Below are positions 1 through 64,000 of a stretch of 64,000 nucleotides of DNA, in pieces. The DNA lies in assembly GCA_029953675.1 (NCBI GenBank), contig JAMWBK010000004.1, positions 248,001 to 312,000 of the forward strand, written 5' to 3'. A program made the position numbers and the translations under genes. The stretch is from Rhodosorus marinus CCMP1338 (Eukaryota; Plantae; Rhodophyta). The stretch's first letter is position 1, and the number at the start of each line of letters is the position of its first letter. The notes under the pieces were generated by a model. It was not told where the DNA came from, ran no database searches, and saw nothing but the letters and a program-made list of their open reading frames with translations.

Positions 1-262
1 GGACGTCCTTCTGCTTTGCCATCGTAAATGCTCTCCAGAGGAAAAAAGCGTTTCTAGATGTCTATATATACAGGGCGCCGGTGGTTGCCTGCGTCCGGTT
101 TCATTTTGAAGCTCAATGTGTTAGTGAAAACGGCACTCTTGTAAAATAGAGAGCAGGTTTCCAGTTCCTCCTCATCCGCTCATTCAGATACCACTGACGT
201 TCGTGGCTGCTTTGCAAACTAGTTTGGAGAGCTCGCGGGTGAGAAGGCTGGGCCGCATTACC

Positions 263-940
263 CTATCGAATGTAACCCTTCTCCAGCAGTTTTGACTCGA
301 GATCGGTGAGCGCCTTATTGCTGACGGAGTCCAATTCCGCTTTCTCCTCGCTCGTTACCTCGCGGACCTCTCTCACCTCCGGGACATAGTGTTTGAGCAT
401 GTTCTCAACCCCCATCTTGAGCGTTACGCTGGAAGAACTGCATGAGGAGCATGCTCCCTGCAATTCTAGGTCTACAACCCCACTGATGTCATCAAATCCT
501 CTAAAAATAATGTTCCCGCCGTCGTCCGCCACAGCGGGCTTCACCCTGGTCTCCAGGAGTTCCTTGATCATGGCAACGACATCAGAGTCCTCCGGGTAGA
601 TTGTGCAATCATGATCTGGGAGGGCCCCTTCTGAGAGTACTGGCTCCCCAGAACTGTAGTGGTCCATGATTGCCTCGAAAAGATCCGGTCTCAGAACAGC
701 CCATTCGATGTTGGAATCCTTGGTAACAGTGATAAAGTCCTTGGCTAAGAAAACTGAATTAACGCCGTCGATGACCAGCAGCTTCCTCGCCAAAGGTGAC
801 GTCTGCGCGTCCCGAATGGAATTGAACTCAGCCGTTGCGACCTTGCCCAAAACTGGCTCGCCAGGCAGGAGCTTTACTGAATTCGCATTCGGAGTCGACT
901 GAGTTTGAATAAACATGCTCCTCCAGAATCCTCTCCTCAT
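263..940 (-). CDS. NFU1: Mitochondrial NifU-like Fe-S scaffold/carrier (NFU1)
   Basis: ORF has the Nfu N-terminal start MFIQTQSTPNANSVKLLPG and NifU C-terminal LELQGACSSCSSSSVTLKMGVENMLKHYVPEV (CxxC). ATG 940 gives a short Arg-rich presequence MRRGFWRS; an upstream exon is not excluded. Confidence 0.92.
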   Translation of the reverse strand: MRRGFWRSMFIQTQSTPNANSVKLLPGEPVLGKVATAEFNSIRDAQTSPLARKLLVIDGVNSVFLAKDFITVTKDSNIEWAVLRPDLFEAIMDHYSSGEPVLSEGALPDHDCTIYPEDSDVVAMIKELLETRVKPAVADDGGNIIFRGFDDISGVVDLELQGACSSCSSSSVTLKMGVENMLKHYVPEVREVREVTSEEKAELDSVSNKALTDLESKLLEKGYIR

Positions 941-2509
941 ATCAGGGCGGAAAGCCGACGAACCTACAAAACAAAAACCAAAAACTTTAGACAACCAGAA
1001 AACAACTAAAGCCACCGCGGGAGAGATAAAAACCCAAACAAACACACCCACCTCCAACCCGTCGAAACACAGATCTTACACAATACATCTTGATCACAAA
1101 CTCGCCTCAAAAACTCAGCAGAATATCCTCACGTTTCCACTCCTCCGTCGCCACCAAACCTCAACCAAACCCCCCCCCCAAAAAAAATAAAATTTCCCCT
1201 CCAGTCCAAAACACGATGTTGATCCTGAACTCGACGTCGTCTTTACCAAAACAAAAACAAAACACTTCAGACAAGGTTTTAAGAAATATCAAACCAAACC
1301 AAAATCGCACTCCTCAAAACTAGATCGAAAACAGAAAGCTCCTCCTCCTCCTCAAACTTAGGAACACCTCTCCTCAGAGCTTCCCCTACTCAACAACGAA
1401 GACTTCACTTTGATATCCTCTGCGCGAGACGACCATTTCCAACTTTTCTTCTCCAAACTTTTTCTTTCTTCGAAAATTCTGGATTCTCATACCAATGAAA
1501 CTCCACCACCCGTCCTTAACCAATTCACTATCCAATAAAAAGTTTCCACATGTCCAACATCTCCGTAGTCAAAATTATAGTACTTTACGTATGTTTATGA
1601 ATTTTAATATCCAATTATATTATACCACATGTCTAATTTTGCGTTTATACAAATTATATACTGCCACGCGTTGTTGAGGTTGAAATTTAAGACTATAAAT
1701 TCGTAGTTAAGGATGAATACCTGCATAAAAATGATATTTTGTTTATTGGTGGATCATAGGCGGTCGCTGTGGCTATGGTGATTTCATTGCGCTGGTAGAG
1801 TTGGAGATTGGGTGAGAATGGGGGAGGAAGCGGATGTGTCAGTCACCAATTGCTATGTTTCGGGAAGAGCATTGCATTTGGTACGTTTTCCTGCAGCCCC
1901 AAGCCTATGATCTTTGGCAATTTTCTTCAAGGTTCTGAAGGCAGGGGCTTTGGGGGCAGCTGATGTGCCCTTGCCGGGGCTGAGAACCGCCCTTGCTGGC
2001 GTTCGGCAGACGATCGGGGTTTTGAAATACTTCGGAGTTCAGAAGAAGGACGGTACGACTGATTCATTCCTCCGCCACAAGCAGGCTGGTATTATAGGTC
2101 GATGACGAAGACTGCGTGGGAACCGCGACACCTGGACGACACCTTCGATTTTCAGAGCCAACTGAACGGCTTTGATGAGGTCTAGATGGCTTGAGCCAGC
2201 CTAAAGTGAGGCAAACGAGTCAATGTCGGAGCTCCCTCCTGCTCTTGCCTCTGGGTCACTCCTCGGCCGAAGCCGCGGGAGCTAGCAAGCGTCATATCAT
2301 CAAGCGAGTGGTCGATTATTTGAGTTGTTGAGTCTGATGTCCCATAGATTGAAGCCTTTTAGAACGGTGAGAGTGATCCACAAACTCGCCTTCAGTTGAA
2401 GCGGCTATGCAGAGATTGCTCTTTGGCTAGTGACGAAGACCTAGCAAGCAGAATTCGGTAGCAGGGAATTGGACTTTCCCATAGTCAGCCAAGGCAGCAG
2501 ATGTAGCCG

Positions 2510-3260
2510 TCCGCAGTCTCAGCAGAACCGCGGGCTCCTCGTCTGAGATTGACTAATTGTCTTTGATCAAGCCTATTTCACCATATAGAGAGCAAGAACG
2601 AACAGCCTGAACAGACTGGAGTACGGTTTCCAGCTATTAGCGGTTTGAAGCCGGCACCTCGAGATCGATGCTATTGATAACTGACGAAGAAGGGGATCAG
2701 ATTTCGATTAGTTTTGGAGGTTAGACAATCCTCTGTTTCCATGTAGACAGAAGAAAACGGACAATCTGAGCAGATCTACCGTCCGGTCTCGAGCATATCA
2801 ACCCATCGGGAGAAGCGCGTGGTCACCAATGGAATTGACAACTGACGAAGAGGACGATCAAATTTCGATCAGTTTTCGGAATTAATCAGTGTTACATTGA
2901 ATACAGAAAGCATAAACGAACAATCTGAGAAGATCTAACTGACTGTTTCTAGCTTAACAACCCCATCGGTACTCGCCCAGTGGACGATGAACTTCGATAC
3001 ACTTCTGTTGATAACTGATGAAAATGAGCATCAGATTTACGCTCAGTTTTCGAGATTGAGCAGTGCTACGTTTCTCTTAGAAATCATAAACAAACCATTT
3101 GAGCAGATCTATTCCACAATCGCTAACCTATCAACCCGATCGGTAATCCCTTGGCTCCCCTGTGCTGAACGCCCACTTCGATACGTTTGTATTAATCGCT
3201 GACGAAGAAGACGATCAGATTTCGATCGGGGATTCGAGATAAGAGATTCGATTTACTTTT
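2510..3260. repeat. Degenerate tandem array, 4-5 units of ~160-185 bp
   Basis: Core CTGA(C/T)GAA...GATCA(G/A)ATTT..GxTxAGTTTT recurs at 2681, 2842, 3015, 3199; second block ACAATCTGAG.AGATCTA...AACCCxATCGG recurs in units A-C; partial unit near 2520-2620. Confidence 0.85.
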
Positions 3261-3358
3261 TCTTTTCCCATGTTAGAAGGAATCAAGTGAAAAGAAAGAA
3301 CGAGAAGGTTTACTTGAGGAAAGGTTCTTCGGATCTAGGGTCGGAGAGAACCAGGACG

Positions 3359-6300
3359 ATGGATCTGCGAAGGACGGTGTTTTGGTGTTTCTTCTTTAGT
3401 CTGATCGCGCTGTCTTTGAGTGCTTCTTGGAAGAATATCTGCAGTTGTTCAGAGGTCGGATTCTGTAGAAGACACTTCAAGCGAGATCCAATTGAGCCGC
3501 AGCCTGCGGTCGATGGGGATTCTGTGGAGATAGGGAAATGGGACTCGCACTCTGTGACTGGACTGATGTCCACGGCCGGCGGGACAAAACTATCGCTGCG
3601 GTTTTTTGTCTACGTCTATGCCGTAGGAAGAAGCCATGTATTCCGATGGATTGTCGACGACGTCGCCGAATTCACAAACTCGAAGCGACATTCAGTTAAC
3701 AAGGTCCTAAACCCGGAACTGCAACCGGTGACCCTGAGCGAAGCCGACCTTAAAGTCGATAAGGATCGGATCGTGATCAGTTCACCCGGCGATCCGAAAT
3801 GTGAGACTTCTCCGTGCCTTGAGATAGCTCTCAACCCTTTCAAAGCACAACTCACAACGACAGATCGACGAGGCAAGAGAACAGTCGCCGTTACTCTCAA
3901 CGACAACAGAATGTTCCACTTCGAGCAGCACAAGTTCATGGCAGAGCTCAAGGTACGGGTCATTGTCAGTTCAGATCTTTTCAGCTGAAACCTCCTAAGT
4001 CTGATGGCCCTCTTCCCGCTTCCAGACTCAGATCGAAGGTTTTGATTCCAAGTACTGCAAACCCGGATCCGGATCGGACGATGCCTCCAAAGAATCTGAG
4101 GATGAGGAACCTGTTGATGACGATGACGATGAAGATGAAAATGAAGATGAAGAGGAGGACTCCAGTCCACCCAATGAGTCTTCTGCCGAACGTACATGTG
4201 AAGAACCAGGAGATCTAGTCAAGCCCGAGTGCGATGGATGTTGGGAGGAAGCTGTTAAAGGCGGATTCAAGGATCCGAAGAAGCGTGGACCGGAGTCGAT
4301 CGGAATGGACGTTGGGTTTCCATCGACTGGACACCTCTACGGCATGCCGGAGAGAGCTCTCGACTTCGATCTGAAGGATACGGGAGACAAACGAGACCCG
4401 ATTAGGTTCTACAACCTGGACGTATTCGAGTTTGAGATGGATCACACATTAGGATTGTACGGAAGCGTCCCGTACGTGATCGGACACGGCGATGATCTAT
4501 CTGTTGGAGCGCTCTGGTTGAATTCGGCGGAGACGTATGCGACAATATCGTCCGGAAAGCCCGGAACAAGACAGACAATGTGGTGGAGTGAATCGGGCAG
4601 AATGGACCTGCTCCTGTTCCCAGGACCGAGCCCTTCCCAAATCTTCGAACAGTATGTCCAAGTGACTGGACGTGCAGCTATGCCCAACATCTTCTCACTC
4701 GGTTACCACCAGTGCCGATGGAACTATCGCGATCAGGCGGATGTCGAGTACGTTGACTCTCAATTTGATGCCTACGACATCCCGTACGATGCGATCTGGT
4801 TGGATATCGAACACACCGACGGAAAGAAATACTTCACGTGGGATACGTCGAAGTTTCCAGACCCGACGAAGATGCAGAATGACGTTGCAGCTAGAGGTCG
4901 AAAGATGGTAACGATTGTGGATCCTCATGTCAAGGTAGCGAAGAAGTACCTGATGAATGAGATTGCGACGAAGAACGATCTCTACGTCAAGGACGGCAGC
5001 GGGAAGGGCGACTTTAACGGGTGGTGCTGGCCGGGTAACTCAGGTTACCTCGATTTCACCTCGTCGAGGGTTAGAAACTACTGGATGGACATGTACAACA
5101 GCAAAAACTACCCGCATTTTACGGAGAATCTACATATCTGGAACGACATGAACGAGCCTTCGGTGTTCAACGGCCCGGAGGTTACGTTGCCCAAGAACGC
5201 CATCCACGAGGGAGGCTTTGAGCACCGCGATGTGCACAATATCTACGGATACCACGTTATGCAGGCCACCTTTGAAGCCCTGGTTCAAACGAGGAACAGG
5301 AAGATCAGACCGTTCGTTCTCAGTAGAAGCTTCTTCGCCGGAAGTCAAAAGTATGGAACTGTCTGGACGGGAGACAATGCGGCAACGTGGGAACAGCTTC
5401 GATCGGCTGTGCCGATGGTCCTGTCACTCTCCGTTTCCGGCATGTCCTTCTCTGGTAAGCCACGCTTAAAGCACACCGCAGATTCTTCCGTCATGAAAAG
5501 AAGCAAAAGCTTCCAGCTCGCTGACTGATACGCAAGAAAGAAGTCTGCGAGATGTCCTCGTTTCTGGAAGACAGCCCAGCCTCGTCGAGAATGGTCCAAC
5601 ATCCAATCCACAATGGCTAAAGCTCGGTCGCTTTTGCCTTTCTTGTTGAGGTTAGGAGCGGACATTGGCGGCTTCTTCGGCAATCCGTCGGAAGAGCTTC
5701 TCCTCCGATGGTACCAGCTCGCCGCGTTTCAACCATTCTTCCGTGCGCACGCGCACATTGATACCGACCGGCGGGAACCGTGGGAGGCGTCGGAGTCCAC
5801 CCGGGAAATGATTCGTGGCGTGATTATTGAGCGGTACAAGTACCTTCCCCACTGGTATTCACTGTCCGCAATGGCTTCACGCGGATCTAGCCTGCCTTTC
5901 AGAGAAGAAGCCAAGGGACCTCCGATGCGTCCGATTTGGTGGCATTTCCCGGGTTTCCTAGGTGAAGAAGAGCAGTTTCTTGTGGGCGATTCGCTCCTTG
6001 TCGCTCCAAATATGCACGAAGGGAAGAAGAAAGTGACGGTACGGCTCCCCAAGGACAACGTTTGGTACGACCTGTATGGTGCTGTATCCAGACCTGTTAT
6101 TGGAGGCGAACTCTCGATCAGTTCACCCTTGAATCGGATGGCAGTCTTTCAGAGAGGTGGCAGCATGATAGTGAAGAGGGAGAGGGTCAGGAGGTCCTCA
6201 AAGGCGATGATCTTGGACCCTTACACGATCGACATTGCACCGGATGGTAACAACACGGCCGTAGGCGAGCTGTACGCGGACGATTCGGTCAGCTACGAGT

Positions 6301-6560
6301 ACGAAAACGGAGCGTTCGCGCTTGTCCATCTGGTTTATGATGGAAACAATATCCACTGCGAGGTCAAGGCCGGTGGAACCAAACCGTTCGAAGGCAGTGA
6401 AGCTGTTGTTGAACGAATTCGAATCTTCACGGCAGGCAACGTTCGCGGCGTGAAGACTGAGGACGGCAAATACCTACAGACCAAGCTCGTCAACAACGTG
6501 TTGACCGTGAAGAAACCAGGAGTCAAACTGCTCAGCAATTGGACTATTACTTTAGAGTAG
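3359..6560 (+). CDS. GANAB: Glucosidase II alpha subunit (GH31), 2 introns (~3953-4025, 5455-5655)
   Basis: Signal peptide MDLRRTVFWCFFFSLIALSLSA; GH31 motifs IWLDIEHTDGKKYFTWD, WNDMNEPSVFNGPE, WTGDN, GADIGGFFG, RWYQLAAFQPFFRAHAH; splice 5454|5656 restores SFSG-ADIGG. Confidence 0.95.
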
Positions 6561-6751
6561 AAACTCCCCTCCTGACCTCGCTCACTACCAGTGTTATCCC
6601 TCAAAGAAAATACATAAAAACCGATTCTGGAAGCGAACGTCGGTAGCTCCGAACTCGGCATCCACAGACAAGCCGCACACCCGTTCTAACTGCTGCGCAA
6701 CTTTCACATACCAATACGCGATCAATACTGTACATCCACGATCGTCGGTAC

Positions 6752-9681
6752 TTATGCATCTTCCTTCTTCCGTCGATGCGCCGGCATTCGTTTCTTAAGC
6801 CTCTCCGCTTCTTCAGCTTGCTCCTCCTCCAATGTCTTTGTCGCAAGAACGCGTGGGTTATCACCTCCCGTGAAGTAGCCAAACTGTTTGGCTTTCTCAT
6901 CAAGCTTGAGAAGAGCCTCACGAGGATCTTCCTTGAGCCAGCCTTTCTCCTCCTTCGCTTTGCTCCTAGCGACAAACCTGCGCCACAGTGACAGTCCAAA
7001 GCAAACAAGTCCGGGTTCAGGATGCGTTTAAGGGGAAGACTACACAAAAAGGCATGTGATGAGCTGCACATACGATGCCATAGTTGATCCGGCAATGGCT
7101 TTGGCGTCAGGCCCCCCTGCCATGACCGGCTTCTTCGTTAGAATAGGATCTTCTCGCATCTTCTCCTGCTGCCTCTTTCTGTTAATCGGCCTGCCGTGGT
7201 TTGCGTGCTCATCACGAAACATGGGAAGCGCATTAGGTGTATGGATTGCTCCTACGCCAATGTCCACAAACGCCTGCTGCTTTCGCTTCACCAGCTTGGA
7301 TATGCATCTAAGGATCTGAGAAAAATTGTAAAACGGTTGTTCCAGTCAGTCTAGTTTTCAAAAATTATATTGACTGTCCAGCCCCGTACTTGAGACTCAG
7401 TACGGAGTACGGGGTTCTTAAGCTCTCGAACACGAGCAGTACTTGCTCTATACTGGAATGTATTTCAAGTAGTAGTCTTACCCCCTTCGAGCTTAATAGA
7501 GGATCGTACAAGACGTGAACATGACCCGCGGTGGTACCGTAAACAATTTGGTTTATGGTGGGATGCCAATACAAACCCACAACCCCTCCAGAATCCTTTT
7601 CAAGAATTATCGTCTTAACAGCTCGGAGAGTCGATCGGTCGAAGATTACAAGCTTTCCTGGTTCTCCCTCCTTCTTCTTCGTCGAGGTGGAGCTCGTTCC
7701 GGTGGCAAAGTACTTGCCGTCACCTGAGAAGATACGCGGATGTGATCAGCGCCGTACTGAGAGCAACAAACGTAGAAAAGACGGCAACAAGCGTACCAGA
7801 GAACGCAGCCCTTGTCTGCTCACTATTGTTCGGAAGGTTGTCAAACGTGGATAACGGAGAATCAAATCTACGGACATCCCACAGGCGAAGACAATCGTCC
7901 AGGGTTCTCGTAAGAGCGCTCATGCCATCCGATGAATACGAGATTGAGGTGGTGATCACATCTGGACCGTGCGCGTCGTCGACATCTTCCACAGTTTTCG
8001 GCAGAAACGAGCCTGGATCATAGAGCCTAAGTCCACCGTCATCGCAGCCAGCAAGAATCGTTCGACCTTTTATGTTTGCGAAAGCGAGTATAAGACTGCA
8101 CCGTTAGAGACTTCCAGTTCATGAAAAGCTCTGAAGCTGGGTAGAAATCACATACCATCTGGCGAGTATGCAATTGCTGTAGGGCTGACCTTCTTCCCGC
8201 GCCTATTCTTCAGCTTTATAATCTTCTTGTGTTTCTTTGACTCTGTCAATGCATCCCAGATGCGAATCGTTCCATCAGCAGCCGAGGTGGCGAACGTCTT
8301 CGCGTCGATCGGTTGCCAGACAGCACAGGACAATGGTGCTGCGTGGCCTGCGGATCGAAACAAAACCTTGGTTGTTCAGCTACTCATGCAGTTCTCCTCC
8401 GCGCTCGACGCGGACGAAACGTCCTGCCCACTAGCGAGCTTTCGCGGGCAGGGCTTTCCGCTGGACAGTTTCTGCTGAGGAAAGCTCCTCCGCACTTATT
8501 AGTTTCAGAGCTCGAAGCAACGGGGTCGTCTTCTGTACTCTAACCAACGCAGCGTTTCATCTACCGTGCCGATGAAGTGTAGAAGCAGCACGACCGCGAC
8601 TATAACCGGCAATGATGCAAAATACCGGCCAACGTCCGGGCGACCGCAACGCTTGGATACCTCGTTTTGGCTATCGACGCTCGACTTACCGAGCAGGCCG
8701 TTTCTCGGAACCCAGGTAAATTTGCGTTGGAGAATATATTACCTTTCGTATTGCTCATATCGTGAAGATACATATCACCATGCGGGCAGACAAGAATCTC
8801 CCGTCCGTCTCGATCATACATTCGCGCAGACTTGGAACCGCCCGCGAACAGGATTTTCCCTCCTGTTGGTGAAAACTCAATAGAGCGAATCTAGAGATCA
8901 AGAGAAATGCTCTAGGTGTTAGGCGGATTGGTAGGCAGCGTGTCTAGATCTGGACAGGAAGGAAAGTACATACCGGAAAAGAGCCAAACGGTTCCATCGA
9001 AGTGAAAGATGTCAGGTTGGCATTCATCGATCCAAAATCCCAGAATTTGACTGAGTAATCCACTGATCCAGTACAGAATCGATTGCCAGCGGTGTCCATT
9101 GCTATGGCCGATACTGTCGCCTTGAACTTTCCAGATAGCCTCGCTTCATGAGAGACTGGTACGGGGATGGATTCTTCCTCGACCTTCTGCTCTTGATTCG
9201 CTTCTAGGGGCTCATCTTCGTCATCGGAATCGTCCGGACCGTCATCCTCCTTTCCGGCAACATCTTGCGCGGGTACGAACGTCGCTCCTTCATGTTCTTT
9301 GTCAAAATTTTCGGGCGGACTGTGCGGTCCTATTCCGGCATCCTCATCGCCTTCATCTTCCGGCTCTTCAGGTTTTCTCCTCTGATCGCGCTTATACTCA
9401 GCACTGAACGACTTGAACTTTGTTGACTGACGAAGCTTCCCCAGCTCGTCCTCTTCGTCTCCATCCCCATCATCCGCTTGCTCATCCGCTCCAAAACCCG
9501 GACCAGCCAGCAAATTGGAAGCTTCCCCCTTACCAGACGCAGAAGATATCTCTTTCAACGCAGCCGCCTGTGCGTGACGACGACTCTCCTCATCCTGCTC
9601 GTCCTCATCAACAGCGCCAAACTTTGAACCCTTTACCGGACGTAAACCAGCCTTCTTTCGACCTTTCAGTTCTATCTTCAT
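6752..9681 (-). CDS. WDR70: WD40-repeat protein WDR70/GAD-1, multi-exon
   Basis: Acidic N-terminus, then VSAIAMDTAGNRFCTGSVDYSVKFWDFGSMN, FATSAADGTIRIWD, WHPTINQIVYG, IHTPNALPMFRD and C-terminal EDPREALLKLDEKAK; stop TAA 6754-6752. Confidence 0.9.
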
Positions 9682-11229
9682 GGTTTCCAAATAATAGATC
9701 AAAAATCTCTGCTGTCAAACCCGGCTCCTCAACACCCGCGGAGAACGTTCTGATCAGACTCAAAAGCTCCAAAAATGTCCTAGAAGCCACACGCTCTCTC
9801 TGACGGCACAAACCTTGACGATGACAATGAATCCGAATCAAAACGTCACCTTCCTCAGCACTCCTCAAGAGTCAGTAAGCTCCAGCAGTCACCACAAGCT
9901 CAACGACCTTATACTCTGCTTCCGCCAAGCATGAGCTTGCTCAAGAAAACCTCACCTCGAACGCCTCACAAACGGTTTTCATCAGTGCCATAGTCACTCA
10001 ACAGCCAAAAAAAAACTCAACTGACTTTCTTCCTCCTCACAATCCGACCCCAACCAAACCCACCCCAGCCCTGTTCAAGCCAGTAGCGAAACCTAATCAA
10101 ACTTCCTTTTCTTGCTCGAGCCTATTTAGTACTTGTGCTTTTTGCGGAGAAGCTTTGCTCCTACAAAAGCCTCGTCTTGAAACGCAGCACAGACGTTTCT
10201 AACGACTCTTTTAAGAGCTATCGTGCAAAACCACAACTACAGCCTCCCTCAAAGGCTCATGCATGATCTGTCGTCTTCCTCCGGAATTATGAGGACGCTG
10301 ACTGTTGAAAGAGACGCAGATAAGATCAAGCGGAACTGATAAGATCAATAACAAATCCAAAATCTGTCTGTCCTAACCTCGTTGCACCTTATGGGTCTTC
10401 TCCCTGCCTGTCGACGGGGACGAGGAGCTAATGACGTGCCGAAACATGACATTCCTCACTGATCATCAAGCAGATCGATAAACCCTTTTGGAAACAAGAA
10501 ACAGATCAAACGATCAGCTTGCCTCGTCCTCTGTCTAAGCTTGCTGGAGGGTGCAGACCAAGAATCAAGTTTCAGGATGGAAACGTTCGCGTCTTCGATA
10601 AGCTCGGACGAACCCACTGAGTGACATGGAGTCTGGGCCTGGCCGCACAAGCTAGTCGAACAGACGAAGGGAACTTCCCGATAGTCACCATGGTAGAACG
10701 TAGCCACCTCACCAATAACGCATTGATAGTCTTCTTCTTCACCCTTTAGAGGCTCCATGGGGGGCGTTCTTTAATAAAGCGTTCACGGTTACATGAAGAG
10801 GGCGACACTGTTTGTGGTTGGTAAAAGTCGATTCTGAGGAAACCAGACATTGGTCTGGGATGCTTTCCAAGCGCTCTCGGGCTCGGACAGATCCGCTTTC
10901 ATGACAACTTAGTCATTATCTGGTCAATGCTTTGGTCGCCAGTCCACATGGTCCTCTGATGAGACTGGGCAACCTCGAATCTCCGAAAGCGGCGAAGGAA
11001 GTAGGGCACCAACAAAGCAGAGTGGAAGTCCTCTGGTTTCTTAGGTTTCTTGCCTTTTTATTGCAGCTTGAAATAGTCACGACATCGGTTAGATCTTGTT
11101 CAAGGCACGCACGCTCCTAAAGAACCGAATCGAGCCAGTGAGCGGAGAAGAGAGGGAGACACAGAGAGTTTGGAGTAGATCTTTTCCCCACGTTCAATAG
11201 AGAGGGGATCTTCCGATAGAAAAAAAGAG

Positions 11230-12833
11230 TTAGAAGACGACGATGTACTTGTTAAGCTTTGACTTGTTCTTCTGGCTGATGCACTCGGCAATCCTGTTCA
11301 GGCCACAAAGCGCGTAAGAAGCCGTTAGCTCGACACTCAAATAAGAACTTTCGTTGTTCCCAGCAAAGAGAATTCCTACCATCCAATATTTCTGATCTCC
11401 TGTTCTTTCAATCGGAGGTATGCATAGAAGATCGCGTAGTGGAACTGCTGGTCGAACGCTTGCTTAGCCAAGTATACCTACGAAAAAAATGTTGGGTTTG
11501 AACATCCTCATCTTCAGAGCTGGCCATCTTCTTCATCTTGTAGTCGATCCGACCTGAACTATTTGATATCCTCACCTCGTACTCGAAGAAAGCATCTTCA
11601 AGGTTCTTGTCCGGGTTATCCATTGCCGCTGACCAAAGACGTCGGTAGGTGCCGTACCTGGATGGGGGGAAACAGTATAACCGATATTTCGTTAAGCTTG
11701 AATCACTACTTTCCGGATGCTTCGACAACCTTGTGAGAGAAACCTACGGTTCTATTATCGATGCAACTGATGATCTATCATCAGCTCGCGCGAGCCTCAT
11801 GATTCCTTCAGGATGGAGCTCTCCAAAGTTACAGTAAAGCGATTCCCGCTCATTCTTCCTCAGACTGGTTCCGAAGGAATGCATCGTAATGTTGATCGCT
11901 CTTCTATCGGCTTCGAATTGAAGTAGGAGCCCCATGAGTTCCGCCGTTGCACCTCCAAGCTTCTGGCAGTACTGGTAAAAGTCCTCTAGGTAGGCTTTGT
12001 AAAGGGTGTTCCGGATGATCTCGATGTTCAGCGCGGTGAGGTCGTCAAGCGACACGCACTCAGCAAAGTACGGTGCTAGAGGTGTATCCACAACGATCTC
12101 TCTGTACAGCTCCTCAGGCGTTGTGGCGATGCAAAGCGAGGCCTATCGTGAACAGATAAATCGTCAACACGGAGGACTCTTACGAGAATCGGTGAAGAGG
12201 GACCCTTACCATTGAGTCGAAAAGGCCGAGGGGATGGCATTTGTCAATGAGCTCCGAGATATCCTTCTCCTTAAACGTTCCAGTGATCAGAAGAATCAAG
12301 TTGTCGATCATATAAGGGTAGGTGAGGTAGTCAAGGAATGTCGCAAGTGGCTCCGTGGCTTGGGTGCTTATTGCCCGAAACTCATCAACGAGTTTCTTCC
12401 TCGCATGCTCCTGAATTGTCGTTGTCGCCAACGGCGAGGGTTCATTTTGCAGGAAGTTTCCATAGTCCGTCGCCTGCAGAAAATCGAACGCCACCAAAAT
12501 ACTTTTGTCAACAAACAAACCCCCCCGGCTCCCGAGCCCAAACGAGAATGCCTACAATCCCGATCTTTACGAGCTCGGTTGCTTGCTTACCGTCAACTGC
12601 ATACGAAAGTCCTCCAAAGTCTCGCACTGACAAAGATTCGCATAATCCGCAGACGACAGAATCCCCTAACCAAGGAAAACCGGTAAACAACCCCTTCAGC
12701 GATCAAAACGAACACAAAACAACACATCTACTCCCACAGACTAAACCCGCTCGCTCACCGCTCGATACCCACGAATAATCGCTTCAAGGTATCCATCGTC
12801 CGTATTAAAAAGCAACATCCCTCCAGGCGCCAT
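11230..12833 (-). CDS. ATP6V0D1: V-type H+-ATPase V0 subunit d, multi-exon
   Basis: Start [23 protein letters not shown]; [57 protein letters not shown]; last exon [20 protein letters not shown]. Confidence 0.96.
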
Positions 12834-15081
12834 CTTGAAACCCCTCCCCAAAAAAGCAACTTAGCACGCAAACCCTCCCCAAAAACCTGAAAAACTTCAA
12901 CTAAAAAAAGAAACACAAAACCCAGCCACCTCTCACTCCCTCATAGCTTTCTCCCGATTCCAAGTCTCAACTTATCTTCTTCTCCATATACTCTTCTCTA
13001 AGATCACTTCAGCTCCTATCCTTCACCAATATCAAGACAGAAACCTACAATTGCCTTCACCTTCCGCCAACCAGTTGGCATCGATCATTGCCATCCAGTG
13101 AAACTCTGGACAGCAACCAAAATACTTATTAAAACTACATAAATTCAATAATTGGGGTGAAAAGACCGTTGATCTGTATTAGAAATCGATCGGAATAGGT
13201 ATAAAAACGCTGGTTTGGGATCGAGTGGGGAAGAGGATTGGGGTTTTTAGGATGTTAAGAGGATGGAGATGAGGTTTTGGTCTTTGATTTGGCTCTGGTG
13301 AGGCTTTGAAATGGTCTCGATGAATTTTAGAGGGTTTTGAGCCCGTGGAGGGCTTCGTAGTAGTGGTTTTGTGGTGCTTTTGGTGGCAGGTTTGGGAGGG
13401 AACGGATGCATCGATGGAGAGCTGAGCTCTCTGTTCGGAGTCTTGCATCTCACTCTGGATGCTGTTTTTTTTTGAGAAGCTTGTGGGTTGGAGGTGGAAA
13501 AGACAGGTTCAGCCCTGGAGTCCTGCCCAGACTAGTTGCGGTTTTTGTCTAGACCCGTCGTCGGCCTCATACTAGTATTCAAAGTTACCAACCTAGTTCT
13601 CCACAATGTCCATGCGAGGTTAGTTACGTAATGGTAGTGGAGCAGCTTGCCCTGTTTTGTCCTCCGGACTACGAAGGCGTGAATCGCCAATCCTGCGGTC
13701 TCACCGATTAGGACGCTTGGAACAACAGCCAGGGGTACACCGCTGTGGAGGCTCAGCCACGTAAAATCCTAAAAGACTCCATGTTTGCGAATATCCAGCA
13801 ACTATGCCAGCATCAGGGAGTAGCACCCGTGGTGACTCAAGCATGAGCAAAACGCAAGACTTTATTAGCGACCTTCCACTTAGCTCGAAGACCACAGCTT
13901 AACGCTATCTCTGGTTTAAAATACAGCTAGGACAGCTGTCCTTTCCCAGTTTCCGCTAAGGTGTCACACGCCATCAATCAACAGCGTTCATCTAGAGGGT
14001 ATACGGTTGAAGTATTGTTCCAATGATACAGATAATTTGAAATGTTTCAACAGGAAGGAGTTTCTGTAAAAACCTGCTAGGGGGGGGTAAAGGCAGTACG
14101 GGAATCTGGTTTTTACTGGGACAATTCTAGTAAGCTTGAGTCCTCAATACGTTCACTGTGGGTGAATGCCAGCACAGACATGTGCGAGTGGATTGCCTAT
14201 GTAGCCATCAGAAGATGGATACGGACAACATCCTCCGCTATTTCCGTTTGTATGCAAAACTCTAGCTCTCGCTGGCAACAGTGTTTCTGAAGTCGAACAG
14301 ATTGGAGTCTGTCTCCGGCCAAAAGATGTTCACGGCAAGAGTCACTGAGTAGCATCCGCCGGACACTCAAAAGTAGTAGCCTGCCACAAGTTTGTTTGCA
14401 ATACAAAAGAAAGCACTGTCCAGGTGCTGCCGCCATCTCTACACAGATATCGTCAAATTCTCCTTCTACATCACGTTTCCGACTCGGGTCCCAGTCTGTT
14501 GACACTCTTTGCTTTCCAAAGGCTGCTCTAGGAAACAGACTCAACTAGCATTCTGCTACATGCTCATTAGCTAACACATCCAGCCACCCCTTCAAACAGC
14601 TAAAACAGCTCAAGCTGACATCAAGTATACTACAATGATTGCATTCAATCAATACAATATCTCTAACGGTTTCTACGCTCATAATCTAGACTAGGATGCA
14701 CCTGATTATGAAAATGTCAAAGAATTATTGATTATATTAACACTGTTCCTTTTTATAGAACTGTTTGAGTCATAATTTAGCGTATTGCCGATCGTGGGTG
14801 GTGGGTGGTGGGGATGCTTCGCGTTTTATGTACAAAGGGTTTTCGGGATGCGTAGCTGAGTACGTGTTTTATCTAAGAGTAGCTGCTCCGGAGAAAACGT
14901 AGCGTCGCTTGGTATAAAGCGATGCTTCTGAGGTTTTGATGGATGAGTTCCGGAAGTTTATGGGAGTCGAGATCAAGTTCTGAGCCATGGTGTGAGGCAG
15001 CCTATTGACGTTTTAAGTTTTCTGCTGTGGTGGAGGTGTCATTTTTGTCGCGTTTTTTTTTTTTCTGAAGACTGGTTTGCG

Positions 15082-16366
15082 ATGCTGGATGAGAGGATCA
15101 TCAGGAGCGTTGATGCTCTGGTGAGACCGGAGAGCTCTTTGAAGTATGTGTCGAGTGGGTCTTCTATAATAGCCGAGCTTGTTCGCGCAAAGGTCGCTGA
15201 GAATGAGAGCGATGCACGCGAGATTGCGGGAATACTCGTCGAACTGAAGGCTCTGACGGGCGACTCTACTCATTTCGTGGAGAGTGCTTCTTATAAAATT
15301 CCTGGCAAGGCGAAGAATGCCGCGCTTAATTCTTGGTTTGAGTCATATCCTGGCCAGGTCAGGTAATGGTGCAAAAGAAACGGCAAGTGTTTCGTTCATA
15401 GCTGTGCTAATCCAGCCTGTTGTGCTTCTCTTGGTTCATAGGGATGCAACAAATTTTACGCAGGAATTCAACAGATCGGTGGTGCCCGTGATGAAGGCAG
15501 TGCTGTACACTGGAGGTTTTAACGTACATTATGACAAGCTTCGATCGGTCCCAGAATGGTGGAAAGTCCTTGGCCTTCTGGCTGAATTGGGGGACGTGCA
15601 CGATATTGGCTCACTGGAGGATCAACCCAAGCGAGCTTTCTTTTTCAACCTGCTTAACGTGATGATCTTTCACTCGCGTACTATTTATAAAGCCCCGGAT
15701 GGGCTTCGAAGCCGAGGGCAGTATTTCTCAAGGTAAGGCTCAGGTCCTTCCCCTCGGGAAGCTGTAAGATCTCCTCCCACGGCTTGTGTTTTTTTCTGAA
15801 CGGCCTGCTTGCTGCGTTTCAGGATTATCTACACAATTGCAGGAAGGTCATACAACTACATGGACTTGGAGCATGGAGCGCTGAGGAGAAAGTTTGTTGG
15901 TAACCAGAATCCTGAAACCTTGTCGCTCATGGTCAAGACTGTAGACCCCCGAATGCACTTTGCCCTGAATTGCGGTGCGCAATCATGCCCCAACATCCGA
16001 CCTTATACAGCCGAGGGCCTGGAGGAAGAACTTGAGGTTGCCACGAGGGAGTACCTGCAGAAGTTCACAACGGTGAGACCTGAAAAATGCGAGATCAAGC
16101 TTCCACGACTCTTGAAATGGTTCCAGCCAGACTTCGAGTCTGTGGTAGAAATAAATCCAGAGAATGGACTTCCCAAGCACGTCCATCTCGCGCTCAGCTA
16201 CCTATCCAATGGGCAGCAGCTGGACGCAGCCAAATGCATCTGTATGGGGAAGAGACTTCGAGTCAAGTACAGAAAATATGACTGGGGTGACAACTCCATA
16301 CCAGATTCTCGCAAGGAAATCTCTCTCATGTACGCCTACGACTTCTCCTTTTACCTCTCACGATAA
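15082..16366 (+). CDS. DUF547-domain protein, 2 introns
   Basis: DUF547 motifs AFFFNLLNVMIFH, YTIAGRSYNYMDLEHGALR, DPRMHFALNCGAQSCP, IKLPRLLKWFQPDF, YDW. Start codon uncertain. Confidence 0.85.
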
Positions 16367-16437
16367 CCGCAAAAGCCCGACCCAAGTAAAATCTGTACCA
16401 TACTACCAATAAAAAAAAAAAGTTTGCCAACTATGTC

Positions 16438-16660
16438 GATGATCCGTTTATTCAGAGGCGGGGAGAGGGGGTTAGAGGAGGTCGCGCGAACGCGAATCTC
16501 CCCATGGTCAGAAATTAAGCCGTCGACAGGCACACAGAGGTGACTTCTTAGGAGTCAAGCGAGGCTCCCACATTTGTCCGAAAACAAAGTGACGTGCTAT
16601 GCTCACTCTCATCCAAGGCAGACGCCCTTAACATCAAGGCGATCACCCGCGCCAAGTACG
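16438..16660 (-). mobile_element. Short non-LTR retrotransposon-type insertion (3' end, ATC tail) with TATGTC target-site duplication
   Basis: TATGTC at 16432-16437 and 16661-16666; minus-strand end CCTCTGAATAAACGGATCATC is identical to the end of the insertion at 62329-62506. Confidence 0.65.
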
Positions 16661-17665
16661 TATGTCTCTGAATAATCTCTACCACCCCTCATCTGCAAAC
16701 CGAACATCTTGCCAATTTGTTCTTAAAAACCAACTTATCGAAACTTTAACCCGTCCCCAACCCAGGGGGGGTTGAAGTATTAGTTGAAGTATTAGTTCCA
16801 ACTATTGAATATCTAAAATATTTGAAGTTCTTAGCTGACACTAATGCCGTTTTTTCTACTTCAGAAAGATAAATCCAGATGAGGACAGGCTGTCATGGGG
16901 AAGACAGCGGTCTCTTTTTCTTCGGATTTGCTTTTGCCGTTCAGATTTCAGATTTGTTTTGGCGAATGTTACTTAGTTTGTTGGATTTTTGTGTTGGTTT
17001 GACGGGGGTCGCTTGGTTTTGGCCAAAAGAATAGGGGCGTTAGCAGGGGTGCACCCTAGCAGGGGTGTTTTTGCAGGGTTGTATATAGGTAGGGTAAGAG
17101 TGGTTGTTTGTGGCTGGATAGTGGGAGGCGGTTTGGGGATTTGGTTACCAAGAAGCTTCTTAAAGCCGATTATTAAGCGCGTCGAGACGCAAGAGGTCAA
17201 CAAAAGTTCTTCTTGATTTGGTTTTGGTGCGGGTTTTGCTTTTGTTTTTTCGATGGCTCTGACCGTTTAGAATTGCGGGGACGGTGTTGGCTTTGGTTTT
17301 GGTTGGTTCTGACGAAGTAGAATCGGGGCGGGATTGTTGAATTTCCATCGTAATTTGAAGTTGACAATAGCCTTGGCTGCTTTTAGTAGAAGGTTTCTCG
17401 TTGAGCTGTAGAGTTCGTTTTGTTATTGCAACCTACAGAGGTGAGTTCTTTGATCGCACAGATGAACGCTTTCTGACGCGTTCTCACTTTCTGGTTTCTG
17501 TAGCATTCGAGACTCACTGAAGAGCTTGTGCTGGGCCCAGGATGTGTTTTTGAACCTGAAAGAAGTCCTGGCTAGTGACTCGAGGATTGGGTGCTGGTTC
17601 TTCTAAAGACGGGAAACCACTACTTTCTAGGCTGCGCTTGTGAATAGTAGGTGCGCATTACTGAC

Positions 17666-19535
17666 ATGTCGGAATTCAATGCCCAGCTCGTTGAAGAGCT
17701 GAGGGCTAGGAAGCTGTACTTGTATCTACCTCCTCACGCGACAGTACGCGGTGAAGCAAAGGAGCTACCGCAGGAGCTAATTGCGGAGTTGACCGAGAAG
17801 CTCGGACGCAGCGGAAACGAAGTGAGGGCGGCATTAACTAGTATTCAAAGTCAGGCCCTTAAAAAGCTCGAGGCACAGCTGGTACCGGTGAAAATGACAG
17901 TATACTTTCAAGGAACCCGCCAACAGCTCGAGTACAGCCTCAATCTGAGCTGCACTGGGTTTGACTTGAGGGAGGAGCTCACTCTACTTGTCAGCGAAAG
18001 TGATGAGCAATTGACCTGTAAAATTATTCACGGCGGAAAGATATTGGCGCTCGATCAGAAGCTTCGATGCGTGGGTGTTGAACGCGGCTCAAAGTGTTTG
18101 GTGATGTTCACAGAGGAAAACAGTGCTCAAACGAATGGAAAGCCGCTGAGCTTTAAGCAGAAGCTGCAATGGATCAAGGACGGTGCAGCTGAAGTAGCAT
18201 TCGTCGGGAAACAGGAGTCCGGAGGTGGAATTAATACGAAATCGTTTTTCGAGCTCTCAGATGGTCACGGCAACGTCGTCGACCTAAGTGAAGATGAACG
18301 GAGATGGCTCATTCTTGCCATGGTGTTGCAGGCGGAGGGCCTGGCTGCTTTAAAGGATGACAAACACGCAGATGCGCTCTGCGCGTTTCTCGAATCTGAG
18401 GAGTACTACATGCGGCTCAGGAATGCGGACGTGTTCAGGAGACTCGATAACTTTGGTGAGAAGCTTCTCTGAAACATTGCGTTGCCACGATCTCACTGGT
18501 ATCCCCGTGCTAATTGCTTCAGCCTTACTCCCGCGAAAATGTGAATTAGTGCCTCTGCTTTTGGATATATGTTGGACTTACTATGAGTTGCGTGACGAAG
18601 CGCACACGGAAGAGGCATTTCGAAGGCTGAAAGTTGTTCGGGAGACGCTTGACAGGAGAGATGTGGAAGGCAGAAACGACCAAGTGGGACAGGTATCTCG
18701 CCGCGCTCACAGGGCAAGACTACTCCCTCTTGAGGCTATCGCGGCGTCCATGAGCGGTAATCGTTCCGATGCTCTCGATCTATGCTTCCAGGCCAAGGAT
18801 CTTTTGAACAGACTCCAGATCTCTGATGAGGACCTAACTGCGGTAATGGAAATATCCAACTGCTCTCAAGCTGAAGCAATATCGGAGATGCGCCTACATG
18901 AAATGGATGCTGAGCGAGCGGTGGTCTCCATCGTCCAGAAGCGCGAAGAGCTGAAACAAGTCTCCGTCTCTGATGAACGTAAACGGGCGGTCAGGAGTAT
19001 CCAGAAGAGGCTCCCAATGACCCAGCGCGGCGACTACTTGGACGTGGACCTTATGAAACAGCTCACTGCTCTGGGCTTTGAAAGTTCGAAAGTAGTATCC
19101 GCTCTAGTGGAAACGAACAATGACGAAGCCGAGGCGACGATGTTGTTGAGCGCTGCCCAGACCGAGGCGCTACCGGAAATTGCCCCGTTCCAGATGGACT
19201 CTGGGCTGAACTCCATACCGACACCCACGCCTACCGAAATCGGAGCAGGCTCCAGTACCGAAATCAGGGCAGGCTCCAGTACGGTCGGCGGTTCATCGCC
19301 GGGCACCAGCAACGCGAACGTCAGTCACCAGAAAAACCCTCTTGCGAGTCTCCTTGGCGCGATAGCTTTGGCGTACTCAGATCACGTGGACGATGAAGAA
19401 GACGCCGAGGACGAGGAGCTCCTGAGCGAAATTAGAGGGGTCCTGAAGAACCTTGAACATAGTCATTCCCTCTGCAGCTCTATGGTAGAAGAAGCGGCCG
19501 TTGTCAACCAGCTCATTCTTCAGTTTCAGTACTAG
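17666..19535 (+). CDS. NUB1: NUB1-like protein (Ubl + UBA), 1 intron
   Basis: Ubl-like KIIHGGKILALDQKLRCVGV; NUB1-type FELSDGHGNVVDLSEDERRWLILAMVL...LDNFG and LLLDICWTYYEL; UBA-like LMKQLTALGFESSKVVSALVETNNDEAEATMLL. Confidence 0.82.
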
Positions 19536-19893
19536 ACAAATGCTGAGATTTAGTTTGTCTCACTGGCTCATATCCAACGTGCATCCAACAGCTGCGTTAC
19601 GATTCTCAGCCCCTTCGCGTTCGTACTAAACCGTTAACTGCATAATAACAAAAAAAAACAGAACTTCAAGTCGCCCGGTTGGAGATGAGTATCCTCCAAC
19701 CTTTGCGAAGAAATTCAAGTAGAGGGCATTACAGAGTACAGCAGTCAATCCACACGGGCAGCACTCACGTCCGCTCTTGAGCTCATTGAGAATTGGTGCT
19801 TTGTTTCCTTCATATCTGCATTGAGGTCACGTTGGGGATTGCCAGAACCTCCTCTACTACGTCATCCATGCTCATGTTCTTCTCCAAATATTC

Positions 19894-20570
19894 TTAACCT
19901 TTGACGGCAGTCATCAGGGTGATAGTATCGCCTTTCAAGAGGATCCTTCCTAAGTTCTTTCGTCTGTAGGAAGAGCACTGGGTCAGAAACGGGTGGGATA
20001 GGAGATTTCGCATGGAGTAAGAAATACGTACGTGTTCTTTTTCAAGTTTACCTCGACAGCGTTGTCGAGAACGAGATTCATGTACTCGTCAAAGCCCTTT
20101 TAAAAGAGAACGGAAACGACAGTGAGCGTTCATGTGAATTGGATTGAGAAAATCGAGACGATTTATGCACGCTAAAGTCGAGGAAAACGTGGAATTGCTT
20201 AGCGTACGATGATCACTCCTTCGATTCGGATCGTCGTCTCGTCATAAAGCCATACTTGTACGGGTGCTTTGCTTTGTAAAAACCTAAAAATCAGGTTCTG
20301 AGAAGGATCGGACATAAGCAGGTAAAAAAGGGTGCAAAGTCAGGTTCGAAATAAACTTTCCCGCGTGAACGGGTTGCCATGAAGAGAGATCCGAGTGGCG
20401 TTCTATTCCAAGTTTCCTCATGACAAACAAAAACTTAGGAAAACAAAGCCAACGCTGCGGATTTTATCTCTTCTTCTTCCATCTCAACTTCTATCTCAAT
20501 CCCGATCCCTTTTGTCCGCACAGCCACTTACTATCGGCTGAGTCATAATCCTCTGCACTCTCGAACCCAT
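19894..20570 (-). CDS. SNRPE: Small nuclear ribonucleoprotein E (4 exons; missed by ORF track)
   Basis: Manual splicing gives [13 protein letters not shown]|[30 protein letters not shown]|[22 protein letters not shown]|[22 protein letters not shown], all GT-AG. Confidence 0.96.
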
Positions 20571-21089
20571 CTTGATCGTCTCAAAATCACACGCCTCAGG
20601 CTTTTCACGTTGCTTGATAAAATTACTTCCTCAAATCGGAAAAACGAACGACCTCTCAAAAATTTGCTCCTCCTCAAAAAGTCCATCAGCTACCGCAGTC
20701 CTTCACCGTTTCCTAACGCAAACACAAAACAAAAACATCAATAGACTTTCTTCTTTACCCCTTAGCCGAGCAAAACAAATACCCTTCACGGCGGTTAGAA
20801 CCTTTACCTATTTTAGATTAAGACTGATCTAAATATAAAACAATTCTGTACTATAATATTTCCAAAATTCATCTATATTCCTAATTTAGGATATTGCGTG
20901 TCTACATCTTAGAATATGTACTACAAAATTGAATTTTGGCTGTATGTTCTAAATAAAAGTAAGGGATTCACTTAGTTTTCTTAATTTTGTGGATAAGGAG
21001 TGTAGATTTTGGAACACAGAGGTCTAAATGGTTTGAGACTGGAATGTGCCTCCCTCACCAAGTGGTCACAATCCCGATGCGTCATTGGA

Positions 21090-21372
21090 GAGAGAAGGTG
21101 AACTGGTTTCCAGAAACCAAATTTTGTTTGCTTCAACATACGATTTGGTTCTTCCCTCGATTCGAATCAATGGGAAAACCTATGAGATCGTCCCGGGCGA
21201 GTGAAGAAGGCCACACTCTTGCAGAAGCAGGAGAATGAAGGTGGGCTGGTTACAGAAACGGAATTTGTTTGGTTCTAAATGCCACTTCGCTCTTCCCTCG
21301 ATTCGAAATCAATAGGAATGCCTATGAGACGGTCCGGGGCTAGTAAGAAGACCACGCTCTTGCAGAGCAGGA
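21090..21372. repeat. Diverged tandem duplication, 2 x ~142 bp
   Basis: GAAGGTG..CTGGTT.CAGAAAC...TCTTCCCTCGATTCGAA.TCAAT.GGAA..CCTATGAGA...CTCTTGCAGA.GCAGGA occurs from ~21094 and ~21237. Confidence 0.85.
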
Positions 21373-21787
21373 TTGCTTCTCTAACGGGTATCGGGTTCTG
21401 TCTGGTGACAGGTCAGCGGCATTATTAGGACAACTGCACTAGAACCGCCCCGAGCCCGTCCACTTTGGCAGCCAGTTGTAGTTGATGGAGACAGTTTTGT
21501 CCTTATCGCCTTTGAGGCGTAGTTGTTCGCTAGATCAAAGCGGCTGACCCATAAGAAGTTGCCCTCTACAGTTTTGTAACAGTTTCCGTTTCGAACTGGA
21601 CAACAATTCGATGGATCCCTCAAAACCTGCACCTTTTCAAGACAGTAGTAACTGAGTCTTAGGGCGCTTCCTAAGGATTATTTTTCCAGGCCCTTTTCTA
21701 CTCCAATCTCAATGCGTTTATTTACCAATTACCTCCGTCCCTGTGACGATTCAAGAAACCCTCAAGGAAATGAACACACCCGGTTTT

Positions 21788-23403
21788 TCAGGACTCCGGT
21801 TTCGCGCTAGCTTCCATTCGCTTCTTCTTCTCCGCCTTTGCACTTTCGATGATTTTGTTCAGTTCACCTTCACATCGCAGAAGCAAGAATCCAAAAATAA
21901 TTAGAACCACCGCCGTTTACTCAACCAGACATGCGGATGTGGAGGGTGGTTAACGTGCTGAGTACAATACCTTTGGAAGCCAACAACTTGAGCAGCTCCA
22001 TCACAAACGGGACGTAGTTGTGCTTTCTCCTCGCGTTCTCCCTTTTCCAGATCTTTCTCTTCACCCTCTCAGCCTCCAGATCAGCCTGTAGCTCAGCTAT
22101 TCTCGCCGCAATCTCAGACTACAAAAGCCCCCAGTGGAAAACAATACCCATACCATTGTTCAGAGTTCAAACCATGTCGTAGGCGTCAGTTCCATTCCCA
22201 GCGCTTACCGCCTCAGTTTCTCCCTTCGTCTTTTTCTCCTCTTCCAGCTTTGCGATTTCCTACGCGATTTGTAGATTACAGAACGCTTTGGTTAGGGTTC
22301 CCCCAACCATGTGCATCCCATGAATACAGTCCTTGTCCATGCTCATGTCATGGGCATGGTCCTCCCGACTCCGTTCTCACTCCATGAGTACAGCTACTCC
22401 GACCATGCTCACGCTTTGAGCATGTTCCTCCAACTATGCTGAACCTGACGAGCACATGTTATGCTAGTCCTTACCTTGAGGTACATGTTCTCTCGATTCC
22501 TAACGATCGCCATGACATTGAATCGAACTTCATTGACGCTATATTCATTCATACGTGACTGGATCACCGGGATGCAAGCTTCTATCCAGTTGTCACCAGC
22601 TTCACCTAGCGAGAGCGTAAATGGGTTCGGGGTTCAGAGAGGCTAATGGAAGGGTGATTACGATTGCTCGACCTGTCTTACCTCTCTTGATAGGTCCAGC
22701 TTTCGTTCCATCGAGTTCGTAAATGCTACCGTCGTGTGGGATGTAGCTCACGAAATGGTAGATATCATCGTCTTTTTCCCCTTTCTTCATTCCCTGGAAA
22801 TGTGAGGAGTGAGCTATGAGTGATTTTGTCAAAACGATCAGACATTATGGTTCTCACCTCTAGTACAAAGTGCTGGTTTGGAGAATTGCTATTATGGGCC
22901 GTTCGGACAGTCTTCAAGTTGCTTATGGCGAGGCCTTTCATTGTGGGGTCAAAATCCTTTGTGAACTCTTTGAACTCCGAGAGCTCCGTTCCAATATCCA
23001 ATTCTGGACTGTTGAGCACGATCGATAGAATCGCTTGCGTCGCGCATGCGTTATTGATCACCTGATTCGCAAAGTAGATGGGAACACTGCTCGGCTCCAT
23101 TAGAGTTCCGTTCACGATCTGATCTCCATCTCCATCCTGAACCTTCCACTTGAATAGAAAAATCACACCAAAAACCTCCCTAAAACAAGAACAAAGATAA
23201 GAAAAACTCGCAAAATCTCAGAAAAAAAAGCCTCCTAAAACTACAAATAGCCCGGCGGATACAACTCACCCTAGTTTGTTCATAGACTCAACGTCCAAAG
23301 AGAACAGCTCCTCAACTTGAACATCCTTAACCCCAATATCGCTCAAAAGTCCTGTAAACAGTCCAGGGTCAGATTCAATCGTGCACCAACCTTCATCCGC
23401 CAT
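21788..23403 (-). CDS. UCHL5: Ubiquitin C-terminal hydrolase UCH37/UCHL5, multi-exon
   Basis: Exon 1 [20 protein letters not shown]; [17 protein letters not shown] (catalytic Cys); [18 protein letters not shown]; [18 protein letters not shown]; stop 21790-21788. Confidence 0.95.
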
Positions 23404-23803
23404 CTTTGCATCAACGAACTCGAGCAGGTATGTAGCTCTTCCACGGATTCCGAGAGAGAAAAAAAAATCTCAAGGTTTCTATCTACCCAAGCTCTCAACT
23501 GATTCTGTCTGTTCGAGGGATCTGAATGCTCTCCTCCGCCCTTCCAATCCCCCGCATCATCCCTCACCAATGCCCAGAACAGGATATGTACCCCGCACTC
23601 CGTCTCCGCAGTTTCCCACTCCAGTAAATTCCTCCTTCTCTTTTCTTACCGAAATGGGACACTGGGAAGAAGTGGGACTGTCCCTTTCGAAATGGGGACA
23701 ACAATTGAATTTAATTTGAACTTGATGTGTGTGACAATGATTGTCCTGTGAGTTCTGCGGTAGGAGGACCATGCTCATTCCAAGAGCGTATTCCTCCGAC
23801 TTT

Positions 23804-23854
23804 GCTTGACTTGCATATGCTTGACTTGCATATGCTTGACTTGCATATGCTTGC
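23804..23854. repeat. 15-bp minisatellite (GCTTGACTTGCATAT) x3.4
   Basis: Three perfect units plus GCTTGC read directly. Confidence 0.95.
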
Positions 23855-25728
23855 TTTCAGCGAGATCTAGGAAACGAAAGTCACTGAGATCTGACTTGTA
23901 AAACTTCGAGAGAACCTAAAAGGACAAGTTCACCAGCGTCCCTAACAACCGCCATGATATTCAATCCAACTGTTTATTGCTGTATTCATTCGCGAAGATA
24001 AGTGCTCTAGCTGCAGATCCACAGTTTCCACTTCAACACGTTCACTCTTCTCCATCAAGCATTGCTAGGTGCTGGATGGAACACCTGGAGAGGCTGTGCC
24101 CAATATGGGACGGTAGCTGATTTGCTTATCAAAGGTAGGCAGCTCAATATGTACATGATCAGCACAATAAGCAGCTTAGTTTAGTGGGTTTGGTGAGGAA
24201 GCAGAACGCAAATCTGGTCAGAAATGTGAGGAACTACAGCCAACGTGACCCCGGGGTTTCACCTCAATCGAGGAAGGAAGCAGCTCGCCGGCCTGTTGAG
24301 GAATGTGACGAACTATGCTCCAATGGAACCCTAGAGCTTCCGGTGAGGTTAATGAGGAAGCCGACGTGATATTGCTGAGGAGAGAACTGGTGAGGTTGCT
24401 GAGGACATAGCCTGTGATAATCAAGAGAACATAGCCCATGATATTCAAGAGCGCATCGGCGTGACATGCAAGAGGACAGCTAGGGATAGTCGAGACGACG
24501 TAGCACGCGACCTTCAAGAGGACACAGCCCGTGAGTCCCGTGAGGGCCGTGAGCAACTATTCTCGAGCGTGACCGGAGCCCCGGATATTGGTCTGAATAC
24601 ACCACGCGAGTTTGACCAGGAGGCAGCCCCTGAGCATTCATTTGAACGTCGAGAACGCTTCTCCAACGTAACCGAGTGGGGTTGGAACCGATAGCCATGG
24701 GGTTAAGCATGGGCTCGCTGATTTCATTTTTTTGAAAGAGCAGAATGTGTCCGAATGTAATATTTTCCAGCGCCCGACGGTTGTCCTTTCCATTCTGGGG
24801 GTTGCAATTGATAGAATTTGATATTTGACTCACGGTGTAAACTTTTTCCAACGACCTAGGGAACCATCAGTGAGATTCGGAGGCAGGGCAGAGAAGTAAA
24901 TTGCATTCAAAATCAAATAGAGTCTGCTGGGGAAAAATCAAACGGAGTTCTACGTAGTTTTTTTTTTCCGTTTGGGGTCCTAGAACTTCGACGAGCGGGG
25001 GGGAAAGGTCCAACCCACGTTAGCGTATAGAGCGCACAGGATTTACCATACTTGCGGTGGCTCATATAATTGGGCATCGAGCTTGTCAAACCTAATCCTT
25101 CTGTGTCGGGATCAACGTTGAAGCGTTGAAACTCCGAGAGGGCACCTCAATCAAAGCCCATTTTTAAAATAACATTTCTGCGAACATCAGATCCTCCAGG
25201 GCCGCATCAATGACTAAGACGCAGCAGCTCTTCAATGAATCCTCTCAGTCTAAACTCTAGAGCTCGTTAATGCACTCACAGCTATCAGCGATAAGCAAGA
25301 CCTAATTGGCCAGAATCCTGTGTGATAATCCAATAAAAACTCCGAAACATATTTTAGAATTCATGGCATAATTTGATTTGTGATATGCTTGCGTAATATG
25401 ATTGTAAGTAATCTTAATTGGCCGTACTAAATCACAACCTAAGCCAATAATACCCGATTATGATACTATAAACCAATAGAAAATTGTATTATGCGTTTTA
25501 GGATTCATGGCATAATTATACTTGATAACAACGATGCAATAGGCACTAGGACGTATCTCGTCACGAGCTTGTATCGGTCGGTTCGGATTGGGTTCAGTGG
25601 ACGATGGAGGGGGTGGATAGTTTTCGGAGATGGATCTGTAAGAGGATTGGGAAGAATGGTTTGGGACTTTGTACTGATTTCGATGCCTAGGATATAAAAC
25701 TGAGTAAGCTAGAAGAAGTTAGGATTAA

Positions 25729-26839
<1,111 letters not shown>

Positions 26840-27734
26840 ATTGTGAAGCATGAGGCTCGGCATACAAAATTGATAAAACAAAAAGGACAAAGTGCTACCG
26901 ACACCATCTTGATCGACAAGGAACATCCGGGCGGAGCCCTTCACATCCATCCTGGATGCCCACCTGAAAGCCTGCAACGAAGTTGGAACTAGTCTTGGTG
27001 ACGATGTCGACTCCAAAGCAATCCCAGCGTTCGTTATATCTCGCACTTAAAACCATAGCGGTCATCTTCACGAGAGGTTTTGAGTGTGCACATATCCACA
27101 TGCGAGCAAACAGTCCAGACGTCGTCCCTGTAGCTAGCGCGCCTTCAGCATGATCAACTTCTATTCTCAAGTCTTCTCGACGAGTTGCCTTTCTCGATAG
27201 GAACCGTTCATCGTCCTCCGTTCATCCAGCTGGGTTAGGTCGATCACGTTCGACCTCAAAGGCCGCAGACAAGCACCTGCCTCGCGCTGAACACGAAAAC
27301 CGTCGCTCTCCGAAGATCTTTCTCCGACCAATGTCGTCCTTCAGATCAACCCTTCACCGTGCTCTTGTACATTGATGGCGGAGGTCAGGGCATAACTTGT
27401 TTTTGAGAGCTTGATCAGCTACTTCTGTCTAAACCCGCCGAGAAGCCTCGACTGCCACGCTTTAGACCTCGCTAGTAAACCAACGCCGCAACACAATCTA
27501 CGCTTGGTCTCCGTCTTCATCGTGAATTTGGGATCCTTGGGGCTTGCCTCGTCAGTTTCGCTATTCTTCTTGTCGGGAGTTCGGTGTCGCTGACCTGTGT
27601 CGAGGTGGTACCAGCTTCTTCGGGAGGCTATATGTTAAGAGGGTGGTCAACAGCGTGTTCGAGGAGGAAGAGTGTTTTTTATTTGTTTGTGGAAAGGTGG
27701 CTTGGCGAGTGTGAAAACAAAAGAGCGAGAAAAA

Positions 27735-28695
27735 ATGACGAGGCATTCGAAGAATAGTACTGATGGAGCGGTGTTCACTTACCACGAGAAGAAAGAAGCT
27801 GGTTTTGGGTCCAAAAGTCAGCGGGTTGGTGCGGATTCTGTGAGGGAGTTTGACTGCTGCTGTCTCTCTCTGCAGCCATGTAGAGATCCCATGGTTGGTT
27901 GTTCTTTTTTAAGCCGAAGATCTGCTTGTTGATGATATTCTAAGGTCTTTGTCTGCTTCTGTTGCTGTGCTTTAGGTAAGTCCCGATGGATATTTGTTTG
28001 ACAAGGAGTACATATACGAAAACTTGTTGAAGCAGAAGAAGAAGATAAAGGCTCTCACTAAAGAATGGGAAGAGCAGGAAGCTCGGGTTGTGGCAGACAA
28101 TGAAGATGAGAGGGAAAAGCAACGTGAGCGCGACGTTGAAGAGTTTTCTCGCCTTGAGACAGGGCCATCTCGATCCAGTGTGAGGCAAGGCGAAGATGGG
28201 CCGCGAACAACTGGGGTGACTTCGCATGGAGTTGACGTGACGAACAAGCTCCAGTTCAATTTTTGGTTGCCGACAAACACACCCGACGCTGGCTCGCAGA
28301 AGATAAGGAAACCCGATACCAAGACGAAGAACCCAATTTCGAAGAAGCCTTTGCGAGTGAAAGAGCTTGTGGCGGTGAAGTTCACATCGGTTTCAAACAA
28401 GGCCAACAGAACCACAGAGGAGGAGAAGAAGTTTGGCAGATACATGTGCCCTGTTTGCTCGCGTACGTTAACGAATTCGGTTAAGTCGGGCGTCATTCGA
28501 ACCTCAGGGTCAGTGATATGCTCGGAGTGCATCGCCCGATTCGTTGAGAAGGAGAAGATTGACCCCATCAGTGGCAAGCCGCTGGACTTCAAGAAGGATA
28601 TCATATTCCTCAAATCGGGTGGAACCGCATTTGCGGCTAGCAAAGGAGATGAGAAGAAGGTCGCTGAGAAGTACATGCCAGCGATGCGCGTCTAA
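27735..28695 (+). CDS. NOSIP: NOSIP/CSU1-type RING/U-box protein, 1 intron
   Basis: MTRHSKNSTDGAVFTYHEKK...FDCCCLSLQPCRDP, LFDKEYIYENLLKQKK, FWLP, YMCPVCSRTLTNS, SGSVICSEC, IIFLKSGGTAFAA. Confidence 0.93.
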
Positions 28696-28764
28696 AGTCT
28701 GAAAACTCCTGAAGCCTAAAAGGCTTTTGCTGCGACCGGAGAGGATAGGCTCCCTATTCCAAGG

Positions 28765-29400
28765 TGATCCGTCAGATGTCAATGTGCGTTACGCGTCAGC
28801 CGGGAGACGTGACCCCCGTTTTTCGAGAAATCAAGTGCGTCGCGCGTCAGACTGGAGACGCAACAACCGTTTTACGAGGAATCAAACTTCGTCGAAATTC
28901 AGACGTGAAACGCGACTGTGATACATCAGCTGCGTCTTTGAGTCAGACTTGAGAAGCGGTTATGCTTTTTTGGGAGAAAATTCACAGATTCTTGCGCGTC
29001 GGACGTGGAGACGCAAACTTTGTTCCGGGGAGGCGGGGAGGAGGAGGCGTCTTACGTCAAAGACGGAGTCAGTCTTTTTCTTTTTCAGGAAACTTTGTTT
29101 TTGGCGGGTTGACCGGTACCTATCAATTAACCAGCAGAGTATTACGTCTGACGTACACTCCTCTCATCGAACGGTCGCCGGGTTTTTTTTTTGTTTTCAG
29201 AAGAAACGAAGTACATTGAAGTTTCCTGTCATGATGTGAGGCTCGTTTCGGTGTTTTCCGTCAGCAAGGACAAAAAGAATTGCGTAGAATTTGACAATTT
29301 TAACGTTATACGTCTGACGGTGGCAACGCATTTGACATGGAACGCGGTTTCGTTTCCTATGTCATGCGGCGTGACAGAAGACGCCCGCTTTCTAGCGGGT
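28765..29400. repeat. Degenerate ~50-bp unit array with GTCAGAC/CGCGTCAG core; left units forward, right units inverted
   Basis: ATGTCAATGTGCGTTACGCGTCAGCC (28776), ATCAAGTGCGTCGCGCGTCAGACTGGAGACGC (~28830), TTGCGCGTCGGACGTGGAGACGC (~28992); reverse-orientation CGTCTGAC at ~29144 and ~29312. Confidence 0.6.
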
Positions 29401-30408
29401 TCATGATTGGTCAACATCGCCTGTCCCGTCCGTGAAGTTGATAGATGACTTCTGGTTTGGCAATATAAAGACTTCTTGGAGAAAATTTGTTGTGGTTGGC
29501 TCGTCGAGGAGCTGCTCCTTCTGAGACTTTCTTCAGTTTGGTGTTTCGAGATTCGGTTGTGGGAGATTGCTCATGCTCGTGATGAAGCTGCTTCCTAGTA
29601 AACTTGATCCTCCTACATGCTTGCCGAACCAGTCTTTGTCTGATGCAAGGATTTCAATTAGCAAGGTGAAGAAACTTCTGGCATTAGAAGAAGAGCCGGA
29701 CAAAGGATGTGGCCCCTTTGACTCCGCCACAGGCGACTGGGAAGAAGGCGAACGACCGCAACTCACAGTGAGAAGTTCACATCGATGAGCGGCTATCGCC
29801 AGGCACAGAGTCACAGAACATCTTTCCTCATGGCTGAATATGGGAAAAAGAGGGCCAGAAAGACCGAGGATGACCTTTTGATGTCGCTGCTCGGAGCAGA
29901 GAATGAATCCGACGAGTCCGAACAAACTGGGTTCTGTCAGCAGGGCTGTTTTAGGCCTCTCACTTTGCATGATTCATGTATCATACAAGCTTTCGAGAGC
30001 TGTATGAATAAGAGCTAAAATCCATATCTACTCTGCCCTGGACCAAACCTTCTCGTCCTCTGCTCCTCATCAAAGGTTCTTCATACTGCCATCCTCCACC
30101 TGCCTCAAAAATCCACTCTTTGACGTTCACAATTTATCAAGCGAGAACCAATCTCTCCACCGTCAGCCACGTGCATCTTGGAGCACACATTGGCAGTAGT
30201 AATTCACCACTCAAACTTCACAGGGAGCGGCCAGTCTTGTATGTGCAGCTGAAATGCACCAAGTCGGAGTTTGATTGGGAAAAGGACAACACCTTGTAGA
30301 ATGCAGAGGAACTTGCTGTTTGCAAGTAGCCTTATCAGAAGAGCAGGAACACGAACCGGTGGAGATTGTAGTCTTAGTGTCCATAGACCTTCGAGGCGTT
30401 TCGTTGCG

Positions 30409-31650
30409 ATGGGAACTCACGCAGGTAAAGGCGGATCGTGCTTTTACTCCGAGGATTGTTGGCGATCATCTAAATGGATCCTCTTCGATTTTGCTTCCTT
30501 GAACAGCCGGCTTATCTATTCTTGTACTTGGCGAGAAGAATGACACGAGCTTGGAGCCATTGAAGCAGTTGCCAAACGGAGCAAGCATTATAGCGGTTGA
30601 GAACAACCCGGATTCCATTGAGGACAGCGTCCTTGAGCGAGCGACATGCGTTTACGCATCCTGTAAGGGGAAAGCGGGTGCCAACCTGCCCAAGATATAC
30701 TCAAAGATGCCCAACCTTAGCTGGGTCCACTCGCAGACCGCGGGAGTGGATACGATTGTGTTCCCGGAGTTCGCAAACGACGAGAAGGTGACCCTTACGA
30801 ATGCGAAGAGCGTCTACAACAAATCGCTCGTGGAGTACGTGATATTCGCGATGATGTACTTTGCAAAGGATTGCCAACGGCTTTTGAGAAACCAGAGGAG
30901 CCGTACATGGGACCCCTTTTTCATAGAGATGATCCGGCACAAGACCTTAGGTGCTATAGAAAGATCAAGAACCCTTCCTGCCCTGGTAACACGAAGCTGA
31001 CCATCCAAGCCTGTTTTGGTCACTACACAGGTGTCGTTGGTTACGGTGACATAGGCCGAGATTGCGCGAGAACGGCAAAACAGGCTTTCAACATGAAGAT
31101 TGTCGCCCTACGGCGACGTCCTTCGCTCTCAGCTGGTGATGGGATTGCAGATGAGGTTTATGGATCTGATCAGCTGCACGAGATGTTGGGCAAGTGCGAT
31201 TACGTTCTCTGCGCAGCGCCGCTGACGCCGGCAACAATGCATTTCTTCAACGCGGACGCCTTCAAGGCAATGAAGAAAAGCACTGTCTTCCTCAACATTG
31301 GAAGAGGTACGTCTCGTACTTGATTTATTCGAAACTTCCAAATGTGCTGAGCACTGCGCAACTCGTCTGCGTCAAATTTCATAGGGCCTGTCTGTCAAGA
31401 AACCGCGCTAGTGGATGCATTGGCAAGCGGAGCGATAAGAGGAGCCGCGTTGGACGTTTTTGAGGAAGAACCTTTGTCCAAAGAAAGCAAACTGTGGGAA
31501 CAGGAGAATCTTCTGCTCTCACCTCATAACGCCGACCTCACTGAGCTTTGTCGAGTGGAAGCCACAGAGCACTTCCTGGAGCTCATCCAGAAGTCGGTTG
31601 CTGGGGAGCCACTAGGGGACGTCATAGTTGACAAGAAGGCAGGGTACTAG
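30409..31650 (+). CDS. D-isomer-specific 2-hydroxyacid dehydrogenase (NAD(P)-binding), 3 introns
   Basis: WVHSQTAGVD, LTNAKSVY, GVVGYGDIG (Rossmann), FLNIGRG, GAALDVFEEEPL, LLSPHNAD. Start from micro-exon MGTHA at 30409 is inferred. Confidence 0.9.
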
Positions 31651-32042
31651 GAGAACTGCGAAAGGTAGCACATCTCGAGTGACTCCGATGGACGGCGTCC
31701 TGTAGTTGAATCTTGTTCAATACCGACGATATGGTTGCAAAGAGGTGTACACGCACGCTTCGTTCCCACCTCAAGAGGGAAATTCCGAGACGACCTTAGG
31801 CGACCCCATAGAATGGGCATTGAACTGACCCGTCCGGATTCTGGGGTGATCTGACAGTAAGCATCCCGGTGCTCTCCGCGTTCGCCTGCCCCCGGAGATC
31901 TCGTCGTCCAGTGTGAGGTCGAGTTGAACAATTTCTTTTGCTGCCTGGAAACCACTCCCCAAGGAGAACTTGTTGTTTAGCAAGCCTGTCCGATCCTGTT
32001 GCTACATTTTAAACCTAGATTCTTTACCCTCTGTCAATCCGC

Positions 32043-32828
32043 CTAGCACTTCCAACGGTTGTTACAGACCATACAAGTGACAAACGAAGTGAGAGGTTCA
32101 TCTGCAGACCTAGTCTGTAGAGCCGTAAGAAGAAACCCCCAACGCTGAGAACAGCTGGACAAGACAAGACCGAACCAAATTTTTACCACTTCTTCTACGT
32201 ACCTGGAGCTGATAATAAGTGCACTTTCTCTGCTTGCATTTTCCGCATTTGAACAGGTCTGTCGTGGCTGCATGCTTGTTCGGATTGTACAGCTGGGCTT
32301 CCCTCATGTTGTTCTTTTCTATCTTGGTGTTCGACTCCCTTCTCTCCGGGTTTGCAAGCTCCTGGGATGACATTTTAATAAGCCTCTCAGGGCCCACCGC
32401 ACCGCTTACTACCAGCGATCGAAGTCGCTCGTTTTTTTCGTCCTTCAAATTAAAATTAACCGTCCGAAACTTATCCTTGTAGGCCTGGTTCGTTCCGTGG
32501 AACACGGTGTACATTTCTAGCTCTACCTTTATGGCTATTTCCATTGCCTTCTCGAGTGATTCCAGATGCCCCTCGGACTCTTTATACAGCGCATTCGCCA
32601 GCATCTCCTTTACCCGTTTCCGCACTGGATCATCCTTTGTTCGGCCAAGCGCACCTGAAGAACAAAAGCGCACATGTCAGCCGCAACAAATCTTCGTTCG
32701 AACGAAATGTTCATATTTGCCCGACGGTAGTGCTCACCAGGAGAAACAGGTTGCTTTCCGATCGGCTTGGACGTCCCAAGTTTGGGACTCTTTCCAACGC
32801 TTTTCTTCCGGGTCAATGGCGAAGACAT
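32043..32828 (-). CDS. TCEA: Transcription elongation factor TFIIS (central domain + Zn ribbon)
   Basis: YKDKFRTVNFNLKDEKN, KMSSQELA, TDLFKCGKCKQRKCTYYQLQ|TRSADEPLTSFVTCMVCNNRWKC*. 5' end uncertain. Confidence 0.92.
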
Positions 32829-33852
32829 CTTCTCCAATTCTCTAGGAAAAATGGGGTTGGAACACAGTTCTCGAACATCTAACTCTATAGCAATAAGAAG
32901 TCTAAACCTAAATCACCTATAACCTCCATCAATCCCCTTCCCGTCCCTTCCAACCCCTCCCCACATGTGCCATCCCATCCATTCCCAATCGTTGACACAA
33001 AATATCGGCTCGTACTCTTTCATTCCAATTTACAAAGCGTCACAAATCATCACATGACGGAGTACGACGGTAAAAAATATCCAAACTATATACCCCCTTA
33101 TGCAGTCAGGTATCCTACCATAATGATGCGAAAAATATTATTTTAATTGAACAAATAATAAATATATCTAGTTTTATGTACCCCCTCGATAGCACCTTAA
33201 ATACGAGCTATAAAACGAAGAGAAGCTTTCTAATGACCCCCTTGCCTTTTTCTGGATGATTCGGCTTTCTCCGAAAAAAGAAGTAAAATAAGCTAAGTAT
33301 CGGTAAGCCGGGGGATAGGAAGAATGAACAGTTTGTGGATAAACCCGATGAGGGTTTTTTTATTATAAAAAGTTAATTGATCATAAAGTGACAAGGTTTT
33401 ATTCAGTTAGATAGTGGGTTGCTTCAACCACGGAGTACAGGGATGCCCTTACCCGTGAATCCGTCGACAGTCTGAGCATTATGAAGATGTTTGTCATAGT
33501 ATTACATCATCAGCAATACGATCAGATCATAAGCTGGTTGCTAGGATTGTCGCCTGGTTTCGCCCTGAATCGCCGGCGGCGGGTACACCGCGAGTGTCGC
33601 TAGAAAAGGCGGTCGTCAAGAATGGCCCCACGTGCTTATCAACAACAACAAGCAATTGTGGTTGATAGCTCTTATCCGAGGCTCCCGCAACTCTCAAGAT
33701 GCGCAGTTTGCCAACTACGGTAATCTATGACCAATCGCGCGTGATAAGCACGAAGAGGCGTTGTTTGTCGTGCACTCTCCTCCGCGCCATAAAAAAATCC
33801 CCATTGACTTGCTCTTTGTGAATACGAGCGTAGGCAATTGATTTTTCAACCA

Positions 33853-35340
33853 TCACGTCTTTTTACCCGGCGAAAAGGGTGAATTTAGGAGCATGCTCCT
33901 ATACAAGTCCCTCTGAGCGACTATCGCTGTGACCAGTTCCTCCTGCCGCACCTGTGCGGCCTTGACTGCGGAGGACGATGGTGTCCTTGGCGTTGTCTGC
34001 GGAGGAGGGTCGGTGTTCGACGGTGTTGTTGAAATCGCCACGTTTCCCCTGTCCGCTGCGAACAGCAAGCGCCGCTCCAGGTCGTTGTTGCGGCGCCTCA
34101 TTTCCAGGGCTTTCTGTTCAGTTTTCTCCGCGGCCACTCTGCAAGCGTTCGCCTCAACAATCGCCGCTTCACGTTCCCTCTTAACCTGCTCCAGTTCGAC
34201 TCGTAGTGACGCCTCGGTCTCGATCGCACGTACGTACTCAGCAGCCTGTGATTCCAATTCATGAGCTCTCCCTTGCAGCTCCCGTTCTATGACTAGGAGC
34301 ACCTTTTCCGGAGGGACAATGCTTGGCGGTTCGTCCTCGCCCGTTTCAGCAGACTTGCGTTTTCTCCCATGTCCTCCAGAGTCAATCTCCATATAGGGGT
34401 CCTCATTCTTTACAATTTCTGCTCTCAATGCTTCCATAGCTGATGCCATTTCCCTAAGGCGTTCCTCGGCATCGTCCAGAGCCTCTGCTCGCAGCCTTGA
34501 GATCTCGCGAAGCTGAGCAACCTCCTTGGTCCACCTGTCAGCGTTTACCTCCTTTTCGTTCTTCATCGTAGACACCTCACGCTTGAGCGCCTCGCTCCTT
34601 TTCTGCATTTCCTCAAGGTTGGCATCTTTCTCCTGGATTTCTTGACGAAGGAAGCCGACCTTCCTATCGAGCACCCCGACCCGAGCTTTCGAATCCGCTT
34701 CAGTTTGATTTGCTTCAGTTTCAAGGGTGGCCATCCGCGTCTTTAGTTGAGAGTTCTCAGCTCGAGCGGACATCAGCTCATTTTTTAGCTTTGACGATGA
34801 TTCGGCAGCTAAAATTTCCAGCCGTTTCGCCTGGAAGCTCGCCGATGTTGCAGTTGCAAAGTTTTCCTCTGCAGCTATTCTGCACTCGTCAATTTGAGAG
34901 ATTCTCTCGCTGAGACGACTAATCGTCGCTTCCGCCTTACTCAAAGCTTCCAGTGCTCTTATTTTCGCTTCTGAAGAGTCCCTTCGCTCCCTCTCTGAAA
35001 CTTCCAATCGCGCTTGAACAGCTGAGTACTTCTCGTCCATTTCCTGAAGCTTTGTTTTATACCCTTCGACCTTCTCTACATTATCCAAACTACTTGATTC
35101 CCGGTCAAAAATCTCGCTCTCCAGCTGGTCGCACTGTTTCTCCAACCTCTCGCATTCGCTCAACGCATGGATCAGCCTCTTCTCAAGCTTCCCCGCCGCT
35201 CTCTCCTTCTGCATCAGATCGAGTTCGTACTTCGCCTTCGCTTCAACGAGAAGTGTTTCTATTTCCTCGAATCCATCGCCTATTATCGACTGAACTCCAT
35301 CGGAAATCTCCTTCGTCAGTTTCTGATCCGAAGCCGCCAT
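33853..35340 (-). CDS. 495-aa coiled-coil protein resembling the N-terminal third of TPR/NUA/Mlp1
   Basis: Intronless heptad-rich ORF; C-terminal ELVTAIVAQRDLYRSML resembles the TPR/NUA motif (LV.SIVRQRDMYR.LL); NLS-like GRKRKS. Confidence 0.6.
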   Translation of the reverse strand: MAASDQKLTKEISDGVQSIIGDGFEEIETLLVEAKAKYELDLMQKERAAGKLEKRLIHALSECERLEKQCDQLESEIFDRESSSLDNVEKVEGYKTKLQEMDEKYSAVQARLEVSERERRDSSEAKIRALEALSKAEATISRLSERISQIDECRIAAEENFATATSASFQAKRLEILAAESSSKLKNELMSARAENSQLKTRMATLETEANQTEADSKARVGVLDRKVGFLRQEIQEKDANLEEMQKRSEALKREVSTMKNEKEVNADRWTKEVAQLREISRLRAEALDDAEERLREMASAMEALRAEIVKNEDPYMEIDSGGHGRKRKSAETGEDEPPSIVPPEKVLLVIERELQGRAHELESQAAEYVRAIETEASLRVELEQVKREREAAIVEANACRVAAEKTEQKALEMRRRNNDLERRLLFAADRGNVAISTTPSNTDPPPQTTPRTPSSSAVKAAQVRQEELVTAIVAQRDLYRSMLLNSPFSPGKKT

Positions 35341-36355
35341 CCTTTAGTAGAAAGCCTTAAGCAAAACGAAAGCTCTTCTCTCTTGCCGAAGTCTTCGAAT
35401 CCGGAGTACGGATCGGCTTTCTCTCTTTCGGTTACAATAACGATCTTCCCTTGAGAGATAAAAACGAATAACCGTTAAGATTCTCCCTCTCAAACAGCCT
35501 CTTCGCCAACCTTCACTCAACAAAACTACAGACCAACCAGCGAAAAACAGAAGCTCCCAGAAAACTCAAAAAACACTAAGCAAACTAGCATCTGAAAAAA
35601 AACAATCGGATACTTCCAATCCGCAGAAATTCTGGCTAGCAACAAAAGATTTCATATAGGACCTCTAAGAGATCCAGAACATAGGAAATACCAACCCCAA
35701 CTGTGAAAGTTCCTCCTTCCCCGCAGCCCTCCCGCCCAGCAACTCACAAAAGGCTCCTCCCACCTTTTCCTCAAAAGCCTGCCAGAAAACCCTCTCCATT
35801 TCCCATACGTTTCAAAAACTTGCTTACAGTAATAACCCCTCTGAGTATATTAATTGGATATAATAAAATTTTCTAGCTATTATATTGGACAATATAATAT
35901 TTACTAACCAATGATATTATGTAAAAATAGTAATAAGATTTTAAGCTTATATATTGGTTATAATCTTTACCAGTTGACGAATTGGTGTTCTTCTGGTTCT
36001 CGGAAGAGGGCTTGATATTGAAATAGATGTGGAAGAGTAGAATTTATTGGGTTAATATTGACTTATGAACGTACTATAACCCAATTAAAAATGCTCTTTG
36101 GTCGAATTTACTATATATAGTTTGGATTGGCTTAAACGAGTTTTCTATTCTTGTTTAGGAGTGAGGTTTGACCAATTGACAAGTGTTATTTGTTTTTTAT
36201 AAGTGGAAATGATTGGTTTTATTGGGATTTTTTAATGAAAGAGACAGGAGTTTCGGGGTGGATCAGGATGTAAGAGGGAGCGCGCTGAAGGCCTTGAGAA
36301 GTTTTCGTAAACGAGAGCCAAGCGAAGAGTTTCTTTGTAATTTTTCGTTTTTGGT

Positions 36356-36836
36356 TTAGTAGTTTTCGTTCAGCAGAATAAGTTCGACGTGATTGTGTTG
36401 TCCCTGCCAAAGCATTTCTCCCTCAAAGTCAATCACACCCCTCTGATCAGTAGCAAGGTTTTCACATAAACAAACAGAGAGCGAAGCAGATTTTTGCGTT
36501 AGGCTGACCAGTTCGACATGCAAAGTATCACCAAACCTCTCCAATACAGTACATTATGAGGTAGGAGGACTTTTTTTCGTACCTTCTTTGCAGCTCTAAG
36601 AGTTGCGAAGGGATTTTCAAGAGTGTTTTGTACGTCATCACAGTTGAAGTAATCGCCAAAAGTCAACCTGTTCTCGAGAACACCAAAGAAGTGCCGAAAA
36701 GATTGCTCAGCGATTGCATTCACACCATTTCCGCTTTCGAAACCAAAAACACCTACACATATTGACCTTTGGCGTTCGGCTTCCCGAGCTCCTTGATGAA
36801 CCCCACAACCTCACGAACCTCCTTCTCAACGTTCAT
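36356..36836 (-). CDS. ABRACL: Costars/ABRACL family protein (3 exons; missed by ORF track)
   Basis: Spliced MNVEKEVREVVGFIKELGKPNAKGQY-V-TFGDYFNCDDVQNTLENPFATLRAAKK-RGVIDFEGEMLWQGQHNHVELILLNENY* aligns with Costars MNVDHEV...VKFGVLF...GTLKAAKRR.IV.Y.GELLLQG.HD.V.I.LL. Confidence 0.9.
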
Positions 36837-38294
36837 CTTTTACGTTCCCTCAGAAAGCCCAGAGGTGGATGCCTTCAGTAGACCCCTTTTCCAACACCTT
36901 CAAGAGACAAAGTCACTCCTAAGACACTTCCAAGCTTGTAGGCCTCTCCACCTATACCGAACCCTGTCCCTATCCTTTTAAATCGATGCTCTCTTGACCA
37001 TTTATTGAACTTTGGGAAGAGCCACATCATACTACAATATACGATCACATACAATTTATACTTTATAAATATTGAAATTAATTTCTTTCTTGGATTGCTT
37101 AGGATTGTTTTTAGTGTAGAGATAACCGATGTGGATTTGCTCACCGCCCCGGTAAGGCGGTGAGTTCTTCCCCTTTGAGCGCTGATGTTCTGGGAGCCTT
37201 GTTAGAAGAAGGACATCCAGTTCAGCAGGTGCGACTGGAGATTCCGTCCTCCACCCGTTGTTGCAGGTGATGCTTCTTTGGCTTCCCGGAACGGTTCATG
37301 CGATGGACCCACGCTACCATGTGGTTTTCCTTTGAGGAGCGCGATGCAGTTGTTCCTCCACGTCAACGGATAACAAGAAGCAATATTTAAGCAGTACGAG
37401 ATATCCTGAAACCGATCCTAGGGGATAAACGTCGACTCCGCGCATCCAGAATCTATCGTCATCCACGATCCGTCAGTCCGTCGCGTCTTTTGTCACAAGT
37501 CGCTTTCTTCTGTGGGGGGAGGGGACGGAGGGGTTAGCAACCCTTTTCACTTTGTTCAGGCAACGAATTGTCGTGTCCAAGTCCTCTCCAACCCTCGACC
37601 AGTCCCCCAAACCACCACCGAACATGTCCCACCAGCGAACATGTCCCATTCCCAAAAAACCCAAATCCATTTCCGCACAACAAACTCCGTCCTCCGTCCC
37701 ATCCAATAATTTTCCAAAACAATTCACAATCCCGAATGTAGGGTCCCCAGCATTTTGCCTTTTAGCCAATTAAAACTCAACTATACAGTTAATATCCAAT
37801 CACCAATGGAAACTATTTTCTCTTTCCAATCAATCATTGCCACGCGTTCTTAAGTTTCTACCAGTTAATAACTAGCACCTGTCCAAGACCATGCATTTAT
37901 CCAATCATTTTGTTCTGCTCCATAAAGTATCAATCTATTATCGAGTTGTAAATTGACACGTGTCATAGGGTTTTTTGGAGCATTGCATTTTGGGGTTGTT
38001 TTTTTGGGAACGAGTTTTAGGGCTGGGCGGGGATGCCGTGCTCTGGAATCGGAATGGATTGGGGTTTCGTGGATTTGTAAGTTTGTTGGTTGGGGTGAAG
38101 GGAGCCTGGGTATTTTCGTGAGAGAGCTAGAGTTGAGGAGCAGGTTGGATGATAGACGGATTTGAAGATCTTGGATGATCTGTTCTGTTTAAGATCTAGA
38201 TTTCTTTTCTTCTCGAGGTTTTTGTTTTGGAGGGGGGAAGTCGAGGCAGGTTTTTTTTTTTTGTTGTTGTTGGGGAGTTTGAAAGAGCCACGCG

Positions 38295-39443
38295 ATGGCT
38301 GGAGTGATCGAGGATCAGCCGTTTACGCTTGAGAAGCCGAGGTATGACCTCTCGGCGTACAGTGGAAGGGTGAAGCAGATGTATCAACAGACGAACCCCA
38401 AATATCTGTTTGTGAGCAAGGGGAGAGCTGATGAGGCTAAGAAACTGCTTGACGACTACGCTGAGGGAACGGCTCCGGCGGGGACTACAGATGCCGAGTT
38501 GTGGGAGGCTCGGGCCATCAGGGAGGCAGTATTCCATCCGGAAACGGGAGAGCAGATTTTCCCGCTGTTTAGGTTCTGCGCCTTCTCACCGTCCAACGTT
38601 GTGATCGCGACAACCATGCTTAATCCCACGGTTATCGCCTCGCCCATTCTCACCCTGGGTGTTCATTGGGCGAATCAGTCCTACAATGCGGCTATCAACT
38701 ATGCAAACAGAAATGCTTCGAATCCGATTTCTACCGAGACGCTTGCCAAGGCGTACACTGGAGCTGTACTAAGCTCGTGCACCATCGCGCTTGGCGCAAC
38801 TTACCTCACCAAGAAGGCTGCGAACTTGAGTAAGTCCATTGCCTTGCTCTTAATGTCACCCGCTGGCTGTTCTATCTCTGAGCTTCTACGATCATGATCG
38901 GAATAGGTGCCGCGGTCAAGACGTTAATCAGATCAACGCTTCCGTTTGCGGCGGTGGCGGCTGCTGGCTTTGCTAATGTGTCCCTGATTCGTGGCGTCGA
39001 GATCACAGATGGTGTTGACTTGATAGACGATGAAGGAGTCATTCGCGGAAGAAGTCCTGCAGCAGGGAAGCTAGGAATAACAGAATGCGGACTGGCAAGA
39101 GTTCTCTGGAACATCCCCATCATGGTTTTCCCACCAGTCATCATGTCTCAGTTGGAAAAGGTACGAGCCTCGGACGTAAGGAAGACTATGACTGCAATTC
39201 TCTCACTGGTTCTCTTCCTTCCCTGAATAGATTAGGAGAGTTCGAACTGGTAGCCCAGGTTTGAAGATGTGTCTTGAGATTGGGGTGATAGCTGGTTGTT
39301 TGTTCACAGGAGTGCCTCCAGCTCTGGCGGCTTTCCCCCAAGTCGAAACTATTGAGGCTGCCAAGGTTGAACCAGAATTCCAGAACCTGAGAAACTCAAA
39401 AGGAAATATTATTACTCAGTTTACCTTCAACAAAGGGTTGTAA
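38295..39443 (+). CDS. SFXN: Sideroflexin (mitochondrial tricarboxylate/serine carrier), 2 introns
   Basis: PRYDLSAYSGRVK, HPETGEQIF, HWANQSYNAAINYANRN, LPFAAVAAAGFANVSLIR, PPALAAFPQ, FTFNKGL*. Confidence 0.93.
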
Positions 39444-39689
39444 AGAACAAGCTTGTATTTCACTGGAATGTCAGATGACATGGACATGGCGCAACTATGG
39501 TATTTAGTTAAAAAAAACACAAGCACAACAAAGTGCTTCTGAGGAGAGGCCGGGTGATGTCTAGCTATGTGCAGAACAGACGCAAGGCGACTCAGTACAC
39601 AAGGCGTGGAATCTATACATTATGGTTACCGCAATTTCGTCACCTGTTTCCGCTCGATGGGCAGATAACTAGCTACCGTTTCTAGCCTA

Positions 39690-39908
39690 CTAGTCATCCT
39701 CGCTAACTGCCCTCGAAGCTTTGAGTGCCTCCCAGAGCGAAGACGAAGATACTCCGGAGCTCCTTTGGGTGGATCCCGAGGAAGACCGCAAATCATCCGC
39801 AGACGCGACAGACAAAGCGGCTTCAGATGCCTCACTACCGGAGAGGTTACTCGCCCTGCGCGAACTCCCGCTTTCTGGCTTCTCGCCCTCGGTCTTGTCC
39901 TTCTTCTT

Positions 39909-39939
<31 letters not shown>

Positions 39940-41281
39940 TCGACACCGTCTCCATCACGACGTGAACGCGATTTCCTCGAGCGTCTCGATCTTCGGTTCC
40001 CGTTAACCCTCATCCTCTTTACGCCGTCTGCCACGTCCTCATCCGATTCAAACTCAGATTCCAACATGTAGTTTCCATAGTCAATCTCCTCTTCTGTGTC
40101 GCTGTAGATTTCTGCCAGTTTTCTCTCATACTCTTCCTCATCATCTTGGCCAGCGCCAAAGTTCAGCTGCTTCCTCCTGAACCTAAGAGCGACAAGCGCA
40201 TAGGCCAGCACTAGATCCTTTAGCGAACAAGGTCGGGGTCGGTAGCTTCAAGCGAGGTGACTTGGTCCAGACCAAAAGCACAGCGTACCTGTTCTCGCCG
40301 ATGATAAAGTCCGGATCTATAAGGTTCTTCCCAGCTACGGGCAGGTCGTATGAAACCACCTCTGTGCCATCTCCGTCGAACAGCACGCAGTGACCGAGAA
40401 GTGACAAGTCTTTCGTACCAATAGGAAAGACCAACCCACCGTTTGGGGCTTGTAACTTGTCGCCGACTAGGATCGTTACGGCCGTCTTGAAAGTGCGGGT
40501 GGCGTTGACCAACGTCTCTCGCATCCTGGCAAATTCTCCGTATGACATCTCTTCAAACCACTATCCATTGGTTGACAAGAAATCCTTTCTCAGACACTCG
40601 GCACATGCAATCAAGTATTCTTGCCAGTTTGCATCTCATACCTCAATCAGCCTAATTCGGAACTTATCAACATCTCGAATCACCTCAAATTCTCCGATTT
40701 CGTCCAGAATTCTGCGAAGCTCTCGGAATTGATTGTTAACCAAACCAACCAGATCAGATTTTCGGTTTACCCTTAGAAGATGTGCCTTGAAGGTCATGGA
40801 TACAATGCTGAAGAACTGACGGCAATCATAGCCGCAGGAATGAGATTTTCATGAGCTCTCCACGAAAGCAGGATTGATAGGCGTTCGAGAAAGTGAGCGT
40901 ACTTTCGCAAAGCTCTCTTGAGAGATTCGCAGAGACGGAGACTGGGTAGCCTCGAAGAAGATCTGTCGAACAGCCTCCTCAGAGTACACCCTTGACTTTT
41001 GAAACACACTCTGCATAAAGAGCTCATTGAAGACTGAACCTATCGCCTCCCCGAGAACTAAATTGGACAAAACGAAAAAGAAACAAAGTCAAGCACGCGA
41101 GCAGGACTAGAAGTCAGCAAAGCCAAAAAAAAATTCGCTAAAAGGGCAACAACGGTCGCTCACTTTCGCTTCTCTTATGACCCGGCAAATTCGACTGCTC
41201 GCTCAATCGATGATCCAAAACGAACAAGTACTCAAAGGACATACATCCTACCAGCACCGGATTCGCTGACATAGACACCAT
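39690..41281 (-). CDS. OSCP1: OSCP1 homolog with acidic/poly-Lys C-terminal extension, multi-exon
   Basis: MSANPVLVGCMSFEYLFVLDHRLSEQ, VLGEAIGSVFNELFMQSVFQKSRVYSEEAVRQIF, MSYGEFARMRETL...[19 protein letters not shown] follow the OSCP1 pattern (GEMLYILDQRL / FMEELFKPQELYS / GEFQLIRQTL..VSMFLKDKVQNNNGRFVLP) in order, compared from memory. Confidence 0.78.
39900..39938 (-). repeat. (AAG)~13 microsatellite encoding poly-Lys in the OSCP1 last exon
   Basis: Perfect CTT run on the + strand. Confidence 0.9.
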
Positions 41282-42710
41282 CTTGTCCAGAAAGACCTCA
41301 AAAGAAGGATAAAAAACCACCACCACCCTCAACAACTCAAAACACCCATTCCCACCCTCCCCCCTCAACAAACTCCCTCCAATTACTTACAAAAAACACA
41401 AAATCTTCCCGAAATCGGAACAAATCCTTCTCACTCTTTACTCATTAGGTTTCATCCTACCTTCTAGTATAACCCTAATCCTCCCTCACACCCTCCTCCC
41501 CCTCCCTCCCCACCTCGTTCCTCCCACTCTTATGTCTCCCCAATCCGCTCCCCTTCTCTTTTCTCTCTGTTTATATATTCCACTTTTTACCAAACAAGCG
41601 TTACCTGTCCAACTGCGTTACCTGTCCACACCATAGACACGAAACTCACCAAAAAGAAATTATGTCCCGCTTTCTAGCAAAAAAACGAAAAGCTAAATTC
41701 TGCCCCGACTGTTATCTGTCAACCTTATAGATAGGTGACACGTTCTGGATATCAATCATTATGATAATGTTGTGTTATAATGATTGGACGAGAGGAACCC
41801 TTTTGGGGGGTTAAGTTAGGTTGGGGTTACTTACGTCAAGGGGGTGGGGGTGAGGGTGCGGGTGGGGTTGGGATTGATGATAGTATTTACTAACGAAGAG
41901 CTGGGACGGTTGTCAATTGGGAGACAAGTTACTAGGAGCTAAGGTATGAAAGTCAAGGGTGACTGGTAGCGAGGTTGGGGGAATATATGGGTAGAGCATT
42001 GTGGCGATGCTAAGCTGACGGGGAAAGCACTAGGTACTCTGGCGGATGGATGGGCGCCGGGCTTTTTCCGAGGTGACTGGACTGGTTCCGGGCACGATCG
42101 GGTGGATCAAGTGCAGGTTTCTGCTGTTCGTTGGGTCTCAATTGGTCGCTGGTATTCCTGCTGGGAGAGTCCCGCCATCGAAACGGAAGAACTTGTCAGG
42201 GGGAATATATTTGTGCGTTTAGTAAAAACTGTACAATAGCGAAAAGCTTGGGGTCGAGGAGGGCCTGTGCCGTGGACGCGGTGGACGTGCAGCGGCAACT
42301 GGGCGGGCTCTAGTACACGCGAAGAGTTTGCCTAGGTTACGGCAGGGGCTGCCTCTCCTCTTCCGAATGCGGGGTTCCGCCTGTGTTGCAACCTGGTCCA
42401 AAACCTAAAGAGCATGATGAAGAATAGGATTCAGGACCTACGCTTGAGTTCTCAAAGGTAACTGTAACCCAAGCAAAAGCTTTTTTATCATATGCAAAAG
42501 AGGATAGGCTGCCGTGACTCAGAAAGTTGTTGCATTGGTGAAGGTTTTTCGACATTGCTTCCAAAAAATGAAATTTTCGGAGTTGGTGAAAACACTCGTC
42601 ATCGCTGTGGAGCCCTCTCGCGAAAGAAGTATGACATGCTCAACTCTGCGTATGGTCGTTCTCACCGTTTCGCCTTCAACCGATATAGATGCACACGTGA
42701 CAGCCGAGTT

Positions 42711-43667
42711 CTAAATGACGAGATCCAGCTCCGGCCGCCCGTAAACGTTTCCGGTCTCCTTATCATCGGGTATTCTTGGATACGCAGGTGAGAGTCCATC
42801 TTGCGAGTAGACATACAGGTTGTTGTAAATCTTCCAGTAAATCTCTCTCACGTGACGAGCCGGATGGAAAAGGCCCTGAAGGACGTAGGACAGGATTACC
42901 CCTGGACCCAATGCGACCATAATTCCCTGTCACAAGCAGTGAAGAACGTCGACACGTCAGCAATCTAGCAGATCCCTGACCCTTTCCTGGTGGCTTACCT
43001 GAATCGCGGACATCACCGCATTGATAACGTGGGGAGATGTTTCGAAAATATTCGGCCACACGTGATTCAGCAAATGAAGCAAAGCATCTTCACAACCGAG
43101 TCCCTGAACGCCAAGCGCTAAATGCCCCAGCGCTGAACATGCTGTCTGCCGATGAACAAGATCCCTGTCAATGAGTGCATCCTCTAACAACGGCGTCACA
43201 GCGTAGATGTAGTCCTTTGACGTTTCTCCAATATATTCGCAGAGGAAAGAAAGGGACTTGAGCACGCCATTCTGCACATTCAGCTCCGGGATCCGGTACT
43301 CGTTCATCAACGCCGGAAGTACGGTAAACGGCTGGCAAGTTTCCGCAACGATTGCAATTGCAACTGTTGTGCAGACTCGTTGCTGTCGCTCCTGTACTTT
43401 CAGGTTGTTAAGCAGCGTAGCCAGGACATCTGACGGACCAATGGCCTTGGCGATGTAGCCGAATGTGCTCACTGCAGCTCTCCGAATTGCCTGCAGAAGA
43501 ACGAGAACGGTCAACACAGATTGAGCAAATGTCTCGAGTAACGATGCGAGCGTTACAAATGGCCTACCTTCTTCGGAGCTTTCAAGAGTTCCAAAAGCTC
43601 GAAACAGATTCTCATCCATTCCCGAGAAGATACATACTCCGCTCCCCTATCAGCGATTCGTCCTACC
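42711..43667 (-). pseudogene. SF3B1: Duplicated 3' fragment of SF3B1 (promoterless; fused out of frame behind OSCP1 5' copy)
   Basis: Encodes [13 protein letters not shown]...[35 protein letters not shown]...ELDLVI*; truncated at the duplication junction. Confidence 0.9.
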
Positions 43668-44550
43668 AAGTGACAAGTCTTTCGTACCAATAGGAAAGAC
43701 CAACCCACCGTTTGGGGCTTGTAACTTGTCGCCGACTAGGATCGTTACGGCCGTCTTGAAAGTGCGGGTGGCGTTGACCAACGTCTCTCGCATCCTGGCA
43801 AATTCTCCGTATGACATCTCTTCAAACCACTATCCATTGGTTGACAAGAAATCCTTTCTCAGACACTCGGCACATGCAATCAAGTATTCTTGCCAGTTTG
43901 CATCTCATACCTCAATCAGCCTAATTCGGAACTTATCAACATCTCGAATCACCTCAAATTCTCCGATTTCGTCCAGAATTCTGCGAAGCTCTCGGAATTG
44001 ATTGTTAACCAAACCAACCAGATCAGATTTTCGGTTTACCCTTAGAAGATGTGCCTTGAAGGTCATGGATACAATGCTGAAGAACTGACGGCAATCATAG
44101 CCGCAGGAATGAGATTTTCATGAGCTCTCCACGAAAGCAGGATTGATAGGCGTTCGAGAAAGTGAGCGTACTTTCGCAAAGCTCTCTTGAGAGATTCGCA
44201 GAGACGGAGACTGGGTAGCCTCGAAGAAGATCTGTCGAACAGCCTCCTCAGAGTACACCCTTGACTTTTGAAACACACTCTGCATAAAGAGCTCATTGAA
44301 GACTGAACCTATCGCCTCCCCGAGAACTAAATTGGACAAAACGAAAAAGAAACAAAGTCAAGCACGCGAGCAGGACTAGAAGTCAGCAAAGCCAAAAAAA
44401 AATTCGCTAAAAGGGCAACAACGGTCGCTCACTTTCGCTTCTCTTATGACCCGGCAAATTCGACTGCTCGCTCAATCGATGATCCAAAACGAACAAGTAC
44501 TCAAAGGACATACATCCTACCAGCACCGGATTCGCTGACATAGACACCAT
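43668..44550 (-). pseudogene. OSCP1: Duplicated 5' part of OSCP1 (with promoter), truncated at junction
   Basis: Identical to 40399-41281; the frame reads ...[10 protein letters not shown] into SF3B1 sequence. Confidence 0.88.
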
Positions 44551-45979
44551 CTTGTCCAGAAAGACCTCAAAAGAAGGATAAAAAACCACCACCACCCTCA
44601 ACAACTCAAAACACCCATTCCCACCCTCCCCCCTCAACAAACTCCCTCCAATTACTTACAAAAAACACAAAATCTTCCCGAAATCGGAACAAATCCTTCT
44701 CACTCTTTACTCATTAGGTTTCATCCTACCTTCTAGTATAACCCTAATCCTCCCTCACACCCTCCTCCCCCTCCCTCCCCACCTCGTTCCTCCCACTCTT
44801 ATGTCTCCCCAATCCGCTCCCCTTCTCTTTTCTCTCTGTTTATATATTCCACTTTTTACCAAACAAGCGTTACCTGTCCAACTGCGTTACCTGTCCACAC
44901 CATAGACACGAAACTCACCAAAAAGAAATTATGTCCCGCTTTCTAGCAAAAAAACGAAAAGCTAAATTCTGCCCCGACTGTTATCTGTCAACCTTATAGA
45001 TAGGTGACACGTTCTGGATATCAATCATTATGATAATGTTGTGTTATAATGATTGGACGAGAGGAACCCTTTTGGGGGGTTAAGTTAGGTTGGGGTTACT
45101 TACGTCAAGGGGGTGGGGGTGAGGGTGCGGGTGGGGTTGGGATTGATGATAGTATTTACTAACGAAGAGCTGGGACGGTTGTCAATTGGGAGACAAGTTA
45201 CTAGGAGCTAAGGTATGAAAGTCAAGGGTGACTGGTAGCGAGGTTGGGGGAATATATGGGTAGAGCATTGTGGCGATGCTAAGCTGACGGGGAAAGCACT
45301 AGGTACTCTGGCGGATGGATGGGCGCCGGGCTTTTTCCGAGGTGACTGGACTGGTTCCGGGCACGATCGGGTGGATCAAGTGCAGGTTTCTGCTGTTCGT
45401 TGGGTCTCAATTGGTCGCTGGTATTCCTGCTGGGAGAGTCCCGCCATCGAAACGGAAGAACTTGTCAGGGGGAATATATTTGTGCGTTTAGTAAAAACTG
45501 TACAATAGCGAAAAGCTTGGGGTCGAGGAGGGCCTGTGCCGTGGACGCGGTGGACGTGCAGCGGCAACTGGGCGGGCTCTAGTACACGCGAAGAGTTTGC
45601 CTAGGTTACGGCAGGGGCTGCCTCTCCTCTTCCGAATGCGGGGTTCCGCCTGTGTTGCAACCTGGTCCAAAACCTAAAGAGCATGATGAAGAATAGGATT
45701 CAGGACCTACGCTTGAGTTCTCAAAGGTAACTGTAACCCAAGCAAAAGCTTTTTTATCATATGCAAAAGAGGATAGGCTGCCGTGACTCAGAAAGTTGTT
45801 GCATTGGTGAAGGTTTTTCGACATTGCTTCCAAAAAATGAAATTTTCGGAGTTGGTGAAAACACTCGTCATCGCTGTGGAGCCCTCTCGCGAAAGAAGTA
45901 TGACATGCTCAACTCTGCGTATGGTCGTTCTCACCGTTTCGCCTTCAACCGATATAGATGCACACGTGACAGCCGAGTT

Positions 45980-48900
45980 CTAAATGACGAGATCCAGCTC
46001 CGGCCGCCCGTAAACGTTTCCGGTCTCCTTATCATCGGGTATTCTTGGATACGCAGGTGAGAGTCCATCTTGCGAGTAGACATACAGGTTGTTGTAAATC
46101 TTCCAGTAAATCTCTCTCACGTGACGAGCCGGATGGAAAAGGCCCTGAAGGACGTAGGACAGGATTACCCTGGACCCAATGCGACCATAATTCCCTGTCA
46201 CAAGCAGTGAAGAACGTCGACACGTCAGCAATCTAGCAGATCCCTGACCCTTTCCTGGTGGCTTACCTGAATCGCGGACATCACCGCATTGATAACGTGG
46301 GGAGATGTTTCGAAAATATTCGGCCACACGTGATTCAGCAAATGAAGCAAAGCATCTTCACAACCGAGTCCCTGAACGCCAAGCGCTAAATGCCCCAGCG
46401 CTGAACATGCTGTCTGCCGATGAACAAGATCCCTGTCAATGAGTGCATCCTCTAACAACGGCGTCACAGCGTAGATGTAGTCCTTTGACGTTTCTCCAAT
46501 ATATTCGCAGAGGAAAGAAAGGGACTTGAGCACGCCATTCTGCACATTCAGCTCCGGGATCCGGTACTCGTTCATCAACGCCGGAAGTACGGTAAACGGC
46601 TGGCAAGTTTCCGCAACGATTGCAATTGCAACTGTTGTGCAGACTCGTTGCTGTCGCTCCTGTACTTTCAGGTTGTTAAGCAGCGTAGCCAGGACATCTG
46701 ACGGACCAATGGCCTTGGCGATGTAGCCGAATGTGCTCACTGCAGCTCTCCGAATTGCCTGCAGAAGAACGAGAACGGTCAACACAGATTGAGCAAATGT
46801 CTCGAGTAACGATGCGAGCGTTACAAATGGCCTACCTTCTTCGGAGCTTTCAAGAGTTCCAAAAGCTCGAAACAGATTCTCATCCATTCCCGAGAAGATA
46901 CATACTCCGCTCCCCTATCAGCGATTCGTCCTACCAAATCAATGCAGTTCTCTTGTACCTTCTCCTGCCTATTCTTCAGGATAGGTGTGAGTCTCGGAAG
47001 TAGGTCTTGAATTGGAGGGGTCATCTTTGCAATTCCAATCACGTTTACGATCGCTTTCAACCCGCCAAGAATGGAACCGAGCACATCTGGGTACTCTTCT
47101 CCAAGGTACTCGTAAAGCACGACACCTGCGTCAAAGAAAAGCAAGAAATTAATCCGTTAGATCACGTTTCCACTGCACTCTGCATCGAAGGGCTGTGACT
47201 ATCAGCCGAGCGCTTACCTAAATGCCCCATAAGAACCTCCTCGTCGCACTTCTTCATGACAGGCATGATCTTGGAGACAAGATCAGCTGCTTGTTGTCGA
47301 ACCTTGGCAGATTTGTTGTTCAATCTCCACTTAATAATCGAAGCCAGCTGTTGGAGATACGGTTTCGCCCGCAAACCCAGGGCGTTGATAAGCGTGCCAA
47401 GGCCGTTCAAGACGACAGGATTTTCATCAGAGCCTTGCTCTTGGAAGGCGAAAAGAATGCCATCAATAAGCCTTTCCTCCAGTTTCTGGTCGATGTCTGA
47501 AACCCCCAAGTCGTCTACAATCTTTTCGATTGTTTCCATGACCATCCTTCGGTAGGGTTCAGCTTCATCCTTCAGATCGTCCACAAGTCGTGTCATTATG
47601 TCCGGGCCGCCAACTTTGTTGGCCAGTTCCACGCTGGTCTCGACGAGTTGGCGATAGTTCCTGCGTCCCGAAAAAGGGAATCGCAAGTACACAGGTTAGA
47701 AGTTTGTATCTGGGTAAGCTAAACGGGCGCTGTGCACTCACCTCCTGTCCAGAGCCATTCGACGAACCCAAAAGCACCGAAAGAACTCGGGTAGAATCTC
47801 TGTCCTCACATAGCCAGCTTCTACTCCTTCGCATTGTACGCACTGCTTCACGACTTTCAGCACGATCTTCTTCATTTCATCATCGGGACTCTGGAACTCT
47901 CTGATCAGGATAACCATTACTTCCTTGGTGTAGTAGGACGCGTACTCAGCGTCCATGAGTGGTATGATGAAGCCGATAGCTTTCAGAAACGCCACAAGGG
48001 TTTTCCCGCGGTGCTGTCGGATGCCCTTCCACAGCGGTTTCAATATTGAGTCGAAGGACTCAATTCCATAGGGTGACGCCGCCTCAGCGAGCGCGGCTAG
48101 GGCAAGCGCACAGATCGTCCTGACCTTGCCCTGTTCATCACTCAGGCCATTTTCAATGATCTGCACGAGATTCCTTAAGTGAGGCAGCACCGCGCAACCC
48201 TAAGTGTGAAAAGAACCAGTTAGCAGCGGTTACACGTTTCGTGCGATCATCATCATTGCTATTATAAGAATGTCTCGAGTTACCATAAGAATTGCAATTT
48301 GCTGGACGATTTTAGTTCCCGTGTGTCTTGCCTGCCAGCTCTTCTTGCTCTTGCAAACGGCCTTCAAGAAAGGCAACAGAGCGGGGATACCCAAAGCCGA
48401 TGCAACCACTGCGAACGCTCTGGCGGTTGTGTTCCTCACATACTCATCGGGATTGTCAATGTCTGGCCTCATTGTGGCGATCATCGTTGCCAAACCAGCT
48501 GCCTTGGATAGGTTTGAAATAATTTCGCGTCCTTCCACTCTCGCGTAGTAGTTCTCGTCAATCAGCAGCGGCTCTATCGGAACTAGAATTTTGTGCACGT
48601 AAGGACGAACAAGATCGTCCAATTTGTACAAAACTCTGTCAATCACCTTCACCAGGAGATGCCTCTCATGATCCTCAAGCGTTGGGCTCATGAGTAAGGG
48701 TAGAATTTGATTTATCAGGGGGCCTGCTCCAAACTCCCTCGCCTTGTCCGTCAGGTGCCTCAGTGCTGCTTTCCTCATTGGCGGCGTGCCGTTCTTAACT
48801 CGCAGGAGAAGCCTTAGGATTCGCCTCTCCTTCTGCTCATCGGATGAAAGGGTCGATTCATCCGCATCCTTGAGGATTTTCGAAAAGGTTTGATAATCAT

Positions 48901-50189
48901 CTGGCTTCATGGAAATCCCCTGAAGTGATTCCGGTAATTCAGGAATGTCCAAGCCATCCTTCTGCAGGCTCCCCTCCTCGCCCAAAATTCGGAACTCGGG
49001 CGTTTGGGACGGGGTTGGGGTGGCCATCAGCTTCCGAGCTGGAGTCCGGATAGCCTGATAACCAGTTGGTGGATCCAGAACAATGTAGCCCTCGCTAGGA
49101 ACAAGCTGGTCAAGTTCGTCGTCTGTGAGTGGCCTATTCCTCTCATCCACTTCCATCTGCCATCTCATCGTATGATAGGCTTCCGGAGTCATGGATGGGT
49201 TCATGGGCGTCTGCATACCGTCGAAAGCGGCCGGTGTTTGCGCGGCTCCCATTCCCATCTGCGGTGTAGCACCCATGTCAACAGCTCCCGGAGCAGCAGG
49301 GGTCATGTCCCAGCGCGACTTTTTCCCGCTTGAAACATCTGGCGTTTGATCCCATCGTGAGCCCGAGGCAATGCTTCCCTCTGAGCCGCTGACGGCGCTC
49401 ATTGTCGGCGTATCTTCCACGTCCCATCTCTTTCTTCGCGGTGTTGTTCCTGCCTGATCCCATCGTGAGCCTGCTTTTGGGGTCTCAGCTACTCCATTGG
49501 CTTGCGAAGACTCTGGCGCCGGTGTTGGCTCTGCCACGTCCCACCTAGTCAAGTCAGAAAAGAAGGAAGGGATAGTGGATAAAAGTTAGCATGAGGACAA
49601 GGCAATCCCTCATTAAGCACAACTGGACACCCTACCTCCTTCTCTTCCTCTCGGGTTTGCTCTGAGTTGATGGTTTAATAGTTGATTCATCAATCTGGGG
49701 AGGAAGAGGAACAGTTGCAATTCCGTTCTCCCCTTCCTCCTCCTTCTTCTTCGCAATGGCCTTTTGCATTTCAATTTGTTCATTCTCGAGCATTCTCTCC
49801 CTCATAACATCCGCATATGATGCTCCATCCCTTCCACTTGCTGCCAAGCTATCCGCAGGCAAGACCCTATTGCGCCGTCGGGCATGGTAATCATCTTCTC
49901 GTTCCGCTATGGATTTTACTCGTGTGTCCTTGAACGGATCGTCATCCCGAGAAGCCATCGCCGCCTCGTCGAGCAATTCCTTCGGTGCGGTGAACGAATT
50001 CACCAAGCTCGTCGGAGCAGGCACCGCGGAAACTTCCGCTCCATCCACGGGCAATTCCGTCACATAATTGTTGTGCTTCCCCCTCCCGTTCCCTCCGTAG
50101 AGATCCGCATCATATCCACCCGTCGACCCAAACGCAGCACGCTCCTCCTGTAGCCGCTTAATCTCACTCTCATCCTCCTCCTCGCCCAT
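45980..50189 (-). CDS. SF3B1: Splicing factor 3B subunit 1 (full length; apparent 1-bp frameshift at 46168-46170)
   Basis: RWD/TP repeats, [62 protein letters not shown] repeats to ELDLVI*. Confidence 0.97.
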
Positions 50190-50519
50190 TTTTACCCTTC
50201 TAAAAGCACCAAAAGCTTACTTTATTCGCAATCCAAAGCCAAATAAATTCCCCTCACCCCTTCAAACACGACCGATCAGCACCATTGCTTCCCCAAATCC
50301 TCGAACCTAAATCGAAGAAAACCTCTAAAAACACAACCTAATAACGGATATCCCTTTCTCTCCCAAGTTTCAATACAATAAAATTCAAATACATCCAACA
50401 ATCCATCCCAACCTCCTCCCTCCTTCCCCCTACCTTACCCGAACTCGACCTTCCTCCCATCAGCCTTTATATCTTCACTTCAGCAGCGTCACTTTGTCGA
50501 AGATAAAAACCAGAAGAAA

Positions 50520-50745
50520 ATTCATTTGGACGCGCGCAAACTAATAATTCGTTGTAAAATACACGCGTCATATTATGATTAGTTTAAATGTCAATATTGA
50601 CTAGATCAGTCTTTTTCACGGATGCTTCTTTCGCATTCCAGAGATTCTATCCAATGTTTTTTTGGCACGCGTCAAATTAAGATTTTAACGAATGGAAACG
50701 CTAAAAGGAAAACGCGTAGTCGATTTGATTTTTAACACGTGTTCT
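50520..50745. promoter_or_regulatory. Cluster of ACGCGT (MCB-like) hexamers in divergent promoter
   Basis: ACGCGT at 50563, 50667 and 50712 plus GACGCGCGC at 50529 in AT-rich DNA upstream of SF3B1. Confidence 0.35.
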
Positions 50746-51284
50746 TTTCGATGAGCCGGGTTTTTATTGCTTTTTTTAAGTTCAGCGATTGGAAAAGGCA
50801 AGGCGGATTCGTTTCCTCGGATGGCGTGACGGCTCACGGAAGGCAAGAGCTACTGAGTTTGCCTGGCTCTCGAGCTTCATGGCACTTGAATGAGTCTCGG
50901 CGGGCTTTTTTTGTTTACTCGTTCCTCTGGACGATGGTCGAATCTGCCCGTCTCGGTGTTCGCGCTTACCTACATGAAAACATGGGGTTTGGGGACGCAC
51001 GTTTGCACACGTCGCCTGGAATGAGCTGTTGGGCTCCGAAGAAGTGGAGGACTGTCACAATATCTTCACACTGTCGACGTGTCTAATCTGTTGCAGAGAG
51101 GATGCTCTGGCTTGTGAGATCTTTCCGAAAACCAGGATAAACTGGTGTAGAAAGGCGTTAATCGATTCTGCGAGGGTCAGAGGAACTTCCATATCAGCGC
51201 TCAGAGCGTCAGATCAAACAAACTCTCAACTAGACGAACAAAATGTCCAAATAAATCGTTTCACACTCGGAAAAACAGTCATCC

Positions 51285-52078
51285 ATGTTGCAGGCTGTAG
51301 ACCACTCAAGTTCTCTCTACCTGTCGGTTGCAGAATACAAGCGCCTTGGACAACGACTGAAATGCGTAGCCCGGTTCGGAGGTAGTCGAAGATGCCTGTC
51401 TGCTAGAGGAATTCAAAGTTCCGAGTGGTTATGTGAAATACATAGGGAGAATTACCGTCTGAGATGTTTTTTTCGCTTGTTCGTCCTCTGTTGAACGGAG
51501 AGTGCGCTCAAGCTCGTTGAGTCCCTTCTCAGCGATGTGGATGCCAAAGATACGATCCAAGCACGGAAAGTTTGCTCTTCAAGTGTGGTGGCTTAAGAAC
51601 GAGGTCGGGGCGAGGTGCTTGAGGAAGGATCCCCTGGAGATTGTTGCGGAGGAGACTTCGAAGAGATGGTTGGGCAGAGCGGGAGAAGCCGCCGCGAAGG
51701 AATCGCTGACGATAGGAACGAATCTCGGGAGGAGATTGCTGGATAAAGGAATCAAAGAGGTAGCCGCTCTTCCAAATCTTTCTGAGAAGCTTGATTAGGC
51801 GTTCTGAACTCTACTAACAATTTTCTTAATCGTGGCAGGTGTACCTGGACCATTTGCAAGCGAGGAGACCGGGAATCAACGTTGGACTTTTTGCTCACCT
51901 CGCGGATGTCGTCCATGGCATGTCTCAAGAGCAAGTTCTTGTGACGATCTATACGGAAGATCTCAACCATAGTGTTCACATATCCGACCACAGCAAACTT
52001 ATGCTCTACCTGCATCAAATGCGAAAGGAAGGGGCTCACGTGGTTGGTCCAATGCTCCATTTCCCCACTCTTAAATAG
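51285..52078 (+). CDS. Probable organellar uL18-like protein, 2 introns inferred
   Basis: KIRSKHGKFALQVW...EAAAKESLTIGTNLGRRLLDKGIKEV|VYLDH resembles uL18 (RSNKHIYAQ...AAAKVGELLAER..EKGIKEVVFDR); splice GAG|gtagcc...ggcag|GTG is in frame. 5' exon tentative. Confidence 0.45.
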
Positions 52079-52249
52079 TACGATCTAACTTTAGAGAACA
52101 CCTGTGAATACAAAACTGAAGGCGAAACTCGAAAACCCCGATGAAGAGCATTGATGATCACTGCACGGTACTGTCCTTGACCCTCTGGTTTACTACTCTG
52201 GCGTCCCATCGCTGCCTTGTTGTTGGGCGCGAGTCTTCAGCGCCTTCCT

Positions 52250-52536
52250 TCACCCTCTCTCAGGGTATTTGGGCACTGAACACCAACTAGGTTGTCCGGA
52301 CTGATAATCATCGGAAACAATACCGATCATGGTCATTCCGTTCAACTCTTTAGCTGCCCGATTATCCATGCCGGCCCCGTCAGCTTTTGCACTGTTGGCG
52401 GCTGCATTGAAAAATCCTCCCTTACCTTGCTCTGGCAATGCGCTCTCCTGTAAGCATAGATATGAGAAGACTGAGGCTACTCCTGCTCATTTCCATACAC
52501 CACGACAACAGCCAACAGTTCCCAACCAAACCCCAT
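52250..52536 (-). CDS. Small hypothetical protein (77 aa, 2 exons)
   Basis: ATG 52536; GT-AG intron 52500-52448 joins in frame: MGFGWELLAVVV|ESALPEQGKGGFFNAAANS...SWCSVPKYPERG*. Confidence 0.5.
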
Positions 52537-52774
52537 CCAACTAATGACTGAACTCAATCCATATTAAAATGATTGATGAAGATGAGATTTTTTGAGATTT
52601 TTTGAGGGAACGGGACGTGGGACACTCATTGGAGCTGGCGGGGTTGAGGACTCTTTTAAGGGATCGATAGGCAATGACTCATGGGGAGTGAGGAAGCGGA
52701 TGAGCTTGATCATGCGTATGCGTGTTCTGGTTTATCTGGAAGACTGTATCTAGGAATTTTTAATTGAAGTGAAT

Positions 52775-53731
52775 ATGGCGTTCATGGTAGGTTGTAGTGG
52801 ATCTAAGATCAGTAGGCAGCGTTTGGAGGCGAGGTGCGGTGCGGATGGGGATGGAAGGAGGGAGTTCATGAAGGCGGCTGTGGGAGTTTTTGTTGGTGGT
52901 GCGGTTTTTGGACTGGGCCGCGCTCTGGCGGCGAGGCCGGAGGGTGTTAACAGGCCAGATTTACTGCCTCCCACGTTTACCACCGTGATTGTAAGTCGAC
53001 CTTTTCGACTCCTCGGCACTTGAACGTGAACTCTTGTCCTGGCGTTGACGGTTTCGTGCCTCTTATTTTGTTTCTAGGATCTTGAACGGTTTCTTACCTC
53101 AGGTCAACGCTCTAGATTGGAAGAGCAGATAAAACGAGTGGAAGATAAAACGGGTTTTAAAGTTCGAGTTTTAACACAGCGATACCCAGTAAGCTGAGAG
53201 CTGTCTATGCAAAATAAGAACAAGCCAATAGCTTTCCACAGTTCCAAATCAGCTGAGGTTGAAAAATTTCTACCTTTTTCGCCGTTCTAGCAAACCCCAG
53301 GTTTGGCTATCAAGGACTACTGGTCAGTAGATGATAAGTCAGTGGTTCTAGTAGCCGACTTCTTCGGCGGAACGGGAAGCCTCTTGAAGTTCAACGTAGG
53401 TGAAGACGTTTATGCCAAACTGCCTCCAAGGTTCTGGTCTGTTTTGGCTTCAAAGGTATAATTTACGCATCAATTGAATTGAGATAGCAACGCTGCGCTA
53501 ACGATCGGACGGTAAACGACTTGCTGCTCATCTCTCCCTCCTCTAGTACGGAAACCAGTTCTACGTGAGAAAAAACGGGGAAGATCGATCCATCCTCGAC
53601 TCCCTCGACGCGATCAATAGCTGTCTCCTCCAAGGAGGTTGCCAGGTAATACACCGAACCACAGATATCATCTCCACGCATTTTCTCTCGAATCTATAAC
53701 AAATGTATTTCCGCTGCAGGCACCTCCATGA
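52775..53731 (+). CDS. Thylakoid lumenal 15-kDa protein 2-like (TPM domain), multi-exon
   Basis: Bipartite leader MAFMVG...RREFMKAA...ALA|A (Tat RR + AxA); FKVRVLTQRYP|QTPGLAIKDYWSVDD, LLKFNVG, FWSVLASK|YGNQFY...INSCL match the At5g52970-type family. Confidence 0.85.
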
Positions 53732-53800
53732 GGGCACGTCGAAAGCCCCGTATCCCGATAGCGTTCGTTCGCACCTGGAGATCCTCAAAAAGAGCCCAGC

Positions 53801-55019
53801 TCATCGCTTCGAATCGACCACTTCCGACATCCCTTCCAGATCCTTGAAGGACGCTGTGGCTGATCCTCTCCTCAACGGTTGAGGCTGGGAGTCAGCATAC
53901 TTCCAACCAAGCATGTAAATGATCTGAAACGTCGCTATGATGCCTCCATCCTCAGATCCAAACTTCTCCTTGTATATTTCATCAGCACGCTTGAATGCTC
54001 GGTTTCCAAAGTAGGTCCTATCAAACTCCCGTAGATAGTCTCACTTAGTTCCAAGCGGAGCACTGTCCTGTCATCTTCGCTCGGCTTACCTTCGCTTGAT
54101 CAGAGCGTTATTCTCTCCCATTCCTTTCAAATGTCTCATGAGCGAGAAGATGTCTCTGAACTCCACTTGGATGTCTTCTATATCGATTGTTGTTAGAACA
54201 AACCCGCCACGACCAAGCACACTTCCGGCGTCTCGTAGGCGTACGAAGGGGCTTATGTGGTTGCTAAGTCCGCTCCATATTTCCTCTTCAGCAAGCTGCA
54301 TTGAAATTCTAAGCTCGCTTAGAGTGTCACCTGAGGTGACGAGGAAGCGCTCTGCTGTGAGCACTTGTGATTGAGACGTTCTCTTGTGGGTGTGAGTCGC
54401 CAAAAAAAACTCACCGCCAAACATCGATCCAACGAAAAGTCCGTCTGGTCTCAAAATGTTGTTGATCTGAACCATTGAACCTGGGAGATCGTTTACCCAG
54501 TGGAGAGCTAGAGACGAGATTACCAGGTCAAATTCTTCCTTCTTGAAAGGGATCTTTTCCTCGTCGACGACGTCGAAGGCCTTCTGGTGCACACCCTCCT
54601 CGTCGCACCGGCGCTTAGCTGCGTCGATGATAGGGCCAGCTTGATCAACTTGGAGAAGGCTACGAACCTTATCCTTCTGCAGCAGCTTCTTCGCAGCGAT
54701 ACTTACGTGAGCTCGTCCGCATCCGAGATCCAGGGCACGTGTGAAGTTTCGGTTTACGTCCTACAAGAACAACCTCGCATCAGATATCTGTATCTTATTC
54801 TCCGAAGCGCCCACAAGTGAGCTTGCAGCCTACCTCAAGTCTGTCCATAACACGCTCGGCTACCTCATCTCTAAGATAGTCGAACTTGCTTGCTCCGTCT
54901 GCGCTCGCGGAAAGAACTTTATGCCATCTCTTCGCGTCGCGATCGAATACGACCACTGACATTCCACGCCTCGAGGATGCATTTTTCTTTAATCCTCTAA
55001 AAATCAAGCCATACCGCAT
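53801..55019 (-). CDS. NDUFAF5: Complex I assembly factor NDUFAF5 (SAM methyltransferase fold), multi-exon
   Basis: [84 protein letters not shown]. Confidence 0.94.
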
Positions 55020-55380
55020 AGTGAGTAAGGAGAGATCTCAAACCTGTCCGATCCCAAGATGTTCGTTCAGAATCCATCCGCCTTAGCAAGAGCCATTCTC
55101 CGAAGTCGATCTCAATCCTTTTCAGTCAGTCACCGAGAGTTGATTGAAGGCGAATTAGTTTCAGAGGGATCTTGGGAATGGATGGTGTATCTCGGAACGT
55201 GATTGACAGACGTAGTGAGTAAGGGGAGCTCCAACCTGTTGGGTTCCGAGATGTTCGCTCAGAATTCATCCGCCTGAGCAGATTCGTTCCTAGTCTGAGA
55301 TTCAATCCTTTTCACAAACCCGTTGATCACGGATCGACGGTGGTTATTTCAGACGGGTCGGAAAAGGCTGGTGCTTTTGA
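55020..55380. repeat. Diverged tandem duplication, 2 x ~194 bp, upstream of NDUFAF5
   Basis: GTGAGTAAGG.GAG..C.AACCTGT....AGATGTTCG.TCAGAAT.CATCCGCC...TCAATCCTTTTCA at 55021 and 55215. Confidence 0.85.
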
Positions 55381-56104
55381 GAAGCCAGGACGTCATTGAG
55401 AGACTATAGACCAGCAAAATTTGTCTTCGAAAGCCCTGAAAAGACTTTGACAATGATCTCAAAGACGACTCCTGAGCTCGTGGTTGTTCACATCGTGCCG
55501 GCTAAGCATTTTCCAGGGTGAGCAATCGGATATGACTTCATCTAGTATGGACAAACGAGGAACGTTAAAGCCTTCCAGCACCATCGTACATTCCCACAAC
55601 CCAAGCGCTAGGAGTCATTGGCAACAGTGGCATCAAGGCTGAGGACCAGCTCACTACAAATTGGTTCCTAACCCACTCAATCGCTTCGATTGCCCCTTCA
55701 TTGCTTGGAAAGGTATCATGAGAACTCTCACAATCATCTAAACAGCCACCAGAAGAGGCAAGGAGACGTTAGTCAAGGACTACTACCCCACCCAGGCTCG
55801 AAGCTATAAGGACGCGGGTTCGAAGACCCATGGACAAAGACGATAGAGATCCGAGCTCACTTACAAAGACGAGGTCTTCCGATAAGATCTTCGTAGAAAG
55901 GGCCGCGAATACCGTCGACAAGGATGAACCGATCTCCGCGATAAGTTGGAGCCCACCGCTCTAGGATAAGAAAACTTGTTGAGGAGGTTTGCGCTTGCCT
56001 CCTCGGGGGAGCTGATAGAGGAAACTCTTTTCCTTCTTGACCGAACAATGTGCACTTCTGCTCTTGATAATCGCGGAGTTGGATTCGTTTGCGGGGGTTG
56101 GAGG

Positions 56105-57756
56105 ATGGTGGAGGGACACCAAGTGCATCGCGTGGCGATTTCGCACCGAAAGCGGCTTCTGAACAGCGTGGTAGGGGCGAGCTCGCCCAACGGAAAGTTC
56201 GCGGACGGTGCGTCGGCGATCAGCGGGAAGACGCTGGCTAGAATCGAAGCGCACGGAAAGAACCTGTTCTATTTCTTCGGAAACGATGAGAAACCTCGCT
56301 CCGACTTGGTCGTGGTTCACATCCACTTCGGGATGTCCGGCAGGTTCACCCTCTTCAATGCCCCTGGTCCTGAGCCGGGGGCCAACGTCAGACTTAAACT
56401 TACCAGCAGCAATACGGAAGCGTACCTGAGCTCAATGATCTGCCAGCATGGAGGTCTCGAGCTGTACGACGAGAAAGTGAACAAGTTGGGTGAAGATCCG
56501 CTTCGAGAAGACGCTATGAGCGAGCGATTCTGGGAGAAAATTCAGTCCTCGAAGAAGTCTATTGGGCTGATGCTCATGGACCAGACTGCAATCGCAGGCG
56601 TAGGGAACATTTACCGCGCCGAAATTCTCTTTCGCGCCGGAATACATCCAGAACAGCCTTCACACACTCTCTCGCGTGAACAGTTTGAACGCGTTTGGCG
56701 TGAGAGCGTGCTGCTCCTTCAACGAGGAGTGAAGACGGGGTCTATACTAACCGTCGACCCAGCAGAAAACTTACCAGAGCCCTGGAAACGACGCTACATA
56801 TACAACCATAGCGAATGTCCACGCTGTCATGGCGTTGTAAGTCGTGTTTGTTTCGCCTTTTTTCTACTAGAACACGTTCTAACCTCTTCGGGCTTCCCGT
56901 TTCTTGTCCTTAGATACGTTCCTGGGAGATCTCAAAGCGACGAGCATACGCTTGTGAAACGTGCCAACCTCTAGACCCTCACGTGGTCAACTCAGACCGC
57001 AAAATTGCCCTACGGAAGAGCTCCAAGCACGAGAGCTTCAATAGCCACTGTGCACCGGAGCCGGGAGCTGCGAAGACGGTCGCTGAACTTCGTCAAGCTC
57101 TGAAATCTGCCGGCTTGGCGATGTCCGGGAGCAAGACTCAGCTTGTGGAGCGACTCAAAGCCACTGAAGGCAAGGAGGAAGTTTGGCTGATCGATTCCGA
57201 GGCTAATAACGATGAAACCGAGACTTTCGGTGACACTAGGAGAACGACAGTCGCGCAGCTCAGAGCAGCGTTGCGTGAGAGAGGACTTCAAATCCAAGGC
57301 ACTCGGTCTGATCTCCTAGCAAGGCTCGAGCAGAATACTGTGGTGATCAAGAGGGATGCAGTGCCAGAGGAGAGTGTCGTTTCCAGGACTGATCGCTCAA
57401 CGCAAGCTGATGAGTTCGTCGACCTGGAAGGCAAGAAGGTCTCGGAGCTGAGAGATCAGCTGGCTTCTCTTGATCAACCGACGACCGGGAAGAAAGCCGA
57501 GCTTGTTGCACGCCTTAAGGCATATCTCGGACATCCCGCAGAAGAGGCTGAAGAATCAATAGAGGTACGCCCAGGAACAGCGCACCTAGGGGAGATTCGT
57601 GACACGTGGGATGCCGCCATGGATAAGAAACGAGCCGGCGAATCGGCAGCCGTCGAACACGTCGGGATGATTGATATGGGTGCGGAAGTCAAGGACACAT
57701 CGCAACAAAAAATCCCGTTCAGAAAGAGGAAGCGGAGATCGACTCGCAGCAAGTGA
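56105..57756 (+). CDS. Fpg/Nei-family DNA glycosylase (MVEG start, H2TH, Zn finger) fused to three SAP domains and an NLS; 1 intron 56837-56913
   Basis: MVEGHQVHRVA, HGKNLF, IHFGMSG, LMDQTAIAGVGNIYRAEILFRAGIHP; splicing restores CPRCHGV|IRSWEISKRRAYACETCQP; three SAP motifs follow; FRKRKRR at the C-terminus. Confidence 0.9.
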
Positions 57757-57968
57757 TCGAGAACATCGGTGCAACTTTTAATCGTTCTCCAGTTTGTTTA
57801 TAGTGCTTACAAGTTAGTTATCCTAGTTAATATGCGTACTAAGAATAGTGTACAATAGTTTTAGAGAATGGTTCGCGATGTACGAGGCGACCTCCGCAAC
57901 GAGGAGGCCTGGATGAATCAAGCGCAAGCACGGTTTTCGCTACGTCTGACTTAATCGGAAACCGAATT

Positions 57969-59723
57969 TCATGCTGTCCTCGACAAAGTCGGCCGTCTCT
58001 GGTCGGATTCAGTGGCTTGCTTCTTCCGGGCGAATGGATTGCGCAAACCTCCCGGTCGCTTCACAGGATCTGCCTTCTGGCTGGGGTCCTCTTTCTTAAC
58101 CACAGGAGTATAGTTCGGTACTATCTGCCGAGACGCTATAGGCGAACCGGCGACGCGCTTATGGTCCAGGCTTGGAGGAGTCATTGACATCTGCGAGTCG
58201 CCTGATAACGGGGAATCCGTGCTGTGCGTACTAGGCAGATCATAGGATTCCTCGCCTGTCCACTTGCTCCTCGCATCCGACCCAAACGGATTAAGCGTTC
58301 CGTCAAATGCTTCAAAGTCGTTTTCAAAAACCCGCGTGAGCTTAGGCCGACCTCCACCTCGTTTCCTTCCGAAAAGACCTTTGCCGGACGTTTTCGCAGC
58401 GGTTCCTCCAACGGCGTCCTCTTTGGAAGGAGATTCTGTTGTTTCCCGTGAAGGGGAGTATCCTTGAGAGACTACCGTCGACGAGGAAACCGGGTCAATA
58501 ACAGGATCTGTTGGGTTAGTGCCTTTCACCAGCGTGGACGGGGCCATGACATCCTTCGATGGGCTCGGATTGTCGTGTTTCAGGGATGTTCGCACGGCCG
58601 TTGGTGTAGCTCCGCGCTTCCAAGGGTCTCCGCGTCTGTAGACTGGTAACACGTCCACCCGAGGAGGTTCCTTCGTAGTCAGGCTTCCTTGGTTCCCAGC
58701 TGAAGCAGGTGTGGGCTGGACCTGAGCACCGGCCGTGTTCTGCGCTCTGTCCGTAGGCCCTCCGTCTGGCAACCTCGTTATTTCGCTGAAAGTTTCTTCG
58801 TCCAAGGGGTTTCTCTTAGGAACAACAGGCATATGGCCGCCAACCGTGACTCCGGAAGTTCCGTATTCTTCGGAGGGTAGCATGACTCTCGGAGCCACGT
58901 GCCTCGCCCTCTGGCTTTTCGAAGCAGGTCCCTCCGAATTGGAATCGCTGTTGACAGTTCTATTCGGAGCTGCGTGGGCTGGAATGTACGTTGCAGATTG
59001 TTTCAATGCGACTAGACCACTCGGCTCCCTGTCCTCGGCGCTTTTTATTCCCTTTGAGGCTTCCTTGATTTGATCAGCTACGGCGTCATAGTCATCTACA
59101 GAAGCGACTAATGCCCGCGCGAGTGACTCCAAGCTAATGTCCCTGCTTTGAAGGGATCCCGCTGACAGTTCAGCGACTATGGGCTCAACGAGTTCTGCAG
59201 CGTCCAGAGACCATCCGCATACACGGAGCGTTGACGGATGGGCCTGAAGTACACGTGGGGTGGTGATCCCCGGAATTGGCACATCAAAATACGAGAACCG
59301 CGCCGTAGAAATTCTACTGTTTAACCCGCCAAAGTCCCATGGACCGGTTCTCCCAGCACCCACAGCCCCGCGTCTCTGCTTCTGTCCAAAGAACGCCTCA
59401 AAATCAATCCCTTCGCTGGGCGGCTGGGGTCCATTTCCAGTCTCTGGATCCGGATCTGGTTTCCAACTATCCTCATTGTACTGTTCCAGACCCTCGCCTC
59501 TCTTACCGCCGAAATAACTATTGGCGGCCCTCTCAACGCGTAAAGACTCGACCGTGCCGCTCACCCCCTTCCGCACCCGACAACGAAACTCGCTCTTCAC
59601 CCGCTGAGCCACCGTCGTGTACTCCTTCGCGTACGGGTCATACCTCTCCGAAAACGGTGAAGGCTTCAACTCAAGCCCATCAAACCGGCGACGAGGTCGC
59701 GACTCCTTCACCTTCCTCAACAT
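57969..59723 (-). CDS. Hypothetical 584-aa Ser/Pro/Thr-rich protein
   Basis: Long stop-free ORF between AT-rich flanks; no domain recognised; upstream exon possible. Confidence 0.7.
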   Translation of the reverse strand: MLRKVKESRPRRRFDGLELKPSPFSERYDPYAKEYTTVAQRVKSEFRCRVRKGVSGTVESLRVERAANSYFGGKRGEGLEQYNEDSWKPDPDPETGNGPQPPSEGIDFEAFFGQKQRRGAVGAGRTGPWDFGGLNSRISTARFSYFDVPIPGITTPRVLQAHPSTLRVCGWSLDAAELVEPIVAELSAGSLQSRDISLESLARALVASVDDYDAVADQIKEASKGIKSAEDREPSGLVALKQSATYIPAHAAPNRTVNSDSNSEGPASKSQRARHVAPRVMLPSEEYGTSGVTVGGHMPVVPKRNPLDEETFSEITRLPDGGPTDRAQNTAGAQVQPTPASAGNQGSLTTKEPPRVDVLPVYRRGDPWKRGATPTAVRTSLKHDNPSPSKDVMAPSTLVKGTNPTDPVIDPVSSSTVVSQGYSPSRETTESPSKEDAVGGTAAKTSGKGLFGRKRGGGRPKLTRVFENDFEAFDGTLNPFGSDARSKWTGEESYDLPSTHSTDSPLSGDSQMSMTPPSLDHKRVAGSPIASRQIVPNYTPVVKKEDPSQKADPVKRPGGLRNPFARKKQATESDQRRPTLSRTA

Positions 59724-61291
59724 CTCATCTCATCCTATCTCATCTTTTCTCATTCAAATATCATACCCTCCCCACCCCCACTCCCCCCCGCCCCGCCCCC
59801 ACCAAAAAAAAAACATATACCCTTACCCACCTCCCCATCCCTCTCCATCTCTTCTCATCTCTCTCCATATCTCTCCAGTTATCTACCACAACACAACATC
59901 TCTCCGACACACCCTAACCTAACCCCACCCTCCCAACACCAATACCAATTCAATCACCTCCACTACAAAAAAGGTGAAGCCTTTATATATTCCTGACTTT
60001 GCCCAACCTGCTAGAGAAATTTCACGAAACCCCATATCATCGGCTGCTGTTGTTTCACATCCGGAGTGTCCAAATTTTTTTTTTAATTCACCTCCATACC
60101 AGATCAAATCGCTCGTATCTTGAGAACTAATCTTAAAATTACATTTAATAAAAAAAGTTTGTGGTGGTGGTGGTGGGTAGGTTGTGTGGGGGTGGGAGGG
60201 GGAGGGGAGGGGGATGGATTTTAACATCTTCAGGTGGGTGGGTGTCCTAGGACATGGAAAGGAGTTCGGATTCTGTTTGATGGGCCCAGTCTTATGGTTT
60301 GATGTGCGGAGGAGGATTGATCAAAAGCTGGACAGAATCCCCCCGGGCGAAGCGAATCCCCCACCAGCCGGTTTTTTTTTTTTTTACGTGGTTATATAAG
60401 TCGTGAACTAGCGGAACTCTTTAGAGTTATTAAGTGCAACCTAAGAGTTGCCGAGAGAGAGGACGGGTGAAGAACGTGGTGCGTGTTTTGCATGGACAGG
60501 AGAGAGTGTTTAAAGACACTCCGGCGCGACTGAGGATTGACACCTGAAGGTTGTTTTGCACAGAATAGGGTGGACTACCTTTGGCATCTGTCCTAAGCAA
60601 GACGTTGACTACATTTTTAGACGTGCCAACCACATTGAGCGTGTGTAAACACTCGTAACAAACGAAAGCGGAAAGGATGGAGGGACCCTTTCTTGACTCC
60701 CATGGAACCTCAAAATACGAGTGGAATGAGCTTGTATTTTCTGAAAGCTCTGTGGACCTGCCACCAAACCAGCCTCTCCGCCTAAAAAAAGCTGCATCAC
60801 CGCCATCTACCTTGTCCTCACTTTTTAAGTTGGTGGTAATTCTATCATTAGTATTTACAATTCAAAGAACAATTGCCTCTCGCGAGAGCGAAGAGGAGTT
60901 TTCCATCGATGTATGAAAGCTGACAATCAACTCTCCCTCCTCGAATAGTTAAAACAATTTACTCTATTTTGATAACTGATAATAATTTTCACGAAGCTTG
61001 GAGAACTTCCAGAATTTGTGGTAAAACTTTTCGACGAAAGCCAACTCAGCAAGTGATTCGAAAGATGGAAACAATTTTACTAAATTTAAGAAAAGAGCGT
61101 TCCCGTCAATATAGTAATTAGATTTCAAGAATGTTCCGGTTTATGTAAATTGGATTTTTTAAGGGGGTTTTCCGTTAATCGAGATGAGGACGTCCCACGT
61201 GGTTTAGGACATCGTGCTCGAATAAATAGATCTGGTCTTGCCCTATTTTGGACTTTGTTTGATCCAGTTTTGGTTATATTGTCGCTGGTTG

Positions 61292-62045
61292 TGTTGGACG
61301 GTGATGATATTACGCCCTTGACATAGTTGGAAGGACCGGCAAGATAGCGTGACTAGGATAGTATATCCAGTGGATAGAACAGTAAAAGAAGGGACCGAAG
61401 TTTGGAGAAATACGACGGAGGTCAATGAAATCTGACATGGTCTCATCGCTTGGTGCGATTTAGAGAAAGGAGAGTCTGTAGTGTGAGAGAAGTGACGGGA
61501 AGGTGAAATGGTTGTTGGGACGAGGGGGAGTGCCTCGGACGCAGACGGCCGCCTGAAGGACTTCAAGCTACCCTCAGCGTTTAGAGGGGAGAAGCAGTCG
61601 TACCTGTCCTTCAGGCACTGGCGCTTCCGGGTAGAGGCTTTCCTCGATTTGAAAGATCTCAGGGAGGTACTGGACAATCCAGGAGAGGCCAGTGACGCCG
61701 AGAGACGATATGTCTCGGCAGGATTCTCGCGGGTGCTGGGGGGACCAGCACTAGATATAGCGCTATCCTCGTCGAAGGAGGGAGCCCCCCACGAGGTGTG
61801 GGCAGCGCTACGCGAGAGATACGACCCCTCCAGCCATGAGACGGCTGACGCGATTATACAGACGAGAGATACACGCGACAGAATCACCTCGATCGAGTCC
61901 GCATTCTCCGAAATTCGTGAAATCACCAGGGTACCACCCTCTGACGAGGAAAAAACGGCGGGTACTCCGGAAGGTACTTGAAGAGAAAAGAGGAATATTG
62001 CGAATTCCTGTACTATTCGTACAAGGATAGGAGCATCTCCTGGAA
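61292..62045 (+). mobile_element. Ty1/copia-type LTR retrotransposon 5' fragment: LTR 61292-61437, PBS from 61438, gag from 61508
   Basis: TGTTGGA...TCTGACA followed directly by TGG; ORF YLSFRHWRFRVEAFLDLKDLREVL...HEVWAALRERYDP...SDEEK is the copia gag (UBN2-like) pattern. Confidence 0.75.
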
Positions 62046-62901
62046 GAGGCTTCTCGGACCTGACACTTCTGGATTGCCTGGTTTTGTACAATGTTTCCAG
62101 GTCCCTGCAAAGGCTGTTCCAGGAGATGTTCCTATCCTTGTACGAATAGTACAGGAATTCGCAATATTCCTCTTCCAGGACCTTCCGGAGTACCCGCCGT
62201 TTTTCCTCGTCAGAGGGTGGTACCCCGGTGATTTCACGAATTTCGGAGAATTCGGACTCGAGCCAGTTGATTAGGGCTCGAGGTGATTCTGTCGCGTGTA
62301 TCTTTCGTCTCTATAATCGCGCCCAGATGATGATGATGATGATCCGTTTATTCAGAGGCTAACTACCCTGAGAAGCGAGAGACAAGACGCTGATGACTCG
62401 CGTCTACAAAAAAAGCAGCATTTGAGCTCCACAGGGTCAAAGAAAGCTCCGTGAGCAGACTATCTAGACGCCCTGGGTCGTTGCGAAAGCACCTCACAGC
62501 CAGCGAGCCCAGATACTGTCAGCCGTCTCATGGCTGGGGGGGGTCGTATCTCTCGCGTAGCGCCGCCCACACCTCGTGGGGGCCTCCCTCCTTCGACGAG
62601 GATAGCGCTATATCTAGTGCTGGTCTCCCCAGCACCCGCGAGAATCCTGCCGAGACATATCGTCTCTCGGCGTCACTGGCCTCTCCTGGATTGTCCAGTA
62701 CCTCCCTGAGATCTTTCAAATCGAGGAAAAGCCTCTACCTGGAAGCGCCAGTGCCTGAAGGACAGGTACGACTACTTCTCCCCTCTAAACGCTGAGGGTA
62801 GCTTGAAGTCCTTCAGACGCCGTCTGCGTCCGAGGCACTCCCCCTCGTCCCAACAACCATCTCACCTTCCCGTCACTTCTCTACACTACAGACCTTTCTC
62901 T
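62046..62901 (-). mobile_element. Inverted, degraded second copy of the copia leader/gag (right arm of fold-back)
   Basis: 62117-62901 is the reverse complement of 61462-62045 with small indels; the spacer 62046-62116 continues gag on the minus strand (…WNSLCRDLETLYKTRQSRS). Confidence 0.9.
62329..62506 (-). mobile_element. 5'-truncated non-LTR retrotransposon nested in the gag arm; (ATC)n tail, GCCCAGAT TSD
   Basis: GCCCAGAT at 62321-62328 and 62507-62514; minus strand is open for 47 codons ending LTELSLTLWSSNAAFF...RFSG*, then AATAAA and (ATC)5-6. Confidence 0.8.
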
Positions 62902-64000
62902 GAAAAAGGACCTTTCGTTGAGGTGGATCAGATCAGTGTTCAAAAGTCGATGTTTAAGATCATCGAATATCAAAATATCGGTCTGAACGGTAAAAAACAT
63001 GTAAGTATGGAGCTCTAATGTGACAAGATCTGACCTGCTCAGATGCGTCCACGCCCAAAATAGATAGACAGCACCATCACGTTGTCTGGGATAACCATTC
63101 TTGAAGAAATAGCGTAATGAAGTCTTAAGTTTTGATACGTCATCATCCAATTCTGGTCACGAGCTCATAACATAAAAGAAAAAACGATATTTTGGAAGCG
63201 GTAAAGTGGAGATTAGATCAAATCTGGTCAAAAAAGCATATTATAGAACTCCCCTGGATGTTGCTTTACGTTTCGTCTAGTTAATTATTGGGTATGGAAA
63301 ACGGATCTATGACGATGTAGATTGATATTTTGAGTCCAAGTCCACGTAAAATTTACAAAATATATGTACTATACCGCATAAATGTGATTCGACTGAAACT
63401 CGAAAATAATATCCGGACAAAATTATTAATCTGACAACGTATATTGTATATACAGTAATGAATTTTTAATAATACATTACTAATATTGTGTTAATGGTTT
63501 CAAGCCCTAAATATTAGGAATATTGAACCTATTTACAATAATAATATTGGATTTTAGGGTAAAACAGGCATAAAGTTTTAAAAAATATATATTGCACTGT
63601 TTATATCAATGAAGGGATACTTCGAGGAGTTGAGCGAGGGTCTTGGCCTTGAGACTTGGTTTCTGAGGCAGAAACGCTGGTTGTATTCGACGATGAAGAT
63701 GAGGTTCCTGTCGTTGGAAACATCTGGGTAATTTTTTCGTCTTGTTCAGACAGAGAGAGAGAGCAGAGATACTCTCTTTCTCGTGACGGTTAACTTGGAA
63801 TTAGGAATCTTTCTCGGGCACCGCCCCCTCCCCCCTCCTTCAAGTGTGAAACCTTGTTCGGATCCTCTTCGTCTGTGCGAAATGACGTTTTTAGAGCCGT
63901 TTTGAGGCGGGTCGTAAAATGGCGCTGGAGGCATTGGAGTTTCATGGGAACTTTGGGGAAGGAGGGGGAGGGGGTATATTGAGTAGATGGTAGGAATTTT

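Follow-up and report, generated by a model that had tools for sequence, protein, structure and literature searches.

A two-exon gene in the nuclear DNA of the red alga Rhodosorus marinus very probably encodes the local orthologue of a eukaryote-wide, uncharacterised branch of Fpg/Nei (H2TH) DNA glycosylase/AP-lyases, in which a valine would serve as the N-terminal nucleophile and SAP domains would tether the enzyme to DNA. The gene lies in a stretch of 64,000 nucleotides, referred to here as the window, to which all positions refer. The account draws on the gene structure, the domains, the fold, the conservation of catalytic residues, the partition of valine and proline at position 2 and the separation of the eukaryotic clade from bacteria. 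The more notable result is the invariance of Val2 across the family; the protein is of a known kind, an Fpg/Nei glycosylase, and its architecture is common in databases.

The spliced reading frame (Table 1) specifies 524 amino acids and matches the GenBank model NDN08_001991 of Rhodosorus marinus at 100% identity over 100% of its length; that model also begins at 56105. The 56836/56914 junction, which had been put forward for checking, is reproduced exactly in a spliced transcript contig from a second Rhodosorus strain (L085). In a contig from a third strain (L084) the intron is kept, and its GT..AG boundaries are conserved. Exon 1 differs between the three strains by 7-10%, with 45 of 55, 37 of 49 and 59 of 73 substitutions at third positions, a bias that indicates purifying selection. 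Rfam and tRNA scans of the 64-kb window gave no match.

The sequence-only reading had allowed that transcripts might reveal the SAP part to be a separate gene. A prokaryote-style gene caller did cut the intron-retaining contig into a 255-aa Nei frame and a 262-aa SAP frame, but the spliced contig L085 and the MMETSP ORF P0002 each run across the junction as a single frame, the unspliced frame leaves the zinc finger without its second CxxC, and the same fusion recurs throughout the homologs described below. Transcripts thus contradict the idea of two genes, which has next to no probability.

Table 1. Features of the Rhodosorus marinus gene and its product
Feature	Amino acids	Position in window	Strand	Remarks
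In-frame upstream ATG and 19 codons, MCTSALDNRGVGFVCGGWR		56048-56104	+	Alternative start or part of the 5' UTR
Exon 1	1-244	56105-56836	+	Opens at ATG 56105 with MVEGH
Catalytic N-terminus, Met1-Val2-Glu3-Gly-His		Opens at 56105	+	In exon 1
K52	52	56258-56260	+	Within invariant G-K-N-L-F motif
Wedge M77	77	Exon 1	+	Fpg-like 'HxGMSG' wedge methionine
H2TH	128-213	56486-56743	+	Pfam
First CxxC of zinc finger	C238/C241	56816-56827	+	
Spliceosomal intron		56837-56913	+	77 nt; GTAAGT...CCTTAG, GT-AG; interrupts the zinc finger
Exon 2	245-524 and TGA	56914-57756	+	Second half of zinc finger, post-finger extension, three SAP domains, C-terminal motif, basic tail
Second CxxC, C258-E-T-C261-Q262	258-262	56953-56967	+	Aligned to Fpg finger; conserved in homologs; R253 just upstream
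Motif F286-N-S-H-C-A-P-E293 ('FxSHCAPE')	286-293	57037-57060	+	Clade-specific; absent from shorter bacterial relatives
SAP domain 1	299-331	57076-57174	+	Pfam; own SAP HMM 299-326, E=7.5e-12
SAP domain 2	355-388	57244-57345	+	Pfam, own SAP HMM, AlphaFold2
SAP domain 3	414-449	57421-57528	+	Best Pfam SAP stretch; own SAP HMM, AlphaFold2
Conserved C-terminal motif, VRPGTAHLGEIRDTWDAAMDKKRAGESAAVEHVGMID	462-498	57565-57675	+	In 111/120 homologs
Basic C-terminal tail, FRKRKRRSTRSK		57718-57753	+	Contains RKRKRR (aa 514-519)

The sequence hallmarks of the Fpg/Nei superfamily are all present: an N-terminal nucleophile followed by glutamate (here the non-canonical valine, in MVEGH), Lys52, the H2TH region and a four-cysteine zinc finger with its arginine. 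Pfam recognises H2TH at E=3e-27 (94.9 bits against a cut-off of 34.7), SAP (PF02037) in three stretches at E=5.5e-27 (93.2 bits against 23.9) and Fapy_DNA_glyco at E=1.5e-8, matches far beyond chance. The Pfam zf-FPG_IleRS model does not score on the protein. The finger, C238-P-R-C241-x16-C258-E-T-C261-Q, nevertheless aligns column for column with that of solved Fpg structures at all four cysteines, R253 and Q262, and its beta-hairpin is built in the AlphaFold2 model (strands 244-250 and 253-258). This model has a pLDDT of 83.6, with the core above 90, and contains the expected two-domain fold of N-terminal beta-sandwich and helical H2TH/zinc-finger lobe; Foldseek matches it to Fpg, Nei and Nei2 with probability 1.00 and target-normalised TM scores of 0.77-0.85. 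Among 61 aligned homologs, M1, V2, E3, G4, H5, K52, M77, R229/R230 and C261/Q262 are invariant, and C238, C241, R253 and C258 are conserved in at least 90%. With the NCBIfam equivalog models for Fpg, Nei and Nei2 the protein falls far short of each cut-off (Fpg 113 against 212; Nei 70 against 252), so a substrate class is not transferable from them.

Beyond the core, each of the three SAP domains is predicted as a pair of helices in a helix-extended-helix arrangement, with block pLDDT values mostly between 84 and 95 over the helices (88-93 in SAP domain 1). The three SAP sequences quoted in the sequence-only reading are located at amino acids 299-325, 356-382 and 420-446. SAP domain 2 is the copy missing from P0003, a relative at 48% identity. 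The basic C-terminal tail is a probable nuclear localisation signal; at least five K/R residues occur within the last 20 amino acids of 79 of 120 homologs, and a near-identical 'FRKRKRR' is found in the green alga Chloropicon primus.

Two further conserved motifs went unmentioned in the sequence-only reading. In FxSHCAPE, residues F286, S288, C290 and A291 are invariant in the 61 aligned homologs. The C-terminal motif has the family consensus PGTxHL..SAxxAAxEKxxAGExxxVEHV, with A478, K482, A485-G-E487 and V491-E-H493 conserved in at least 90%. Neither motif has a Pfam match at E up to 10. The C-terminal motif (aa 461-490) has AlphaFold2 pLDDT values of 95/88/79 in the Rhodosorus model, and just 54-64 in the Chloropicon protein P0074, where it directly follows the core.

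Nei cores joined to SAP or HeH-like modules are present in 108 of the best 120 homologs, distributed over red and green algae, diatoms, pelagophytes and a choanoflagellate. The architecture is thus the norm of a large eukaryotic clade, contrary to the rarity implied by the sequence-only reading, and only the triple SAP, present in four of the best 120, is unusual. Within the Rhodosorus gene, an ordinary orthologue, nothing is lineage-specific except the third SAP copy. The same reading had named, as grounds for giving it up, an architecture already common and described in algae. Half of this holds: the fusion is common in databases, and a full-text literature search found no paper describing the algal Nei-SAP family. 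The remaining elements of the proposal (MVEGH, H2TH, a spliced bacterial-style finger, the SAP motifs, RKRKRR and the ATG at 56048) are all present where they had been placed, and Pfam, the alignments, AlphaFold2 and the transcript agree in assigning the glycosylase core with its valine nucleophile, the three SAP domains and the basic tail to one gene.

The clearest division within the wider family is at position 2. Every one of the 110 eukaryotic homologs whose N-terminus is intact begins M-V-E-G-H, whereas xPEGH, with Pro2, begins all 79 of the nearest bacterial relatives whose N-terminus was recovered. These relatives are 261-306 aa long, belong to Actinomycetota and Planctomycetota, and are 36-42% identical to the Rhodosorus protein over amino acids 1-262 (E=1e-50 to 1e-63), which upholds the earlier remark that MxEGH is typical of actinobacterial Nei. 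They make up the bacterial xPEGH-type endonuclease VIII group, the closest known system by sequence, whose mycobacterial member (Rv2464c, 'Endonuclease 8 1' or Nei1, which goes under the name nei2 in PMC2734929) is the source of the automatic name of the algal proteins. Shared with it are x-x-EGH-x-x-HR, SP(N/Q)GRF, GK(N/H)LF, LGxDPLRxDA, GxGNxYRxE and the CxxC-x16-CxxCQ finger. The bacterial proteins differ in having leucine rather than methionine at position 77 and 'DLRGP' in place of 'LSAMT', and in lacking FxSHCAPE, any SAP domain, the C-terminal motif and the basic tail. In a neighbour-joining tree confined to the eukaryotic sequences and the bacterial xPEGH sequences, the eukaryotic clade separates from the bacteria in 100 of 100 bootstraps, with a mean distance of 0.56 within eukaryotes against 1.18 to bacteria. 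The Rhodosorus protein has neither Pro2 nor a place among the bacteria in this tree, and by these sequence comparisons the eukaryotic clade is sister to the bacterial xPEGH Nei proteins, not a member of them. We propose that the change from proline to valine at the nucleophile was gained after the split from xPEGH-type bacterial Nei and became fixed across the eukaryotic clade.

Other known systems are more distant. Fpg/MutM and E. coli Nei (1PM5, 6TC6, 1K3W) have the same two-domain fold (TM 0.77-0.84) and the E3, K52 and zinc-finger arginine positions, the 'HxGMSG' wedge methionine being Fpg-like, but they are only about 20-24% identical to the Rhodosorus protein, carry Pro2 instead of Val2, and have an Arg/Phe pair in the Fpg 'DPRxFG' loop that is not conserved here. 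The plant and fungal Fpg proteins (AtFPG/MMH, PDB 3TWK) are likewise eukaryotic H2TH glycosylases of photosynthetic lineages. Only the H2TH segment of 3TWK aligns (query aa 125-210; E=7e-9 with the single sequence, 1.4e-11 with the profile), and plant Fpg has Pro2 and no zinc finger. These proteins are without SAP, and the Rhodosorus protein has neither full-length similarity to them nor a zincless C-terminus. The design of a repair enzyme fused to at least one SAP DNA tether is itself familiar: plant ARP AP-endonuclease and plant PARP2 are repair enzymes bearing SAP, and Ku70 is likewise a DNA-repair protein with SAP, although the catalytic modules differ from the Rhodosorus glycosylase.

The ancestry of the valine can be explained in other ways. 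A possible horizontal origin was raised in the sequence-only reading, and the nearest relatives outside eukaryotes are indeed bacteria, with a zinc finger of bacterial style in the Rhodosorus protein. As a recent transfer from a bacterium into Rhodosorus this is extremely improbable: the gene carries a spliceosomal intron, its G+C content (0.53) is not out of line with its surroundings (0.43-0.55), Porphyridium, green algae, diatoms, pelagophytes and Monosiga all have orthologues, every bootstrap recovers the eukaryotic clade as monophyletic, and IMG/VR viral contigs scanned with the family alignment yielded no relative. The suggestion survives only as ancient bacterial ancestry at the level of the family. 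Inheritance of the valine from a common ancestor with animal NEIL3, of which the protein would then be an algal orthologue, is also very improbable. NEIL3 has a valine nucleophile at its N-terminus, for which Met1 must be removed (PMC9737245, PMC11323726), and is described as the only departure from the rule of an N-terminal proline (PMC11323726). At its C-terminus NEIL3 bears a RanBP-type finger and tandem GRF zinc fingers in place of SAP (PMC9737245). Val2, the four-cysteine finger and long C-terminal DNA-binding appendages are common to both proteins. Both HMMER alignments to Fpg leave the Arg/Phe pair of the 'DPRxFG' loop unconserved, and this resembles NEIL3, which has lost two void-filling residues. 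Against orthology, a Pfam scan at E up to 0.1 found no RanBP-type or GRF zinc fingers in the Rhodosorus protein, with three SAP domains instead, and its VEGH N-terminus is like that of the bacterial xPEGH clade, compared with VEGP in NEIL3. The close matches to bacterial xPEGH proteins also count against it. NEIL3 chains from the PDB reach 57-60 bits with the eukaryotic profile and 60-61 bits with that of the bacterial xPEGH proteins, and thus have no special affinity to either, which points to convergence. The valine of the eukaryotic clade is therefore probably convergent with that of NEIL3, a judgement made on profile scores and not on a rooted phylogeny with NEIL1-3.

For the orthologue of a eukaryotic Nei-SAP branch that we favour, the chemistry, substrate class, DNA tethering and nuclear import that we infer would be as follows. 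Translation would begin at ATG 56105, and methionine aminopeptidase would then expose Val2, whose free alpha-amino group would attack C1' of a flipped-out damaged nucleotide to form a Schiff base. The acid would be Glu3, the flanking phosphates would be gripped by K52 and by R253 of the zinc finger, and M77 would be the wedge. Release of the base would be followed by beta-elimination, possibly weak. The three SAP helix-extended-helix modules, on flexible linkers, would tether the enzyme non-specifically to DNA or chromatin, and the C-terminal basic cluster would direct nuclear import. A point against this account is that the transcripts also contain an earlier ATG in the same frame, 57 nt upstream of 56105, whose context is fair (A at -3), and a start there would block the catalytic N-terminus unless it were skipped or its product processed.

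This upstream ATG had been suggested to give an organelle-targeted or masked form. The evidence on this points both ways: three Rhodosorus strains retain the ATG with its frame open, the transcript contigs L084 and L085 both include it, and many homologs have targeting-like extensions, but the 19 codons look unconstrained. It is quite possible, with the balance tilted slightly against it, that the ATG is merely a 5'-UTR feature, with enzyme made only from 56105 (reached by leaky scanning or from a downstream transcription start), and that any use of it gives an N-terminally blocked, masked protein that dampens output. Substitutions between strains in the leader have no third-position bias (1 of 6, 2 of 13 and 3 of 13), its divergence is 11-23% against 7-10% in exon 1, and the pattern over the 57 nt looks neutral. 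The GenBank start, the stronger context of 56105 (A at -3, G at +4) compared with 56048 (A at -3, T at +4) and indels between strains just upstream of 56048, as in a UTR, agree with such a role; between 56048 and 56105 there is no other ATG. The 57 nt themselves, on the other hand, have no indels or stops in the three strains, conservation is much higher in the 3' half (27 nt, 2-3 differences) than in the first 30 nt (3-11 differences), and targeting-like leaders recur across the family. The P0003 contig begins 1 nt before its ATG and is uninformative on an upstream start.

Those family-wide leaders make dual nuclear and organellar isoforms plausible, together with the transcribed in-frame ATG, though the balance is tilted somewhat further against this reading. 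A long form from 56048 would carry an organellar presequence, mitochondrial or plastid, cut exactly after Met20, giving the same Val N-terminus as the nuclear form from 56105, so that the idea complements the proposed mechanism and does not exclude it. An N-terminal extension precedes the invariant Met in 50 of 110 homolog models (about 45%), and the Met is retained in all 50, as expected if it is still a start codon. Extensions of at least 20 aa are poor in acidic residues (D+E 2.5%, against 10.6% in the enzyme domain) and contain 20% S+T. In diatom-type extensions a hydrophobic stretch resembling a signal peptide precedes a 'SAF/ASAF' motif, the hallmark of complex-plastid presequences. The residue preceding Met is R/K in 26 of 48 cases, and the one further out I/L/V in 37 of 48; this pattern is compatible with an Arg-2 processing site, and also with an internal start whose Kozak context has a purine at -3. 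Proteins with an extension are no less likely to have the basic tail, as dual targeting predicts (33/14 against 38/16, odds ratio about 1; 33 proteins have both). For lack of any association, the idea that leader-bearing proteins are separate organellar paralogues without the basic tail was rejected. An octapeptide 'R-10' mitochondrial motif fits only a Picochlorum-like subgroup (R-x-F-S-K-S-P-T-K-M followed by V), the Rhodosorus arginine being two residues further out. The strain C leader, MLASAPHRSQIGFVRGGWR, has no acidic residue. Against dual isoforms, the Rhodosorus leader is just 19 aa, with Asp in two of the three strains, and its substitutions resemble those of unconstrained sequence. 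In each of the three strains another reading frame runs through it without a stop as well, so that the open frame is uninformative, and many homolog extensions come from gene callers that prefer the longest ORF.

A broader synthesis is speculative, and rather unlikely to hold in all its parts. The MVEGH Nei-SAP clade may represent an independent second origin of Fpg/Nei enzymes with a valine nucleophile, an analogue of NEIL3 in algae and some protists whose targets would be single-stranded, fork or crosslinked DNA and whose lyase activity would be weak. Its two isoforms would arise from two in-frame starts. The invariant Met would double as the nuclear start and as the -1 position for organellar processing, and both isoforms would have the same catalytic Val. 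FxSHCAPE and AGExxxVEHV would fold together onto the core, and the SAP domains would be a tether inserted as a loop.

A large and tightly conserved clade of algae and protists with an invariant Val2 contradicts the view of NEIL3 as the lone exception (PMC11323726). The clade offers a natural replicate for the effect of a valine nucleophile on Fpg/Nei chemistry, and microbial orthologues may prove more tractable than NEIL3, which is difficult to express and has needed co-expressed methionine aminopeptidase. A question of cell biology arises too, in that an enzyme whose N-terminus is its active site may still carry an N-terminal targeting peptide.

The sequence-only reading described a Nei-type glycosylase with Val2 and three SAP domains; every string that it quoted was found in the window, so that the observation holds exactly as stated. 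The spliced ORF built from the window is identical over its full length (100%) to GenBank KAJ8905484.1, 'hypothetical protein NDN08_001991' of the red alga Rhodosorus marinus, encoded on the 3.19-Mb contig JAMWBK010000004.1. Transcript assemblies of two other Rhodosorus strains, L085 (strain B) and L084 (strain C), were located via the 90% cluster of an MMETSP homolog. In L085, exactly the 77 nt of the intron are missing and ...CATGGCGT is followed directly by ATACG..., so the 56836/56914 junction goes beyond prediction, and the possibility that the SAP part is a separate gene is ruled out. L084 (around 105-1773) keeps the intron (77-78 nt, GT..AG conserved), which could reflect pre-mRNA, contaminating genomic DNA or regulated retention. 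Its ORF then terminates in ...CHGIVSRFRATCFSI and a stop, which removes half of the zinc finger together with every SAP domain; the apparent Nei/SAP split in this strain arises from a prokaryote-style gene caller run on the unspliced molecule.

Features of the glycosylase gene and its surroundings (window positions)
Feature	Position	Strand	Remarks
SF3b1 gene	~46105-50189	-	
Divergent methyltransferase gene	53801-54962	-	
Region between methyltransferase and glycosylase genes	54963-56104		1.1 kb
Upstream ORF	from 55924		6 codons, out of frame; applies if the 5' UTR extends that far
Leader peptide, window	from 56048	+	MCTSALDNRGVGFVCGGWR
Leader peptide, L085			MCTSALDNRQTGFVCGAWR
Leader peptide, L084			MLASAPHRSQIGFVRGGWR
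Exon 1	56105-56836	+	
Intron	56837-56913	+	GTAAGT...TTAG, 77 nt
Exon 2	56914-57756	+	total product 524 aa
F-x-S-H-C-A-P-E motif	57037-57060	+	aa 286-293, ~25 residues after the finger
C-terminal motif, PGTxHL..SAxxAAx(E/D)KxxAGExxxVEH(V/I)	57565-57675	+	aa 462-498, consensus over aa 464-494; 111/120 homologs
Convergent ORF, Ser/Pro/Gly-rich	57969-59723	-	584 aa; no Pfam match

The region shared with the methyltransferase gene is probably a bidirectional promoter, since its 1.1 kb is common to two divergent genes. On the other side, only 212 nt separate the glycosylase stop from that of the convergent ORF. The L085 counterpart of this ORF (586 aa, 2131-3891, minus strand) lies on one assembled transcript contig with the glycosylase, which suggests that their 3' ends overlap. 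No tRNA genes, and no Rfam families at gathering score, were found in the 64-kb window.

Pfam matches the protein with H2TH (E=3e-27, aa 128-213), SAP (E=5.5e-27, three stretches) and Fapy_DNA_glyco (E=1.5e-8). The Pfam Fpg zinc-finger model gives no score on it; in HMMER alignments to solved Fpg structures, C238/C241, C258/C261, R253 and Q262 fall on the Fpg finger. An AlphaFold2 model built from a 61-sequence alignment (mean pLDDT 83.6, pTM 0.73) has a core (aa 1-290) mostly above 90, each SAP domain as a helix pair (block pLDDT mostly 84-95 over the helices) and linkers at 332-353, 389-406 and 499-514 below 50. In the PDB, Foldseek returns no structures other than those of Fpg, Nei, MvNei1 and mycobacterial Nei2 (target-normalised TM 0.73-0.85).

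The rarity that the sequence-only reading implied for the architecture does not survive the comparison: it is common across algae and protists, and the gene has nothing unusual within a widespread clade. A protein search returned 525 proteins at E<1e-5, and the best 120 of these (all E<=1.5e-91) were examined. Their named sources are red algae (Rhodosorus, Porphyridium), many green algae (Coccomyxa, Trebouxia, Chlamydomonas eustigma, Picochlorum, Chloropicon, Ulva, Tetraselmis, Prasinoderma and others), diatoms, one pelagophyte and the choanoflagellate Monosiga brevicollis. Counted with an iterated SAP HMM, SAP/HeH-like copies number zero in 12 of the 120, one in 75, two in 29 and three in 4, and the Nei-SAP fusion is thus the norm of the family. 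Among these 120, the triple arrangement occurs only in two Rhodosorus proteins and two unrelated metagenomic proteins. Because a relative 48% identical to the Rhodosorus protein (P0003) has two copies, the middle SAP is a recent gain of the Rhodosorus lineage. Two further homologs have other domains attached: in Coccomyxa elongata (P0016, 867 aa) a protein kinase domain is joined to Nei-SAP, and in a transcriptome protein (P0046, 605 aa) a WGR domain is joined to Nei. Each may be a gene-model merger or a real fusion.

M-V-E-G-H is present in 110/110 homologs with an intact N-terminal region and Pro in none (0/110), which marks Val at the nucleophile position as a fixed trait of the eukaryotic clade. 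When each bacterial and archaeal species was scanned through a single genome, the nearest prokaryotic relatives came from Planctomycetota, Actinomycetota and a few other bacteria (36-42% identity over aa 1-262). Among the best 80, xPEGH occurs in 79/79 recovered N-termini, and lengths are 261-306 aa. In a neighbour-joining tree built on the core domains of 45 eukaryotic and 45 bacterial proteins, the two groups separate in 100/100 bootstraps; the mean distance is 0.56 among eukaryotes, 0.73 among bacteria and 1.18 across the split. The discriminating positions are P2V, Q29N, H53N, L75F, G110A, V169I and R213S, together with L77M, at the Fpg-type wedge position, and, less clear-cut, V23F. Across the 61 aligned homologs, no variation occurs at E3, K52, M77, R229/R230 and C261/Q262, and conservation is at least 90% at R253 and the three remaining finger cysteines. 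Substitutions in exon 1 between Rhodosorus strains fall at third codon positions in 45/55, 37/49 and 59/73 cases. This conservation and third-position bias argue that the enzyme is under strong purifying selection and presumably active. The proposed horizontal origin holds in part: sequence comparison places the ancestry, at the family level, in bacterial xPEGH Nei, but a recent acquisition by Rhodosorus is excluded on four grounds: the intron, ordinary composition (G+C of 0.43-0.55 across the window), orthologues across eukaryotes and monophyly. No viral relative, from giant viruses or others, was found in IMG/VR.

NEIL3, still called 'an exception' in 2024 (PMC11323726), differs in its RanBP and GRF fingers, which are absent from the Rhodosorus protein. 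That the eukaryotic clade is itself NEIL3 was rejected, as it has neither these fingers nor any extra profile affinity. Against the eukaryotic profile NEIL3 chains reach 57-60 bits, and against the bacterial xPEGH one 60-61 bits; since these are near-equal, the clade is no closer to NEIL3 than its Pro-bearing bacterial sister group. Scores of Fpg (121 to 92-96 bits), Nei (119 to 65 bits) and mycobacterial Nei2 (105 to 49 bits) all fall from the bacterial to the eukaryotic profile, which points to the eukaryotic clade as a derived offshoot. On these profile scores, rather than a rooted tree, its Val is probably convergent with that of NEIL3.

Two conserved motifs had been overlooked, FxSHCAPE (F286, S288, C290 and A291 invariant in the 61 aligned homologs) and the C-terminal motif, and neither matched a Pfam family. 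In Chloropicon-type homologs the two are contiguous and the SAP domain follows both, whereas elsewhere SAP domains separate them; in most lineages these domains therefore have the appearance of an insert placed between two parts of one unit. AlphaFold2 pLDDT for the C-terminal motif is 95/88/79 in Rhodosorus versus 54-64 in Chloropicon. A basic tail, with five or more K/R among the final 20 residues, is present in 79/120 homologs, and the Chloropicon protein ends in ...FRKRKRRQ.

An extension precedes the invariant Met in 50/110 homolog models. Extensions of at least 20 aa contain 2.5% D+E, versus 10.6% in the domain, and 20% S+T. Related species have common peptide motifs directly before the Met (e.g. 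FSKSPTKM, RQQIRM, FRRSNLVM), and in leaders of the diatom type SAF/ASAF comes after a hydrophobic stretch, which is the complex-plastid signature. The residue at -1 is R or K in 26/48 cases, preceded by I, L or V in 37/48. This pattern is compatible with an Arg-2 processing site cutting exactly between Met and Val, and to the same degree with an internal start codon that has a purine at -3. None of the extended models has lost the Met (kept in 50/50), which argues that it is still used as a start. The presence of an extension does not preclude a basic tail (odds ratio ~1); such co-occurrence is what dual targeting from one gene would be expected to produce.

In Rhodosorus itself, the in-frame ATG at 56048, with no other ATG before 56105, may give dual isoforms or may be a mere 5'-UTR ATG that must be bypassed, and the two are about equally likely. 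It is found in all three strains, lies within the L084 and L085 transcript contigs (47 nt and 336 nt, respectively, from their 5' ends), and opens a 57-nt leader with no indel or stop; just 5' of it the DNA alignment has indels between strains, including a 1-nt and a 9-nt gap. Strain B has 13 extra in-frame residues (GGRRRSTSSFFAR) just before the upstream ATG (L085 ~265-336 versus window 55976-56047). The leader diverges by 11-23% versus 7-10% for exon 1, its substitutions, unlike those of exon 1, do not favour the third codon position (1/6, 2/13 and 3/13), and a second reading frame is also open over the stretch; these 57 nt from three strains thus offer no evidence that the peptide is under purifying selection. 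Good conservation within the leader is confined to its 3' 27 nt.

No description of the Nei-SAP clade was found in the literature searched; the wording of a 2018 paper (PMC6264785) leaves room for 'some protists', and the database names 'Endonuclease 8 1' and 'DNA-(apurinic or apyrimidinic site) lyase' were assigned automatically. The clade is widespread yet apparently undescribed, and it is the clade, rather than its ordinary Rhodosorus member, that deserves attention, for a clade-invariant Val nucleophile probably convergent with NEIL3, for two conserved motifs outside any Pfam family, and for N-terminal leaders that recur although the N-terminus of this enzyme is its active site.
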